Of a DNA stretch of 64,000 nt, positions 1 to 64,000 are shown piece by piece (position 1 is the first letter of the stretch; each line of letters starts with the position of its first letter). A program made the position numbers and the translations under genes. The stretch spans positions 1,408,001 through 1,472,000 of the forward strand of contig OY970325.1 of assembly GCA_963717145.1 (NCBI GenBank). The letters run 5' to 3'. Source of the DNA: an uncultured Armatimonadetes bacterium. GTDB lineage: Bacteria; Armatimonadota; UBA5829; DTJY01. The notes beneath the pieces are model-generated. The model ran no database searches and was not told the DNA's origin. It was given only the letters and a program-made list of their open reading frames with translations.

Positions 1-264
1 ATGCTGGACACGCTGCACGAGCGGACGAATCGCCTCTCCCGCCGCGACCTTCTTGGCCTTCTTGTCATTCATCGCCGAGTTGAACGCCGTGCGCTTGTCG
101 CCGAGATTCGTGAAGCTCCCGTTGTAAGCGGTGTACGCAGTCTGCAGCGGCAGGATATCTGCCGGGTCGAGCCCGAGTTCCACCAAATGGGTATCCAGAC
201 CCGAGACGAGATTGTACATCCACGATGCAAGTTCCGCATCGTTCGAAGGTAAGTAATCCGACAT
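1..264 (-). CDS. Uncharacterised helical/FN3-like family protein, 5' part only (runs off window); paralogue of 28734-29417
   Basis: Manual translation from ATG at 264: MSDYLPSNDAELASWMYNLVSGLDTHLVELGLDPADILPLQTAYTAYNGSFTNLGDKRTAFNSAMNDKKAKKVAAGEAIRPLVQRVQH. RBS AGGAGGA at 272-278. Aligns without gaps to the N-terminus of 28734-29417. Not in the ORF track because it has no stop in the window. Confidence 0.85.
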   Translation of the reverse strand, partial: MSDYLPSNDAELASWMYNLVSGLDTHLVELGLDPADILPLQTAYTAYNGSFTNLGDKRTAFNSAMNDKKAKKVAAGEAIRPLVQRVQH

Positions 265-333
265 ATCAATGTCCTCCTGAAATGAGATTTCGCCCCTGCA
301 CGCAGAGCATTTCCACGCCAGGTCCGAGCCCGG

Positions 334-501
334 TTACACCCGGTGTAAGCCCTCCTACACCCGGTGCAAGGCTTCCTACACCCGGTGTAAGGCTGCCTAC
401 ACCCGGTGTAGGACGAGTTACACCGGGTGTAGGAAAAGCTACACGCGGTGCAAGCCCGGCTACACCCGATGCAGGACGAGCTACACCCGGTGCAAGGCCC
501 C
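334..501. repeat. Tandem array of eight 21-bp units with near-palindromic core YTACACCCGGTGYA and variable ~7-nt linkers
   Basis: Units start at 334, 355, 376, 397, 418, 439, 460 and 481, e.g. ctacacccggtgtaaggctgc and ctacacccggtgtaggacgag. Confidence 0.95.
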
Positions 502-727
502 TGAGTTCAGGCTCAGGCGCGGATCATGCGGTTGCGAGGACAGCAGTTGTGGCCGGGTCTGAGGTCGAACTTCCTGAGAGACACCGGGAAACTGCCCACC
601 GAGGGCTCGCCACCCGATCGCCCGCCACTCCACCATCCGCAATCTGAGTTGTGCAAGGTACGACCTACACTATTATTGTAGGCACGAGGCACGGATTTCT
701 TCAGGTATTTGTTGCAGGTATTTTCGG

Positions 728-756
728 TTTACACCGCGAGCGTAATGCGCTATAGT
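728..756 (+). promoter_or_regulatory. sigma70-type promoter of the KAP-LRR gene
   Basis: TTTACA-17 bp-TATAGT. Confidence 0.55.
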
Positions 757-828
757 ATGACCGGTTGAGAAGTCTCCGACCGGTAGACCAGCGGCTCTCC
801 GACCGACGAGGGCTGAAAGGTGCGCGCC

Positions 829-2994
829 ATGACTGAGTCAGACAACTTCGATTTCCGGTCCATCCGCCTCATCGATGACCAGCCGATCGATGAACTGGAG
901 CGAGATCACCTCGGGCTGATGCCGTGGGCCAAGATGATCGCGGGGACGGCGGTCGGAACGCAGGGGCCGTTCACCATCGGCGTGCACGCGAAGTGGGGAC
1001 TCGGCAAGACTACCCTCCTCCGGCTGACCCAGCGTCTGATAGAACGCCAGAACCCCGAAGTCGTCACCGTGTGGTTCAACGCCTGGCAGTTCGAGCGCGA
1101 GGAGCATCCGCTCTTCCCACTCATCGCGGCCATTGCGGATGAGATCGAGCGGAAGGCGCCCTTGTCAGAGGTCACTACAGGCTCGAAACGACTGCGGAGC
1201 ATCGGGCGGTCTCTGCGGGCGCTCTGCCGAGGCATGAAGTTCAAGGCCGAGGTCGGGATTCCAGGCGTGGGAAGTTTCTCAGGCGAGCTGGATTGCGAGA
1301 AGGCGCTCGAGGCCGAGGAGCAGTTCAATGAGGAGGCCAACCCGCTCCTGGCCGAGTCGATGTACCACTCGGCGTTCGGCGCGCTGGAGGCGGCCACCAG
1401 GCGCGAGGACGAAGACGACGGGCTGAAGATCGTTGTCTTCGTGGACGACCTGGATCGCTGCCAGCCGGACAAGGCGGTCCACCTCCTGGAGAACGTCAAG
1501 CTCATCCTGGCGCAACGGGGGTTCGTCTTCGTGCTTGCGGTTGACTGCGACGTGCTGGAGGGCTACCTGGAAAAGCGCTACGTCGATTCATGCGGCGACG
1601 GCGCTCGCGGGCGGGGGCGCTTCTACATGGAGAAGATCATCCAGCTCCCCGTCCACATCCCCTCCCACCGCTCCCGGTTCGCCAGGTTCGTCGAGAGGAT
1701 TGTGAATGATCTGGGCGACAAGGAGAGTCCTGAGATTCAGGCGCTCACGGACATCCAGCAAGTGCTTGTCACCGGCGCGGGACTGAACCCACGCAGCCTC
1801 ATCCGCCTCGTGAACAACTTCCTGCTCGACTGCAAACTCTGGCCGATGATCCCGCACGTCGAGAACTACGAAGCGTTGACCAAGGACTTGGCGGCTGCAC
1901 TTGCCTTCAACCGCATTCTCGATCACGACCTGGACGGCTTGTTCACGGCTCTGATAAGCGACCAGGAACTGTGTGAAACCATACGATCGAGAGATGAGAC
2001 GACGCTACTGGGGTATATGGACGAAGTGTCAAGAAAGGACCGTGCTGAGGAGCGTTCGCTGGAGCATCACTCCTTGGAACAGGTAGAAGCTCAACGATCT
2101 CAGGTAGTCCGAGAGCTTCTGCGCCGCCCGGAGCTTCTGGCCGCGCTTGCAGAGCATGGGAAGGCTTGGCTGCGGGACGGAGAGCTTCGGCGAGTGGTGA
2201 ACGAGTTCGCACAGACTGATCGGGCTACCGGATCAGTCGAGTTCCCGGAGCCGATCGCAGAGGCCATCAGAAAGGAGCTTGGTCTGCAGGCCGACGAGCC
2301 GATCCCCTTTGGGCGGCTCACCGAGGTCAAGAATTTGAACCTGGGGCCGAGCAACGTGGGGGACGCCGACCTTGCGCATCTCCACAGACTCTCCGGACTG
2401 CGGAGCCTCGGGCTTTGGGACACCGAAGTGACCGATGCTGGGCTCGCGCATCTCAAGGGATTCTCCGCACTGCAAAGCCTCAGCCTGACGCGCACCAGGG
2501 TCACGGATGAAGGACTCGCCTTTCTAGAGAGGCTCTCTGGACTGCAGAGGCTCTACCTGGGGGACCTTCAGGTGACGGATGCCGGGCTCGCACATCTCAA
2601 GGGGCTGTCCGCACTGCAAGAACTCCACCTGTGGGAGACCAGCGTGAGGGGCTGGGGGCTTGTGCATATCAAGGACTTGTCGGGACTTCGTGAGCTTCAC
2701 CTGCAAGGCAGCCAGGTAGCGAATGGGGGGCTCATGCATCTTAGGAGCCTCTATGGACTGCGGGTCCTCAACATGGCGAGCACTAACATGACAGATGCCG
2801 GACTCGCACATCTCAAAGGACTCTCCGGGCTGCAAGAACTCTACCTGTCGGGCACGCAGGTGACGGACGTCGGGCTCGCCCATCTCAAGGGACTCCAAGA
2901 GCTGCGGTGGCTGTACCTGTCGGGCACGCAGGTGACGGATGCCGGTGTGCGCGAACTCGAGAAGGCGATTCCCGGCCTCAATGTCGACCGATGA
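829..2994 (+). CDS. KAP-family P-loop NTPase fused to C-terminal leucine-rich repeats
   Basis: Walker A AKWGLGKTT, WFNAW, Walker B VVFVDDLDRC, YMEKIIQLP and NPR motifs of KAP NTPases. About nine 24-aa LRRs (LxxLxLxxTxVTDAGLAHLKGL). Confidence 0.9.
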   Translation: MTESDNFDFRSIRLIDDQPIDELERDHLGLMPWAKMIAGTAVGTQGPFTIGVHAKWGLGKTTLLRLTQRLIERQNPEVVTVWFNAWQFEREEHPLFPLIAAIADEIERKAPLSEVTTGSKRLRSIGRSLRALCRGMKFKAEVGIPGVGSFSGELDCEKALEAEEQFNEEANPLLAESMYHSAFGALEAATRREDEDDGLKIVVFVDDLDRCQPDKAVHLLENVKLILAQRGFVFVLAVDCDVLEGYLEKRYVDSCGDGARGRGRFYMEKIIQLPVHIPSHRSRFARFVERIVNDLGDKESPEIQALTDIQQVLVTGAGLNPRSLIRLVNNFLLDCKLWPMIPHVENYEALTKDLAAALAFNRILDHDLDGLFTALISDQELCETIRSRDETTLLGYMDEVSRKDRAEERSLEHHSLEQVEAQRSQVVRELLRRPELLAALAEHGKAWLRDGELRRVVNEFAQTDRATGSVEFPEPIAEAIRKELGLQADEPIPFGRLTEVKNLNLGPSNVGDADLAHLHRLSGLRSLGLWDTEVTDAGLAHLKGFSALQSLSLTRTRVTDEGLAFLERLSGLQRLYLGDLQVTDAGLAHLKGLSALQELHLWETSVRGWGLVHIKDLSGLRELHLQGSQVANGGLMHLRSLYGLRVLNMASTNMTDAGLAHLKGLSGLQELYLSGTQVTDVGLAHLKGLQELRWLYLSGTQVTDAGVRELEKAIPGLNVDR

Positions 2995-3105
2995 TTCGGT
3001 TTCCCTCTGCCTGTCTTCCTCTCGGTCCCTCTCCCGCCGTGGAAGGATTCGGCGGGGCGGCGCGGGAATGTAGGGGGTGTGACTTTTGATCCGAGGAGGC
3101 AGCGC

Positions 3106-4323
3106 ATGAGACTCATATTGTTTGTGGCAGCGATCGTTATCCTGGCGGCGGGCGCGGATGCTCGGGACACGGGCCGGTTCGTGCAGGACCGGTTCGTGAT
3201 CAGCTTCTGGGTCGATCCGCCGGCGGGGGAGATCACGGACGCCCGGTACAAGGAGATCGCCGACGCGAACTTCACGGTCGTGCACGGCGCGTTCGGGCCG
3301 GCGACCGATGCGGACCTGAAAAAGCAGCTCGAACTGTGCAAGAAGTATGGACTGAAGCTGATCGCGAAGAGCAGCCTCACGACCCTCGGGAAGCTGGCGG
3401 ACGACCCGGTCGTCTGGGGCTATCACCTCATCGACGAGCCCGGCGCGGCGGGCCTGCCGGACGTGAAGGCGAAGATCGAGCAGAACCGGAAGGACCATCC
3501 CGGCAAGCTGGCATACTTCAACCTGCTGCCGGACTATGCGCCTCTGACGTGGCTCGGCACGAAGTCCTACGACGAGTACATCGAGCGGTTCGCTAAGGAG
3601 ACCGGCTGCGACGTGCTCTGCATGGACTATTACCCGCAGATGACCCCGACGGCGGACGGTCGGGAGGGATACTGCAATAACCTGGCCGTGATGCGGAAGT
3701 ACTCCGTCGAGATGGGGATCCCGCACTGGAACTTCTTCAACACGATGCCGTTCGGCCCGCACCACGACCCGACCGAGTCGCACCTCCGCTGGCAGATCTA
3801 CACGTCGCTGGCATACGGGTCGAAGGGCGTGCTCTACTTCTGCTACTGGACTCCCGGCAAGGGCGCGGCGGGCGGCGGCGAGTTCCCCAAGGGCGGCGCG
3901 ATCATCACGGCGGAGGGAATCAAGACGCGCCACTACGAGCAGGCCAAGCGCATCAACTTCGCGCTCAAGAACATGGGCCCGACGCTCATGAAGCTCACCT
4001 CGACCGACGTGATCCGCATCAAGCCGGCCGACGACCCCACCCCATTGCTCGCGGATTCGCCCCTGAAGAGCTTATCGACGGGGGGAGACTACCTGATCGG
4101 CATGTTCAGGGACAAGTACGGGAAGCGCGCGGTGTTGATCAACAACTACGACCACAACTACACGTCCTGGCCGACGGTGGAGTTCGCGGTCCCGGTCGAG
4201 AAGGTCGTCGAGGTCGATCAGGCGACGGGCAAGCGCGTGCCGGTCCGGGATGACTCGCCCGAGATGGCAGGCCTCCAACTCTCGCTCGACGCGGGCGCGG
4301 GGCGGCTCTTCGTTCTCAAGTGA
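3106..4323 (+). CDS. Secreted glycoside-hydrolase-like (TIM barrel) protein
   Basis: Signal peptide MRLILFVAAIVILAAGADA. GYHLIDEP, DYYP and GSKGVLYFCY motifs. RBS GAGGAGG. Confidence 0.65.
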   Translation: MRLILFVAAIVILAAGADARDTGRFVQDRFVISFWVDPPAGEITDARYKEIADANFTVVHGAFGPATDADLKKQLELCKKYGLKLIAKSSLTTLGKLADDPVVWGYHLIDEPGAAGLPDVKAKIEQNRKDHPGKLAYFNLLPDYAPLTWLGTKSYDEYIERFAKETGCDVLCMDYYPQMTPTADGREGYCNNLAVMRKYSVEMGIPHWNFFNTMPFGPHHDPTESHLRWQIYTSLAYGSKGVLYFCYWTPGKGAAGGGEFPKGGAIITAEGIKTRHYEQAKRINFALKNMGPTLMKLTSTDVIRIKPADDPTPLLADSPLKSLSTGGDYLIGMFRDKYGKRAVLINNYDHNYTSWPTVEFAVPVEKVVEVDQATGKRVPVRDDSPEMAGLQLSLDAGAGRLFVLK

Positions 4324-4330
4324 TGATGGA

Positions 4331-4357
4331 ACCACGGAGGCACGGAGGACACGGAGA
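4331..4357. repeat. Short 9-mer tandem repeat (CACGGAGGN-like) between convergent genes
   Basis: accacggaggcacggaggacacggaga. Confidence 0.6.
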
Positions 4358-4362
4358 AAGAC

Positions 4363-5880
4363 CTAAGGCCCGGCGGTGTGGAGCACTGCCGGGCCGTTCC
4401 ATCCCTCGGGCGTCGTGATCTCGTGCTTGCCGTTGCCGAACGTGCCGGCAGGGACCCGCTTGCCGGTGAGGGGATGAAACCACTCCGACGCGAGCGATGA
4501 CTCCGCGCCGGAGACTTCGACGGTGAAGTGGCCGGGATCCTGCTGGTAGACGACGTACTCACGGCCCGGGTTGGCGAGGCAGTATCCCCGGCTCACCAAT
4601 CCGTCGTTCGGCTGGAGACGCCAGTACTGTGTGCCCTCGAAGAACCGGCGCAGGTTGTGGAAATGGGCGTATCCCGGCGGGTTGTGCTCCGGATGGATCA
4701 CGTCCCACGCGGTATAGGTGTAGTAGTACGCGCCGTATCCACCGGCCATGTAGATCTCCCACGCCCGGCGCACGACCTCCTCCGGCGACTGGGAATGCGG
4801 ATAGGTGTGATCGCCCTCGCCCTTCGGCCCTCGCTCGTAGCCGAACTCGACGTTGACCACCGGCCACTCTCGCATACCCCGCTGACGGAGGATCGTCGCG
4901 TGCCAGTCACCATGATGCTGGTCCGACCGGTAGTCGAGCAGCCCGGAATACGCGCCTCGGTCGTATGCCTCCTCATCGTGGTGGACGGTGATCGGATGCT
5001 TATAGGCATCGCTCGCCCGGATGAACCGCAGCTTGTCGGCCTTGTAGTCGAAGTCGGTCTCGTAGTGAGCCTCCTTCGAGAAGTCCCAGACGACGTTCGG
5101 ATAGGCGGAGTACCGCGCGACGAGCGTCCGGTAGTAGAGTTCCTCCGCCGGACTGCGCTTCGCGGGCCAGTTCACGCTCTTGTTGTAGACCTTTGTCATG
5201 ATGTGAGCGATGATCCCGCGCTTATGCATCGCCTCGATCACGCGGTCGTAGTGCCGCCAGAAGTCGGGGTTCAGGCGCTCGTGATCCGGCTGATCGTTCG
5301 TGCCCAGCCAGGGATAGGTTGGCGGAGGGCCGTAGTCGTTCTTCTCACTCTTGCCGGTGCGCCATGAGGTGTCGTGGGCGTAGACGTTGAGGATGATGTA
5401 GTTGAACCCGTGCTCGGCCAGCTTGTCGAGGAACGGATTCAGGTCGTTCTCATCGAGCGCCCAGAGCCAGTCGCACTCGTAGCCCATCAAAAAGAACCGG
5501 CTGCCGTCCTCGAAGACGAAATGTTGGCGGTGCTCCGGATCGACCTTCAGGATGCCGTGGACCTCGGCGTTCGGCTGCGCAACACATTGGATGCCGGCGA
5601 CCGCCTTGCCGCTGAGCTTCGCATCATCGGACGACGTGGTGAGCGACCACTCACCCTTCATCGTCGGCGAGAAGCGGATCTTCCACACGCCGCCTCCATC
5701 GTAGAAGCCGGTGACGACCATCTTCCTGCCGTCAGGGCCGGTGAAGTGACCGTCGATCCGCACGAGGAACGGGTTCTCGTGCAGGGTGTCGCTCCGGAAC
5801 TCGAAGTCGTGCGGCTGCCACTGAGGGATCTCGACCGGCATGGACATGATCAACGGCAAGAGAATCAGCGTGGGGTTCAT
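4363..5880 (-). CDS. DUF5060/DUF4038 (apiosidase-like) glycoside hydrolase with C-terminal collagen-binding-like domain
   Basis: Real start MNPTLILL overlaps the MFS stop. GFYDGGGVWKIRFSP, FEDGSRFF, NVEFGYE and EWFHPLTG motifs. Confidence 0.75.
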   Translation of the reverse strand: MNPTLILLPLIMSMPVEIPQWQPHDFEFRSDTLHENPFLVRIDGHFTGPDGRKMVVTGFYDGGGVWKIRFSPTMKGEWSLTTSSDDAKLSGKAVAGIQCVAQPNAEVHGILKVDPEHRQHFVFEDGSRFFLMGYECDWLWALDENDLNPFLDKLAEHGFNYIILNVYAHDTSWRTGKSEKNDYGPPPTYPWLGTNDQPDHERLNPDFWRHYDRVIEAMHKRGIIAHIMTKVYNKSVNWPAKRSPAEELYYRTLVARYSAYPNVVWDFSKEAHYETDFDYKADKLRFIRASDAYKHPITVHHDEEAYDRGAYSGLLDYRSDQHHGDWHATILRQRGMREWPVVNVEFGYERGPKGEGDHTYPHSQSPEEVVRRAWEIYMAGGYGAYYYTYTAWDVIHPEHNPPGYAHFHNLRRFFEGTQYWRLQPNDGLVSRGYCLANPGREYVVYQQDPGHFTVEVSGAESSLASEWFHPLTGKRVPAGTFGNGKHEITTPEGWNGPAVLHTAGP

Positions 5881-7040
5881 GATGTCGCTCCCTTTCCTGC
5901 TCTGCTCAGCGGAGACGCGAAGAAGATGACGGCGAAGGCCCCCATCACGACTGCACCGAAGAGCATCGGGTAGGACAGGTTGATCTCCGCCAGGCGTCCG
6001 CTTGCGAGGGAACAGAAGGCGAATCCGATCTGGGTCGAGAAGACCGCCGCGCCGCCCATCATCCCCAGGTGCTCGGGGAAGACGTGGCTCAGATGCGCGA
6101 AGTAGCTCGGCCACGTCGCGGAGAACGCGAGGCCGAAGAGGAAGAAAGAGGCCGCGCAGGCCCAGTAGGTCTCCAGGGCGACCGACGGCCAGACGAACAT
6201 GAGAGAGATCGCACAGAGCGCCATCGCCTGCCTCGAGTTCAACCGATCGGAGAGCGCGCTCGAGGCGAACCGGCCTGAGATCATTCCCAGGAGGAAGATC
6301 GAGAGCAGGATGTTGCCCTGTGCGGCCGTGAACCCCCGAACCTTCTGCCCGAAGGCGGGAATCCACAGTGCGACCGCGATCTCGCTCCCGGCGATCAGTG
6401 CGAACCCGGCGACCGCCGCCCAGAATGCCGCGCCGGGGTGAGCGTCGCCATGCTTCCTCCGACCTACGTGCCCGTTTCCGCCTGCGCGGTAGGCCGTCAG
6501 GGTCGTGAAGATCAGGACCACCGGCAACACTGCCGCCGCGAGGAAGCTGCTTCTCCATGCGCCGTATAGGAAGAGTGACGCCAGGATGGGACCGGCCAGC
6601 TTGCCGATCGCGTTGACTCCGTGCAGGAGAGCGACACCGCGCTGCCGATTGGGGAGCATATGGGTCGCGAGCGCGTTCGAGGATCCCATGAATCCCGATG
6701 CGAGGAAGTAGCCGGTCAGACCGACGAACGTGGCGTTCTTGTGCGGGATAAGGCCCATCACCATGAGCGCGATGATGACCATGCCGAGCGACAGGAGCAT
6801 GTTTCGCAGCGCCCCGATCCGCCCGCAGACCAATCCCCCCAGCAGTCCGCCGATCGTGCCGCCGCATACCATGCACAGCCCGACCATACGGCCGACCTCG
6901 GCATGAGACATCCCATAGGCCTGCTCGATGTTGAGGACATTCGCCGGCAGCAGACCCGCGGGGATGATTCCGGTCGTGAACCCTGCGCCGAGGACCGAGA
7001 CAACGAGCGGTATGCTCGTGCGCGTTCTATGGGTATTCAT
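5877..7040 (-). CDS. MFS transporter
   Basis: 387 aa with about 12 hydrophobic segments and G..CGRIG / GR..S..LSDRL loops. Confidence 0.85.
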   Translation of the reverse strand: MNTHRTRTSIPLVVSVLGAGFTTGIIPAGLLPANVLNIEQAYGMSHAEVGRMVGLCMVCGGTIGGLLGGLVCGRIGALRNMLLSLGMVIIALMVMGLIPHKNATFVGLTGYFLASGFMGSSNALATHMLPNRQRGVALLHGVNAIGKLAGPILASLFLYGAWRSSFLAAAVLPVVLIFTTLTAYRAGGNGHVGRRKHGDAHPGAAFWAAVAGFALIAGSEIAVALWIPAFGQKVRGFTAAQGNILLSIFLLGMISGRFASSALSDRLNSRQAMALCAISLMFVWPSVALETYWACAASFFLFGLAFSATWPSYFAHLSHVFPEHLGMMGGAAVFSTQIGFAFCSLASGRLAEINLSYPMLFGAVVMGAFAVIFFASPLSRAGKGATS

Positions 7041-7698
7041 TGCACCTCACGAAGCGAATCGGCTCATCCTCGTCTACGAACGGGAAGCGCTCATGGCGGT
7101 CGAGGAAGTAGTTGTCGGTCTTGTCGTCGCAGACACTCGACACCTCGCCGCTGACCGACGAGCCGGAGACTTCCTCGCCCCAGAACTGGTGGAACGTCCT
7201 CGGCGGGAGGCAGATGCTCTCCCCCGGTTCGATGCGGACGGTCTCACCGGGAGCGACTTCGCGCCTGATGCCACTGACTGAGAGCGAAAATCTCTTGTCC
7301 GCCGGCTGGTTGTCATCCCCTGCTCTCCAGACGGTGATCAGAACGTTCCCGCCGCCTCGGTTGATGATATCCTCCATCTTGGAGACGTGGAAGTGCAGAG
7401 GCGCGCGCTGGCCCTCGGGGTTGAAGATGAGCTTCTCGGCGTATGTCTTCGGGTAGCGAGGATCGTTGTGCCGCCCGTTTCGGAGGGTGAATAGCGTCCG
7501 GCCGATGTGCGGGAAGTCGCCGCTCCCGAAGTCCGTGACATCCCAGCCGAGCATGCAGTCGCGGATCTCATCGCACTCCGGGCCGGCGTGCCCCCACTGC
7601 TCGGGCGTCCAGAATGCATATGACGGGAGCAGGATGCCCACCTTGCCGAAGAACTCCATCGCCCGCTCGATCGCCGCATTCATCTCGGAACGTTTCAT
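7027..7698 (-). CDS. D-lyxose/D-mannose family sugar isomerase (cupin)
   Basis: MKRSEMN, LGWDVTDFGSGDF, FTLRNG, YAEK, PLHFH.SKMEDIINRGGG and GEVSSVCDD motifs. Confidence 0.85.
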   Translation of the reverse strand: MKRSEMNAAIERAMEFFGKVGILLPSYAFWTPEQWGHAGPECDEIRDCMLGWDVTDFGSGDFPHIGRTLFTLRNGRHNDPRYPKTYAEKLIFNPEGQRAPLHFHVSKMEDIINRGGGNVLITVWRAGDDNQPADKRFSLSVSGIRREVAPGETVRIEPGESICLPPRTFHQFWGEEVSGSSVSGEVSSVCDDKTDNYFLDRHERFPFVDEDEPIRFVRCNEYP

Positions 7699-8915
7699 GG
7701 ACGCCTCCTGGAAGCGTCACTGCCCGACGCGGCCACCACGTCCTTGTACACGGGGTCCGTCTCCAGCATCACCCGGAGGACCTCGCGGCGCATCGCGTAC
7801 TCGCCGCCTTTGTCGTCGGGGAACACGCGATTGGTCAGGAAGACAAGGAACGTCCCGGAGAGCCGGTCGAAGCGGATATACGTCCCTGTGTAGCCGGAGT
7901 GAGTCATCACGGCCTTGGCGAATCCCCGATTGAGCTTCGTCGCGGTCGGAGGGTTCAGCGCGCGACCCCACCCCGTGCCGTGCATGCTGTGCACCCTGAG
8001 CGGCACCTTGTTCGTCGCCATCAGGTCGACCGTCTCCGGCTTGAAGTACTCGCGGCCATCCCATGATCCGTTCGAGAGGATCATGCGGCAGAAGGTCGAG
8101 AGATCGTTCGCCGTCGAGAAGAGCCCGGCATTCCCGCCGCAGAAGACACCATCGGTGATATACGCCGCAAGCGGATCGTGCACCGATCCCTGCAGGAGCG
8201 TCTTCCCGCCGACGGTCGGCGCGCTGTACGTCTTCTCATCGGGCGTCGGATAGTAGCCCGTGTGCGTCATCCCCAAAGGGCCGAAGAGCCGCTCCCTGAG
8301 GAACTCGCCCTGTGACTTGCCGGCAAGATCGTGGTCGATCCGTGCGAGCGTCAGGAAGTTGAGGCACGAGTAGACGTAGTCCTCCTCCGTCTTGTACTTC
8401 AGCGGGAGCGACGCAATCAGGCGGATCAGCGCGTCGTACTTCGGCTCGCCCTCTTTCCGCATCTCCTCCGCCTTCGACGCGCTGGTATACGATGGCAGGC
8501 CCGAGATGTGCGAGATCAGATGCCTGAGCCTGATCTCGCGCTTGTCGTCGGTATCGAATGCGGGGAGGTACTTGCTCACCGGATCGTCGAGGCTCAGCTT
8601 CCCGTCCTGCACGAGGAGCAGAGTCGCCGATGTCGTCCCGACCGCTTTCGAGACGGACGCGAGGTCGAACAGCGTGTTCAAGGTGGTCGGCGGCGAGTTC
8701 GGATCATAGGTGAGGTGACCATATGCCTTGGCATAGAGTATCTCGTCCTTCGTGCCGATCACGAGAGCGACGGCCGGCGCAAGGTGACGCTCGATCCCCC
8801 GCTCGATGGCGGCGTCTATCTGCGCCTTTGCGGCGTCATCCAGGACCGGTGCTCCGAATGCCAGAGAGCAGACGATGAGTGTAAGAGTGACTGCAAAGAG
8901 GCTTGTTCTACGCAT
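7695..8915 (-). CDS. Secreted serine hydrolase, beta-lactamase class C-like
   Basis: FDLASVSK (SxxK), YSCLNF, VHDP, GNAGLFS and HSGYTG motifs; signal peptide. Confidence 0.85.
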   Translation of the reverse strand: MRRTSLFAVTLTLIVCSLAFGAPVLDDAAKAQIDAAIERGIERHLAPAVALVIGTKDEILYAKAYGHLTYDPNSPPTTLNTLFDLASVSKAVGTTSATLLLVQDGKLSLDDPVSKYLPAFDTDDKREIRLRHLISHISGLPSYTSASKAEEMRKEGEPKYDALIRLIASLPLKYKTEEDYVYSCLNFLTLARIDHDLAGKSQGEFLRERLFGPLGMTHTGYYPTPDEKTYSAPTVGGKTLLQGSVHDPLAAYITDGVFCGGNAGLFSTANDLSTFCRMILSNGSWDGREYFKPETVDLMATNKVPLRVHSMHGTGWGRALNPPTATKLNRGFAKAVMTHSGYTGTYIRFDRLSGTFLVFLTNRVFPDDKGGEYAMRREVLRVMLETDPVYKDVVAASGSDASRRRP

Positions 8916-9011
8916 GATACTTCTCCACCTCCGCCCGAAGGATCGGCGTGGCTGCACGGACGGCACTAGAGGTATTCGCCGCGAGCTATGCAGAATCCTA
9001 CGCTGATGGGT

Positions 9012-10280
9012 CTACACCGTGATGATCTTGCCGAGGAGGAAGTGCTTGCGGTCGGGGTACCAGAAGATGCGGACTCCCGCGTGCTGGGTGATCGAGCCGT
9101 AGGAGCCGACCTCGGTCCGGCCGGTGGGTCCGTATGGGACGCCGTCGCTCGACATGAACGGGTGAGGAGTGCCGAACTGGATCGGCTGTTTCGCCATGCC
9201 ATCGTACACGCCGACCGCAACGAAAAGCTCCTGGCGGTTCACGGTATAGTCGGTCGGACCGCGACCCCCATATCCCGACCCATCGTTGTTGTAGAAGAAC
9301 AGGATGTACCGACCGTCCTTCAGCCGGAAGATCGGACATGGCGCGATCGGGTTCTTCACCATCTCGCCGTAGTCATGATAGTGCAGCGGCTGAGGATCGC
9401 TCCAGGTCCGGCCGTTGTCGTGCGATTGCGACCATGCCACGTAACCGTTGAGCGTGCGCAGCGTGCAGAACATCCCCCGCTCAGGGAGGAGCACCACTGA
9501 GGGCTCCTGAGCGACGGAGATCTCCGGCTTGTCGGAACGCGGAACCCGAAGGCCCACCCCGTGGGGCATGATCGTCTCGACCACGAAGCTCTTCGGATCC
9601 GGCTCTGTCAGCCAGTTGGTGAACCGGAAGAAGTTGATCACCGAGTCGATCTCGAAGAGCGCCGGCCCCTGTCCGCCGGCCCACCGAGTGAACCCGGCGA
9701 ACGGGACGCCATCGTGGTCGATCTTGACCGGATGATAGAGTATCCAGTTCGGCGGCATGGAGGGATCAGGGCTGTTGAGCGGTGACCCTGCGAATAGCAC
9801 TTCAACCGGCCTCGACCAGGTCTGGCCCTCGTTGTCGGAGACCCGCACGTACATCAGCCCAGTGGTGTCCTCCCGGGCATCCGTCACACCAACGTTCTTG
9901 TTGTAGCCGACGATGATCCGTCCGGTCGCCGGAACCACTATCGGGAACGACCAGCTTGCGAGGCCGGTTCCAGGTGAGTCACCTGGCTTTGCCTCATCGA
10001 GCACGTTGGGTGACGTCCACGTCGTCCCCTCATCGTCGCTGGTCGAATAGACGATCCGCTGGTCGGGGTGGTTCTCGTGAGTCGCCATCGTCCAGGCGGC
10101 AAAGAGCCTCCCGCTCGGCAGAACGACGACATGCAGATGCTGATTCTCGGCATCCGGTGTGTCCGTCCCCGAGGGGATATACAGGACGTGCGAGGGATAT
10201 GTGCGCTCCTGTTCACTGTCTGTGATCTGCTCTGCGAATCCCATGGGCGAACTCCAGGATACGGCTGCTCGGTCATTCAT
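9012..10280 (-). CDS. Sialidase-family (BNR/Asp-box) beta-propeller protein
   Basis: Asp boxes SDDEGTTW, SDNEGQTW and SHDNGRTW; AQEP motif. Confidence 0.8.
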   Translation of the reverse strand: MNDRAAVSWSSPMGFAEQITDSEQERTYPSHVLYIPSGTDTPDAENQHLHVVVLPSGRLFAAWTMATHENHPDQRIVYSTSDDEGTTWTSPNVLDEAKPGDSPGTGLASWSFPIVVPATGRIIVGYNKNVGVTDAREDTTGLMYVRVSDNEGQTWSRPVEVLFAGSPLNSPDPSMPPNWILYHPVKIDHDGVPFAGFTRWAGGQGPALFEIDSVINFFRFTNWLTEPDPKSFVVETIMPHGVGLRVPRSDKPEISVAQEPSVVLLPERGMFCTLRTLNGYVAWSQSHDNGRTWSDPQPLHYHDYGEMVKNPIAPCPIFRLKDGRYILFFYNNDGSGYGGRGPTDYTVNRQELFVAVGVYDGMAKQPIQFGTPHPFMSSDGVPYGPTGRTEVGSYGSITQHAGVRIFWYPDRKHFLLGKIITV

Positions 10281-10384
10281 TCCCTATACATCGTCCTTCT
10301 CAATCCATCGCGAAGCGTGCATGAGTAACTCCATCGGAACGCGGGAACACTTAGTCTGATACCCCCGACCGAAAGGAGTACCGA

Positions 10385-10642
10385 ATGGACCTCAAGACCA
10401 AGGAGTTGCTGGCAATATCGGCGGCCTATGCAGGGAACTGCGAGCGGTGTCTGAGCTATCATGTCCGACATGGATTGGAAGCCGGACTGACGCAGAAGGA
10501 GATTCTGATAGCCGTCCGCATCGCGGACAGGGTGCGGGAGGCCTCGATATCGTTCCTCGACGACATCGTGACTCATGCCACGAAGGAATCACGTCAGCAG
10601 GAGGCCAATTCAGACGGGAAAGGTGACATCGATGGCAGATGA
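10385..10642 (+). CDS. Carboxymuconolactone decarboxylase/AhpD-like protein
   Basis: KTKELLAI..A.AGNCERCLSYH...GL..GLT..EI. Confidence 0.8.
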   Translation: MDLKTKELLAISAAYAGNCERCLSYHVRHGLEAGLTQKEILIAVRIADRVREASISFLDDIVTHATKESRQQEANSDGKGDIDGR

Positions 10643-11297
10643 CACAAGGGACCGCGTGAGGAACATCATCACCGAGTTGAAGAAGGCATACCCACATGCC
10701 AAGGTAACGCTGGATTTCACCACTCCTCACGAGCTTCTGGTCGCCACAATCCTGGCCGCTCAATCGACCGACATCAACGTCAACCATGTGACCAAAAGCC
10801 TGTTCAAGAAGTACCGCTCGGTCGAGGAGTTCGCCAATGCGGACCCGGCGGAACTCGAGCAGGATATTCACTCGACCGGCTTCTTCAGGCAGAAGACCAA
10901 GTCGATCATGGAGTCATCCCAGGATATAGTCAACCTCTACGGCGGGAACGTGCCGGACACGATGGAGGAGTTGACTGAGCTTCGTGGCGTGGGCCGGAAG
11001 ACTGCCAACGTGATCCTCAGTGCGGCGTTCGGGAAGCCGGGCCTCATCGTGGACACGCACGTCCTGCGTGTCTCCGGTCGCCTCGGCCTCTCGGATCCCG
11101 ATCACGTCAAGAAGAAGGACGCCGTGAAGGTCGAGCAGGAGTTGATGGAGGTCGTTCCGCACGAGGATTGGTCCTGCTTCAGTCACGTCCTGGTCGCCCT
11201 CGGACGGACGATCTGCACGGCCCGCAATCCCCGGCACGAGGAGTGCCCGATCCTCCATCTCTGCCCCACCGGCCGAAAAGCGCTGGGTGGGGACTGA
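10632..11297 (+). CDS. nth: Endonuclease III
   Basis: LLVATILAAQSTD, HhH motif LRGVGRKTANV, VDTH, and a C-terminal FeS motif. Confidence 0.92.
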   Translation: MADDTRDRVRNIITELKKAYPHAKVTLDFTTPHELLVATILAAQSTDINVNHVTKSLFKKYRSVEEFANADPAELEQDIHSTGFFRQKTKSIMESSQDIVNLYGGNVPDTMEELTELRGVGRKTANVILSAAFGKPGLIVDTHVLRVSGRLGLSDPDHVKKKDAVKVEQELMEVVPHEDWSCFSHVLVALGRTICTARNPRHEECPILHLCPTGRKALGGD

Positions 11298-11332
11298 GGA
11301 ACGTGCTATAATACGCCCAGGAGGTGGTCGCA

Positions 11333-11536
11333 ATGGTTATGGCAAGAGTTACCCTGGCAGGTCGGATTACGATACCTGCAGCAATCCGCAAGCAGCTTGG
11401 TCTAGAGCCTGGGACGGAGGTGAAGATCCAAGTGCGAGAGAACGATATCCTGATTCGTCCCTCTAGGATGGTTGGGGAGACTTGTGGAGCCTCGGAGGAT
11501 TCGCTGGGCGAACAGGACGTTCGACTCGGGGACTAG
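11333..11536 (+). CDS. AbrB/MazE/SpoVT-family DNA-binding protein with no cognate toxin visible
   Basis: ARVTLAGRITIPAAIRKQLGLEPGTEV. TGnTATAAT at 11304-11312 and RBS GGAGG. Confidence 0.8.
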   Translation: MVMARVTLAGRITIPAAIRKQLGLEPGTEVKIQVRENDILIRPSRMVGETCGASEDSLGEQDVRLGD

Positions 11537-11722
11537 ACGTGCCGAGACGGAAAGGATCGTGGCAGAGGAGGTAGCTAACCAGGACAGACCCTAGAATACA
11601 CACCCACACTCTTCCTGCTGAGCTTTCCGCTCCTCCCGGCCAATGATCACGGTAACAGCCTCCGCGCTTCAGACCGGTCTTCTGCCGGGCTGCCGCCATG
11701 ATCCCAAGGGGGTCACTCGTAC

Positions 11723-11806
11723 ATGCAAGCGATCATACTGGCCGGCGGCAAGGGCCTCTCTGCAAGACAGCGTGAAGGGCAGTCCGACTCAGCAAACTCC
11801 GCGTAA
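11723..11806 (+). pseudogene. Truncated 5' fragment of a sugar-phosphate nucleotidyltransferase
   Basis: ATG after AAGGGGG reads MQAIILAGGKG, then diverges and stops after 27 aa. Confidence 0.55.
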
Positions 11807-13394
11807 CCGGGCAAAGGTCGAACTTGTTTGCGTTCGAATTGTCATATTGCTGTAGTGCTTGCTCAGACATGTACGGCTTGATCTCCTGAAGCCACTTGCC
11901 AATCACGTTCTCCAGTGTATCGCTCTGCTCGACCCCGTTCCAAAAGAAGATGTCCGGACGGAAGTCAACCGAGCCCTTCTTGAATTCCGCATTCATCATG
12001 TCCAACTCAAAAAGCCCAATCGGCGCATTGGTGACGGTTGTCGGCAGCGATCTGCCGTCTCGTACCCACCCTGCCAAGAGTTCACCATCCAGGAGACAGG
12101 CGTCTGCGTCCACGGCCAGCCTGATGACCTGATCAATCTCAATACCGAAGTCAAGCGCATTGATATTAAGGAAGCAGCCGGAGGTGGTAAACTCCATAGG
12201 AACAGAGAGGAGTTCGACCGTTAGGGAATCGGGGCCCGTCAGAGGCTCCATCCCGATCGTGACGACCTCAAGGCTATCCAGATCGCCCCATTCCGGATGC
12301 CGCAGTTCCCAGAACCTGCGGGCAACGGCAAACTCAGGCCTCTCAAGTGACTTCCCGACTTCCGCCTCAAAGACATACCGTTTCTTCCGCTTATCCGGAT
12401 CGATGATGACGAGTTCTTCGCGCAGCTCACGTTCCACCGCTTCAATCGGACTCAGAAGCTCGACCTTCGAGTCGCAGCCGCCATTGGCAATGTTCCAGCC
12501 AATAGGGAAGACCTGCCGGTAGATCAGACAGTAGTATTCCTTGCCGCGATAAGAGAGCACCGGGAGCGTTCCGCCGCTCGCATAACGGAAAGGGAATTCA
12601 GGGTCATCAAACCTGTACATCTTGCGCTGATCAGGGAGCAAGAAGGCGTTTATCTCTGCCTGATACTGATCGGCTTTTTGTTCGAAGTTGGGTATGCGGC
12701 TGCGGACCTCTTCCTTGCCCCGGTTATTCCATACGGTGTAGGTCCTTTCATCGAACTCAACTCGTAGTTCAGCTCCGCCGTTCTGGGTTCTGACAAGCTT
12801 GAAGCCTGTGACCAAAGGTTCTAAGAATCGATTCTCTGCAAAACAGAGCCCTCTCACGAAGTCACATTTTGTGTAATCTATGCCCCTGTCGCGGCTTTGT
12901 CCCCCGTTATCCAACGGCCCCGCCTCAACATCACTGACAGGTGCGGTTCCTACGGATACGTTTTCTGGCCACTCACCCAGCCATACAAGACCCGCGACAA
13001 TTTTCGGTAGGATCTTGGGGATACCAGCGACGGATTCAAGCTCAACTCCCGAGGCGGCTCTCATATAGGCGACCCAATTGGGCTTCAAGGCCGCAAATCG
13101 CTCATAACTCAGGGCAAAAAGAACAGGTATGCACGGCTTGTTATGCTCATGAGCGATAACCAACTCACTCTCCACTTGATGAGACCGCACGGACTGCTCT
13201 GAAAGCAATACGAGAACTGCCGTAGCGGTCCTAATAACCTCCGAGGTCTCATCGACATGGAATCTGCCAGCAACCCCGTTGCGTCCGTAATACCAGGCGG
13301 TGTAACCTTCTTCCTCAATGGACTTGGCAAGTGCTTCCACAATTGCCGAATCTTCCTCCGCGTAGCTGATCATTATCTGTGCTGGCTTGTGCAT
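11733..13394 (-). CDS. TIR-domain protein with C-terminal Nudix-like domain
   Basis: N-terminal IMISYAEED...VLVLLSEQSVRSHQVESEL...IPV (TIR_2). Nudix-box-like GGCDSKVE...RELREEL. GC visibly lower than the flanks. Confidence 0.8.
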   Translation of the reverse strand: MHKPAQIMISYAEEDSAIVEALAKSIEEEGYTAWYYGRNGVAGRFHVDETSEVIRTATAVLVLLSEQSVRSHQVESELVIAHEHNKPCIPVLFALSYERFAALKPNWVAYMRAASGVELESVAGIPKILPKIVAGLVWLGEWPENVSVGTAPVSDVEAGPLDNGGQSRDRGIDYTKCDFVRGLCFAENRFLEPLVTGFKLVRTQNGGAELRVEFDERTYTVWNNRGKEEVRSRIPNFEQKADQYQAEINAFLLPDQRKMYRFDDPEFPFRYASGGTLPVLSYRGKEYYCLIYRQVFPIGWNIANGGCDSKVELLSPIEAVERELREELVIIDPDKRKKRYVFEAEVGKSLERPEFAVARRFWELRHPEWGDLDSLEVVTIGMEPLTGPDSLTVELLSVPMEFTTSGCFLNINALDFGIEIDQVIRLAVDADACLLDGELLAGWVRDGRSLPTTVTNAPIGLFELDMMNAEFKKGSVDFRPDIFFWNGVEQSDTLENVIGKWLQEIKPYMSEQALQQYDNSNANKFDLCPVTRSLLSRTALHAVLQRGPCRRPV

Positions 13395-13530
13395 TCTGCA
13401 CCTCCGGGCAAGAGTCAGTCCGCTTTCGCACTCTTGTGATAATATAACCTAGTGCTACAATCGCCGTCAAGGTCTGCATCGCCGCTGGTCTCGACGAGCG
13501 CTGCTGAGGCGACGGATCCGAGATGATACA

Positions 13531-13555
13531 AGGGCAGGAGTACAAGTCCTGCCCT
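13531..13555. terminator. Hairpin downstream of the small ORF
   Basis: agggcaggag-taca-agtcctgccct. Confidence 0.45.
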
Positions 13556-13766
13556 ATTCGGCCTTCTCCTGCCAGCACTCGATGGTGGTGGCAATACACT
13601 TATCGATGGCCTCATCGCCTTCTACGTCGTGGCTGCGCTCGCACTCATACCGAAGAAACACCCGCTCCGGGAATGGCGACTTACTCCCCCGCGACTCGAG
13701 CTTATGCCGCTCGCGGAGATGTCTGCACGCACCCGGTACCGGCTTGATCTCTGTCTGTCCTGACAT
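13554..13766 (-). CDS. Small Cys-containing hypothetical protein (70 aa)
   Basis: MSGQTEIKPVPGACRHL...CWQEKAE with RBS AGGAGGAG. Confidence 0.6.
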   Translation of the reverse strand: MSGQTEIKPVPGACRHLRERHKLESRGSKSPFPERVFLRYECERSHDVEGDEAIDKCIATTIECWQEKAE

Positions 13767-13778
13767 GGTTGCTCTCCT

Positions 13779-13851
13779 CCTCGGAGTGCGGTGGCTTGAC
13801 ACCGCTTTGAAGACCTGGGCGAAAGCGGTGTCAAGCCACCGCACTCCGAGG
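13779..13851. repeat. REP-like perfect inverted repeat, 30-bp arms
   Basis: cctcggagtgcggtggcttgacaccgcttt ... aaagcggtgtcaagccaccgcactccgagg. Confidence 0.9.
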
Positions 13852-13853
13852 CG

Positions 13854-16031
13854 CTAGAACCGAACCCCGAGATTCGCCTGGGCTTCGTATGCCGTCTTGC
13901 CTTCCATGTACATCTGGTTTTCCTCGTAGGTCGTCAAGGTTCCCCCGATGTAGAGATCGAGATCAGACCCGACCTGATGCCTGTAGCCCAGAGCGTAAAT
14001 GTTCGTGGCAAGAACTGACTGCTCCCGATACTGGTCAAGCTTGTAGCTCGTCGTCAACAGACCGTGGGCCGAAAGCTTGACATCGATACCGACCTCCGTC
14101 ACCTCGCTGCGCTTGCCTGCCAGGTAACTGTCCTTCTGAGTATAACCGCCCTTGAGCTTCAGGCTGCCGAAGTCCGTCAGCAAGCCAACCTTCTGGTTGT
14201 TCTCGCGCTGGACGATTCCCTTCTTGTCTTCCGGGTTGCTCGAAAACTCGCCCGTGACCTTGATGAAACCGCTCGGGTTGAGCACCACTGCGGCGTTCAT
14301 GGTGTTCAGGTCTTCCTCGCCGGTCTTCTGTCGCTGCTTATAGTCGCCGGATAGCTGGATGAAGTTGCCCGGATTGGTGGAAGCGCTGACGTCATTCGTT
14401 CTCGCGACCACCGTGCCGTCGCTCTCCAACTCACTGTATCCGCCCGAGATGGTCGTATTGCCAAACGGATTGAGCGCCAGCCTTGCCTCCCTGGTAATGT
14501 CGTGCGCAGCATCGGTACCATGAAGCCCGATCGCGGCCGAGACGCTTAGCAGTTTCGACGGCGTGGCCTCGAGTCGGAACTTCCCGACCTGCTCGTCGCC
14601 ACGAATCTCGGAATCCCTGGCCGACCAGTCCATGGTCACGTTCAGGTAGGACAGCGGTGACGAGACAACCTTCATCGAATGCCCGAACTCACTGCCCTCC
14701 CCTTCGAGGTCCCTGTGCGCCAGGTTCATCTCGATGTTCAACTTCGCTGACGGATTGGCTGTGAGCTCGAGGGTCTCCGACGCGTCGCTCCCGTCGGCAT
14801 CGGTCTTCCTATGGGTGACCGCCGCTTTGACGCTGAGGGTCTTCGACGGACTGGCGTCGATATCGAACTTCATCTTCGTGTCGTCGCCGGTGTCGCTCGA
14901 ATTCTTCTGCGTAAGGCTGCTCTTGACACCCACGTTCTCACTTATCTTCGCATTCATGGAAATCTGGTCCGTCGTCAGGCGCGACTGCCCATCGTCGTCC
15001 TGGGTCAGGACGTTCTCGTGCGTGGCGACGGCATTGACGCTGCCGAGCTGATGCTCGATCTTGACCTGATCGGTAGTGGTCTTCTGTGCGCCCTCATCCG
15101 GGCGGTCCTTCTCGACCTCCGTGCGCGATACGTTCATCTTGGGCGCACCGTCGTCGGCATAGGACATCGCGTAGGTGTTGGTGGTCGTGACCTCGCCTTC
15201 CTTCGCGCCGGCGAGCTGCTCGGTCCGATTGGTGGATGCGCTGAGATTGAGAACGTCACTGGGAGCAAACGCAGCCGCGAAGTCCATCGCTTCCACGCCC
15301 GGTTTCAGCTTGTACTCCTTCGCGCCGGCGAAGCTCTCACCGATGCGGCTGTAGGAAGTCGTGAGCTTGAGGCCGCCGATCCCGGTGCTCCCACCGAACT
15401 GCATCGCCGATCGATCTACGAACGATGCATCCTTCGCATCCTGGCCCTCGGTCTCGGGGGTGAACAGGAACATGGAGGAGATCTGGCCGCTCTTGAACTT
15501 CGTGTCGCCGCTGAGCCCGAGGATCATCAGGTCAGAGGTCTGCTTCGGGTCCGCACCCGCCTGCCTGTAGAGCGCCGTGAACTGCAGGCTTCGGTTGTCG
15601 CGCTTGAGCAGATCGAGGGTCAGAGGCATATTGATGGCCGACACGTTGCGCGTGGCGGTCTTCGGATCGAACTTGTACGCGACCTTGATGACCGCGCCGC
15701 TGGGAACCGGCGAAGTGAACGCCAGAATGCCCGAGGCGTAGTCGATCTGATAGTCGGCATTGCGCTGAACCATGTGGCTGTTCACGGTGACCGACTCGCT
15801 GTTACGATCGATCGGCTTCCATGAGAGCGAATAGGGACCCTTGGTGTTCTTGCCGAAGAGGACGTCCTGGCTGCCGTCGAACAGGTTCTGAGGCGTTGTC
15901 ATCTGCGAGACACCGGTCATACCGGTGTTGGCGACCCGCCCGGGAAGCTCCTGAGCGCTTGCTCCCGGCACGATGAGACTTAGTATGCAGATGTAGGCGA
16001 GGATTCGCGCTATCGCCCGAGCATTACTCAT
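13854..16031 (-). CDS. Large exported beta-strand-rich (outer-membrane-like) protein
   Basis: Signal peptide ending ASA, DYQIDYASG motif, amphipathic beta pattern, C-terminal LGVRF. Start uncertain (16031 or 16082). Confidence 0.7.
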   Translation of the reverse strand: MSNARAIARILAYICILSLIVPGASAQELPGRVANTGMTGVSQMTTPQNLFDGSQDVLFGKNTKGPYSLSWKPIDRNSESVTVNSHMVQRNADYQIDYASGILAFTSPVPSGAVIKVAYKFDPKTATRNVSAINMPLTLDLLKRDNRSLQFTALYRQAGADPKQTSDLMILGLSGDTKFKSGQISSMFLFTPETEGQDAKDASFVDRSAMQFGGSTGIGGLKLTTSYSRIGESFAGAKEYKLKPGVEAMDFAAAFAPSDVLNLSASTNRTEQLAGAKEGEVTTTNTYAMSYADDGAPKMNVSRTEVEKDRPDEGAQKTTTDQVKIEHQLGSVNAVATHENVLTQDDDGQSRLTTDQISMNAKISENVGVKSSLTQKNSSDTGDDTKMKFDIDASPSKTLSVKAAVTHRKTDADGSDASETLELTANPSAKLNIEMNLAHRDLEGEGSEFGHSMKVVSSPLSYLNVTMDWSARDSEIRGDEQVGKFRLEATPSKLLSVSAAIGLHGTDAAHDITREARLALNPFGNTTISGGYSELESDGTVVARTNDVSASTNPGNFIQLSGDYKQRQKTGEEDLNTMNAAVVLNPSGFIKVTGEFSSNPEDKKGIVQRENNQKVGLLTDFGSLKLKGGYTQKDSYLAGKRSEVTEVGIDVKLSAHGLLTTSYKLDQYREQSVLATNIYALGYRHQVGSDLDLYIGGTLTTYEENQMYMEGKTAYEAQANLGVRF

Positions 16032-16174
16032 AACGCGATCTGCTCCTTGAAATACTGTCTTGCCGTAGTATTTGACGTTCATCCGAGCGTGAAGGTTTCA
16101 CGAAGTGACCTACCCTCGCTCGTTCACCAAGCTATTAGTACTTTACCACAATTGCCGCTCGAACTCAAGCACCG

Positions 16175-17531
16175 TGTTGCCTCATTTAACTTTGTTACCG
16201 AAACGCCATTCGTTGCGTCATTGATAATGTTACCAAGTAGTGTGTTCAAGTATGTCAGATCGGCTCTTGATCGCCGCTCAGGGCCGCGCCTTGCTCGCTT
16301 TCGATCTGTCTTTATTCGGCATCCTGTCAAGCTTTGATGATAGCCTGTGGATGCGTCTTAGTAGCTCCACCGGGTTCGTCGCTCTACGTTCTTTATCGAG
16401 GCGATCCTTTGCTTCATCGTCAAGCCATCCTTCAACACTTATCAGCTTGCGGTACGGCGTCATCGCAGGCTCATAGCGTTTGATCACTTTACTCCCAATC
16501 CGCTCCTTTTCTTTAAGACGCATCATGGGCTGACAGAAGTTGTGATACGCCACGATCAGCGGATATATCGCCTTTAGTACCGCAAGCTGCTCGTCCGTCT
16601 CGAATCGCCGGTAACCTATAAACTGCCGGACTACGCTCCAGTTCTTCTGCTCTACATGACATTGATCGTTCTTCTTGTAAGGCCGACTGCGCGTAAACGT
16701 GATCCTGTGCGCTCGACAGTACTTGTTCATGTGATGGTTGATGAACTCGCCGCCGTTGTCGGTATCTATGCCTCTGACTGCAAACGGTGCGCTCTTGGAC
16801 GCGGACTGCACCGCAAGCACGGTTCCGTGCTCCCCTCGGCCTTTCATTCCATCAAGCGCTACCCATCCGGTCGCTACATCAGTCATAGTCAAAGTATACA
16901 GGAACTCTCCGCTCCCGTCACCTCCGCAATGACCCACCAAGTCCATCTCGAAGAACCCAGGCTCAGCTTCATCCCAGTCGGCAAACGTCCTCACCGGGAT
17001 CTGAGACCGAAGCAGTGTCCCCGGCTTTGTTAAGGTCCTCCCTGTTAGCGATAGGGCAGACCGCTCCTTCTTCATCAACCTGTCGATGCTCGACGCGCTG
17101 ATCGAGTTAAGCAGCCTCTCTTCTTCTGGTGTAACCGTTATCTCCCCGAATGACTCCAGTATGGGTAGAAACTCAGTCAGAAACGGCTGCAGACGCTTAC
17201 CGCACGCGTAGAAACTCGCAGCCCAGAGTGTCTTCAGCTTGTGGGCTATCGGCTCGTATTTCGACTTCCTTGCGCGTCTCACTGGACTCCTCGCTGGTGG
17301 AACTCCTTTCGCGAACAGCCTCACCAGCGACTTCCTGTGGTAACCGGTCAATCCCTGGACTTCACTCAATACCAGCTTCTTCTCCGATTTGGTGGCTTTG
17401 CCATATTCTTTGCGTTTGCGCCTCACGACTTCTCTTACGGATGCAGTTGTCATCTTCTCCATGCCTCAGTTTCGGTAACATTCTTATCTGAGGCAACGTT
17501 TCCGTTTCGGTAACATCGTTCGTGAAGCAAT
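16175..17531. mobile_element. Insertion sequence (ISNCY/IS481-like rve transposase) with doubled terminal inverted repeats
   Basis: Left copies at 16175-16204 and 16211-16235; right copies at 17469-17498 and 17504-17531 (GGTAACA-N9-10-TGAGGCAAC type, inverted). Lower GC. No target duplication identified. Confidence 0.8.
16278..17462 (-). CDS. DDE transposase (integrase core)
   Basis: N-terminal GYHRKS helix; PGFFEMDLVGH, DTDNGGEF and SRPYKKNDQCHVEQKN motifs. Confidence 0.92.
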   Translation of the reverse strand: MEKMTTASVREVVRRKRKEYGKATKSEKKLVLSEVQGLTGYHRKSLVRLFAKGVPPARSPVRRARKSKYEPIAHKLKTLWAASFYACGKRLQPFLTEFLPILESFGEITVTPEEERLLNSISASSIDRLMKKERSALSLTGRTLTKPGTLLRSQIPVRTFADWDEAEPGFFEMDLVGHCGGDGSGEFLYTLTMTDVATGWVALDGMKGRGEHGTVLAVQSASKSAPFAVRGIDTDNGGEFINHHMNKYCRAHRITFTRSRPYKKNDQCHVEQKNWSVVRQFIGYRRFETDEQLAVLKAIYPLIVAYHNFCQPMMRLKEKERIGSKVIKRYEPAMTPYRKLISVEGWLDDEAKDRLDKERRATNPVELLRRIHRLSSKLDRMPNKDRSKASKARP

Positions 17532-17607
17532 TCGCTGAGTTGCCAAGAGCGGCCCGGATACTGTAACATGTACGGGTTATGGGTAGAAATCCACGCGGGA
17601 GGCAGCA

Positions 17608-18846
17608 ATGGAAGGACTCAAGGCAGTACTCGTTATCTGCGACGGGATGGCGGACCGGCCAGTGCCCGAACTGGGGAACAGGACTCCGCTCGAAGCCGCT
17701 GATAACCCTAATATGAATACCCTCGCGCTCCAGGGCCAGTGCGGCATCATGGATCCGATCGCCCCGGGCATCAGGGCCGGAAGCGATACGTCCCACCTCG
17801 CAATCCTCGGATTCGATCCGTTCAAGTACTACACCGGGCGCGGCCCCTTCGAGGCCGCGGGCATCGGCATGGACGTCAAGCACGGTGACATCGCCTTCCG
17901 GTGCAACTTCTCGACCGTCGACTCAGACATGGTGATCACCGATCGGCGAGCGGGCCGGATCGAGACGGGCACCGATCAACTCGCGGCGGCGGTCAACGGC
18001 ATGAAGATCGAGGACATCACCTGCTTCTTCAAGGAGTCGGTCGCCCATCGAGGCGCGCTCGTCCTGCGAGGTCCGGGACTCGGCGCCGCAGTCACCGATG
18101 CCGACCCGCATGAGGTCGGTGAGAAGATCCACGAAGCCCATGCGACCGATCCATCCGATGCCGCAAGCGCCAAGGCCGCTCGCATCGTCAACGTGTTCGT
18201 TCGCAAGTCATACGAACTGCTCAGAGACCATCCCGTGAACAAGGCGCGCGAGGCGGAGGGCAAAGCACCCGCGAATATCATCCTCCCGCGCGGGGCCGGA
18301 CTGGCCCCTCAGCTTGGCAGCTTCGAGGAGAAGTACCACCTCAGGCCGGCAGCGGTCGTCGAAACGGGTCTGATCGCCGGGATCGCGTGTTACCTCGGCA
18401 TGGACATCATCGAGGTCCCTGGCGCGAACGGCGGGCTCGATTCCGATATCATGGCGATGGGCGACGCGATCGTGAAGGCGCTCGACGATCACAACTTCAT
18501 CCTCTGCAACATCAAGGGCGGCGACATCGCGGGTCACGACGGCGATCCCGAGGCCAAGAAGCAGTTCATCGAGCGGACAGACAAGGTCGTCGGCATGCTC
18601 ATGGAGAAGCTCGACCACCAGACGTACATCATCCTGACCGCAGACCACGCGACCCCCGTGGCGATCATGGACCATTCCGGCGATCCCGTCCCCATCGTCA
18701 TCCGCGGGCCGGGAGTACTCGTCGATTCCGTTCAGGCGCTCGATGAGCGATCGGTCATAGGAGGAGGATTGGTACGGGTGCGTGGAATAGACATTATGAA
18801 CATTCTCACCAATCTGATGAACGTTCAGGAGAAGTTCGGAGCGTAA
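17608..18846 (+). CDS. apgM: 2,3-bisphosphoglycerate-independent phosphoglycerate mutase, archaeal type
   Basis: [38 protein letters not shown] and TADHATP..HSGDPVP motifs. Confidence 0.9.
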
Positions 18847-18849
18847 CAT

Positions 18850-19983
18850 ATGACTTTAGCCGACGTATCCCAGCAGGGAAAGAGGAGCTTCTTCACACCG
18901 GAAGACCTCGCGCGCGAGCAGGGCCAGGGAATAGTTGCCCCCAGGGGTCGCCTTCTGATCGCGGGGTGCCGCTCCGGGTCGAATCTGTCTACCCGAGTCG
19001 TCCAGCGTTACAGAGACTTACTCAGCGAAGCGGGCAGCGGCGAAGATGTGCAGCACCTCGAGAATATCGACAAGCGGTTCTCGGATTCTGAAACCACCAC
19101 TCGCCTCGAGATGCACGTCAGCGGCTGCGATGTCTTCCTCTTCCAGGCGCTGTTCGATCCGACATCCGATCTGACCATCGACCAGAATTACATGGCATTC
19201 ATGGTGGCCGTCCGAGCATTCAAGGAACACGGCGCCGAGCACGTGACCGGAGTGCTCCCATATCTCGCGTATGCGCGCCAGGACAAGCCGACCAAGTTCA
19301 CCCGTGAGGCGACCTCGGCCAGACTGATGGCCGATCTCACCATCTCGGCAGGGATCGACAGACTGATTGTCTGGGATCCGCATTGCGATCAGATCAAGGG
19401 TTTCTACGGCAGCATTCCCGTGAGCACGCTCGACTCCCTTTCGCTGTTCATCGAGGAGTTCAAGCGTTACAAGAACCGTGACGATGTCATCGCCGTCGCC
19501 CCGGATGCGGGCGCATCGAAGTTCGTCACGCACTTCGGCCGGGCCCTCGGGATCAAGTGCGCGATCGCATCGAAATATCGGCCAAGCCCGGAGGAAGTCG
19601 TCCTCGCGGAGATCATCGGCGACCTCGAGGGGAAGAAGATTGCCATCCTGCTCGATGATATGATCAGCAACGGCGGGACGATGCACGCGCTAGTCCGCAA
19701 GCTCGTCGAAGAGAAAGGCATCGAGGAGGTCTATCTCGGCGTGTCGCACAACCTCTGCGTCGGAAAGGCTCGCGAGCGGCTGATCGATCTCAATGCAAAC
19801 TACGGATTGAAGGAAGCGGTCGTCACGAATACAATTCCGCAGACGACCGAGTTTGGCAGCCTGCCATTCGTGACCGTTCGATGCCTCTCGGACACTCTCG
19901 CTCGCACGATCAACCGGGTCCATTACAACCGGTCCGTGAGCGAAGTGTTCTACAGACCGGAGACCGGTGACGGGAAGATGTAG
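18850..19983 (+). CDS. prs: Ribose-phosphate pyrophosphokinase
   Basis: FSDSE, PYLAYARQDK, DPH, VAPDAGA and DDMISNGGT motifs. Confidence 0.88.
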   Translation: MTLADVSQQGKRSFFTPEDLAREQGQGIVAPRGRLLIAGCRSGSNLSTRVVQRYRDLLSEAGSGEDVQHLENIDKRFSDSETTTRLEMHVSGCDVFLFQALFDPTSDLTIDQNYMAFMVAVRAFKEHGAEHVTGVLPYLAYARQDKPTKFTREATSARLMADLTISAGIDRLIVWDPHCDQIKGFYGSIPVSTLDSLSLFIEEFKRYKNRDDVIAVAPDAGASKFVTHFGRALGIKCAIASKYRPSPEEVVLAEIIGDLEGKKIAILLDDMISNGGTMHALVRKLVEEKGIEEVYLGVSHNLCVGKARERLIDLNANYGLKEAVVTNTIPQTTEFGSLPFVTVRCLSDTLARTINRVHYNRSVSEVFYRPETGDGKM

Positions 19984-20951
19984 ACCGGCTGGGTCCAAGC
20001 GACGGTCCCATCGCTGCAGATGACCTTGCAGCGGACGTAGTCGTTCCTCTCGCGAGCGCTTGGTATCTTGTAGCTCGTGGACGTGCCGTCGGTCTCCTGC
20101 AGGATTCGTCCGTACTTGCCGACGAACCGGATTCGGTACGTCTGAGCTTCCTTCGACACTACTTTGACCTTCATCGTCTTGCCGTCGAAAGCGTATGCAG
20201 CAAGCTCCACCCCAGTCGACGCGTAGAATCTGCCGTTCGCCAGGGCATCGAGCACCTTGGCGGGCGTCAGATCGGCAACCCGAACGACCACCCATCCGCG
20301 TCCGGGATTGATATTCGCCGGCTTGAACTCCTTGTAGTGATGCGCGTCGTCGGTCGCCGCGGCATAGACGGTCTTCCCCTCGGATAGCAGGACGTCCCAC
20401 GTCTGCTCGAGGGACAAATGCGCCGCGTCACCCTCGTTGAAGCAGTCGCCGCCCATGTTCGCCATCTCCAGTAGCCATGGGCCTTCGATCTGCAGCAGCT
20501 CCCGGTGGCTCAACGAGTAATACCAACTCGGATGGTTCACCATCGGGATCGCGCCGGCCTTGCGAATGTAGTCCACCATGCTGGCCACGCTTTTCCCCCG
20601 GGATACCAGCGGACCGGGTGAACGAACCGTCTTCGCGAGCCCGATGGCATTGGCGTGGATCGGCAGCCCCCTCCAGTTGAGGGCCATCTCCTCGCCGGGA
20701 ATGACGATGAACTGGTCGTTCGGATCTTTGTCGAGGGCGGCAACATCCGTCACCTTCTCATGATCGGTCAGCACCACGAACTGGTAGCCGTGATCCTTAT
20801 ACCAATCGGCAACCGCCTGAGGCGGAATGTCCCCATCGCTCTCCGTCGAGTGGCAGTGAAGGATGCCCTTCGCCCACATGTCGGCCGCCGAAATGGACGC
20901 GGCACAGAGCAGAAGAACGGCGAGTGCAAGGCAAGTGAGCCTCAGCTTCAT
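19950..20951 (-). CDS. Secreted PHP-like (CehA/McbA family) metallohydrolase
   Basis: KGILHCHSTESDG, TDH, NHP, DDAH and GRFYASTG motifs. Confidence 0.85.
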   Translation of the reverse strand: MKLRLTCLALAVLLLCAASISAADMWAKGILHCHSTESDGDIPPQAVADWYKDHGYQFVVLTDHEKVTDVAALDKDPNDQFIVIPGEEMALNWRGLPIHANAIGLAKTVRSPGPLVSRGKSVASMVDYIRKAGAIPMVNHPSWYYSLSHRELLQIEGPWLLEMANMGGDCFNEGDAAHLSLEQTWDVLLSEGKTVYAAATDDAHHYKEFKPANINPGRGWVVVRVADLTPAKVLDALANGRFYASTGVELAAYAFDGKTMKVKVVSKEAQTYRIRFVGKYGRILQETDGTSTSYKIPSARERNDYVRCKVICSDGTVAWTQPVYIFPSPVSGL

Positions 20952-20957
20952 GTCAAA

Positions 20958-21941
20958 CTACCTTCCTATCCTGAATGCCTGCGTCCATGCGACCGTGCCA
21001 TTGTCGGCGATGACCTTGCAGCGGACATAGTCATTCGCCTCAGCCCTCCCGGTGACGTATGAAGCCGACGTGCCCGACGTCTCCTGCAGGATGCGTCCCC
21101 ACTTCCCGACGAACCTGATCCAGTATGTCCGACCCTCCGTTGCGGCCACGCGAACACTGAACGTATTGCCATCATAGCCGTAGTCCGCGAGTTCAACGCC
21201 CGTTGACGCGTAGAAGTCGCCCTCTCTCAGCGCTGAGAGTATGCGATCGGGGGTTAGGGCGGTCACGCGCGCGTGTATCCATCCCCGACCCGGGTTCGAC
21301 TTGGCCACCGACATCTCTTTGAAGTTGTGCGCATCGTCGGTCGCCGTCGCATAGACCGTGATGCCGTCGGAGAGGAGCAGGTCCCACGTCTGTTCCACAG
21401 GCATATACGCCTCGCTGCCGAAGTTGTGCACGGCGGGGTGGCCGTTCAGGATCTCCAACAGAAACGGCCCCTTAACCGCCTTCATGTCCGCGTATGTGAG
21501 CGACCAGACGAAGTTCGGGTGGTTGATCTGCGGGATGCCTCCGGCCTTCCGAATGTCGGCCACCATCCGCTCCAAGCTCTTCGCGGGCGTGGCCGCGAGG
21601 TCGGAGTACGGGATCGTCTCCGTGATGCCGAGCGCGCATCCGTGGATCGGCTTCTTCGCACCCTTGACGGCGGTCTCTTCGCCGGGGATGAGGATGAAGC
21701 CGGGGTACTGCTTGAGCGTCGCCGGGTCGGTCACCTTCGCGTGGTCGGTGATGAACAGGAAATCGTAGCCGTGATCCTTATACCAATCAGCGACGACCTG
21801 TGGTGCGCTGTCACCGTCGCTGTTCGTCGTGTGTGTGTGCATGTTTCCCCTGGCCCACAGTATCTGAGCCGAGGTAGCTCCGGCGAGCAGCAGAGTGAGT
21901 ATGACCGCCGCTGCACAGAGCCTGATGATCTTTGCCTTCAT
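20958..21941 (-). CDS. Secreted PHP-like metallohydrolase, tandem paralogue
   Basis: RGNMHTHTTNSDG, TDH, NHP and DDAH motifs; highly similar to its neighbour. Confidence 0.85.
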   Translation of the reverse strand: MKAKIIRLCAAAVILTLLLAGATSAQILWARGNMHTHTTNSDGDSAPQVVADWYKDHGYDFLFITDHAKVTDPATLKQYPGFILIPGEETAVKGAKKPIHGCALGITETIPYSDLAATPAKSLERMVADIRKAGGIPQINHPNFVWSLTYADMKAVKGPFLLEILNGHPAVHNFGSEAYMPVEQTWDLLLSDGITVYATATDDAHNFKEMSVAKSNPGRGWIHARVTALTPDRILSALREGDFYASTGVELADYGYDGNTFSVRVAATEGRTYWIRFVGKWGRILQETSGTSASYVTGRAEANDYVRCKVIADNGTVAWTQAFRIGR

Positions 21942-22063
21942 GTGCCGCCTCCTCTTCCGATACCCTTACTCTTCGGCCACTCCCACCAGCACTCCTCCCC
22001 CACCCTTGCCGCATGGACGGCCGATCGGTATAATGGTGCCGGATAACCGAGGTAGGTTGGATA

Positions 22064-22191
22064 GGAGTTCACGATTGTTGATGGTAGCGCTTCGCGCATG
22101 TCATTCTGAACGCAGTGAAGAATCTGTCTGCGCACGGCCAGATTCTTCACTGCGTTCAGAATGACATGCGCTACCCTTGATCGTGAACTCC
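22064..22191. mobile_element. MITE-like element (128 bp) with internal REP-like hairpin, copy 1
   Basis: Ends ggagttcacgat...atcgtgaactcc. Internal gtcattctgaacgcagtgaagaatc / gattcttcactgcgttcagaatgac. Inverted homologue at 29444-29569. Confidence 0.75.
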
Positions 22192-22204
22192 TGGGAGGTT
22201 GGAC

Positions 22205-23359
22205 ATGCCGGAGATCGACTTCAAGGCGCATAACGAAGAAGTGAAGGCCGTGTGGGATGCATACCATGCCGGGACACCGATTCGCGTGCCCGTGGTGCTC
22301 GGCCTCAACGTTCGGTACTACCTCTTCAGTCCGTGGCTCAATCCTCATGGGATCACATTCGCCGCATACAGCGAAGACCCCGATCTGATGCTGGAGACGC
22401 AGCTCGAGTTCCAGCACTACGTCCGGCACAACCTCCTCTGCGATGCGGAGATGGGAATGCCCAGCGATGCGTGGCCGGGCGTGCACGTCGATCTCCAGAA
22501 TTACTACGAGGCTGCGTGGTTCGGCTGCCCGGTTCACTACCGCGAGGGACAGGTCCCGGACACGTCCCCGATCCTGGGGGACGACAACAAGCGCATGCTC
22601 TTCGATGCGGGCGTCCCCGATCCGTTCACGGATGGCATCATGGCGAAGAACGTCCGCTTTTTGGAGTACCTGACCGAGCGCATCAAGGACTATTCATTCA
22701 TGGGTCTCCCGGTCCATGGAGTCAGCCCGTCCGGCATGGGGACCGACGGGCCGTTCACCGCCGCCGCCAACATCAGGGGCGCGACGGAGATATGCCTCGA
22801 CATCTACGAGGACCCGGACTTCGTGCGCGAACTGCTCGACTTCATCACCGAGGCGACTATCGCGCGGATCAAGGCGTGGCGATCGAAGCTCGGGTACGAC
22901 ATGAGGCCACAATGCTGGGGCTTCGCGGACGACAGCATCCAACTCCTCTCCACCGAGACTTACCGCGAGTTCGTGCTGCCCTGCCACAAGCGCCTCGTGT
23001 CGGAGCTTGCAGGGTCCGGGCCGCACAGCATCCACCTCTGCGGCGATGCGACCCGGCACTTCAAGACGATCAGGGACGAGTTGAACATCAACGGCTTCGA
23101 TACCGGCTACCCGGTCGACTTCGCCTGGCTGAGGAAGGAACTCGGGCCGAATATACACATCAATGGCGGCCCGACGGTCGGCTTCCTCCTGCGGGCGACC
23201 CCATCTGAGGTGCGCGAGGAGGTCCGGCGGATTCTCTCGACCGGGGTCACGGAGGGCGGCAAGTTCGTCCTGAGGGAAGCGAACAACATGTCCCCGGGGA
23301 TCCCCGAGGAGAACATCGCGGCGATGTACCATGCCTCCCAGGAGTTCGGGCGATACTAG
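22205..23359 (+). CDS. Uroporphyrinogen decarboxylase/MtaA-CmuA family protein
   Basis: GPFTAA..IRG, DIYEDPD, ADDS, IHLCG and INGG motifs; ENIAAMY. Confidence 0.8.
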   Translation: MPEIDFKAHNEEVKAVWDAYHAGTPIRVPVVLGLNVRYYLFSPWLNPHGITFAAYSEDPDLMLETQLEFQHYVRHNLLCDAEMGMPSDAWPGVHVDLQNYYEAAWFGCPVHYREGQVPDTSPILGDDNKRMLFDAGVPDPFTDGIMAKNVRFLEYLTERIKDYSFMGLPVHGVSPSGMGTDGPFTAAANIRGATEICLDIYEDPDFVRELLDFITEATIARIKAWRSKLGYDMRPQCWGFADDSIQLLSTETYREFVLPCHKRLVSELAGSGPHSIHLCGDATRHFKTIRDELNINGFDTGYPVDFAWLRKELGPNIHINGGPTVGFLLRATPSEVREEVRRILSTGVTEGGKFVLREANNMSPGIPEENIAAMYHASQEFGRY

Positions 23360-23378
23360 ATCACTTGCATGGTCACAT

Positions 23379-23405
23379 CGTAGGGGACGGCGGCCGTTCC
23401 CTACG
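23379..23405. repeat. GTAG-type REP
   Basis: cgtaggggacggcggccgttccctacg; its 3' part recurs at 55888-55905. Confidence 0.7.
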
Positions 23406-23463
23406 AAGCTGCTCTCCCGCTGTTTGCTTTCCCTCCCCCGTCATGGTAATATACTCCCGAACT

Positions 23464-23559
23464 ATCCGCTGGGGGTGCTGCGAAAGCGGCTGAGACTCCG
23501 AAGTCATCGGAGATCCCTTAGAACCTGATCCGGTTAATACCGGCGTAGGGAACGCGGTT
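23464..23559 (+). ncRNA. TPP (THI-box) riboswitch
   Basis: GGGGTGC..GCTGAGA..CCCTTAGAACCTGATCCGGTTAATACCGGCGTAGGGAA, upstream of thi4. Confidence 0.95.
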
Positions 23560-23660
23560 GCCATCCTGAACTTGATTCAGGACGTGAGATCGAAGACCAC
23601 ATCTTCACCCCTCATGCGCCCGGCATCCTCCAGCGAGATCAACTACTGGAGGCTATCCAA

Positions 23661-24488
23661 ATGTCTGAGCGAGAGAACATCTTTTCCCCCTCGAGCGAGA
23701 AGAACGTCACCCGTGCACTCGTGCGCGAGTTCGCGGCCCAGTTCGATGATTATGTCGAGACCGACGTACTCATCGCCGGCGCCGGTCCCAGCGGACTGAT
23801 GTGCGGCAAGGTCCTTGCCGAGCACGGCGTCAAGGTCATGATCGTCGAGCGGAACAACTACCTCGGCGGCGGGTTCTGGATCGGCGGCTACCTGATGAAC
23901 AAAGTCGTCGTCCGCGAGCCTGCCAACAAGACCCTGGAGGAACTCGGAGTCCCGCACAAGGAGGTCGAGCCGGGCCTGTTCGTGGCGGACGGCCCTCATG
24001 CGTGCTCGAAGCTGATCGCGGCGGCATGCGATGCGGGCGTGAAGGTGCTGAACATGACGAGCGTCGATGATGTCGTCCTGAGGGAGGAGAACCGAGTCGC
24101 CGGGCTCGTGATCAACTGGACTCCGATCCAGTCGCTCCCCCGCCAGATCACCTGCGTCGACCCCGTTGCGATCGAGACGAAGCTCGTAGTCGATGCGACT
24201 GGCCACGATGCCGCCGTCGTCAAGCACCTGGCGGACAGAGGGCTCGCAAAGGTCCCGGGCTGCAGTCCGATGTGGGTCGACCGCTCCGAGGACGACGTTG
24301 TCCGGCACACGGGGATCGTGCATCCGGGGCTGCTGGCGATCGGGATGTCGGTGTCGTCGGTCTACGGGCTCACGAGGATGGGGCCGTCGTTTGGTGCGAT
24401 GCTGATCTCCGGCATTCGAGGAGCGGAGATCGCGCTCGAGTTCCTGGGCAGGCCGGTGAGTCATCAGGAAGCGGCAACCATCGCGTAG
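23661..24488 (+). CDS. thi4: Adenosine-diphosphate thiazole synthase (Thi4 family)
   Basis: [27 protein letters not shown] and [13 protein letters not shown] motifs. Confidence 0.93.
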
Positions 24489-24509
24489 ACTGGCCGCCAC
24501 ATGTCAAAC

Positions 24510-24615
24510 GGGGCAGGAGTCCAACTCCTGCCCCAACGTATCTGTGTCGGGGCAGGAGTCCAACTCCTGCCCCAACGTATCGTGTGTTGGGGCAGGAGTT
24601 GGACTCCTGCCCCAA
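24510..24615. repeat. Three REP-like palindromes (two direct, one inverted) between convergent thi4 and htpX
   Basis: ggggcaggagtccaactcctgcccca twice, and ggggcaggagttggactcctgcccca. Confidence 0.9.
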
Positions 24616-24640
24616 CTACTCACCGTTCACCGTTCACCGA

Positions 24641-25489
24641 TCACTGCCCCATCTGCCCGGCCATCTCACGAAGCCGCCTGACCCGCTCCGGGATCGCCGG
24701 GTGCGTGCTGAAAAGGCTGCCGATCCCGCCGTGGAGCGGGTTGACGATCATCATGTGCGCCGTCGCCGGGCTTGCCTGCGACGGAATGACCTTCGATGCG
24801 CCCTCCAGCTTAAGGAGCGCGTTCGCCAGTCCGAGCGGCTTCCCGCTGATCTCCGCGCCGCTGGCATCGGCCTGATACTCGCGCGACCGGGAGATCGCCA
24901 TCTGAATCACCACCGCTGCCAATGGCGCCAGGATTGCCAGTACGATCATCCCTATCACCCCGCCGCCGTCATCGTCATCCCTGCTACCGCCGAAGATCAT
25001 CGCCCAGCGAGCCATGCTGCCGAGCATCATGATCGCACCCGCGAATGTGGCCGCGATCGTCCCGATCAGGATATCGCGGTTCTTGACGTGCGCCAACTCG
25101 TGGGCCAGGACACCTTCGACCTCATCCCTGTCGAGGATACGCATCAGGCCCTCAGTCACGGCTACGGCGGCGTGCTGGGGATTCCGTCCCGTCGCGAATG
25201 CATTCGGCGATTCGCCGGGCACGATGTAGAGCTTAGGCATCGGGAGGCCCGCCTGCTGGGTCAATCGGCTGACGATCGAGTACAGGCCCGGCGAGTCGGC
25301 TTCCTCGATCGGCTTGGCCCGATACATCGCCAGTACAATCTTGTCGCTGAACCAGTAGCTGCCGACGTTCATCACGATCGCGAAACCGAACGCGATGACC
25401 ATGCCGCCCGAGCCACCGAACCAGTTCCCGATCCCCAGCGCGATCGCCGTCAGTAACGTCAGCAGTAATCCTGTCTTGAGCGTGTTCAT
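24641..25489 (-). CDS. htpX: Zinc metalloprotease HtpX
   Basis: [24 protein letters not shown] and FSTHP motifs. Confidence 0.95.
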
Positions 25490-25661
25490 TGTCCCCTCCT
25501 GGTGTCCTCATATTGTCCTACGACCGTTCGCCCCGCTTGGTTCCCTGCTTGAATGCAGGTCGGCTGTGAAGGTTTCTCCTGTGGAGACCGTCTAATAGTA
25601 GCAGAGAGCCCGCGGCCGGATGAGATCGAGCCGCGCTCAACTGACACTGGGGAGGGAAACC

Positions 25662-27341
25662 ATGCTGAGAAGACCCGCTATCTGCTCGTTCGTACTGCTC
25701 ATGCTCGTCATAACGCCGGTGCTGTCGGCGACCGCCGTCTCGGTCCAGACGAAGACGACATCGGTCGCCGCGTTCAAGAACGGCCTCGGGTTCTTCGTCC
25801 GAGAGGGGACAGCCACGTTGAAGGATGGATGGGCGACCTCGGACGAGGTCCCGACCGCCGCGCTCGGGACGTTCTGGGTGGGATCGCCGAAAGCCGGCGT
25901 CTCCGTCGAGCGACTGCTCGCCCTGCAGGAGGACAATACGCTATCCGTCCCGGCGATCACCGTCGCGGAGATTCTCGAATCGAACGTCGGCAAGCAGGTG
26001 AAGATCACCTATGGCGACAAGGTGATCACGGGCAAGCTGCTCGCGGTGCCTCAGGACAGAGCGCCAACGGGCCCGGTTCAGCCGCTCTATCCGGCTTCAT
26101 CCTATATTCCGCCCACCTCTCAGTCTCAGTTGGTGCTCGTCGAGACCGCGACCGGCACAGTGGCGATCACGAAATCCTCGATCTCGATGGTGGAGTTCGA
26201 AGGCAAGGTGAACTCCGACCGTGAGATCAAAGAGAAGGTCAAGCGGCTGAAGTTCAAGCTCGCCGGCGCGAAGGAAAGCGCTCCTATCACCATCGGGTAT
26301 CTCCAGAAAGGAGTCTCCTGGTCGCCCGCATATCTTCTCGAACTACTCGACGATAAGACCGCCCGCATCACGATGCAGGGCCTGTTGGTAAACGATGTGG
26401 AGGATATCGAGGGAGCAGATGTCAGCTTCGTCGTCGGCTACCCTAACTTCATGTTCTCCGACATGGTGTCGCCGCTGTCCCTCACTCAGTCTATCAGCCA
26501 GTTCATCGACAACCTGGCCAACCCGAGTTCCCGATCGAGAAGCGGAGCGGGCGGATACGGCGGGATCATGGCCCAGTCGATCGCCTACAACACTGCCGAG
26601 TATGACTACAGCGGATCGCCCGCGCCCGATTTCGGCTACTCCAGCATGAAGGAGACGCCGGGCGCTCAGGAGGAGGACCTCTTCCTCTACCACATGACGG
26701 ACGTCTCGCTCAGGAAGGGCGAGCGGGCATACTACACGGTCTTCTCCGCCGAAGTGCCGTTCGAGCACGTCTACAAGTGGACCGTCAACGACACCTCAGG
26801 GATACAACCTAACGGCTACGTCTCCTCGAACCGTAATGACACCGCGCCGCCCCCGGAGGACCAGGTGTGGCACGCGCTCAAGCTTACCAACAGCTCGAAG
26901 TTCCCGTGGACGACCGCGCCTGCGATGGCGATGTCGAAGGGTAAACCGCTCGCTCAGGACACCCTCTCATACACGCCGAAAGGCGCTGAGGGTGACCTGA
27001 AGCTGACGATTGCCACCGACATCAGGGCAAAGACGTCGGAACTCGAGAAGTCCCGAGAGAACGCCAGTGGAGTTCCATTCAGCAGCAGCAGCAGCTTCAA
27101 TAAGGTCACTTCAGAAGGCACGCTTACCCTCAAGAGCTTCAAGTCGAGGCCGGTCACGGTGCAGGTGACGAAGACGATCATCGGCGAGGTGACTTCCACG
27201 GGCTTGAATGGGAAGGTCGAGAAGATGGGCGTCAAGATACGGGCGGTCAACCCGACTTCCGTCGTGACCTGGGACGTGCCGCTCGATCCCGGCGAGGAGA
27301 AGACGCTCGATTATGCCTACTTCACGTACATCAGGTACTAG
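25662..27341 (+). CDS. Secreted DUF4139/DUF4140-like protein
   Basis: Signal peptide; VAAFKNG, YLQKGVSWSPAY, PWTTAP and WDVPLDPGEEK motifs. Confidence 0.65.
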   Translation: MLRRPAICSFVLLMLVITPVLSATAVSVQTKTTSVAAFKNGLGFFVREGTATLKDGWATSDEVPTAALGTFWVGSPKAGVSVERLLALQEDNTLSVPAITVAEILESNVGKQVKITYGDKVITGKLLAVPQDRAPTGPVQPLYPASSYIPPTSQSQLVLVETATGTVAITKSSISMVEFEGKVNSDREIKEKVKRLKFKLAGAKESAPITIGYLQKGVSWSPAYLLELLDDKTARITMQGLLVNDVEDIEGADVSFVVGYPNFMFSDMVSPLSLTQSISQFIDNLANPSSRSRSGAGGYGGIMAQSIAYNTAEYDYSGSPAPDFGYSSMKETPGAQEEDLFLYHMTDVSLRKGERAYYTVFSAEVPFEHVYKWTVNDTSGIQPNGYVSSNRNDTAPPPEDQVWHALKLTNSSKFPWTTAPAMAMSKGKPLAQDTLSYTPKGAEGDLKLTIATDIRAKTSELEKSRENASGVPFSSSSSFNKVTSEGTLTLKSFKSRPVTVQVTKTIIGEVTSTGLNGKVEKMGVKIRAVNPTSVVTWDVPLDPGEEKTLDYAYFTYIRY

Positions 27342-27391
27342 GGCAGAATGGCTGATTTCCCCGGTCCACGGAGGTGGACTCAGACGTGGAA

Positions 27392-27503
27392 AAGGGCGGG
27401 GCCATCACTTCGGCCCCGCCCTTCAGGTATCACGGTACTTCATCTTGCTCTGTATTACTCTCCCCCCCCCGACATCCGCGTTCATCTGCGTCTATCGGCG
27501 GTT
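27392..27503. repeat. Left copy of a ~90-110 bp direct repeat (GC hairpin plus ATCCGCGTTCATCTGCGTC motif)
   Basis: aagggcggggccatcacttcggccccgcccttcaggtat...cccccgacatccgcgttcatctgcgtctatcggcggtt. Confidence 0.85.
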
Positions 27504-27548
27504 GCTATCTGGCCACCTGCTTGCCGACATCGTTTGGCGCGGACCTTA

Positions 27549-27577
27549 TTGACAGACTGTTGACACTGTGATATTGT
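27549..27577 (+). promoter_or_regulatory. sigma70-type promoter
   Basis: TTGACA-17 bp-TATTGT. Confidence 0.5.
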
Positions 27578-27644
27578 GCCCTTGGCTTCAAGAGGTGATG
27601 GCTGTCTTGGTATCGGGAATACTTTTTGAGGAAAGGAACAAGAA

Positions 27645-28529
27645 ATGAAGACCAGATCGCTGATCTCGGAAACGGCACTGAGGAGACTGTGGGTGGGAAT
27701 GCTAACCAAGGACAGAAAGGACGCTGGGACACCGGATGAGATCGTCCTGATCGTCAACCAATCCGGCGCGGATAGACTACATCACACCTTTCTTCATCCA
27801 CCGGCACCGGTAAACACATATAATGTCCCTGCAGGGCCACCTTTGGGACAGAATAGAGGACGAGCTGATCTTTACTCGTTAGACGTCCTAGGTAACGGAA
27901 TCGATTCTAACCTCGATGATACCTACATCCGCATTGGCATCAGGGGAAGAAATGCGTGGCTTCCAGAGCATCTTGTGCTTTGGGGAGAGACAGTAGCGAA
28001 TGAAGTTGTTCCTTTTGGCATTGAAACAGACCTGAATACATGGCTGAGCACGGACAAGGATGAGGGACCAACCTCCCTTCCCATAAGGCGCATTCCGCTA
28101 GGTAACCCAATGATGCCAATTGACAGGATATTGGTCGTGATGGAGACAGATGCAAACAAGAAGTCTGGCACTGAGGATGTGATCACTGTGCAGATCTTCG
28201 GCCCTTCTCCGGATTACTGGGTTAATGATTGGATACCTCGTACGCCGCAGCTCGATCAGGATAGGGGCAAAGCCAATCTGTATTTTCTTGACTCCATGGC
28301 ACCATTCAACAGGGCTAACCTCGCGCCCAATTCGATTCGCATCGGAATCATGGGCGAGGATAACTGGGAGCCAAAGCGCTTTTTCATCTTTGGTATTGAC
28401 ACTGCTCAAGGACGTCCGGGCGCTCTTGTTCCCTTGCTCTACATTGATGATTGGGATAAAGGTCCCTTGAGTACAAAACCTTCACTTGGGAAGCCTTATA
28501 TCGATTTCTCGCCCTTCACATCGCTATAG
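27645..28529 (+). CDS. Lower-GC protein with two tandem PLAT/LH2-like domains
   Basis: Internal duplication: T...AGTPDEI..QNRGRADLY..IRIGIRG.NAW.P..LST versus T...SGTEDVI..QDRGKANLY..IRIGIMG.DNW.P..LST. Confidence 0.65.
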   Translation: MKTRSLISETALRRLWVGMLTKDRKDAGTPDEIVLIVNQSGADRLHHTFLHPPAPVNTYNVPAGPPLGQNRGRADLYSLDVLGNGIDSNLDDTYIRIGIRGRNAWLPEHLVLWGETVANEVVPFGIETDLNTWLSTDKDEGPTSLPIRRIPLGNPMMPIDRILVVMETDANKKSGTEDVITVQIFGPSPDYWVNDWIPRTPQLDQDRGKANLYFLDSMAPFNRANLAPNSIRIGIMGEDNWEPKRFFIFGIDTAQGRPGALVPLLYIDDWDKGPLSTKPSLGKPYIDFSPFTSL

Positions 28530-28585
28530 GCAGACAAGCCGTGGGTAGCTCCACATGCTTCGATGGAATGACACACTGAAACCTG

Positions 28586-28673
28586 AAGGGCGAGGCCATC
28601 ACATCGGCCCCGCCCTTCAGGTATTACGTACTACTCCCCCGACATCCGCGTTCATCTGCGTCCATCGGCGGTT
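28586..28673. repeat. Right copy of the direct repeat flanking the PLAT gene
   Basis: aagggcgaggccatcacatcggccccgcccttcaggtat...cccccgacatccgcgttcatctgcgtccatcggcggtt. Confidence 0.85.
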
Positions 28674-28703
28674 ACTGCTTCCGGTCTGCAGCCTGCGGTT
28701 TTC

Positions 28704-28735
28704 CACTCCGCATTCCGCATTCCGCATTCCGCATT
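28704..28735. repeat. Heptamer tandem repeat (TTCCGCA)n
   Basis: cactccgcattccgcattccgcattccgcatt at the 3' end of the FN3-like gene. Confidence 0.85.
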
Positions 28736-29417
28736 ACGCTGCAATCGTCGCGCTCTGGGTCTCGGACCAACCGCCCTTCAGACCACTGGAATAGACCCAC
28801 CGCAGCTTATAATGCGCCTGCTTGTTTCCATCGCCCGGCGGGAACGGCACCGAGACCGTGTTCCGAGTCGACATGTTTACGTACCGCATGACCAGCTCGG
28901 GAACATCCGTGTCCACGGGCGGCTCGCCGACCTTCACCCAGACCTCGACCGCCTTCACACCCTCCGGCTTGCCCAGGGATACGACGCCCTGGTTGTCGTT
29001 CTGGATGCGGAGCGTATGCCTGCCGATCTGCGCGATGTTGATACCCGCGAGCGGCCTGTCTGCCAGAAGCTCGACATCCTGCGGGACAGGCGCAGTCTCG
29101 CCGCGCCTCGGAATCCCGAGGGCATCGCGATCCTGGTTAGTGGTCGCGGGGCATGACTGTACCCGGGCGGCAACTGTTCTGATCTCATCGACCAGAGTCC
29201 CACGCTTCACCTTCTTGTTCGACACCTCGCCCCTATAGGTAGCACGAGCGGCGTTAGTATCGTTGCGAGCCGTGTTGAACTCCGGCTCGGCAGCATTAAG
29301 AGCGGCAACATCCGCCGCCACCAACCCGAACTTCGCAAGGTTGGCCGCAAGATAAGTTGTAAACGTGGACGTCCACACCTGCAGATCGACGTCACTTTTA
29401 GGGACAAAATCCCCCAT
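28734..29417 (-). CDS. Uncharacterised cytoplasmic protein: N-terminal helical region plus C-terminal FN3/Ig-like domain
   Basis: Start MGDFVPKSD after RBS AGGAGG. Ala-rich helices, then LGIP, KPEGV..VEVW and YKLRWV...KGGWSE (FN3-like ending). Fold is inferred. Confidence 0.8.
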   Translation of the reverse strand: MGDFVPKSDVDLQVWTSTFTTYLAANLAKFGLVAADVAALNAAEPEFNTARNDTNAARATYRGEVSNKKVKRGTLVDEIRTVAARVQSCPATTNQDRDALGIPRRGETAPVPQDVELLADRPLAGINIAQIGRHTLRIQNDNQGVVSLGKPEGVKAVEVWVKVGEPPVDTDVPELVMRYVNMSTRNTVSVPFPPGDGNKQAHYKLRWVYSSGLKGGWSETQSATIAA

Positions 29418-29443
29418 ACTTCCCCTCCTTGATTCGTGGGATA

Positions 29444-29569
29444 AGAGTTCACGGATCATGGCCGGCAGATGTCATTCCTACCGCAGTGAAGAATCCGGCC
29501 TGCAAACAGATTCTTCACTGCGGTAGGAATGACATCCGCGAAGCGCTACTATCAACGATCCTGAACTCT
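29444..29569. mobile_element. MITE-like element, copy 2 (inverted relative to copy 1)
   Basis: TA-agagttcacgg...tcctgaactct-TA; internal gtcattcctaccgcagtgaagaatc / gattcttcactgcggtaggaatgac. Confidence 0.75.
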
Positions 29570-29707
29570 TACTTGGTGGGTACTTCGGCGGCATTTAGAT
29601 TTACCGTCATTTACCATTATCGGAGGGATAAGCTGGTAACTCTACCAGTGTTTCAATATTTCTTGCGATTGCATGTGGAGTCTGATGCAGGGAGGTCGGG
29701 CGCCCGT

Positions 29708-29984
29708 GGGAACCATGCCTGGTGTCAACGGAAAGCATACCTGGTTTCAGCCGAACTCACACGTGGTTTCAACTGAAAGCATGTCCACTTTCAGCAGAAC
29801 TCACACATGGTTTCAGCAGAACTCACACGTGGTTTCAGCAGAACCCATACATGGTTTCAGCAGAACCCACACAGGGTTTCTGCAGAACTCACACGTGGTA
29901 ATCGCAGAAAACATGCATGGTTTCTGCAGAACTCACACAGGGTTTCCATAGAAACCATGCCTGTCTTCTGTAGAAAGCACACCT
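29708..29984. repeat. Tandem array of 12 full and one partial 22-bp imperfect palindromic units
   Basis: Exact 22-bp period from 29708, e.g. agaactcacacgtggtttcagc and agaaaacatgcatggtttctgc. Units are variants of the palindrome GAAACCATGCATGGTTTC. Confidence 0.95.
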
Positions 29985-30190
29985 CGCGCCAACTCCCGGA
30001 GGCCTTCCGGCGATCCCCCCGAGGCCTGACTTGGAGTGCGAGAGGCGCTTCGGGGCGCACCGCGCGCCTCCGCCTTCCGCCGAATCGGGTCGGGATGGAG
30101 CAGTTTGCTCCTCCACACCATGCTTCCTGCGAGGTTGATTCTGTCTTCTCTACCAGGGGATTGCATACGAGGCGCTCGAGGTCGAGGGAT

Positions 30191-31225
30191 TCAGTCAGTC
30201 AGTCCGATCACCTTGTCAGCCAGGGACCCTTGTCCGTCCGAGGGCCCCTTGATGGCCGACTGCCGCTTTGGTGAGGCAAAAAGGCTTCTTACCAACTCGG
30301 GCATGATCTCTCCGCGGTGGTCATCCATTACTCGGTTGGTCAGCAATTCTAGCGCAGTAAGGAGGTCGTACGATCTCTGCTTCCTGTCATAATAGTCTGC
30401 CGCCATGTGACTGGCTGCCCGATGGAATACGATCAAACCGCCGCCAACGACGTTGAACAGAATACCGGAGATCGGAGCAATGTAACCAAGGGTGCGTGCG
30501 TCCTGCTTACCTGTCATCACAAGCACTGCCCCAGTGGCTATGATTGCCAAACCTGCTGCGACCACAAACAGACCACCGAACTGGAACAGAGAAGTTCTCT
30601 TGACTGCCATTTTTTGCAGTTGCTCGGCCTTGTCTGCCTGGTCAGCTAGCCTCTCCCGTATGCTCACCGTCGCCAGATAGGGAACACTGCTATCCTCAAG
30701 CTGCTTCTGCATCAACGCGACCTCGTCCTTGAGCTTGGAGTCACGGTGTGCCACCTGCTTGAGCTTATCTTCGATTACTTTACGAATCTTATCCGATTCT
30801 CCACCAGAAGCAATCTGATGGGTGCTGCTCTTCCTGGGTACCTGGGTAAGCTCATCGACCAAGGTCATTATCTCCGTGACGGAGAGCGAGCCAAGATAGT
30901 CATCAGTTGCCCATTCTGAGCTTGGGGTGTCGGCGTCTTTCTCGGCCTTCCTCTCTGCTAGCGAGTAGACATAACACCACAACGTATAGCCGCTTAGGAC
31001 TATCCCTGCACCGAGAGCACCATGCAATGGGACTGCCAATAGGCTAGGCGCTCCCCACCAGAATATCCAAGAGGCAAGCAGCAGACTCACCAACAAGCTG
31101 ACCACCCACACTCTCTGATCTGTTGATGTTGTAATTCCAAAGAGCAGCAGGGAAACGCTGACCATGCCCGATAAGCAGAGAAAAGCCCCAAGGATGAACT
31201 GAGCGACGGTCCATACTATATGCAT
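30191..31225 (-). CDS. Lower-GC membrane protein; C-terminal two-TM domain resembles the TRADD-N-associated membrane domain
   Basis: Three N-terminal TM segments, a coiled coil, then F.FGGL..AAG..II..G...ISGILFNVVGGG..F..AA....YY.....A..L. Confidence 0.6.
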   Translation of the reverse strand: MHIVWTVAQFILGAFLCLSGMVSVSLLLFGITTSTDQRVWVVSLLVSLLLASWIFWWGAPSLLAVPLHGALGAGIVLSGYTLWCYVYSLAERKAEKDADTPSSEWATDDYLGSLSVTEIMTLVDELTQVPRKSSTHQIASGGESDKIRKVIEDKLKQVAHRDSKLKDEVALMQKQLEDSSVPYLATVSIRERLADQADKAEQLQKMAVKRTSLFQFGGLFVVAAGLAIIATGAVLVMTGKQDARTLGYIAPISGILFNVVGGGLIVFHRAASHMAADYYDRKQRSYDLLTALELLTNRVMDDHRGEIMPELVRSLFASPKRQSAIKGPSDGQGSLADKVIGLTD

Positions 31226-31574
31226 GGAATAACCTCCTTAGCTACCAACTGCTTGGACACAAGATCCGTGTCCATTATAGCCTTTCCAATGTCCTTTTTC
31301 AAGCCCTCAACTCCCGTGCAACCTCCTGTCCTTGCAGTAACGTCTTCGCTGAGCTAGGAGTGCGCCTAGCAGTGGAAGGATTGACGAGCGGTGGAGCAGC
31401 CGGTGATCGAGGGCGGGACAGGGAAGACCGCGCCGAGTGTACATATGTTTCCCGGCGGGATGGAGTTAGACTGAGTGCGGAGTGCCCGGTTCTCGCTGCA
31501 TTCCTAAGGGCGTCCGGATGACCCCTCCCCTTTTACAGGTGGCGCAGTGAAACTGGGTGCATCTGATGCGTAAC

Positions 31575-31620
31575 AGAAGTGGTCGGGGCCAACCGGTCTC
31601 CGGTAACCCCGACCACTTCT
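31575..31620. terminator. Hairpin ending the 33621-31627 operon
   Basis: agaagtggtcgggg...ccccgaccacttct. Confidence 0.65.
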
Positions 31621-31626
31621 GCCAGA

Positions 31627-32493
31627 CTACAACTCGCTGATCGACACGGGCCTGATCAGCCTCTTGATCGGACCGCCGTCGGTGAAGCACGAACTGATTC
31701 CGATCACAGTCATGATACCAGCCGGCGTGTAACCTCTGCCGTCGCCGAGAACTCTCACGCCGACATTCGCCGCCTCGCCGGTCATCGTCCCGTCGGTTAG
31801 GTTGCAGCCGTCATCTATGTAGAAGTAGTTTCCGCTCGGGTCTACCTTGCCGAGCTTGCCGGTCGTTGCTACTAATAGGCCGATGTTGTTCGTGCCTACA
31901 CCGTCTAAGACTCCGCGCTGACCTTCGCCGGTGCTTGGCACGTAGCGAAAGTCCTGGCCGCCGAGGTATCTGTTGATGAGTAGCACAGGTCCTACCGTTC
32001 CGTATCCTGCACCAACGACGCTTGTGGCATCGATGTATCTCTCGTAGTCACTCGTGGTGTCAAGCACGCCAGTGATGTGCACCTTCTCGCCGATGCTAAC
32101 CCTGTTAGTCCAGGCAATGCGAATACCGGATGACCTGTCTTCTTCTTCGATATAGAAGAAATCACCCAACTCGTCTGTTCCGGCTGTCACAGGCTTGCCG
32201 AATATGCTTAGCAGGCCGTCGTAGCTCCCGATAGCCTTAAGCGCGCCTGCCGACGCAACATAGGTTGACGCCGCTCCGGAATGCCAAACGCCATGCTCCA
32301 GCAGTAGTCCGCCGCCGGAGGATTGCCCGACGATCGCTTGAGCGATCGTATCCGTGACGCAAGGCGATGATCCTCTCGCAACGGCTCCCGTGCCCGGGTT
32401 GAAACTGCCGGTCAGCAGTGTAGGGCCCGCATCGCACGTCGGATACGCCAGAACCAGGAACAACATGGACAGAAATGCCGAGTATCTCCACAT
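31627..32493 (-). CDS. Secreted protein with two OB-fold-like C-terminal domains
   Basis: Signal peptide; FFYIEEEDRSSGIRI and NNIGLLVATTGK..FYIDDG motifs. Confidence 0.7.
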   Translation of the reverse strand: MWRYSAFLSMLFLVLAYPTCDAGPTLLTGSFNPGTGAVARGSSPCVTDTIAQAIVGQSSGGGLLLEHGVWHSGAASTYVASAGALKAIGSYDGLLSIFGKPVTAGTDELGDFFYIEEEDRSSGIRIAWTNRVSIGEKVHITGVLDTTSDYERYIDATSVVGAGYGTVGPVLLINRYLGGQDFRYVPSTGEGQRGVLDGVGTNNIGLLVATTGKLGKVDPSGNYFYIDDGCNLTDGTMTGEAANVGVRVLGDGRGYTPAGIMTVIGISSCFTDGGPIKRLIRPVSISEL

Positions 32494-32514
32494 GACAGAC
32501 CTCCTCCTGGGATG

Positions 32515-33621
32515 CTAGAGCTTCATGATAAATGCAAGCGCGTAGTAGGGCGGGCGGACATCAATGCCATTCGATAGCTTGCTATCGGTGCCTCTGTCAC
32601 TTGGCCCCCCGCTCTGTGTCCTGCTGCCGCCACCAGTCTGACCGCTGCTTGCCCCAGCAGTGCTCCCGTTTGAAGGGCCTTCTGTGTTGAATGTGTGGTA
32701 GTGCTCTACGAATGAGGCGTAGTAGTCCTGATCCTGCCCAGTCCACACCCCGTTACCGCTGCCACGACCTGTGTTTGCGTAGTGGGTGTGATACATGCCA
32801 TGAGTGTGGTCCATTCCATGTGTGTGATCCATCTCATGCGTATGATTGTTGATCGTATGGCTGTGGCTGAGGTTCAGGACCACATTCGCGCCATTCCCAG
32901 TTGATCCAGCCGGGTAGCCGCTGCCAGCGGCCACGATGAACTTATCCTGCAGGTTCGGCGTACCGTTCTGCCCATTGCATAGCGCCCAACCCGATGGAGG
33001 AGTTGCTCCCGACCACATCACGATCACGCCTGTAGGAATAGCTGCATCCGGCGCAAGCTTCTGGCCTGTAACCGAGCCGTTTGCAAGCTTATCGGTGGTG
33101 ACTGCCTGTGCTGCCAACTTGCCAGTCGTCACCCCTGCATCCGCGAGTTTGCCTGTGGCAACTGACTGATCCGCCATCTTAACAGAGGTTACAGCTCCAT
33201 CTGCGAGCTTCGTTACCGTGATCGAGCCATCGACCACGGTCCTGGATATCTGTGCGAACGCGGCACTGGCAATCTTCTGTCTTGGTGACAACTCCGATGC
33301 CGTGCCGATCGCTACTCCGAACCATCGGTCCGGCCCGTCAAACAGGCCGGGTGTGAAGCTAGTCCCACTACCCAGCAGCACGCTGAACAGCCCGCCCTTC
33401 ACCTGAACACTGGTGTTGGTCTCTGACCACAACTGCGTGCCACCGGTTTCCGCATCATAGATCGCGAACGTCATGTTGCACGTTCCATCTGCCACCGGAA
33501 TTCCGGATGACTCCATCAACTTTCCCTGGTAGGAGATCACGGTTGGTACATCAGCAAGAACGGTTGCCGATGTCAAGACCATGAGAGCAGCAAATACGCA
33601 GATCAGTTTCCTGAACATCAT
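32515..33621 (-). CDS. Secreted phage-tail-fibre-like protein (collar domain, HxH tip)
   Basis: Signal peptide, VPTVISYQGKL, 10-aa VTxxKLAD repeats, PTGVIVMWSG..PSGWALCNGQNGTPNL, HTH-tripeptide repeats and RPPYYALAFIMKL. Confidence 0.8.
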   Translation of the reverse strand: MMFRKLICVFAALMVLTSATVLADVPTVISYQGKLMESSGIPVADGTCNMTFAIYDAETGGTQLWSETNTSVQVKGGLFSVLLGSGTSFTPGLFDGPDRWFGVAIGTASELSPRQKIASAAFAQISRTVVDGSITVTKLADGAVTSVKMADQSVATGKLADAGVTTGKLAAQAVTTDKLANGSVTGQKLAPDAAIPTGVIVMWSGATPPSGWALCNGQNGTPNLQDKFIVAAGSGYPAGSTGNGANVVLNLSHSHTINNHTHEMDHTHGMDHTHGMYHTHYANTGRGSGNGVWTGQDQDYYASFVEHYHTFNTEGPSNGSTAGASSGQTGGGSRTQSGGPSDRGTDSKLSNGIDVRPPYYALAFIMKL

Positions 33622-34012
33622 CGTCCTTTCCATATCCTTTCTCTTCTGCAAACATTGCTTACCGGTTAAGTAGAATAGTCGTAGCAGTGCTAAACGGCAC
33701 ATACCTTGCGGCTGCGCCTGGCCAACGCAAACATTGGCCGACTCATATAGATGTCCGAGCGATGTTCTTCGTTCCGCATCCCCCCTCTCATGGAGAAATA
33801 CATCGGGATCTTTGGACTGAATATGCAGTATGGAACAGCGTGCATTGCCCAGCATTTGCCGAGCAACAAGATATAGCGAGGAAACAGCAGTCGGCGATGG
33901 CCCGTCGGCCGATGTCGTTGATGGGGCACACTTGCGGAACAACATCGCGCGTCGTGGTGATTTGAGCGCAATAAGGATCGTCTCACACCGTGACGGCGAT
34001 CTACCCTAAGCT

Positions 34013-34042
34013 AGTATAACTAACGGCAAACGGGCTTGTCAA
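34013..34042 (-). promoter_or_regulatory. sigma70-type promoter for the tail-fibre-like operon
   Basis: TTGACA-18 bp-TATACT on the minus strand. Confidence 0.55.
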
Positions 34043-34183
34043 GGACCCTAACACCAAGATTGCCCGGTAAATATACCAGTTTTTCGTAAGAAGTTGAGGG
34101 ACAGGACGGTTCACCATCCGACACAGTTCCGCTGTGGGTGCCTGCCCGTGAAGGAGACGCTCCCGTGGGTTCTCCCATCGCTT

Positions 34184-34393
34184 TCAGAGCGGCACGATGT
34201 CCGACTGGGTGAGGACGAGGAGGCCGGATGCCTCGACGAGGGCGGTGACCTTCACGAAGGGGAGACCGTCGGGCGGGGCGATGCCGGGGAGATATGAGAC
34301 CGGGAGGTCGCCGGGGATGTTCGAGCCGTCGGTGAGGAAGAACTTGCCGGTGCCGTGCGCGGAGACCTTCCCGATCACCGTCACCGCAGCCAT
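34184..34393 (-). CDS. Small ORF or remnant: a single OB-fold-like domain
   Basis: VTVIGKV...FFLTDGS...VKVTA...TQSDI resembles the last domain of 31627-32493. Confidence 0.45.
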   Translation of the reverse strand: MAAVTVIGKVSAHGTGKFFLTDGSNIPGDLPVSYLPGIAPPDGLPFVKVTALVEASGLLVLTQSDIVPL

Positions 34394-35028
34394 CCCCCAT
34401 CAACCATCCCCTCCGCTGCCCAGATCGTGCCTCGGACGAGGAGTGGCGCGAACTGTTCGTGACGGCAGCACTCGGGCGTGTGGCCGAGGGCGAGGTAGTA
34501 CACCCTCCCCTGCCCCCAGCTCTTCGTCCAGATCACCGGCTCGGCCTTACCCTCGAAGAGCGCCGACGCCAGCACCATCACGCGCGGATCGTAGTCCATG
34601 ATGTACTGCTCGTCCTCGACGAAGAATTCGACGATGCCTTGGGTGATCGGGTGCTCCGAATCCACCACGCTCACCTGATACATCCTCGGCTTCGGATGAG
34701 TCGTGAAGAGCCCGCCGAGCATGCAGTGGAACTCGGCGCACTCCTTGAACGAGGCCGACGCCGAATGGATGCCGACGAACCCCTTCCCACCGGCGACGAA
34801 CCGCAGCATGCCGTCCCTCTGCGCGTCGGTCACCTCGCCTCGGGTGTAGTAGAGAGCCAACGCATCGTAGCGGTCCAACCCTCCGCCCTCGAGCACGGAC
34901 AAGTCGTCGTGGACGCGGGTCACGTCGAAGCGGCCATCCCCTCGAAGGATCCGCTCGATCTCGTCGCCACAGCCCAGGGAATCGTGGACGCCTCCACCGC
35001 TCAGTACAAGAGTCTTTATGCCTGCCAT
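34381..35028 (-). CDS. ThuA (glutamine amidotransferase-like) domain protein
   Basis: GGKGFVGIHSA, HPITQG, DEQY and GQGRVYYLALGH motifs. Confidence 0.88.
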   Translation of the reverse strand: MAGIKTLVLSGGGVHDSLGCGDEIERILRGDGRFDVTRVHDDLSVLEGGGLDRYDALALYYTRGEVTDAQRDGMLRFVAGGKGFVGIHSASASFKECAEFHCMLGGLFTTHPKPRMYQVSVVDSEHPITQGIVEFFVEDEQYIMDYDPRVMVLASALFEGKAEPVIWTKSWGQGRVYYLALGHTPECCRHEQFAPLLVRGTIWAAEGMVDGGWLR

Positions 35029-35113
35029 GACCAATCTCCCAACCGATGTAGTGCTTGACCGTTCGCAGCCAGAGCGATCTCACCGCTGCCAATCTCCGAC
35101 TTATCCGCGCGAT

Positions 35114-35129
35114 TGGCACGAATCTTGCA
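35114..35129 (+). promoter_or_regulatory. sigma54 (-24/-12) promoter
   Basis: TGGCACG-AATC-TTGCA, a full match to TGGCACG-N4-TTGCW. Confidence 0.75.
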
Positions 35130-35197
35130 GTAATACAGAGTATAGAGGGACTCGGCAGGCGATCCTGCCAGGGTCCTCAGGAGAAGGAGTGAGTTAA

Positions 35198-35287
35198 ATG
35201 AAGATCATCGCCACCCTGATTGCACTTGCCCTCGTGCTCTTCCTGGTCGAGACTGCTCAGGCCGTGACCACCTGGATCAGCTTCTAG
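35198..35287 (+). CDS. 29-aa small secreted peptide precursor MKIIATLIALALVLFLVETAQAVTTWISF
   Basis: RBS AAGGAG about 8 nt upstream, host-like codons, Sec signal peptide with AQA site. Below the ORF-track cutoff. Confidence 0.75.
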   Translation: MKIIATLIALALVLFLVETAQAVTTWISF

Positions 35288-35304
35288 CGGGAGGCCGCTG
35301 ACGC

Positions 35305-35331
35305 GGGAGGCCGTTGAAGACCTCCCCTACG
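35305..35331. repeat. GTAG-type REP, reverse complement of the element at 47242
   Basis: cgggaggccgttgaagacctcccctacg. Confidence 0.7.
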
Positions 35332-36097
35332 TTCTGAGGCCATTCAACACCTTCACCAGGTTATCGCAATAGGCACGGAGCGCGAGCACATCCGCGCCCA
35401 TCGCCAGGAACCGATAACCCATGTCCACGTATTCTTGCGCGTTCTCGGGGGTTGAAGTCGTCCCCGCGAACTTCCCATGCCTGAGGCACACATCGGCCAC
35501 GCGCTTGCGTGTTTCGATCAACTTCGGATGGCTGAAGTCGCCCGGCGCACCGATCCCCTGGCTGAAATCCGCCGGCCCGAAGAAGATGATGTCGATTCCC
35601 TCCAGTTGAGCGATCTCCTCCAGGTCATCCAGCGGCTCGGGATCCTCGATCTGCACCGCGAGGAATCTGTTTCTGTTCGTGAAGGCCAAATACTCCTGGA
35701 AGTCACCGCCGCAGTACTCGCCGTCTGCATTCCCGCTATCCACCGGCCGCCTTCCGATCGGATGGAAGCGCGTCATCCGCACGACGTTCCTTGCGTCTTC
35801 CAGGCTCATTATGTGCGGCACCATGATACCGGCTGCATCCATCTCCAGCGGCCTGATGTAGTCGCTGTATCCGCCCCGAGAGACGCGCACCATCACGTCG
35901 CAGTTCTGTGACTTGGCGGCATAGACCTGCTGCTCGACGACGGAAATGTCGTTCGGCACGTGCTCCATATCCGCCCAGATCGCGTCATATCCGGCCAGAG
36001 CAGCGATCTCGGCGGCACGCGCGCTCTCCAGGTTGAGCTTGAAGATGTTCGCTACTTCGCCTGCGCGAAGTCTATCAAGGATACGGCTTGTACGCAT
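35327..36097 (-). CDS. HpcH/HpaI aldolase family protein
   Basis: DMEH, GIMVPH, FHPIGRR, VQIE and FFGPADFS motifs. Confidence 0.88.
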   Translation of the reverse strand: MRTSRILDRLRAGEVANIFKLNLESARAAEIAALAGYDAIWADMEHVPNDISVVEQQVYAAKSQNCDVMVRVSRGGYSDYIRPLEMDAAGIMVPHIMSLEDARNVVRMTRFHPIGRRPVDSGNADGEYCGGDFQEYLAFTNRNRFLAVQIEDPEPLDDLEEIAQLEGIDIIFFGPADFSQGIGAPGDFSHPKLIETRKRVADVCLRHGKFAGTTSTPENAQEYVDMGYRFLAMGADVLALRAYCDNLVKVLNGLRT

Positions 36098-36133
36098 ATT
36101 CTCTACTCCCGACTGTAAGGTGAAGCGTTGGCT

Positions 36134-36204
36134 GGGTCACCGGAGTACAACTCCGGTGACAACAGGCGAGGAGGGTTGTCACCGGAGTTGTACTCCGGTG
36201 ACCC
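36134..36204. repeat. Inverted REP doublet
   Basis: gggtcaccggagtacaactccggtgacaac...gttgtcaccggagttgtactccggtgaccc. Confidence 0.9.
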
Positions 36205-36262
36205 GAGCCATCCGGCGTTATGTTAGGCGTACAGCCGGCTATTTCCTTGCTGACCTCCGAGT

Positions 36263-37222
36263 TCAGGCCATGCCCTTCTCGAGCCCGACCAGGTTCAGGA
36301 AGTCGTACTCGTGGACGAAACGGCGCAGATCATCCAACTTGGCGATCGCGAGACCGACGACCGTATCCGCCGCGCCATAGTACATCCAGACCTCATCACC
36401 GCGCTGAACGGTGCCGCATGTGAAGACTACGTTCGCAAGGAGACCGTGGATCTCATATTCCGCCTCCGGGGCAAATACCCATTCGGATGCGCGTCTGAGA
36501 ACCTTACGTGGATCGTCCTTGTCCAGGAGCGCCAGCCCGAGTCTGTATGTCGGCGATCCGGCAATCTCCTTAACACCGTGGAAGATAAGCAGCCAACCGT
36601 CGTCGGTCCTGATCGGAGGAGCCCCCACACCGACTCTGACACCGTCCCACCAGGGTCCGCCTCTTTCCGGGAGAAGCAGGCCGGGCTGCGTCCAACTGTC
36701 GAGGTCGTTGTACGACGTAGCGTACCAGATATGCTCCTGCCCGCCGGTCACCGGCCTGTGCAGCATGATCCACGAGCCGTCGAAGCACTGCGGAATCACG
36801 AGGGCGTCCTTATTGGTCGGAGAGAGCATGACCCCGAGCCGATTCACAGACTCGAAATCGGTGGTAGTCGCCAGTGCCACCGCCGGCCCGTATCGCGAAT
36901 ATGCGGTGTAGGCGATGACCCATTCGCCGGGACGGTACTCGGTGACCCTGGCATCTTCGCAGCCCCACTCCTCGAACGGGTTCTCCGGCTGGTCGGGTTC
37001 CAGTAGCGCCTTGTCCGAGATCCGCCAGTTATCGACGCCATTCGCGCTCCGAGCCACGCGTATGTGAGAGATCCCCTGCCTGTTCTCGATTCGGAGAAGC
37101 AAGATGACCTCTCCGTTGACCTCGACTGCGCCCGGATTCAGGACCGCATTCGCGCGGAGAGACAGCGTGCGTGGCGTGATCAGCGGGTTCATCCGGTGGC
37201 GAACAAAGATGTCTTTTTCCAT
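36263..37222 (-). CDS. GH130 glycosidase/mannoside phosphorylase
   Basis: NPGA, GCEDARV, YTAY, NKDA, LHRP, NVVF and YYGAAD motifs. Confidence 0.9.
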   Translation of the reverse strand: MEKDIFVRHRMNPLITPRTLSLRANAVLNPGAVEVNGEVILLLRIENRQGISHIRVARSANGVDNWRISDKALLEPDQPENPFEEWGCEDARVTEYRPGEWVIAYTAYSRYGPAVALATTTDFESVNRLGVMLSPTNKDALVIPQCFDGSWIMLHRPVTGGQEHIWYATSYNDLDSWTQPGLLLPERGGPWWDGVRVGVGAPPIRTDDGWLLIFHGVKEIAGSPTYRLGLALLDKDDPRKVLRRASEWVFAPEAEYEIHGLLANVVFTCGTVQRGDEVWMYYGAADTVVGLAIAKLDDLRRFVHEYDFLNLVGLEKGMA

Positions 37223-37274
37223 GGGTAGCACTCTCCGTTAGGTGACCTGAGCTACCTGTTCTTACCCAGATTGC

Positions 37275-39413
37275 TCACTTCCGCCACTCGACCTTGTCGC
37301 CGCCGATGACGCGTGTCAGGATCGGCTGATCGTCCTTCACCCGAACAAGCGCGAATCGGCCGTCGGTGACCAGCGGACTCCCCTGCTCCACCCTGCCCGT
37401 GTAGATGTAGTCCGTGACGCCGTCGTGCGCGACCCTCACGAGCCCGTGATCGAGTCCGCACACGGTGTAGAGCTTCCCCTCGTACGGATAGAGCACGGAC
37501 GTGAAGACTGCCTCCCTCCCCGTCTTCCGGGCGACGATGAGCGGCACCTTCCGGTTGAGCGCTTCCGCCGGGCACTTGCAGTCAGCCACCGAATACCTGC
37601 CCTCGTCGAGCATGAAGAGCCCGAGCCCCTGATCGCCGCTCTCCCATCGCGCCTGCCACTTCCCATCGGCCTGATGCGTCGTCACCGATTCTACGAAGGC
37701 ATACTTCGGCGGATCGGAGGATTCCGTCGGCAACAGGCCTGTGGAGAGGTCGCCCTCCGATCGGAGGAACCAGTCGTAGGTGTGCTCAGAATCGCTCGTG
37801 AGGCTATCGATCATCACGTAGTATCCGTCCACCCGGACGATCGTCCGCCGGTGGAGAACTCCTGGGTACGCTTCCTCGGTTTCGCCCTCCGCGACCTCGA
37901 AGACCTCGTCACCCTCGAAGCAGGTCAGCCGCCGTTCCTTCGTGGCGGCCTGATTCCTCCCATCGACGACCACCGTGTTGTGCGCCGGGGTGCTCTTGTA
38001 CCAGGCAAGCGCAGCGGAACCGTAGCCGCAGGTCCCATAGTCAGCCACCAGTAGCTTCCCGTTCGCCCAGAGCGTGATACCCATCTTGTCAGGCTGGCCG
38101 TGGCCGAGGTAGGGCCCGTAGTCGAACGTGAGCATGCTCTTGTCGCCCGAACGGAGAGTCGCAATCCCGAGGACCGGATAGTCGATCGAATCGAACTCGG
38201 GCTTCGGGCACTCACACTCCAGGCTATCGCCTTTCAGGAATGCCCACAAGCCGGTGCGGTCTGCCTTTCTGAGCGCATAACCCTCCTTGAGCGCCCAGCC
38301 GATCGCCGGATCTCCGGTTCGCAGGTAGGCCAGCTCATACTGATCGAGCGGCAGAAACACGTCGAACCATCCGTCGTTGATCGCGGGCAGCCGCGTGTCG
38401 GGGTACATGTAGCCAAGTGGAGCGGTGAACATCGCCTTGAGGCTCTTGCCGGGCCTCGCCTCCCAGTGGAAGAGATCCGTACCATTGTGATATGCCGCCT
38501 CCGCGAGGTAGAGGAACGCCGCAAGCGGATAGAAGTGATACGTGTGCACCGATTCCGGCCACAGGCCGTCGTCGCCGAGCTGATTGGTGATCTGCGACTT
38601 GAAGCTCGTGATCGCATAGTCGATCAGCTCCTGGTCGCCGATCGCGTACCCGATCACGCCGGTCGCCGATAGGTGCCATGAGCCCCAGTTGCCGCCGAGG
38701 CCCATGTTCTTGAGCCCGGTGGCCACCGGTCGGAACAGCTTGCCCTCGATCTTCTCCCGCAGCTCAGGTGTCATTGCTGGGGAATCGTAGACGAGGTCGT
38801 AGGCCCACGCGAGCGGAATCGACCACACCGATTCGCAGAGCGACTGGTACATAATGCCGCCTTGGACATTGGACGTATGCGGGCCGGGATAGGCGTCGGC
38901 GTACTTCGAGAGGATCTCGACCGCCTTCGACGCGTACCGGGTGTCGCCCTCGATCGCATATGTCAGCGCCAGGTCGAACGCCGCGCGGGAGAGCCCGTTG
39001 TGGGCCCACCACCGAACGCCGCCATCATACCGCTCGCCCTGGTAGACTTTCCCGCAGGCCGGGCATTTGTAGCCCTCAGGATGCTCTTTCATGTCCTGAG
39101 GGACTTCGAGCTGATTGCCGTCACTGCAGAAGAAGTTGTGGAAATGGCCGCTCCGTGCGGGGATGACGATCTCCCGCCCGAGCCACGCGTCGGCGTCGGT
39201 CTTCACGCCGGAACCGAGCCTGAGGGCATGTGAGTTCGGGGCCGAGAGGTAGACATCACGCTTCCAACCGTCGGCCCGGACCTCCTGCCTCAGCCTGGTG
39301 ATCTCCTCCGCGCTCAGGAGTATGCGGGGACTTGTGTGGGAAGCGCCGGCATTCGATGCGAGTATGCATGCGCCGAGTCCGATGACGAGCGCGAGTCCTT
39401 GCCATGAAATCAT
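37275..39413 (-). CDS. Secreted alginate lyase/heparinase II-III family protein
   Basis: DGLWPE..YHFY, PAINDG, GHGQPD and HNTVVVDG motifs. Confidence 0.85.
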   Translation of the reverse strand: MISWQGLALVIGLGACILASNAGASHTSPRILLSAEEITRLRQEVRADGWKRDVYLSAPNSHALRLGSGVKTDADAWLGREIVIPARSGHFHNFFCSDGNQLEVPQDMKEHPEGYKCPACGKVYQGERYDGGVRWWAHNGLSRAAFDLALTYAIEGDTRYASKAVEILSKYADAYPGPHTSNVQGGIMYQSLCESVWSIPLAWAYDLVYDSPAMTPELREKIEGKLFRPVATGLKNMGLGGNWGSWHLSATGVIGYAIGDQELIDYAITSFKSQITNQLGDDGLWPESVHTYHFYPLAAFLYLAEAAYHNGTDLFHWEARPGKSLKAMFTAPLGYMYPDTRLPAINDGWFDVFLPLDQYELAYLRTGDPAIGWALKEGYALRKADRTGLWAFLKGDSLECECPKPEFDSIDYPVLGIATLRSGDKSMLTFDYGPYLGHGQPDKMGITLWANGKLLVADYGTCGYGSAALAWYKSTPAHNTVVVDGRNQAATKERRLTCFEGDEVFEVAEGETEEAYPGVLHRRTIVRVDGYYVMIDSLTSDSEHTYDWFLRSEGDLSTGLLPTESSDPPKYAFVESVTTHQADGKWQARWESGDQGLGLFMLDEGRYSVADCKCPAEALNRKVPLIVARKTGREAVFTSVLYPYEGKLYTVCGLDHGLVRVAHDGVTDYIYTGRVEQGSPLVTDGRFALVRVKDDQPILTRVIGGDKVEWRK

Positions 39414-39503
39414 GAGGATACCTTCCTGCGTGCGAACGTTACTGTCAGGTTCACTGAGGAACGGGGTGAAACCTGCTGAATACGCCGTGGCGCAGGCCCG
39501 GGG

Positions 39504-39845
39504 TCACGAGATCCATTTCGTGGATCTGAAGATCCTCACCGTACCGACGAAGTGCCAAGCATCCACGGTGAATCCACCCCACCCCCATCGTCCGGCCACC
39601 TGGTACTCGTAGTGGTCCACTGTGACCAACGGCAGTATCGCATACGAAGCGCCAAATCGGAGTCTTGGGTGGTGTTCCCCGACTGTCTCCGGTAAGCGGC
39701 GAATCGCTTGTTTGTAGCCGCTTATGGTTCGGCCCGCGATCGCAGTATGCACGGCGGGTATCCCCCATATCCATGTCGCCGCATACAGAACGAGAAGCAG
39801 GCAAAGCGCGTACCGTTTCGCGGAGATCAAGGCCCGGTGTTGCAT
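39504..39845 (-). CDS. Hypothetical membrane-anchored protein
   Basis: RBS GAGGAGG and an N-terminal TM segment. Confidence 0.55.
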   Translation of the reverse strand: MQHRALISAKRYALCLLLVLYAATWIWGIPAVHTAIAGRTISGYKQAIRRLPETVGEHHPRLRFGASYAILPLVTVDHYEYQVAGRWGWGGFTVDAWHFVGTVRIFRSTKWIS

Positions 39846-39911
39846 GCGACCCTCCTCATTGCTAGACTCCCGCCCAGTGCTGTATAGCTAAGGGAGCGAT
39901 GGACAAGCGGA

Positions 39912-40535
39912 TCACGGACGGCTGGTCCACCACCAGGTGTATGCGTAGATGTGCCAGAACAAGCCCGCAATCAGAGCATAGGACAGGCCGTTTGCGATCC
40001 ATGCCCACCGCGCTGCGCGGGTTCTACTCGCCCTCCCCAAGATCTTCACGGCAACCCGCCACTCGACCCAGACGGACAGCAGGAAGAAAGGAATCAACAG
40101 CACGCTCCAATAGAGCCAGACGTGCATCTGGTGGCCGAATGGACCCCAGCCGACCATCGGCAGTTCGGTCACGGCTATTGCCAGCTTCTGCACCGCTGTA
40201 CCATTCTGCCAGGCCGCAACGGAATCGTGCGAGTGGCGTACAATGGACGCGAAACTTGACGCCACCGGAGAGAGACTCCAGACCAGTAGCCACTTGAATG
40301 GGATTCCCGCGAGTGTCGAGAGCACATTGCCAAAGAGCGTGATCTTCGCTGCCGTTCCTACCTTCCAGCGAAACACGAAGATGCCCACCGCGCCCTCGAA
40401 CAGCATCACGATCGGCAGCACGAGCCATAGTCCGGGATGGACGCACGCGATCAGAGGAATGCCGGCATCGGCGAACGCAGGAGTCGCCACAAGTATGCCA
40501 ACGGCGCATACGGCCATCAGCGTCCATCTACGCAT
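39912..40535 (-). CDS. Hypothetical membrane protein
   Basis: Signal peptide (AFA-DAGIP) and four TM segments. Confidence 0.6.
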   Translation of the reverse strand: MRRWTLMAVCAVGILVATPAFADAGIPLIACVHPGLWLVLPIVMLFEGAVGIFVFRWKVGTAAKITLFGNVLSTLAGIPFKWLLVWSLSPVASSFASIVRHSHDSVAAWQNGTAVQKLAIAVTELPMVGWGPFGHQMHVWLYWSVLLIPFFLLSVWVEWRVAVKILGRASRTRAARWAWIANGLSYALIAGLFWHIYAYTWWWTSRP

Positions 40536-40618
40536 CGTTGCCCTCCCGGTGTGCGCCATATTCTTAGACTGCCATGGACAAGCGGGCGTTCCCAGAGCCA
40601 TCGCCCCCCCGCAGTCAC

Positions 40619-41515
40619 TCACCGCTCAGATATCGTGCGTTCAAGCAACTCGCATGCGTACGAGGGGCGAAGCATACCGAAGGTATGGGTCTTGCCGGAT
40701 GAGGTCTTAAGCTCCATACATCGACCTGTCGTATTGCAGAGAGCGCCGCAGGCCCACCATCTCCGGGTCTCCAGGAACTGGCGATGCACCGCTTCGCAGT
40801 CGGTAATATCGGACAGAAGCACGCGCTTCCTGATGATCCCGCATTTCAAGGTGACGGCATCCGGGGAAACAACCACGGTCCTCCGGGTGAATGAAGCCAG
40901 AAGAATGCTACCAGGCAATCCCACGGCCATAAAGTGCAAGTCATGTCGCACAAGCGCCGCCGTCACAGACAACCCCAACACTAACAATGCTGATACTGCC
41001 ATCGACCAGTCAGCCTCCGAGTCCGTGTAGCTCGTGAAGCCAGGGGACTGCCCGACATCATCGGGCGGCGGAGGTTCCAGGGCTGAATCCTTGGCAGCAT
41101 ACGGCCTTCTCCACTCCATGAGCGCAGTGGACCCGAGTCCCAGGACTGCTATTCCCGATAATAGAGGCCATGACGCAGAGACATCAATCGCATGGCGCGC
41201 GTACGCCGATCCTCTGGCTGCGGTGTCTATGGCTATCCATAAATACGGGAGCATGGTCGCCTGGGATACCAGCGCCATGTAGTTGAACTTTTTTCGCCTT
41301 TCAGACACGACCCACTTGTGGTTGAGGGAAACCTCGGGTACCCACAACACCACCACGAAGCTCGCCATCAACATGCAGATCCCTGAGTAGGATCGGCGGA
41401 TCTCCGGATCGACATCGAGATTCAGCCAGTATAGACCAACACCCACGCATGTCAGAAACGCAAGCGCAGGCACGATCTCCAGTTGCCAGGGATGCTCTCG
41501 TATGAACCGCCGCAT
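40619..41515 (-). CDS. Hypothetical membrane protein with C-terminal bPH-like domain
   Basis: Multiple TM segments; RBS AGGAGG. Confidence 0.6.
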   Translation of the reverse strand: MRRFIREHPWQLEIVPALAFLTCVGVGLYWLNLDVDPEIRRSYSGICMLMASFVVVLWVPEVSLNHKWVVSERRKKFNYMALVSQATMLPYLWIAIDTAARGSAYARHAIDVSASWPLLSGIAVLGLGSTALMEWRRPYAAKDSALEPPPPDDVGQSPGFTSYTDSEADWSMAVSALLVLGLSVTAALVRHDLHFMAVGLPGSILLASFTRRTVVVSPDAVTLKCGIIRKRVLLSDITDCEAVHRQFLETRRWWACGALCNTTGRCMELKTSSGKTHTFGMLRPSYACELLERTISER

Positions 41516-41664
41516 CGGAATGCCTCCTGGGCCAGGTGTGAAACGATCTCCCAGTATGTAGACACTTGGACTCTGCCGGTAGTTGCAGAAAGCGCCTACG
41601 GGAATATGTTGCGCGTGGATGCAGAGAGTCCCTGCTTCAATGCGGGGATCGCAAGCAGTCGAGG

Positions 41665-42324
41665 CTATCGTTTGCCGTTCAGCTTCTCCCTGCAGTCGCG
41701 CAGGTAGATGCGGGCGGCCTTCAGTTCGAACGGCGACTCGTCGGTCAGCTTCTTGTAGCGTCTGATGGAGGTCTCGAGGTCCCGGGCGGCCTCATTCCAA
41801 CGTTGGAGGCGGTGATAGAGGATGCCCCGCTCGAGGTAGACCCGGTGGTCCTCGGGGTTGTTCTTGATGGCCTCGGTGATGAACTGCTCGGACTCACGGA
41901 ACTGGCCTGTGCGGAAGAGCCAGTATGCCCCGTCGAGCCACGCCTCGACATTCTGCGGGTTCAGGCGGGCGGCGATCATGAACCAGGGCAGGAGTTCCTT
42001 TTCGTCAGCGCCCTGGATGTGCTTGTCTCCCGTCGGCGCGATCTGACCATGCAGTCTGTTCATTACCCCATGCAACGGCAGGGAGAGAGTCACCTCATGG
42101 TGCTCGCATTCATCGCAAGTGTGCCCGACTCCGGCGTGGAGGTAGAGATCCGCCTGATCCATCGCGGTCTGAGAGGCGATCTCCGCCGTTCCGCCGAACA
42201 GGCGCACGAGCACATCCGACTCGGGCTGGTCCGAAGCCCCGGTCTGAGTCACAATCGACCCAGCCAGGAGGAAAGCGACCGCGCCCAGGACGGCCATGAC
42301 TGCCAGCGGGCGGAATCCCATCAT
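41665..42324 (-). CDS. Membrane-anchored TPR protein
   Basis: AARLNPQNVEAW, EAIKNNP and TPR helices. ATGA overlap with the permease stop. Confidence 0.75.
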   Translation of the reverse strand: MMGFRPLAVMAVLGAVAFLLAGSIVTQTGASDQPESDVLVRLFGGTAEIASQTAMDQADLYLHAGVGHTCDECEHHEVTLSLPLHGVMNRLHGQIAPTGDKHIQGADEKELLPWFMIAARLNPQNVEAWLDGAYWLFRTGQFRESEQFITEAIKNNPEDHRVYLERGILYHRLQRWNEAARDLETSIRRYKKLTDESPFELKAARIYLRDCREKLNGKR

Positions 42325-43087
42325 AGCCACTTCCTGCGGAAGATCATTGTGCCCGCCGCACCGGCTGCCACTGCGTATGCCAGGCCATAGAGCACGATCT
42401 GGATCAAGGTCGAGATCGGCAGCGGCCCCAGCCGTGCACGAGCCGCCGCGATATGTCGAAGAACTCGAAGTGTGGCAGTCCCAGGTACGCTATCCACGCC
42501 AGATACTGCTGCACGCCGTTCAGCCGCTCGATCATTCCCATCAGCGACTGCCCGCCGTAGCGGGTCACTCCGAGCAGCAGGATGGCAAATGTAACCGCGC
42601 CCGCGGGTGTGCATGCACACGAAAAGAAGACTGTTATGCTGCAGAGCAGCGTCAGTGCGGTGACCTGCAGTAGGAACGCCTGCCAGAGTGTTGGGTCGAA
42701 CAGCGTCGCCCCGCCCCTGAGCGCCAGCATTCCGACGAGCACGAGATAGAGGCCGCTGAAGCATACCACAGCGGCGAACACCGATCCGAGCGCTCGTCCG
42801 GCCACGTACTGCCACCTCGGAATCGGTCGTGCGAGCAGGACGTATACCGTCCGCTGCTCGACATCGGATGGAATCTGCCTCGCCGCGAGTGGCGCCGCCA
42901 ATGCAAAGGAAGCCAGCCATGCGATCTGCATGACTATCTCGCGCGAGAACCGGCCGGCCTGGGATGCGCCGATGTTGGCGACTTGAAGCCATGCGGCCAG
43001 CACGATGATAAGCACCAGAACGACGTAGAACTCCTTCCTTCGCAGCGTCTCGATGACTGAGAGGTGTGCAATCGCTAGGCAGCCCAT
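42321..43087 (-). CDS. ABC-2 type permease with an apparent frameshift near 42427
   Basis: ETLRRK and DVEQRTVYVLLARPIPR motifs. The last TM segment (PLPISTLIQ...IFRRKWL) lies in another frame. Confidence 0.8.
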
Positions 43088-43824
43088 GGCATCTCCTCCT
43101 CCAGCAGTCGGATGAAGGCGTGCTCCAGGTTGCCGTCCGCGCCGATCGCGTCCGTGACGGATCCATGATGCACGAGCCGTCCATTCGAGAGCACGAGTAT
43201 CCGATCCGCGACCATCTCGATCTCTCCCAACTCATGGGACGAAAACAGGATCGTCTTCCCTTCCGAGCGCAGTTCGGCGAGCAGTTCACGCATCCTCATG
43301 CGGGCGATCGGATCGAGTCCGGACATCGGCTCGTCGAGAATGAGAATCTGCGGGTTGTTCAACAGTGCCTGCGCGAACCCGGCTTGCTGAAGCATGCCCT
43401 TCGAGAATCCGGCGATCCGGCCGTTGAGATGCTCCGTCATCCTGGTGCGCTCGGCCACACCTCGAACGGCGTCTTTTCGTTCCGACCGAGGCATCCCGGT
43501 GAGAGCGGCACAGACGTGCAGGAACTCCGAGAGCTTCAGGTACTTCGGGTAGTACGAGATCTCCGGCATATATCCGAGCCGCAGCCTCGACCGGGGATCG
43601 CTCGATGGCACGCCGGATATGAAGCATGTGTCATGCGGAGCCGGTGTAAGACCCAGGAGAGCCTTGATGGCGGATGTCTTGCCGGCCCCATTCGGCCCGA
43701 TGAAGCCGACGATCTCCCCCTGCTCGACGCAGAATGAGAGATCGGAAACCGCGAGTTTGCCGGACTTTCGTCCGGACTTGTAGCTTACAGTCAGTCCTCT
43801 GACTTCGATGGCAGGCGTATTCAG
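43075..43824 (-). CDS. ABC transporter ATP-binding protein, probable CTG start
   Basis: The open frame upstream of the track ORF holds Walker A GPNGAGKT. FSKGM, ILDEP and SSH motifs. Confidence 0.85.
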   Translation of the reverse strand: MNTPAIEVRGLTVSYKSGRKSGKLAVSDLSFCVEQGEIVGFIGPNGAGKTSAIKALLGLTPAPHDTCFISGVPSSDPRSRLRLGYMPEISYYPKYLKLSEFLHVCAALTGMPRSERKDAVRGVAERTRMTEHLNGRIAGFSKGMLQQAGFAQALLNNPQILILDEPMSGLDPIARMRMRELLAELRSEGKTILFSSHELGEIEMVADRILVLSNGRLVHHGSVTDAIGADGNLEHAFIRLLEEEMPWAA

Positions 43825-43953
43825 GCGTCCTCACATCCCTTCCAGGTATATCTTCGGAAGGAATCGATGCGGATTGGAGATGGGGAGTGGGAGAAAGGGA
43901 GTGTGGGAGTCTGGGAGAACAGGGGAAACCGGTGTTGGGTGTTGGGGGCCGGA

Positions 43954-45687
43954 TCACTTCATGCCGAGGAGATCGGAAACCGTTACGAGTTCATACCCCT
44001 GAGCGCGGAGTTCGGTGACGATATACGGCAGGGCACCCACGGCGGCCGGCTCACCATTGTGCATCAGGATGATCGCCCCGTCGCGGATGTTCCGTGTCAC
44101 GTAGTCGGCGAGGGTCTGAGGGTCGCCTCCCTCGTAGGGGCCGCAGTTGAGAGTCCAGAAGATACCGCTGATCCCATGCTTCGCCGCTGCTTTCCTCACT
44201 GTGTTGTTGAAGTTCCCGCCCGGCGGACGGAAAAGCCTGGGCGACTTTCCAGTGATGTTTAGGACCACAGCGTTCGTCTTGCACAACTGCTGCTCGATCT
44301 CGTATGTGGAGAGCGTCGCCAGATTCGGGTGCGTGTAGGTGTGATTCTCGATATCGTGCCCGCCCGCCTGGATCGCTCTCACCAACTCAGGTTGCGCCTC
44401 GGCTCGGAACCCGACCACGAAGAACGTCGCCTTCGTTTCGAGCTTGGCGAGTGTCTCCAGCAGGATCGACGTGCGCTCGTTCGGGCCGTCGTCGAAGGTT
44501 ACAGCAACTCGCTTCCGGCCAGGGGCGACGGACCAGACCTCCCGACACTCCATCGGGCGGCCCTGCAGCTTATCCAGCATCTTCCCGGCCTCGTCGGAAT
44601 CCGTACGGTATGCGATGGAATACTCCAGGTTGCGTATAGCCGATTCCTTGTCACCCTCCGCCAAAAATGCCTTCGCCAGCTCATAGTGAGCGAGCCGCCT
44701 GCACTCCGACAGCCGGATGCACTCCCAGAGCCGCTCGCCGAGGCCATCGACTTCAGGCCCGGAGACGATCGGATTCCCGATCGAGTTGGCATTCCGTACC
44801 CGCACCCAGGCCGTCTTCGAGCTGATCTGGCTCCCCTGCTTATCTTTGCCGTCGATCCTGATCTGGTGCAGACCGTTGGGGTGTCTGCCGGTATTCCAGT
44901 TGAAAACATACGGCTCGCAGTTCGACATGCCGAGGAAGGATCCGTCCACGAAAAAGGTCACGAATTCGACTCCATCTGCACGGCTGGTGTCTGCGTTGAG
45001 GCGCACGGTCTCGGAGACCTCGGGAACGTTTTCCTTCTTGGGCGGCGACCAGGACAACTTGCCGTGGGGTAGAGCCACCGCGGCCGAGGCGATGAACGTC
45101 GCGACAGGCGACTTGTTCTCCTCGAAGCCCAAAGGACCGGGATTGTGAAGCACGACCATCAGCAGTTCTCTGGTTGTCTGGTGATCTCCCGCCTTCGACG
45201 CGAGGTACGCCGCGATCTGCTTGCCCAGCGGAGATGCCACCACCGGAACCGATGGCGAGCCACCATTGATGTAATCCAGGTACATCCGGAAGGCCGAAAT
45301 GTCGGGCGAATCCGGCGACAACTCACCTGCTCTGGTGATCTCCTTCTCCACTGCGGCCTTATCACCCTTGACGAGCGCAATCACGGCCAATCCGTAGTGC
45401 GCCCTCCAATTGTCGGGCGAGAGGCTGATCACCTCATGGAATTCGCTCGATGCGTTGTCGAGCCTCCCGACGTGCAGATAGAGAGCCGCGAGGGTGAAAT
45501 GAACGAGTGGGTCGGACTCATTGGCGGCGAGCGCCAGCTCGATCGCTGGGCCGGCCTGATTGTAGGCCCCTACCTCGATCGCAGTCGTCGCTTCCCTGAG
45601 GCTATCCAGGTAGTCGGCGGCCACTGTGGCCGAGGCCAAAAGACAAAGCAGTACGCAGAGTATGAAACGGCGGATCGGGTGATTCAT
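43954..45687 (-). CDS. Secreted TPR + Ig-like + NodB polysaccharide deacetylase
   Basis: TFDDGP, NHTYTH, FRPPGG and ILMH motifs; N-terminal TPRs. Confidence 0.88.
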   Translation of the reverse strand: MNHPIRRFILCVLLCLLASATVAADYLDSLREATTAIEVGAYNQAGPAIELALAANESDPLVHFTLAALYLHVGRLDNASSEFHEVISLSPDNWRAHYGLAVIALVKGDKAAVEKEITRAGELSPDSPDISAFRMYLDYINGGSPSVPVVASPLGKQIAAYLASKAGDHQTTRELLMVVLHNPGPLGFEENKSPVATFIASAAVALPHGKLSWSPPKKENVPEVSETVRLNADTSRADGVEFVTFFVDGSFLGMSNCEPYVFNWNTGRHPNGLHQIRIDGKDKQGSQISSKTAWVRVRNANSIGNPIVSGPEVDGLGERLWECIRLSECRRLAHYELAKAFLAEGDKESAIRNLEYSIAYRTDSDEAGKMLDKLQGRPMECREVWSVAPGRKRVAVTFDDGPNERTSILLETLAKLETKATFFVVGFRAEAQPELVRAIQAGGHDIENHTYTHPNLATLSTYEIEQQLCKTNAVVLNITGKSPRLFRPPGGNFNNTVRKAAAKHGISGIFWTLNCGPYEGGDPQTLADYVTRNIRDGAIILMHNGEPAAVGALPYIVTELRAQGYELVTVSDLLGMK

Positions 45688-45762
45688 GTGCCGGTTATTC
45701 GCAGTCAGTTTCCTGTATACATACTACTGCATTTGAGGTGGAATGTCAATCGGGAGGAAGAA

Positions 45763-45921
45763 CAGGGCGAACGCATCAAAACACAACGATGCTTCGGTAG
45801 CAGAGGCCCGGCGGCGCTGCCGAAGCATGTCACGACACCGTGGTGCTTCGGCAGCGCCGCCGGGCCTCTGCTACCGAAGCATCGTACTCCCGAGTCGAGA
45901 CGATTAGATGCGTTCGCCCTG
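45763..45921. mobile_element. MITE (159 bp) with ISAs1-like ends and a 10-bp target duplication
   Basis: TIR CAGGGCGAACGCATC/GATGCGTTCGCCCTG. Flanks GGAGGAAGAA at 45753-45762 and 45922-45931. Internal perfect 42-bp inverted repeat. Confidence 0.88.
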
Positions 45922-45933
45922 GGAGGAAGAACG

Positions 45934-45974
45934 AAAAGCGCCGGCGGTCGGAGGACGTCCGGCCACCGGCGCTT
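45934..45974 (-). terminator. Intrinsic terminator
   Basis: aagcgccgg...ccggcgctt with a T-run on the minus strand. Confidence 0.6.
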
Positions 45975-45982
45975 CGATTGGT

Positions 45983-46285
45983 TCAGCATCGGGAGAAAAA
46001 CTCAGCGGGCGGGAAATGTGTTTCTCGATAAGAAAGATCAACGATGATTTCATCCGGGCGCGCATCGATCTTAAGGGCGATGCGTCCTTCACCGGCAAGC
46101 TTCTGCTGAGTCAATGCACTGCTGAACGCCTCGGTCACAGCCAATTGCAGTTCGGTGACCTCGGCAGCAGACAAGTTGGTGCCCCGCGCGATTTCTCTGA
46201 TGAACCGGCGCAGAACAGACGAAGCTGAATGTTCGGCGGGCAAACTGAACCGCGTAACCTTGGAGCGCGATGTATACGTTGTCAT
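45983..46285 (-). CDS. RsbW/SpoIIAB-like anti-sigma-fold protein, degenerate
   Basis: FSLPA....LRRFI..A...LS..E..ELQLAVTEA; RBS GGAGGAGG. Confidence 0.7.
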   Translation of the reverse strand: MTTYTSRSKVTRFSLPAEHSASSVLRRFIREIARGTNLSAAEVTELQLAVTEAFSSALTQQKLAGEGRIALKIDARPDEIIVDLSYRETHFPPAEFFSRC

Positions 46286-46590
46286 TTTTGGCTAGGTCTT
46301 CCTCCTCCACATAGCACTGCCGTGTTAGGAGCTTCGCTGCGGGAGGTTCAGCGCCGTGCTTGTTAGGCGGGCACGGTCTCTTTACTAATAATGTACAGGA
46401 ATAAGGCCGAGACGTCAACTGGTAAATTTAACAGTTTTTCGTCCGAATTGGCCTGTACGCCCGCCAATTCGAAAAACATAGCCTCATTGCCCGGCCAACT
46501 GCATGTCAGCCGTACTGTCTGAGTTTACCCCAAGGTGATACATTACAAACATTCGCTTGCCCGGTCAACTGACTGCACACCGCCGAGTGA

Positions 46591-47217
46591 TCACTGCGCG
46601 CCCCCCACGGTCTCCGGCTTCAGATGGTGGTGGAGGAAGACGGCGAAGCCTCCGAGGAGCAGGATACCGATGACCACATCCGCACCGTGGAAGTAACCCT
46701 TGATCGACTGCCAGTTCTGGCCGAGGACCTTTCCGAGGTAGGTCAGGAAATAGCACCAGGGTACGGAGCCGACGAACGAGTAAACGAGGAAACGGGGGAA
46801 ATTCATCTTGGAGACGCCTGCCGGAAACGAGATGAAGGTTCGGATCACGGGCAGGAGGCGGCTGATGAAAACGGCGGCATCACCGTACTTGTTGAACCAC
46901 CTGTCGGCCCTGTCGAGGTCGCGATGCCGGATGAGCACAAAACGTCCGTACTTCTCGACGAACGGGCGGCCTCCAAGCATTCCGGCATAGTACGCCACAG
47001 CCGACCCCACGGCGCACCCGAATGCTCCGGAGAGTGATGCGAGGTGCAGGTTGAACGCGCCGGTAAAGACCAGGTACCCGGAGAATGGCATGATGATCTC
47101 GCTCGGCAGCGGGATGCACGCGCTCTCGATGGCCATGAGCAACACAATCCCGGCGTAACCGAGCGTCTCAATCTGTGTCATCACCCAGTGGGCGATAGGT
47201 TGCAGGATGGATTCCAA
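46591..47217 (-). CDS. dedA: DedA family membrane protein
   Basis: MAIESACIPLPSEIIMPFSG and RLLPVIRTFISFPAG motifs. TTG start after AGGAGG. Confidence 0.9.
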   Translation of the reverse strand: MESILQPIAHWVMTQIETLGYAGIVLLMAIESACIPLPSEIIMPFSGYLVFTGAFNLHLASLSGAFGCAVGSAVAYYAGMLGGRPFVEKYGRFVLIRHRDLDRADRWFNKYGDAAVFISRLLPVIRTFISFPAGVSKMNFPRFLVYSFVGSVPWCYFLTYLGKVLGQNWQSIKGYFHGADVVIGILLLGGFAVFLHHHLKPETVGGAQ

Positions 47218-47241
47218 GTACGAGCCTCCTGTGCTCCGATC

Positions 47242-47300
47242 CGTAGGGAAGGCCTTCAACGGCCTCCCGGCAGGGCGACCATGGAAGGATCGCCCCTACG
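47242..47300. repeat. GTAG-type REP doublet
   Basis: cgtagggaaggccttcaacggcctcccg...gggcgaccatggaaggatcgcccctacg. Confidence 0.75.
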
Positions 47301-47302
47301 GA

Positions 47303-48966
47303 CTATATCTCCATCACGACGGGGATCACGATCGGACGGCGATGGGTCCGCGCGTAGAGAAGCTTGGCGACCGCTCTCTTCACGTCGTCCTTCACTGTGC
47401 TCCATTCGGTGGCCGCATCGACGGTTATCCCGCCGATTGTGTCCAACACGACCTGTTTCGCCTCTTCGATCAGTTCCTCCGCCTCTTCCATAAAGACGAA
47501 TCCGCGCGAGACCAGGTCCGGGCCGGCTACCAGCTCGCCGGTGGACTTGTCAATGCTCAGCACGATCACGAATATGCCGTCCTGCGCCAGATGGCGCCTG
47601 TCCCTGAGAACCACATCACCGACATCGCCAACCCCTATGCCGTCCACCAGCACGTCGCCCGATGGGACCTTGCCGGTAACGGAGGCTCCATCCGGGCCGA
47701 TCTCGAGGATGTCGCCGACCTCCATCTTGAAGATGTTCTCGCCGGGAATGAGCATCTCCTGAGCAAGCTCAACGTACTTCACGACGTGCCTGTACTCACC
47801 ATGCACGGGCACGACGTACTCCGGCCGCGTGAGGTTGAGCATCAGCTTCAGTTCGTCGCGGTTGGCGTGCCCGGAGACGTGTACGGGGGTGATTGCGTCG
47901 TAGATGACTTCCGCGCCTCGCTTGAAGAGGTGGTTGATCGTGCGCATGACCAGGTCCTCGTTGCCCGGAATCGGAGTCGCAGATATGATCACGGTATCTC
48001 CGGGCTCGACCTTCACCTTGGGGAACTCGTCCATCGCCATGCGCGTAAGCGCGGACAGCGGTTCGCCCTGACTGCCCGTGGTAAGGACAACGACCTCGAC
48101 CGGGAAGTAGTCCTTCACGTCCTCGAGCCGGATAAATGTGTCCGCCGGGATCTGCAGATACCCCAGTTCCTGCGCTATTTCCGTATTCCTGGCCATACTT
48201 CGCCCGGCGATGGCGACTTTCCGTCCAAAGCGCACAGCCGTGTCGATGGCCTGCTGGATGCGATTGATGTTCGAGGCAAAAGTGGCGATGAAGATCCGCC
48301 CCTGGAGACTGAGAATATCTCCTGGAATGCATTCGCCACAATACGCTCTGACGGAGTGTGCCCGGCTTTCTCGACGTTCGTGCAGTCGCTCATGAGAAGG
48401 AGGACACCATCCTCGCCGAGTTGAGCGAATCTGGCGAAATCCACGAACTTGCCATCGGCGGGCGTCTGGTCGAACTTGAAGTCCCCGGTGTGGACTATGG
48501 TGCCTATGGGGAGGTGAACCGCCAATCCGACGCCGTCCGGGATACTGTGGCTCACACGAATGAACTCGATGTCGAACACGCCAAGCTTGATCGTGTCGCC
48601 CGGCTCGATCTCGTTCATCTCGGTCGTCTCGACGAGCCCGTGCTCCTCGAGTTTCGCTCGCAAGAGTCCCATCGTCAGCCGGGTGCCCCATATCGGCAGG
48701 TTGATCTGCTTCAGAACATAGGGTAGCGCGCCGATATGGTCCTCGTGCCCATGCGTGAGGACGATCCCCTGAACTCTGTCGGCGTTCTCGACCAGATAGG
48801 TGACGTCCGGGATAACGATGTCAACGCCGAGCATGTCCTCGTCGGGAAACATGAGCCCGCAGTCGACGACCAGCATCTGATCGCCATACTCGATGACGCT
48901 CATGTTCTTGCCGATTTCGCACACACCGCCAAGGGGAATGTATTTCAGTGTTGGTTCGTTGGTCAA
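47303..48966 (-). CDS. rnj: Ribonuclease J with an apparent frameshift near 48300
   Basis: PLGGVCEIGKN, THGHEDHIG and HTGDFK in one frame; TGSQGEP, HVSGHA and PVHGE in the next. Confidence 0.9.
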
Positions 48967-49997
48967 CGGCTTTCGATCATACCTTTCGCGATCAACAACT
49001 CCGCGATCTGGACGGCATTCAGGGCCGCACCCTTGCGGAGGTTGTCGGAAACAACCCACATGCTCAGGCCGGTCGGGATGAACGGATCCTCTCGGATCCT
49101 CCCGATGAAGGTCTCGTCCCTGCCCGATGCCTCGATCGGCATCGGATAGGTCCGGAAGTTCTTATCGTCGTCGGTGGGCCTGGCGTCGTCGATCACAGCA
49201 CAGCCCGGAGCCTTCGAGAGGATCTCCCTGGCCTCGGCCGCAGTGATCTTCTCCTCGGTCTCTATGTAGACCGCCTCGGAGTGGGAGTTGAACACGGGCA
49301 CGCGGACGGTGGTCGGCGTAACCTTGATCTCATTGTCGCCAAGGATCTTGTGCGTCTCGGCGACCATCTTCCACTCCTCGGTGGTGTACCCGTCTTCCCG
49401 GAAGCTTCCGATGTGGGGAAGCAGGTTGAACCCGATCTGATAGGGATAGACCTGCGGCGCGTCTATGTCCTTGCCCTGGACGAGGAGCACGGACTCGTCG
49501 TGTAACTCCTTGATGGCATCCCGACCCGTGCCGGATACCGCCTGATAAGTCGTGACGACGATCCGCGTGATCCTCGAGCGGTCGTAGAGCGGTTGAAGCG
49601 CCACCACCATCTGAATAGTCGAGCAGTTCGGGTTGGCGATGACACCCTTGTGCCAGGAGACATCGTCCGGATTGCATTCCGGGACGACCAGCGGAACGTT
49701 CTCGTCCATGCGGAAGGTGTTCGAATTATCGATGACCACCGCTCCACGGTTAGCCGCTTCCCATGCAAATATCTTACTCGCTCCCTCGGTTCCGGCGAAC
49801 AGCACTATGTCCACGCCATCGAACGCCTCGGGGGTAGTCGGCTCGACGTTGTAGCTCCGTCCGCCGACTTTGATCTCCCTCGCCGAGCGGGCGAGCACCT
49901 TCAACTCGTTGATCGGAAAATCGCGTTGCGCAAGGACGTTCAGCATCTCCTCGCCGACAGCGCCTGCTCCCACTACTGCTACATTGTAACTGCCCAT
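48963..49997 (-). CDS. asd: Aspartate-semialdehyde dehydrogenase
   Basis: NPNCSTIQ, QAVSGTG, VRVPV..HSE and DNLRKGAALNAVQIAE motifs. Confidence 0.95.
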   Translation of the reverse strand: MGSYNVAVVGAGAVGEEMLNVLAQRDFPINELKVLARSAREIKVGGRSYNVEPTTPEAFDGVDIVLFAGTEGASKIFAWEAANRGAVVIDNSNTFRMDENVPLVVPECNPDDVSWHKGVIANPNCSTIQMVVALQPLYDRSRITRIVVTTYQAVSGTGRDAIKELHDESVLLVQGKDIDAPQVYPYQIGFNLLPHIGSFREDGYTTEEWKMVAETHKILGDNEIKVTPTTVRVPVFNSHSEAVYIETEEKITAAEAREILSKAPGCAVIDDARPTDDDKNFRTYPMPIEASGRDETFIGRIREDPFIPTGLSMWVVSDNLRKGAALNAVQIAELLIAKGMIESR

Positions 49998-50011
49998 GAA
50001 TGCCCCCTACC

Positions 50012-50803
50012 CTATATAAGATTCTCAAGTCCCCAGATGACTTGTTTGAGTCCAACGGACTTCCTGATCGCCAGCAGAACGCCCGGCACGTACGATTTCC
50101 TATTGAACGCATCGTGGCGGATCGTGAGCGTCTGCCCCGGGCCGCCGAACAGGACCTCCTGGTGGGCCTCGAAGCCCGGAAGCCGCACACTGTGAACCCG
50201 GATGCCGTCGAAGTCACCGCCTCTCGACGGAGCGGATGCGCTTGGAGCCTGCGCCGGCTCCTCTTCCCGCGCCTCGGCCAGCAGCCTGGCGGTGAGGATC
50301 GCGGTTCCGGACGGCGCGTCGAGCTTCTTGTCGTGATGCAGTTCGATGATCTCGACATTCGGGAAGTACTTCACGGCCTCGGTCGCCATCTTCATCATCA
50401 GCACTGCGCCGATCGAGAAGTTCGGGGCGATGATCGCTCCGACTCCACGCTCAGCGGCCATCTGCTTGATCTGCTCGATGTCCTCCCGAGTGATGCCGGT
50501 CGTGCCGACGATGGGAACCGCCCCTGCCTTCATGGATGCCCGAATGCTCTCCATGCCCGCGGCCGGGACCGTCACGACGACCACCGCATCGGCCGCTGTC
50601 CGGCTCAGGGTCTCCGCCAGGTCCGACGTGATCGTCACCGCACTGTCGACGCCGAGTGCTGCCGACACGGTCTGACCGGCATATGCCGGGTCAACCGCAC
50701 CGACGAGAGCCATCTCGGGGGCCGCGCCGGTCACCCCGCCAACTACTTCTCTACCAAGACGCCCACCGGCGCCTGCGACTATGACTCGAATTGGGTCGCT
50801 CAT
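50012..50803 (-). CDS. dapB: 4-hydroxy-tetrahydrodipicolinate reductase
   Basis: GTTG, APNFSIG and ELHHDKKLDAPSGTA motifs. Confidence 0.95.
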   Translation of the reverse strand: MSDPIRVIVAGAGGRLGREVVGGVTGAAPEMALVGAVDPAYAGQTVSAALGVDSAVTITSDLAETLSRTAADAVVVVTVPAAGMESIRASMKAGAVPIVGTTGITREDIEQIKQMAAERGVGAIIAPNFSIGAVLMMKMATEAVKYFPNVEIIELHHDKKLDAPSGTAILTARLLAEAREEEPAQAPSASAPSRGGDFDGIRVHSVRLPGFEAHQEVLFGGPGQTLTIRHDAFNRKSYVPGVLLAIRKSVGLKQVIWGLENLI

Positions 50804-50808
50804 CTGCC

Positions 50809-52044
50809 TTATTGCTTCAATACTTTGAATGGACCGATCGCCGCCATCGGGAAATCAGACTCGATGAAAAGCCGACGCGCTACTTCTTTGACATCGGTAT
50901 GAGTTACATTCGTTACCTTCCCGATCAGCTCCTCCATCGGGATGATGCAGCCGTAGTACAGCTCGGATTTCGCCATGCGCATCATGCGGTTGCTCATGTT
51001 CTCCTGACCGAGCACGAGAGCGCCTTTGATCTGGTTCTTAGCGCGGGTCAGTTCGAGGTCCGACACGCCGTTGGCGCCCATATCGTCGAACTGCTCCCTG
51101 ACCACCTTCAACACTTCCTCCATGTGGTCGAGACTCGTCCCGCAATAGACTGCGAACAGGCCGCCTTCATTGTAGGACGCCGAGTAGGAGCCGATGGAAT
51201 ATGCGAGTCCGCGAGTCTCTCGGATCTCCTGGAAGAGCCGCGAACTCATTCCGCCGCCCAGGATCGTATCTATGAGCGCAAGCGGGTACTTCGCGTCGTC
51301 GAGGTGCGAGTAGCCCCTGGTACCGATGCAGAAGTGCACTTGCTCGGTGTCCTTGTGCGTCATGACGGTCTCAGCAGAGAACAGCGGAGCGGTGCGCGAC
51401 AGATCGAGCTTCGAGCCCGTCAGCCCACCATACAATCCGGCGACCTGCTCGACGAACTCCTCGTGTACCAGGTTTCCCGCTGCGGCAACTACGACCGTAT
51501 CCGGTGCATAGCGGCTCCGAATGAAGCTGACCAGGTCCTCGCGCGTGAGGTTGCCCACGGTCTCACTCGTCCCGAGCACCGGCCGGCCGAGCGGATGGCC
51601 GCTCCACACGAGTTGGGCGAACATATCGTGGATCAGGTCGTCCGGGGAGTCCTCATGGCGCTTGATCTCCTCCAGGACGACGCCCTTCTCCAGTTCGATC
51701 TCGCTGGGGTCGAGCTTGGAGTTGAGGAACATATCGGATAGCACACCGACTGCCATCGGGAGATGCTCTTTCAGTACCCTGGCGAAGTAGCACGTATACT
51801 CCTTCTCGGTGAATGCGTTCAGTTGGCCGCCGACTGAGTCGAACTCGTCTGCGATCTGCTTGGCGGTTCGTGATTCGGTACCTTTGAAGAGCATGTGCTC
51901 CAGGAAGTGGGAAACGCCCTGATTGGTATCATCCTCACACCGAGCGCCCGACCCGGCCCATACGCCGACCGACACCGACTGCACGTGTGGTACTGTCTCG
52001 GTGAGGATGCGCACGCCGTTTGGGAGAACATCTTTCTTAGTCAT
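50809..52044 (-). CDS. M16 (pitrilysin) family zinc peptidase
   Basis: HFLEHMLFKGT, NAFTEKE and SSRLFQEIRE..GLAY motifs. Confidence 0.92.
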   Translation of the reverse strand: MTKKDVLPNGVRILTETVPHVQSVSVGVWAGSGARCEDDTNQGVSHFLEHMLFKGTESRTAKQIADEFDSVGGQLNAFTEKEYTCYFARVLKEHLPMAVGVLSDMFLNSKLDPSEIELEKGVVLEEIKRHEDSPDDLIHDMFAQLVWSGHPLGRPVLGTSETVGNLTREDLVSFIRSRYAPDTVVVAAAGNLVHEEFVEQVAGLYGGLTGSKLDLSRTAPLFSAETVMTHKDTEQVHFCIGTRGYSHLDDAKYPLALIDTILGGGMSSRLFQEIRETRGLAYSIGSYSASYNEGGLFAVYCGTSLDHMEEVLKVVREQFDDMGANGVSDLELTRAKNQIKGALVLGQENMSNRMMRMAKSELYYGCIIPMEELIGKVTNVTHTDVKEVARRLFIESDFPMAAIGPFKVLKQ

Positions 52045-52178
52045 AGGTGGATCCACTGTGGCGACTCAAACGCCCGGTTGGCATAACATACGACAATCAG
52101 GGGATCGATGATCCCCTGATTGTGCGGTATCTTCTCGTAGAGACCTGGAGGGCGGGCCAAAGGCGCCGGCCCTACGGA

Positions 52179-54422
52179 TCATCGTTTTGGCCGGAATCTG
52201 GCCTGAGGCATCGCCTCGTCAGACGCATCCTCGCGGCGATCTCCTGCACGGCCGTTTTCACCGCCGGGGACGCCGCCTCGCGGCTCGTCGTCCCTGTGCC
52301 CGCCGCCGTCACCGCGCGATCGATCCTGGCCGCGACCTTCGTCGCCTGCATCGTCGCAGCCCTTGCGGGTGAGGCTGATCTTCCCCTGCGGGTTCATCTC
52401 GAGCACCTTGACCTTCAGTTCGTCGCCGACTTTGGCAATGTCCTCGGTCCGCTCGACGCGGTACGGCGCGAGTTCGGAGATGTGCACCAAACCCTCGCGG
52501 CCGGGCAGGATCTCGACGAACGCGCCGAACGGCATCGTCCGTGTAACCCTGCCGACATAGGTCTCGCCCGGCTTCACCTCGCGGGTGATGTCGTCCACCA
52601 TCTTGAGGGCGGCTTCTCCGCCTGCCTTGTCGATGGAGGTGATGTATACGTGGCCGTCCTGCTCGATGCTGAGGCTGGCCCCGGTCTCGGCCTCGATCTT
52701 CTTGATGACTTTTCCGCCCGGGCCGATCACATCGCCGATCTTCTCGGGGTTGATCTCGATGATGAGCACCCTCGGCGCATACGGCGACATCTCTTCTCTC
52801 GGCGCTGCGATAGCTTTCAGCATCTCTCCGAGGATGTGCAGCCGAGCCGTCTTGGCCTGGGCGAGCGCGTCCTTCACGACGTCCATCGAGATTCCCTCGA
52901 TCTTCGTGTCCATCTGGATCGCGGTGATACCATCTGCACTGCCGGCGACCTTGAAGTCCATGTCGCCCGAGAAGTCCTCCATGCCCTGTATGTCGCTCAG
53001 GACGACGTACTTATCGCCCTCGGACATCAGGCCCATCGCTGCTCCGGCCACAGGCGCCTTGATCTTGACGCCGGCATCCATGAGTGCGAGTGTACTTCCG
53101 CAGACGCTCGCCATCGAACTGGAGCCGTTGGACTCGAGGATCTCGCTCGTGAGCAACAACGCGTACGGAAACTCCTCCTGAGGAGGGATCATCGGCTGCA
53201 GGGCCTTCTCGGCCAGCGATCCGTGACCAACTTCTCTTCGTCCCGGTCCGCGCATCGGCTTGGTCTCGCCGGTGCTGAACGGGAGGAAGTTGTAGAAGTG
53301 CATGTAGCGCTTGTAGCCATCTTCCTCGAGCGTATCTACCATCTGAGCATCGTCGAGCGCGCCCAGCGTTAGAGTCGTGAGCGCCTGAGTCTGTCCACGC
53401 GTGAAGAGGCCGGACCCGTGAACTCTCGGGAGCAGACCTGCCTGGCAGCTTATCGGACGAACCTCATCGGGCCGTCTGCCGTCGGGTCGGATGTTCTTCT
53501 CGAAGATCAACTTTCGGACGGCTTCTTTGACAACCTTGTCCACGGCCTCGCAGAGTTCAGTCTCGCGCTCCGGGAAATCGGGAGCCATTCGGGCAACGAT
53601 CTCCTGGTTGAGAATCTTAATGCCCTCTTCGCGCGTCGCCTTGTCCGGCTGCTGGATGGCATCCATGATGTCCGCACCGGCGGCATCGCGAACGGCCTGT
53701 ACGAGTTCGGGATCCGTCTTGTGCATCTCGACCTCGGTCTTGGGCTGTCCGACCTTCCGAACAAGCTCCAGTTGCAGTTCGCAGATCCGCTTGATCTCCG
53801 TGTGCGCGATCTTGATCGCCTCGAGGACGTCTTCCTCGGTGACTACCTTGGCATCTGCATCCACCGTCGTGACGGTGCTGCACGTGCCGGCGACCACCAT
53901 ATTGATCTCTGACGTCTTGAGGGCTTCGAGCGAGGGGTTGATCACCCACTCGCCGTCAATCCTCCCCATTCGCACTGCGCCAACCGGTCCGGCGAAAGGA
54001 ATGCGGGAGATGCTCAGAGCCGCGGACGCGCCGATCATGGCGAGGATGTCGCCGGGGATGTCGCGGTCGAATGAAAACGGAATGGCGACGACCTGGACCT
54101 CATGCCTCATTCCATCGGGGAACAGAGGTCGAAGGGGTCGGTCGATCAGTCGTGAAGTGGTAATAGCCTTCTCGGAGGGGCGGCCTCCGCGCTTTACGAA
54201 ACCACCGGGGATCTTGCCTACAGCGTACTTCCGCTCTTCATAGTCGCAGGACAGCGGGAAGAAGTCGCATCCCGCCCGCGGTGCGGCACTCATCGTAGCG
54301 GTGGCCAGGACGAGCGTGTCGCCCATCGTGACTACGACGGAGCCATCCGCCTGCTTGGCGAGTTCGCCCGTCTGGATCGTCAGCGTCTTACCGCCGAGTT
54401 CCATCTCTACCTTGTCAATCAT
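52179..54422 (-). CDS. pnp: Polyribonucleotide nucleotidyltransferase
   Basis: [27 protein letters not shown] and GDMDFKVAG motifs; KH and S1 domains. Confidence 0.97.
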
Positions 54423-54437
54423 TTAGTTTTCTGTCTC

Positions 54438-54707
54438 CTATCTTCTCAGACCAAGCCGTGCAACGACCGAGCGGTAGCGCTCGATGTCCTTCTTGCTGAG
54501 GTAGTTCAGCAGCCTGCGCCGCTGGCCGACCATCATGAGGAGGCCGCGCCGAGAGTGGTGGTCCTTTTTGTGGATCTTGAGGTGCTCTGTGAGCTGATTG
54601 ATCCTCGCGCTCAATAGCGCGACCTGCACCTCCGGAGAGCCCGTATCACCCTCGTGCGTGCTGTACTCGACTATGATGGTGGTCTTCTCTTCCTTCTGCA
54701 TAGTCAT
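54438..54707 (-). CDS. rpsO: 30S ribosomal protein S15
   Basis: [12 protein letters not shown] and [11 protein letters not shown] motifs. Confidence 0.98.
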
Positions 54708-54911
54708 TTGCGCGTCAATTCCTCCTGGAATTAGTGGGCGTCGTGCTGCAGGTGGCCGATGGAGACATTTGGGGAAGCTATAGACAGAAGACTGGGGGTG
54801 GAGTCTGTCAGCAAACTAATCCACAGTCTCTTGTCTACGGCCTCCCGGTTGAATTCATCAGCCAACCAGCAGGCAAACGTCGTAACACTTTACCATACTT
54901 GCGTGCACCTG

Positions 54912-55838
54912 TCAAATCGCGAGCAGCGACTTCGCCTGATCCACGTCCCTGGTTATCTGCTCGATGAGGCTCTCCGAATCCGCAAACCGCATCTCATCCC
55001 TGAGCCGATGATGAAATGCGACCTCGATCTCCTCGCCATATATATCGTCGGAGAAGCCGATAATGTAAACCTCTATGCTTATCGCGCCGTCATCGAACGT
55101 GGGCCGTGTGCCGATACTCGCGACCCCGCTGAACCGCCCGTGCCTGAGCATCACCTCGACGGCATAGACACCGTTCGCGGGCACGATCTGTCGCTCGACC
55201 GCGGCAACGTTGGCTGTCGGAAACCCCAGCTTCCGGCCAAGCCCGTGCCCGGCGACCACTTTGCCATCGAGTATGAACGGTCGGCCAAGGAACTGGGCTG
55301 CCTTCAGGACATCTCCCCCGGCGATCAGGCCTCTGATGGCCGTGCTGCTGACAATCGCGCGTTCCACGACGACCGGCGGGACGACCGTGACCGCAAAACC
55401 GAGATTGCCGCCCATCTCGCTCAGAAGCTCGACGTTCCCTGCCCTACCCTTTCCGAAAACGAAGCTCATGCCGACCACAACCTCCGCGGCTCGCAGCCTC
55501 TCCACCAGTACTTCGTGAACGAACTCCTCGGCGGGCATAGAGAACAACTTTCGGTCGGCCTCGAGTACGACGGCATGGTCGAGTCCCTGGTGGGCGATCA
55601 GGTCGATCTTCTGGCGGATGGAGGTGATGTATGGGGGCGCGGACTCCGGGTTGAAGGCCTCCTCGGGCAGACGGTCGAAAGTGATGGCGACCGAACGCGC
55701 CTTGTGCCGATGTGCCGTCTCGCGCAAGGTCCGCATGATGGCCTGGTGACCAAGGTGGACGCCGTCGAACACGCCGATGGTGACGACTGATCGGCCGTGT
55801 TGCTCTGTCAAGTTGTCGAGTCCCCAGGTTATTTCCAT
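54912..55838 (-). CDS. ribF: Riboflavin kinase/FAD synthetase
   Basis: GVFDGVHLGHQ, SSTAIR, GFPTAN and GTRPTF motifs. Confidence 0.96.
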   Translation of the reverse strand: MEITWGLDNLTEQHGRSVVTIGVFDGVHLGHQAIMRTLRETAHRHKARSVAITFDRLPEEAFNPESAPPYITSIRQKIDLIAHQGLDHAVVLEADRKLFSMPAEEFVHEVLVERLRAAEVVVGMSFVFGKGRAGNVELLSEMGGNLGFAVTVVPPVVVERAIVSSTAIRGLIAGGDVLKAAQFLGRPFILDGKVVAGHGLGRKLGFPTANVAAVERQIVPANGVYAVEVMLRHGRFSGVASIGTRPTFDDGAISIEVYIIGFSDDIYGEEIEVAFHHRLRDEMRFADSESLIEQITRDVDQAKSLLAI

Positions 55839-55900
55839 GGCAGTTCAACGTTCCGATCCGTAGCGAACGACCACCGGCGGAACGGCACGGCGGCCGTTCC

Positions 55901-56800
55901 CTACGCGTCCACGAACATCTTCTCCGGCTTGAACACCAGGATGCCTGCACGGACACGCAGGATACCGATGCCCAGCAGCCGGCCTTCGGGGTCGTGAAGC
56001 CGGACGAGCGAGCCGGCCGCGGGCGCATCAGGCACCTCCTCGGCCGGAATCTCTGTGCCGTGCAGGGCCTTCTCCGCCTGCTCACCGGTAAGTCGCACTG
56101 ACACCATATCACTCAGTACTTCGTCGATGGGATGCAGAGCCCCTTCGAACCGTCCGGCATCCACCTCATCGAGAGCAACGGCGTCCTCCGCGCGAAACCG
56201 TCCGATTGCGGTGCGCACGAGGGCTGACATATGCCCGCCGCAGTCGAGAGACCGCCCAATGTCGGCACACAGCGTCCGAATGTAGGTACCTTTGGAACAA
56301 TCGACATCCAGCACCGCGGTGGGTCGCGTACCCGGCTGGAAGTCGATCAGCTTTATCGAGTGGATCTCGATCTCCCGTGGCTCGCGTTCGACCGTCTTCC
56401 CGGCGCGAGCAAGGTCGTAGAGTCGCTTGCCCTCATGATGGACTGCCGAGACCATCGGCGGGACCTGTCGGATCTTGCCGACGAACCGGGGGAGAATGCT
56501 TTCGGTGAGATCGCGTGTGACGTATGCGGCCTCCGCCTCGCGGGTCGTCGCGCCGGTGGAGTCCTCGCTGTCAGTCTCGATGCCGAAAACCGCTGTCGCG
56601 CGATATGATTTCGGCCAGTCCAACAGATATTCTACGATGCGGGTCGCCTTCCCCAGGCAAACTAGCAGCACTCCGGATGCCAGCGGATCCAGCGTCCCTG
56701 AATGACCGACCCTCTTGATGCCCGCGGCCCGCCGAACGTGAGCCACGACGTCATGGGAGGTGGGTCCGGAGGGCTTGTTGACGTTTAGTACCCCATGCAT
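55901..56800 (-). CDS. truB: tRNA pseudouridine(55) synthase
   Basis: KPSGPTSHD, GHSGTLDP and CSKGTYIRTL motifs. Confidence 0.96.
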   Translation of the reverse strand: MHGVLNVNKPSGPTSHDVVAHVRRAAGIKRVGHSGTLDPLASGVLLVCLGKATRIVEYLLDWPKSYRATAVFGIETDSEDSTGATTREAEAAYVTRDLTESILPRFVGKIRQVPPMVSAVHHEGKRLYDLARAGKTVEREPREIEIHSIKLIDFQPGTRPTAVLDVDCSKGTYIRTLCADIGRSLDCGGHMSALVRTAIGRFRAEDAVALDEVDAGRFEGALHPIDEVLSDMVSVRLTGEQAEKALHGTEIPAEEVPDAPAAGSLVRLHDPEGRLLGIGILRVRAGILVFKPEKMFVDA

Positions 56801-57759
56801 GTCTTCACCGCATCAATCACGAGCTTCTGGGCCGCATCGAGGGGTTCATTCAACGTGCAGCCCGATGCCAGAGGATGTCCCCCACCCCCAAACAGCCTGG
56901 CTACCTGGCTTACATCAAGACCCTCGACGGAGCGAAGGCTCACGCGGGTCGCCCCATCCGGCGCCTCTCGGAAGAAGAGGCCGACTTCAACGCCGTGAAT
57001 CGACTTGACATAGTTGGGTATCCCCTCTGTGTCGGCATCGGAAGCGCCGGCCTCCCGGAGTTGGTCCTGCGAAACCGACGCGTACGCGATCCGGCCTTCG
57101 GCGGTCGTTTGCAGTGTTGAGAGCGTCAGGCCGAGCACTTTGATGCTGGAAAAGGAGCGGGCCTCGTAGACTTGATGCGCGATGGTGCTTGCCGAGGCGC
57201 CGCCATCCACCAGATCAGCCGCGGTCCGAAGTGTCGAGGAGCGCACGTTGCTGAATCGGAACGAGCCGGTGTCCGTGATGATGCCCGTGAGCAGACAGGT
57301 GGCGATGTCTGCTGTCATCTCGATCCCCAAGGCCTCGAGGAGCGGGACGAGCAGTTCCGCCGTGGAGGCCAGACTGCGGTCGAGCAGCACGAGTGGCGTT
57401 TCACGCTTGGGGCCCGGATGATGGTCGATCTCGACCAGCGTAGGGCATGAGCGAACGGTTTCGAGCGCGTCGCCAGTGCGCTCGAGGTCTTCGCAGTCCA
57501 CCGTGATCGCCACCTCGCAAGGCTCCCCGGCCGGAGCGACCTGAACGATGTCCTCGCTCCCCGGCAAGAAGCGATAGAGGTCCGGAACGCCCTCCAGGGA
57601 TAACACGGTGACCTGCTTGCCGAGCCGTCGCAGCCCGATGCCGAGGGCACACATGGAGCCCAGACAGTCGCCGTCCGGGTTCACGTGACCGACAATCAGA
57701 AAGGTGCCATTTCGCCGGATGGCGTCAACTATCGGTGGAATCTGGTTCTTCGGATTCAT
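56785..57759 (-). CDS. nrnA: DHH/DHHA1 oligoribonuclease/PAP phosphatase
   Basis: HVNPDGD, DHH, TDTGSF and GGGGH motifs. Confidence 0.9.
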   Translation of the reverse strand: MNPKNQIPPIVDAIRRNGTFLIVGHVNPDGDCLGSMCALGIGLRRLGKQVTVLSLEGVPDLYRFLPGSEDIVQVAPAGEPCEVAITVDCEDLERTGDALETVRSCPTLVEIDHHPGPKRETPLVLLDRSLASTAELLVPLLEALGIEMTADIATCLLTGIITDTGSFRFSNVRSSTLRTAADLVDGGASASTIAHQVYEARSFSSIKVLGLTLSTLQTTAEGRIAYASVSQDQLREAGASDADTEGIPNYVKSIHGVEVGLFFREAPDGATRVSLRSVEGLDVSQVARLFGGGGHPLASGCTLNEPLDAAQKLVIDAVKTCMGY

Positions 57760-58093
57760 GCTTTACTTGTTGGAGAAGCTCAAAGATGCGGACACCGTGC
57801 TCGACCGCCGTGTCGAGCTTGAAGGTGATCTGAGGGGTGAGCTTCATGGTCGACTTACGTCCGAACTCGCTGCGGATGAAGCCGGATGCTTTCTGCAGGA
57901 TCCTGATGCTGTCTTCCCGCTGCTCGTCATCCCCCATAACGCTGATGAAAACTGTGGCATGTCGGAGATCCTTGGACACATCCGCGCCCGTGACGGTCAC
58001 GAATCCCAGTCGGGGGTCCCTGATCTCCTTCAGGATGATATTGCTTACCTCGATCTTGAGGAGTTCCTTGACTTTCTCTTGCCTTGTTGACAT
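57725..58093 (-). CDS. rbfA: Ribosome-binding factor A
   Basis: IRDPRLGFVTVT, SKDL.HA and TPQITF..D motifs. Confidence 0.95.
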   Translation of the reverse strand: MSTRQEKVKELLKIEVSNIILKEIRDPRLGFVTVTGADVSKDLRHATVFISVMGDDEQREDSIRILQKASGFIRSEFGRKSTMKLTPQITFKLDTAVEHGVRIFELLQQVKHESEEPDSTDS

Positions 58094-58114
58094 ATTGGTA
58101 TCCATTCGCGCAGA

Positions 58115-58175
58115 TGGCCGTGCCTCCGTGCCGGCCATCACACATCGAAGGCCGGCACGGAGGCACGGCCACTAC
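58115..58175. repeat. GTAG-type REP inverted repeat (22-bp arms)
   Basis: tggccgtgcctccgtgccggcc...ggccggcacggaggcacggccactac. Confidence 0.85.
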
Positions 58176-58243
58176 ATGATACCCCCACCGCAGCACACGG
58201 AACCGCCAAGACGCCAAGAGCGCCAGGGGAGACTCAGATTCGT

Positions 58244-58525
58244 CTACAGGAATTCCACGCAGACGTCCTCGACGACGACCCTGGGGTTGCTCTCGATGAC
58301 CGCCAGCACCCTGTTCAGGACGGTGTTGGCGACGGATTGCTCATTACTGATGCAGGCGAAACCTACTATTGATCGCTGCCAGGCATCGAGCGCCCCAAGC
58401 TCGGCGGCGGAGATGTTGAACTTGTTCCTGATGCCGTCCAGGAGACTCTTGACGATCTGGCGCTTGTCCTTCAGCGACTGGCTGTCACTGATCATAAGAT
58501 TCGCAGTCAGCACCCCTACAATCAC
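58244..58525 (-). CDS. ylxP: DUF503 (YlxP) protein
   Basis: SLKDKR and FNISAAE..D.WQ motifs; position after infB. Confidence 0.9.
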   Translation of the reverse strand: MIVGVLTANLMISDSQSLKDKRQIVKSLLDGIRNKFNISAAELGALDAWQRSIVGFACISNEQSVANTVLNRVLAVIESNPRVVVEDVCVEFL

Positions 58526-60675
58526 TTGCGCCTGCGCGCGACCTCCTGGATGGTGAACATCTCGATGACGTCTCCCTCCTGGAAATCATTGAAGCCTTCC
58601 AGCACGACACCGCACTCGAATCCGGCGGCCATCTCGCGCACGTCGTCCTTGATATGCCTCAGGGATCCTACCTTGCCCGTGTAGACAATCTCCTCCCCGC
58701 GCTTCAGTCTGGCTTCGGCGTTTCTCTGCGCCTTGCCGTCGGTGACATAGCATCCGGCGACCACGCCGCGAGGCACCTTGAACGTCGCTCTCACCTCTGC
58801 GTGGCCGATGACCGTTTCCTCGAGTACCGGCGCGAGCAGGCCGAGCATAGCGCCTTCGATATCGTCGAGCAGCTCATAGATGATATTGTAGGTGCGGACA
58901 TCTACGCTCTCCTTCTCGGCGGCCCGCAGGGCGTTGGTGTCAACCTTCACATTGAACCCGACGACGACCGCGTTCGAAGCCGACGCCAGCAGCACATCCG
59001 ACTCGCCGATGTTCCCGACGCCGCTGTGAATCAGGTTCACTCGAACCTCTTCATCGGCCAGCTTGGTCAGTGACTGAGCGATTGCCTCTTCCGATCCCTG
59101 GACGTCCGTCTTCAGGACCACATTGAGGTCCTTGACGACGCCCTCCTTGATCTGCCTGTAGAGATCGGCCAGAGTCACGCGAGTGTGAGACTCCATCTTG
59201 CCCTCACGGGTCTCAGCGGCGCGTGCCTCGGCCACCTGACGAGCCTCGCGTTCGTTTTTCACAACGTCCATGTAGTCGCCGGCGCTCGGGACGGTCGAAA
59301 GGCCCACGATCTCGACCGGGGTCGCCGGTCCCGCCTTCAACACCCTGTTGCCGCGGTCGTCGAGCATCGCCTTGACCTTGCCATATGCAGAGCCCATGAC
59401 GACTGCATCCCCGATCTTCAGTGTACCCTCGCTGACGAGGACCGTCGCGACCGGGCCCTTGCCTTTGTCCAACTCGGCCTCGATCACGGTGCCGACGGCA
59501 GGACCTGTGGCGTCGGCCTTGAGTTCGGCAACCTCGGCGACGAGGGAGATCATCTCCAGCAACTCGTCGATGCCCTTCTTATCCTTGGCGGACATATCGA
59601 CCGAAACGATGTCGCCGCCCCACTTTTCGATCACGAGCCCATGCTCGGCCAACTGCTGCTTCGTGCGGTCCACATTTGCATCGGCCTTATCGACCTTGTT
59701 GATCGCGGCGATGATGTGGACCTTGGCGGCCTTGGCGTGGTTGATCGCTTCGATGGTCTGCGGCATGACGCCGTCGTCTGCGGCAACGATGAGAATGGCG
59801 ATATCGGTAACCTGCGCGCCACGAGCGCGCATGGCGGTGAATGCTTCATGGCCCGGTGTATCGAGGAACGTGATCTTCTTGCCTTCCAGGGTCACCTGGT
59901 AGGCGCCGATGTGCTGAGTGATGCCTCCGAACTCCTGCTCGGTGACGTTCGTCTGGCGAATCGCGTCGAGGAGTGTGGTCTTGCCGTGGTCGACGTGTCC
60001 GAGGATGGTGACGATCGGCGGACGAGGCATGAGTTTGCCCTGCCTCACGGGCTTGGCCAGCCTCTTGGGGAGCATCGGTGTTACGGCTTTCGGCTGCTTC
60101 GGCTCTTCGGCCTTGGGTTTGGGAGCTTCTTGAACGAGAATCTTGAAGCCGAGGCCTTCGACTACTTTTTTGGCCAGATCCGCGGGTACCGTCTGATTGA
60201 CCGCAACGAGCGCGCCCTGTTTGACGAGCCCACGCTGTATGTCTGCAGTGGCAACGCTGAGGAGTTCTGCGAGCTGCTTGACAGTAGCCTTTGCCGGAAG
60301 CTCAATCCTGTTGTCCTTGGGGGCAGGCTCATCCGCGGGCGCCGCCTCCGCTTCGGGTTCCGCCGCTACTTCGGGTGGGGCCTCTGCTTCGGGTTTCACC
60401 TCTGCTTTGGGCGCGGCTTCTTCCGCGACCTTGGCTTCCGGCTCTTCCTTGGGCTTGGCTTCCTTCTTTGGCTTGGTCTCGACGGCCGCGGTCTCGGCCT
60501 TGGGGGCCGCAGCGGTCCGCTTCTTGAGGGCCTTCTTGATCTTCTCGACGGTCTCAGCTTCCAGCGAACTGGAATGGCTCTTAACCTCGACACCCATCTC
60601 AGCCAGCGCAGTGATCAGGTCATGATTGCTCATGTCCAGCTCTTTCGCCAATTCGTATACTCGCACGTTTGCCAC
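58522..60675 (-). CDS. infB: Translation initiation factor IF-2
   Basis: [29 protein letters not shown] and NKVD motifs. GTG start at 60675 or 60687. Confidence 0.97.
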
Positions 60676-60828
60676 TGTTTCTGTCACCTCTTCCTTGCAG
60701 ACAGGACCGGGAGAGCAACGTCGGCTATGAACCGTCTCTCTCCGGTAGCCTATAAGCGGGAGCCTGCTTTCGACAGGGCGATGGCGCCCCGTGCGGTTGC
60801 GCACTATGGCCGAAATGAGTCTGATGGT

Positions 60829-61110
60829 TTATCCCATAGCTGACGACCCTTGCTCCACGATTACTTCGAGCTGCCTGACCAACTCGTCCGGGATCTCGGC
60901 CCGGAGTGCCCGCCCGAGTCGCTTGCCTTTCATGGCCTGACTCAGGCATTCCGGGGCAGGACACAAATACGCCCCACGCCCCGCTATCTTACCCGTAGGA
61001 TCAATCGCCACATCACCGGTGGAGGTCCGAACCAATCTGATCAGACCTTTCTTCCCGCCGGCGGTCCTGCAACCTACGCAGGTTCGAATCGGAACCTTAC
61101 GCTGTTTCAT
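60829..61110 (-). CDS. ylxR: YlxR/RnpM family protein
   Basis: PIRTCVGCR and GRGAYLC motifs. Confidence 0.93.
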   Translation of the reverse strand: MKQRKVPIRTCVGCRTAGGKKGLIRLVRTSTGDVAIDPTGKIAGRGAYLCPAPECLSQAMKGKRLGRALRAEIPDELVRQLEVIVEQGSSAMG

Positions 61111-62443
61111 CTTCCGGGGCTTCCTCAGCCACAACAGCCGGTTCCTCTGTTTCGCTATCGTCCAGTACAGTAACAGCGACCTCGACTACCTCAGCCTCGG
61201 CAGGCGGTTCCTCTGCCACAACCTCTGTTACCTCGTCATCCGTCGCCGTTTCTTCATCTGCTTCATCGGCCACAACGGACGGTTCCTCCGCGACGACCTC
61301 TGCCTCGCCGGAAGTACCCTCCGACTCCACGGCTACCTCGGCTACATCGTCCGGAACTGCGCTCGCCAACGGCTCGATCTCGGCCTCGGGCTCGGCTGTA
61401 AGAGCGGCTTTCGCGACCTGCAACTCGCTTCGGATGTCGATCCGCCAGCCGGTTAGCCGCGCCGCCAGACGAACATTTTGTCCCGACTTGCCGATAGCCA
61501 GCGAGAGCTGATTGTCCGGCACGACGACAAATGCGCTCTTCGAACTCTCGTCGACCTCGACTGAAACAACCTTCGCGGGGCTCAGTGACTCGGCGATAAA
61601 CTTTGCGATCGAGTCGTTCCACCGAACGATATCGATCTTTTCATCATAAAGCTCATTGACCACCGCCTGAACGCGACTTCCTCGATGCCCGACGCATGCG
61701 CCGACGGGATCGACCTGCTCGTCACTCGATGCAACGGCGATCTTCGAACGGGCGCCTGGCTCGCGCGCAACGGACTTGATGGTAACGATGCCGTCGTGGA
61801 TCTCGGGCACTTCCAACTCGAAGAGCCTGCGGATCAGGCTCGGATGAGTCCTCGATACTATTACCTGCGGGCCTTTCGGCGTGCGGCGGACTTCCAGAAC
61901 GTATACCTTGATCCGGTCGTTAAACCTGTACGGCTCGGTGGGCACCTGCTCGTTCCCGGGAAGGAGCGCCTCGACTTTGCCGAGGTTGATGAACACGTTC
62001 CTCTGCTCCCGACGCTGCACCGTGCCGGTCATGACTTCGCCGACTCGCTCGCTGTATTCCTCGAAAATCTTCTCGCGTTCAGCTTCTCGGATACGCTGAA
62101 CGACGACCTGCTTGGCGGTCTGAGCTGCTATCCGCCCGAAGTTCTCGGGCGTGACCTCGACCTCGACAAAGTCGCCGACGTTCAGATTGGAATCGTGCTT
62201 TCGCGCGTCGGACACGAGGATCTCCGCGTGCGAGTTCTCGACCTCCTCGACCACCGCCATCTGGCAGAATACGCGGAACCCCAGCTTGCCGGACTCGACG
62301 CGAACCTTCACATCGCTGGTGATCGCGAAATGCTTCTTATATGCTGTCACGAGTGCCGATTCGATCGTCTCGAGAAGCACGTCAAAGGGTATTTCTTTCT
62401 CTTTTTCGATCGCGCGCAACGCCTCGATGAAATCCCCGTTCAT
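61097..62443 (-). CDS. nusA: Transcription factor NusA with acidic C-terminal tail
   Basis: FGRIAAQTAKQ, EVPEI, AREPG.RSK and AIGKSGQNVRLA motifs. Confidence 0.97.
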   Translation of the reverse strand: MNGDFIEALRAIEKEKEIPFDVLLETIESALVTAYKKHFAITSDVKVRVESGKLGFRVFCQMAVVEEVENSHAEILVSDARKHDSNLNVGDFVEVEVTPENFGRIAAQTAKQVVVQRIREAEREKIFEEYSERVGEVMTGTVQRREQRNVFINLGKVEALLPGNEQVPTEPYRFNDRIKVYVLEVRRTPKGPQVIVSRTHPSLIRRLFELEVPEIHDGIVTIKSVAREPGARSKIAVASSDEQVDPVGACVGHRGSRVQAVVNELYDEKIDIVRWNDSIAKFIAESLSPAKVVSVEVDESSKSAFVVVPDNQLSLAIGKSGQNVRLAARLTGWRIDIRSELQVAKAALTAEPEAEIEPLASAVPDDVAEVAVESEGTSGEAEVVAEEPSVVADEADEETATDDEVTEVVAEEPPAEAEVVEVAVTVLDDSETEEPAVVAEEAPEDETA

Positions 62444-62483
62444 ATCGTATCCTTCTAGCAATCCTCCGGGGTACATCAACGGA

Positions 62484-62510
62484 AAAGAGTGGGTGAGTTA
62501 CCCACTCTTT
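62484..62510 (-). promoter_or_regulatory. rimP-leader-like terminator hairpin upstream of nusA
   Basis: AAAGAGTGGG-taactca-CCCACTCTTT(T), downstream of TG.TATACT at 62539-62547. Confidence 0.7.
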
Positions 62511-62620
62511 GACACGAGACCCGGAGAGAACTGACGTAAGTATACCATACGTGAATGGCCGATGCAAGTTTTTTTTGGCCCGCATACACCGATGAGCACA
62601 CAGACACGGCCGTTACAAGG

Positions 62621-63280
62621 CTACGTCCACTCGAAACGGGAGACTTCCGTCTGCTGTGCCAACACAGTGCCTACCGTGCGTTCACTACCTCTGCGAGGGA
62701 CAGAGACCTTCATCCGAACAATCTTCCTGTCGTTCTCGGGCGAATCTTCCATCGTGATCGAGCGGATGGTCAGCCCGTGCTCCATGAGCGTGCGCAGAAT
62801 CGAGGTGAGCGACTGCATGCTTCCGGACGGTATCTCTATCATCAGGTTCCGAAGACTTTTCATGCCCAGGACGTATTCGAACCTGCTCATAGTAGAGAGC
62901 GTGACGAAGACAATCAGCGTGGCGAAGACTGCGACCCAGGCGAGCTGTCCGCCTATCGCGACGGCCATCCCGATGCCCGCGACCGTCCAAAGGCTCGCGG
63001 CCGTGGTGAGCCCTCTGACGATGTTCCCTTGAGTCAAGATGGTCCCGGCGCCGAGGAAACCGATCCCGCTGACGATCTGGGCCGCGATCCTCCCAGGATC
63101 CCATGTCGGCCCGAAGGACATCGACACGAGCGTGATCAAGGCCGATCCCATGCACACCAGAATGTGCGTGCGGAGGCCGGCCGGCCGCTCGTGTACTTCG
63201 CGCTCCCAGCCGACGAGGCCCCCCATCACAGTGGCGAGCAGCAGTTTTCCTGCCATAACCAGCTCAGGCATAAAGTCCAT
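62621..63280 (-). CDS. MgtC/SapB family protein
   Basis: GWERE..RPAGLRTH, RIAAQIVSGIGFLGAG and GLTTAASLW motifs. Confidence 0.92.
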   Translation of the reverse strand: MDFMPELVMAGKLLLATVMGGLVGWEREVHERPAGLRTHILVCMGSALITLVSMSFGPTWDPGRIAAQIVSGIGFLGAGTILTQGNIVRGLTTAASLWTVAGIGMAVAIGGQLAWVAVFATLIVFVTLSTMSRFEYVLGMKSLRNLMIEIPSGSMQSLTSILRTLMEHGLTIRSITMEDSPENDRKIVRMKVSVPRRGSERTVGTVLAQQTEVSRFEWT

Positions 63281-64000
63281 TTATCCCTCCGAACCAATGT
63301 CTTCCTCGATCGCAGAGACCGGGAGTGCCGTGCACCAATCCTTGCCGACCTTGACCTCGACTTCGAGCGGCACGTCCATCTCGAAGGCATGCTCCATCGC
63401 GTCCCTGACCATCGAAACCAGGCGATCGACTTCGCTCTCCGGCACGTCGAACACGAGTTCATCATGTACCTGAAGCACCATCTTGCCCTTGAAGCCTTCC
63501 TCACAGAGTCGCCGATGCACGACGATCATCGCCAGCTTCATGATGTCGGCCGCGGTACCCTGGATCGGCATGTTCACCGCGGCGCGCTCAGCGAACTCGC
63601 GGAAGTTGCGGTTGGGACTGGTCAACTCGGGCAGATAGCGGCGACGTCCGAGCAAGCTCTCTACGTAGCCCGTGAGTCGCGCCTTCTTCAGCGTGTCGTT
63701 TCCATACTGCTTCACGCCCGGATACTGCTCGAAGTAGTTCTCGATGTACTGCTTGGCGATCCCCGGCGGGATGCTCAGTTGCCTCGACAGACCGTACTCG
63801 CTGATGCCATAGATGACCGCGAAGTTGACGGTTTTGGCCTGCCTTCGCATGTCCGGCGTGACACCATCCTCCGGCACCCCGAAGACCCCGGTGGCCGTCC
63901 GCGTATGGATGTCCACATTCTCGCGGTAGGCTTCCAACAGCTTCGGGTCGCGGCTCACGTGCGCGAGGATGCGCAGCTCGATCTGCGAGTAGTCCGCTGA
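63281..64000 (-). CDS. polA: DNA polymerase I, C-terminal part
   Basis: DYSQIELR, AKTVNFAVIYG, NMPIQGTAAD and LQVHDEL motifs. Confidence 0.97.
   Translation of the reverse strand, partial: SADYSQIELRILAHVSRDPKLLEAYRENVDIHTRTATGVFGVPEDGVTPDMRRQAKTVNFAVIYGISEYGLSRQLSIPPGIAKQYIENYFEQYPGVKQYGNDTLKKARLTGYVESLLGRRRYLPELTSPNRNFREFAERAAVNMPIQGTAADIMKLAMIVVHRRLCEEGFKGKMVLQVHDELVFDVPESEVDRLVSMVRDAMEHAFEMDVPLEVEVKVGKDWCTALPVSAIEEDIGSEG

Follow-up and report, generated by a model that had tools for sequence, protein, structure and literature searches.

The small open reading frame (sORF) described here lies in the window, that is, the whole stretch of DNA analysed (64,000 nucleotides), which belongs to a single-contig source genome of 5.37 Mb and 60.6% G+C. 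The features of the locus are as follows.

34381-35034, minus strand: divergent ThuA-family gene (Pfam PF06283, E = 1.2e-41)
35114-35129, plus strand: sigma-54 (-24/-12) promoter TGGCACGAATCTTGCA, exact match to TGGCACG-N4-TTGCW, with the GG at 35115-35116 and the GC at 35126-35127
35147-35177, plus strand: predicted 5'-UTR hairpin GGGACUCGGCAGG...CCUGCC.AGGGUCCUC (ViennaRNA fold)
35184-35189, plus strand: Shine-Dalgarno sequence AAGGAG, 8 nt upstream of the ATG at 35198
35198-35287, plus strand: 29-codon sORF, translated as MKIIATLIALALVLFLVETAQAVTTWISF
35198-35263, plus strand: leader of 22 codons, made of an MK n-region, a 15-residue hydrophobic h-region and a (V)ETAQA c-region
35264-35287, plus strand: tail VTTWISF and TAG stop; cleavage by signal peptidase I after AQA would make the tail the mature heptapeptide
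35288-35331, plus strand: REP-like palindrome, first a partial and then a full copy (genome consensus CGGGAGGCCGTTGAAGGCCTCCCCTACG)
35327-36097, minus strand: convergent HpcH/HpaI-family aldolase gene (Pfam PF03328, E = 3.3e-30)

The earlier note on this DNA had described a full-consensus -24/-12 promoter, an AAGGAG ribosome binding site and a 29-aa ORF, followed by a REP-like element and a convergent gene, and our analysis recovered each of these elements at the positions listed above. The exact TGGCACG-N4-TTGCW motif occurs only once in the 64-kb window, against 0.01 sites expected (1 of 100 shuffles contained a match); with one mismatch allowed, the number of matches in the window is not significant (1 vs 0.67 expected). 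Transcription would start near 35138-35141. According to the ViennaRNA prediction, the region 35141-35215 folds with -24.8 kcal/mol and leaves the Shine-Dalgarno sequence unpaired. The close relative L062 keeps the predicted 5'-UTR hairpin, which the other genera lack, while a Shine-Dalgarno-like purine run (AGGAG, AAGGAGG, GAGGGAG or GGGGG) precedes the start codon in all homologous loci. With 29 codons, the sORF is below the length limits usual in gene calling.

Since the minus-strand aldolase gene converges on the sORF and ends at 35327, the unit is read as monocistronic, as the earlier note had proposed. The core of the REP-like element (35304-35331) belongs to a repeat with 134 genome copies at ≤4 mismatches, and its palindrome is likely to form the 3'-end hairpin of the sORF transcript. 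The 16-nt partial copy is missing from L062 and from one metagenome contig. A simple and crude scan of 34300-36300 gave no sigma-70-like promoter and no canonical intrinsic terminator. Rfam assigned no family to the sORF unit, its sole matches being miRNA models on a palindrome at 36129-36209. Among public sequencing runs, at most 0.07 of the sampled words were present in any one run. Comparison with four runs gave one RNA contig near the locus (around 80% identity), which spans 34948-35104 and stops short of the sORF.

At the DNA level, a search of about 40 relatives matched only the promoter and the REP-like repeat, and the coding part was unmatched outside the source genome (G000). When all 53 genomes of the class were searched at the protein level, the 29-aa query revealed a 30-codon ORF in G010 and G005 (E = 3.7e-4), two genomes from another genus of the same family. 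This ORF encodes MKVLATFLALIIIMCFVETAQAFSNWVAGF from a GTG start, is preceded by the sigma-54 site TGGCATGGAATTTGCA and an AAGGAGG Shine-Dalgarno sequence, and is followed by terminator hairpins 3' of its stop. The G010/G005 region has around 46% G+C, so that the DNA has strongly diverged while the peptide was kept. We also scanned a metagenome collection with the degenerate DNA pattern MK...ETAQA-xxx-W...F-stop. Of the 18 loci obtained, 6 encode family members, which correspond to 5 distinct sequences, among them MKIIATLIALALVLFLVETAQAVSTWVGF (L062), MKIIATVIALILVLCFVETAQAVSTWIGVF (L063), MKFVATLVAFILVLCCVETAQAISTWFSGF (L052, identical in L066) and KVLAIFLALITIMCFVETAQAFSNWIAGF (L065, with a GTG start). 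The remaining 12 are chance matches that are out of frame, as are all 6 loci found with the same pattern in the genome collection, from which records near the source genome are excluded and in which no family member was detected. Because the DNA pattern forces some residues, an unconstrained profile search was added. Among 1.84 billion representative proteins it returned 3 matches with E values from 2.8e-14 to 1.2e-9, namely MKVIATLLALTLIMVFVETAQAVSNWIGGF, MKLVGTFVAFILVLCFVETAQAISNGIGGF and MTKVLATFIALFIIMYFVETTQAFCNWFAGF, of 30, 30 and 31 aa.

The distribution of the family is narrow. It was found in 3 of the 53 class genomes, in 3 of 401 sampled genomes of the phylum (G000, G005 and G010) and in 3 of 11 genomes of the family, which represent 2 of its 10 genera, in addition to the metagenome lineages. 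In the profile search of the 401 phylum genomes, the next match (E = 0.0028) was a 58-aa frame covered in its hydrophobic part alone. Scanning the 11 family genomes for a sigma-54 site followed by an MK start gave 24 matches and no further small hydrophobic ORF. The family has no counterpart in the curated Pfam and NCBIfam libraries: two of the three peptides submitted to Pfam gave no match and the third only sub-threshold ones (E of 0.065 or more), and none of the three matched an NCBIfam model, including TIGR02595 (PEP-CTERM). The ESM Atlas returned no usable match to the peptide. The sORF is a real, monocistronic gene of a previously undescribed family of 29-31 codons.

Besides the window sORF, the family comprises eight further distinct homologues, all of 29-31 aa and with the stop at the same position within one codon. 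In the alignment, K2, A9, V-E-T-x-Q-A and the C-terminal F are invariant in 9/9 distinct sequences. Position -3 is A or T (T-x-A in one homologue) and position -1 is A in all nine. The tail follows the pattern hydrophobic-S/T/C-T/N-W(G)-hydrophobic-small-(small)-F throughout, its W being present in 8/9 sequences and replaced by G in the remaining homologue. Conservation of the stop position and of a recognisable tail, which the earlier note had put forward as a check, is thus observed, and the A-x-A site that it had noticed is kept in the family (as T-x-A once). Related soil bacteria have thus kept the gene without change of length.

The congeneric contig L062 shares 83.4% DNA identity with the window and is syntenic, its genes following the order heparinase-like, GH130, aldolase, sORF, ThuA. 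Its sORF product is identical at 26 of 29 residues (flanking proteins, 88-96%) and all three changes fall within the 7-residue tail. Between these two sequences, amino-acid changes thus affect 0/22 leader and 3/7 tail positions (Fisher p = 0.0096), and the leader shows 3 synonymous and 0 non-synonymous codon changes. The contrast between leader and tail is absent in a second close pair, L050 vs L065 (p = 1). Across the comparisons, codon changes in the leader are predominantly synonymous, with 7 synonymous and 2 non-synonymous changes for L050 vs L065 and 8 and 4 for the window vs L063, a relative of L062. In a soil metagenome run, contigs of around 93% identity cover 35139-35289, and the three ORF differences listed there are all at third codon positions. 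These codon comparisons show that the sORF is under purifying selection.

The sigma-54 site was demanded neither by the homologue searches nor by the metagenome pattern. We nevertheless find TGGCA[CT]-N5-TTGC[AT] 43-70 nt upstream of the start codon in 8/8 loci for which DNA is available. The source genome contains 25 TGGCAC-N5-TTGCW sites. Four sites of the TTGCT type lie in the flagellar region, and those of the TTGCA type are mostly upstream of monocistronic genes for signal-peptide proteins. The 16-mer of the sORF promoter is identical at four other sigma-54 sites, 3 of which precede PEP-CTERM genes. Inspected by eye, 9 of 12 proteins examined downstream of sigma-54 sites end in a PEP-CTERM-like signal, and 6 of these 9 pass the TIGR02595 cut-off. 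The sORF is therefore shown, by its promoter sequence, to share a promoter class with PEP-CTERM surface-protein genes.

This promoter class agrees with the architecture reported by Haft et al. (2006), in which proteobacterial PEP-CTERM genes are single-gene operons with a sigma-54 motif at a mean of 71 nt before the start (PMC1569441). Xia et al. (2023) demonstrated it experimentally for one PEP-CTERM gene (PMC9850573). Like the genes that these two sources describe, the sORF is monocistronic, has a sigma-54 site tens of nucleotides before its start and encodes an N-terminal signal peptide, and it shares its promoter 16-mer with PEP-CTERM genes of the source genome. In contrast to PEP-CTERM proteins, its product lacks the PEP-CTERM domain and has next to nothing of a mature domain. 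Exosortase is encoded in 9/11 family genomes and the sORF in only 3/11, so that the sORF is an accessory and not a core part of the exosortase/PEP-CTERM system.

The sORF occurs in four differing genomic contexts. In the window and L062, it lies between ThuA and aldolase genes. In G010 and G005, it stands between genes for five tandem PMT_2-TPR membrane proteins and a gene for an HtrA protein (Trypsin_2 and two PDZ domains). L065, also of genus g6, has the same gene order, but its HtrA frame ends after 176 residues. In L063, the sORF is directly downstream of a BamA-like Omp85 gene, whose product is 47% identical to the single POTRA-Omp85 protein of the window genome, and in L052 and L066 it follows a URO-D-like gene. 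Two of the four contexts thus touch outer-membrane-protein biogenesis or quality control, which is suggestive, although this was noticed post hoc. HtrA orthologues of five other genera have no sORF within 1.5 kb, and the HtrA homologues in 7 other loci (L112-L116, L105 and L106) have neither an sORF nor a sigma-54 site within that distance. No receptor, transporter or modifying enzyme recurs across the four contexts.

These neighbourhoods bear on the earlier suggestion of an undescribed regulated peptide signal or RiPP-like precursor. The sigma-54 site in every locus with DNA, the constant length, the recognisable tail and the kept A-x-A site support it in part; no evidence for a signalling role or a receptor emerged. 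Neither RiPP modifying enzymes nor a dedicated transporter were found in the 20-52 kb region of the window or in the three other contexts, and in the absence of tailoring genes we do not consider the locus to be of the RiPP type. In the RRNPP systems of Firmicutes, precursors of SHP/Rgg, ComS and enterococcal inhibitor peptides are hydrophobic, have around 20-35 aa and carry the active peptide as their C-terminal 7-9 residues. The sORF product resembles them as a short hydrophobic precursor with, by analogy, a C-terminal active part. Genes for RRNPP precursors adjoin the gene for their cytoplasmic receptor, and the precursors depend on Eep for processing and on PptAB for export. By contrast, the sORF host is diderm, and the sORF itself has a signal peptidase I-like site, a sigma-54 promoter and no adjacent receptor: no gene for an RRNPP-type TPR/HTH receptor adjoins it in any of the four contexts. 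Published work places RRNPP-type systems in Gram-positive bacteria. With no adjacent receptor and a diderm cell, the sORF is not of the RRNPP type.

By rule, the product has the layout of a signal peptide, with MK, 15 hydrophobic residues and ETAQA, in which positions -3 and -1 are small, and this layout is kept across the family. The genome encodes four signal peptidase I paralogues and so has the capacity for cleavage; it also encodes an Omp85/BamA homologue, so that the cell is diderm with a periplasm. Cleavage would release tails of 7-8 residues and 764-991 Da, all with a C-terminal Phe. The reading that we prefer, with a probability of roughly 40%, is that the sORF encodes a pre-peptide of the Sec type, from which signal peptidase I frees a periplasmic 7-8-mer ligand. 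Export, cleavage and target of the peptide are what we infer here from the sequence features.

Under this reading, the sORF would be transcribed only once an enhancer-binding protein activates sigma-54 RNA polymerase, and given the shared promoter type we propose that it is expressed alongside PEP-CTERM surface-protein genes. The pre-peptide would then enter the inner membrane post-translationally with its N-terminus inside. For comparison, a 27-aa membrane protein of E. coli is described as inserted post-translationally via SRP, then SecYEG or YidC (PMC12719787). Signal peptidase I would cut after V-E-T-A/T-Q-A and release into the periplasm a hydrophobic peptide of 7-8 residues with a free C-terminal Phe (VTTWISF for the window).

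Several known classes were considered for the product and set aside. There is no lipobox Cys as in a lipoprotein and no G|F-type site as in a prepilin. No Pfam match relates it to KdpF-like or other known microproteins, and no similarity in the genome marks it as a PEP-CTERM remnant. The C-terminal PEP motif, transmembrane segment and basic cluster of a PEP-CTERM protein were not detected with TIGR02595.

A strong rival to the cleaved ligand, though one that we still find somewhat unlikely, is a single-pass microprotein that remains uncleaved, or functions while resident in the membrane, and that, like other small membrane proteins of bacteria, binds and modulates another membrane protein, one belonging to the surface programme under sigma-54. 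Its helix would sit in the inner membrane with the N-terminus inside, and binding would involve A9, V-E-T-x-Q-A and the interfacial W and F. Signal peptidase I does not require an invariant E, T, Q or A9, and the c-regions of signal peptides vary among the genome's own PEP-CTERM proteins. The invariance of E18, T19, Q21 and A9 in 9/9 sequences, with E, T and Q beside the hydrophobic stretch, thus goes beyond the needs of signal peptidase I recognition and suggests that the part embedded in the membrane has a function of its own. We keep this rival for that reason and also because conservation of the leader equals or exceeds that of the tail (window vs L062) and because the residues before the Phe differ between 7- and 8-residue tails. 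Moreover, most characterised bacterial proteins of less than 50 aa are single-pass membrane proteins, according to the source (PMC12719787). YohP-type small inner-membrane proteins of Enterobacteria, in the same source, resemble the sORF product in size, single hydrophobic helix, stress- or condition-specific induction and post-translational insertion; they share no sequence similarity with it and, as far as they are described there, lack a conserved small-x-small site and a conserved short tail. Against a membrane-resident product, the hydrophobic run is no longer than 15 residues, the small-x-small site behind it is of the textbook kind that signal peptidase I would be expected to cut, and the neighbourhood, different in all four contexts, suggests no partner.

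Such a hydrophobic product could also act on the membrane itself, as a toxic or depolarising peptide (type I toxin- or YohP-like). Induced through sigma-54, it would slow down or kill part of the population, for instance while a matrix is being formed. In favour of this, the product is short and the most hydrophobic of the 12 small signal-like ORFs found in the genome, its control is tight and enhancer-dependent, the 5' UTR in the window is predicted to be structured, and the 27-aa YohP is reported to depolarise E. coli (PMC12719787). However, the Shine-Dalgarno sequence is a strong one that the predicted fold leaves accessible, the conserved A-x-A and C-terminal motif are atypical of such toxins, and crude sigma-70 scans of the window and of the G010 locus revealed neither an antisense promoter nor an antitoxin. 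The G010 scan gave a single minus-strand sigma-70-like site at 10215-10186, around 130 nt past the sORF stop (1 vs 1.5 expected in shuffles). We regard a toxin as quite unlikely. We give very little probability to the view that the sORF is what is left of the 5' end of a decaying sigma-54-driven gene for a secreted (PEP-CTERM) protein, or that it is an ORF arisen by chance within a sigma-54-dependent non-coding RNA. Such a view could be invoked since many sigma-54 promoters of this genome precede genes for signal-peptide proteins and some lie upstream of apparently non-coding transcripts. But a random 29-codon frame stays open with a probability of 0.2-0.4 per lineage, whereas the homologues keep their 29-31 aa across genomes that range from 46% to 61% G+C, with mostly synonymous substitutions. 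No longer homologue was found in the class, metagenome or 1.84 billion protein searches, and the genome itself contains no paralogue or longer relative. As no homologue exceeds 31 aa, the objection contained in the earlier note, that longer homologues would make the sORF a truncated remnant, is removed.

If the pre-peptide is cleaved as we prefer to think, the released peptide would be an envelope ligand, and the most concrete candidate role is that of a C-terminal-Phe agonist of a PDZ-bearing protease of the HtrA/DegS type. Its target may alternatively be another factor that reads outer-membrane-protein C-termini, as in MucE/AlgW. The HtrA gene that comes directly after the sORF in genus g6 and the BamA-like gene just before it in L063 favour an envelope target, though they account for only two of the four contexts. 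The source genome itself has HtrA paralogues with one PDZ domain. In Pseudomonas aeruginosa, the C-terminal WVF of MucE is described as binding the AlgW PDZ domain and switching on the alginate regulon, and outer-membrane-protein C-termini of the Y-x-F type as activating DegS (PMC8545111). Like the sORF product as read here, MucE is in that account an encoded small exported product with a free aromatic C-terminus ending in Phe. Both may also be tied to a surface or exopolysaccharide programme, with an HtrA-family gene next to the sORF in one genus. Unlike the sORF product, MucE is longer and shows no sequence similarity to it, while the mature part of the sORF product would have 7-8 residues and its gene is sigma-54-controlled. 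In the 8-residue tails, the residues ahead of the Phe do not match the W-V-F and Y-x-F agonists of AlgW and DegS: two positions before the Phe, these tails have S, A or G, and a hydrophobic residue stands there in the 7-residue tails alone. Set against 77 signal-peptide ORFs whose products have F, W or Y as last residue, the tails share no clear C-terminal motif with them, although a few of these products end in SGF, GGF or VGF. A complex prediction for the G010 HtrA PDZ domains with the 30-aa precursor instead of the 8-mer, run without controls, gave no answer (score 0.02) and speaks neither for nor against binding.

The released peptide might also serve as a diffusible cell-to-cell signal. 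We can thus imagine that the 7-8-mer mimics an outer-membrane-protein C-terminus and, as a stand-alone MucE, pre-emptively activates an HtrA/DegS-type protease or outer-membrane-protein quality control during PEP-CTERM export, or that it leaves the cell as a linear autoinducer with species-specific tails (VTTWISF, VSTWVGF). This two-sided proposal is speculative and, on the present features, rather improbable.

Genes this small are missed by annotation, and the present one is conserved with a clear enhancer-dependent sigma-54 signature that it shares with PEP-CTERM genes. If cleaved, its product would be among the shortest Sec/signal peptidase I products known and could be a candidate ligand, periplasmic or extracellular, in a lineage of diderm bacteria; linear peptide signals are, to our knowledge, essentially undescribed there. 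If uncleaved, the known regulators among small membrane proteins would gain a member under sigma-54 control. Either form of the proposal above, the mimic of an outer-membrane-protein C-terminus or the linear autoinducer, would if true be without precedent in this kind of bacterium. The peptide may in this way bear on how exosortase/PEP-CTERM surface programmes are coupled to envelope homeostasis.

As for the regulators of this promoter class, G000, G010 and G005 each have two rpoN paralogues that pass the cut-off. We found by eye no upstream activator motif shared among 28 sigma-54 sites. The source genome encodes only three strong Sigma54_activat enhancer-binding proteins, a small regulatory set: one in the flagellar region, one with an HTH_8 domain and one made of receiver and AAA+ domains without a DNA-binding domain. 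Since one of them lacks a DNA-binding domain, an activator motif may not be needed. The gene for this receiver-AAA+ protein adjoins those for a 1084-aa GAF/PAS histidine kinase and a receiver-PilZ protein.

Each of the three genomes G000 (the window's own), G010 and G005 (same family, another genus) carries two rpoN paralogues, which in G000 lie on contig C1 as follows:

G000:C1:245048-246361, rpoN paralogue
G000:C1:2168040-2169422, rpoN paralogue

One paralogue is found within the flagellar cluster, where it adjoins its own enhancer-binding protein and sites of the TTGCT type, whereas the sigma-54 sites of the PEP-CTERM genes, the sORF and the candidate small RNA described below are of the TTGCA type. 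The presence of two rpoN genes and two types of site points to a pair of sigma-54 regulons whose -12 elements may differ slightly. A further enhancer-binding protein is encoded at this locus:

G000:C1:3046000-3053000 (L094), enhancer-binding protein locus

This protein combines receiver and AAA+ domains without a DNA-binding domain, and its gene comes downstream of that of a 1084-aa GAF/PAS histidine kinase and upstream of that of a receiver-PilZ protein. The protein may serve as an activator, independent of enhancers, for the entire TTGCA-type regulon, which would give a link to c-di-GMP.

At least five sigma-54 sites in G000, G010 and G005 are followed by a predicted short transcript and no ORF:

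G000:C1:4125500-4126400 (L096), ORF-less sigma-54 site
G000:C1:3764300-3765200 (L097), ORF-less sigma-54 site
G000:C1:4341100-4341600 (L098), ORF-less sigma-54 site
G010:C17:19819 and G005:C33:18514, ORF-less sigma-54 sites in the other genus

The short transcript, which is kept in this second genus, carries a hairpin at its 5' end (CAGGUA...ACCUGG) and a terminator, together with an unpaired CAACAUCUUUUCUCCUUCC segment that is complementary to Shine-Dalgarno sequences. No Rfam family matched it. These transcripts look like a multi-copy family of sigma-54-dependent anti-SD small RNAs, presumably with a formal resemblance to Qrr sRNAs.

In the genus of G010, the region 3' of the sORF is kept in two species (10100-10201 of the G010 locus L050, and the corresponding part of the metagenome locus L065). 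The conserved stretch of about 80 nt separates the first hairpin after the sORF from a second strong terminator, and is possibly a structured 3' UTR or a 3'-derived RNA. Directly upstream of the sORF in G010, L050 1-9861 shows an unusual expansion, with five paralogues in tandem that encode TPR-repeat proteins (449-700 aa); PMT_2 is listed for only one of the five proteins (among the best 25 Pfam families listed).

The REP-like palindrome at window 35288-35331 belongs to a family (consensus CGGGAGGCCGTTGAAGGCCTCCCCTACG) with 134 places in G000, frequently clustered in tandem or inverted copies, and this family is also carried by genome G001. Another palindromic element and a separate locus were recorded:

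window 36129-36209, long near-perfect hairpin between the aldolase and GH130 genes
G000:C1:4583500-4588500 (L109), ECF sigma factor, BamA-like and Skp/OmpH genes

The hairpin matches several miRNA precursor models, all under threshold; it probably represents either a repeat of palindromic type or a terminator that works in both directions. At L109, the ECF sigma factor gene is directly upstream of the single BamA-like gene of G000 and a Skp/OmpH gene, a layout reminiscent of a sigma-E-type envelope regulon.
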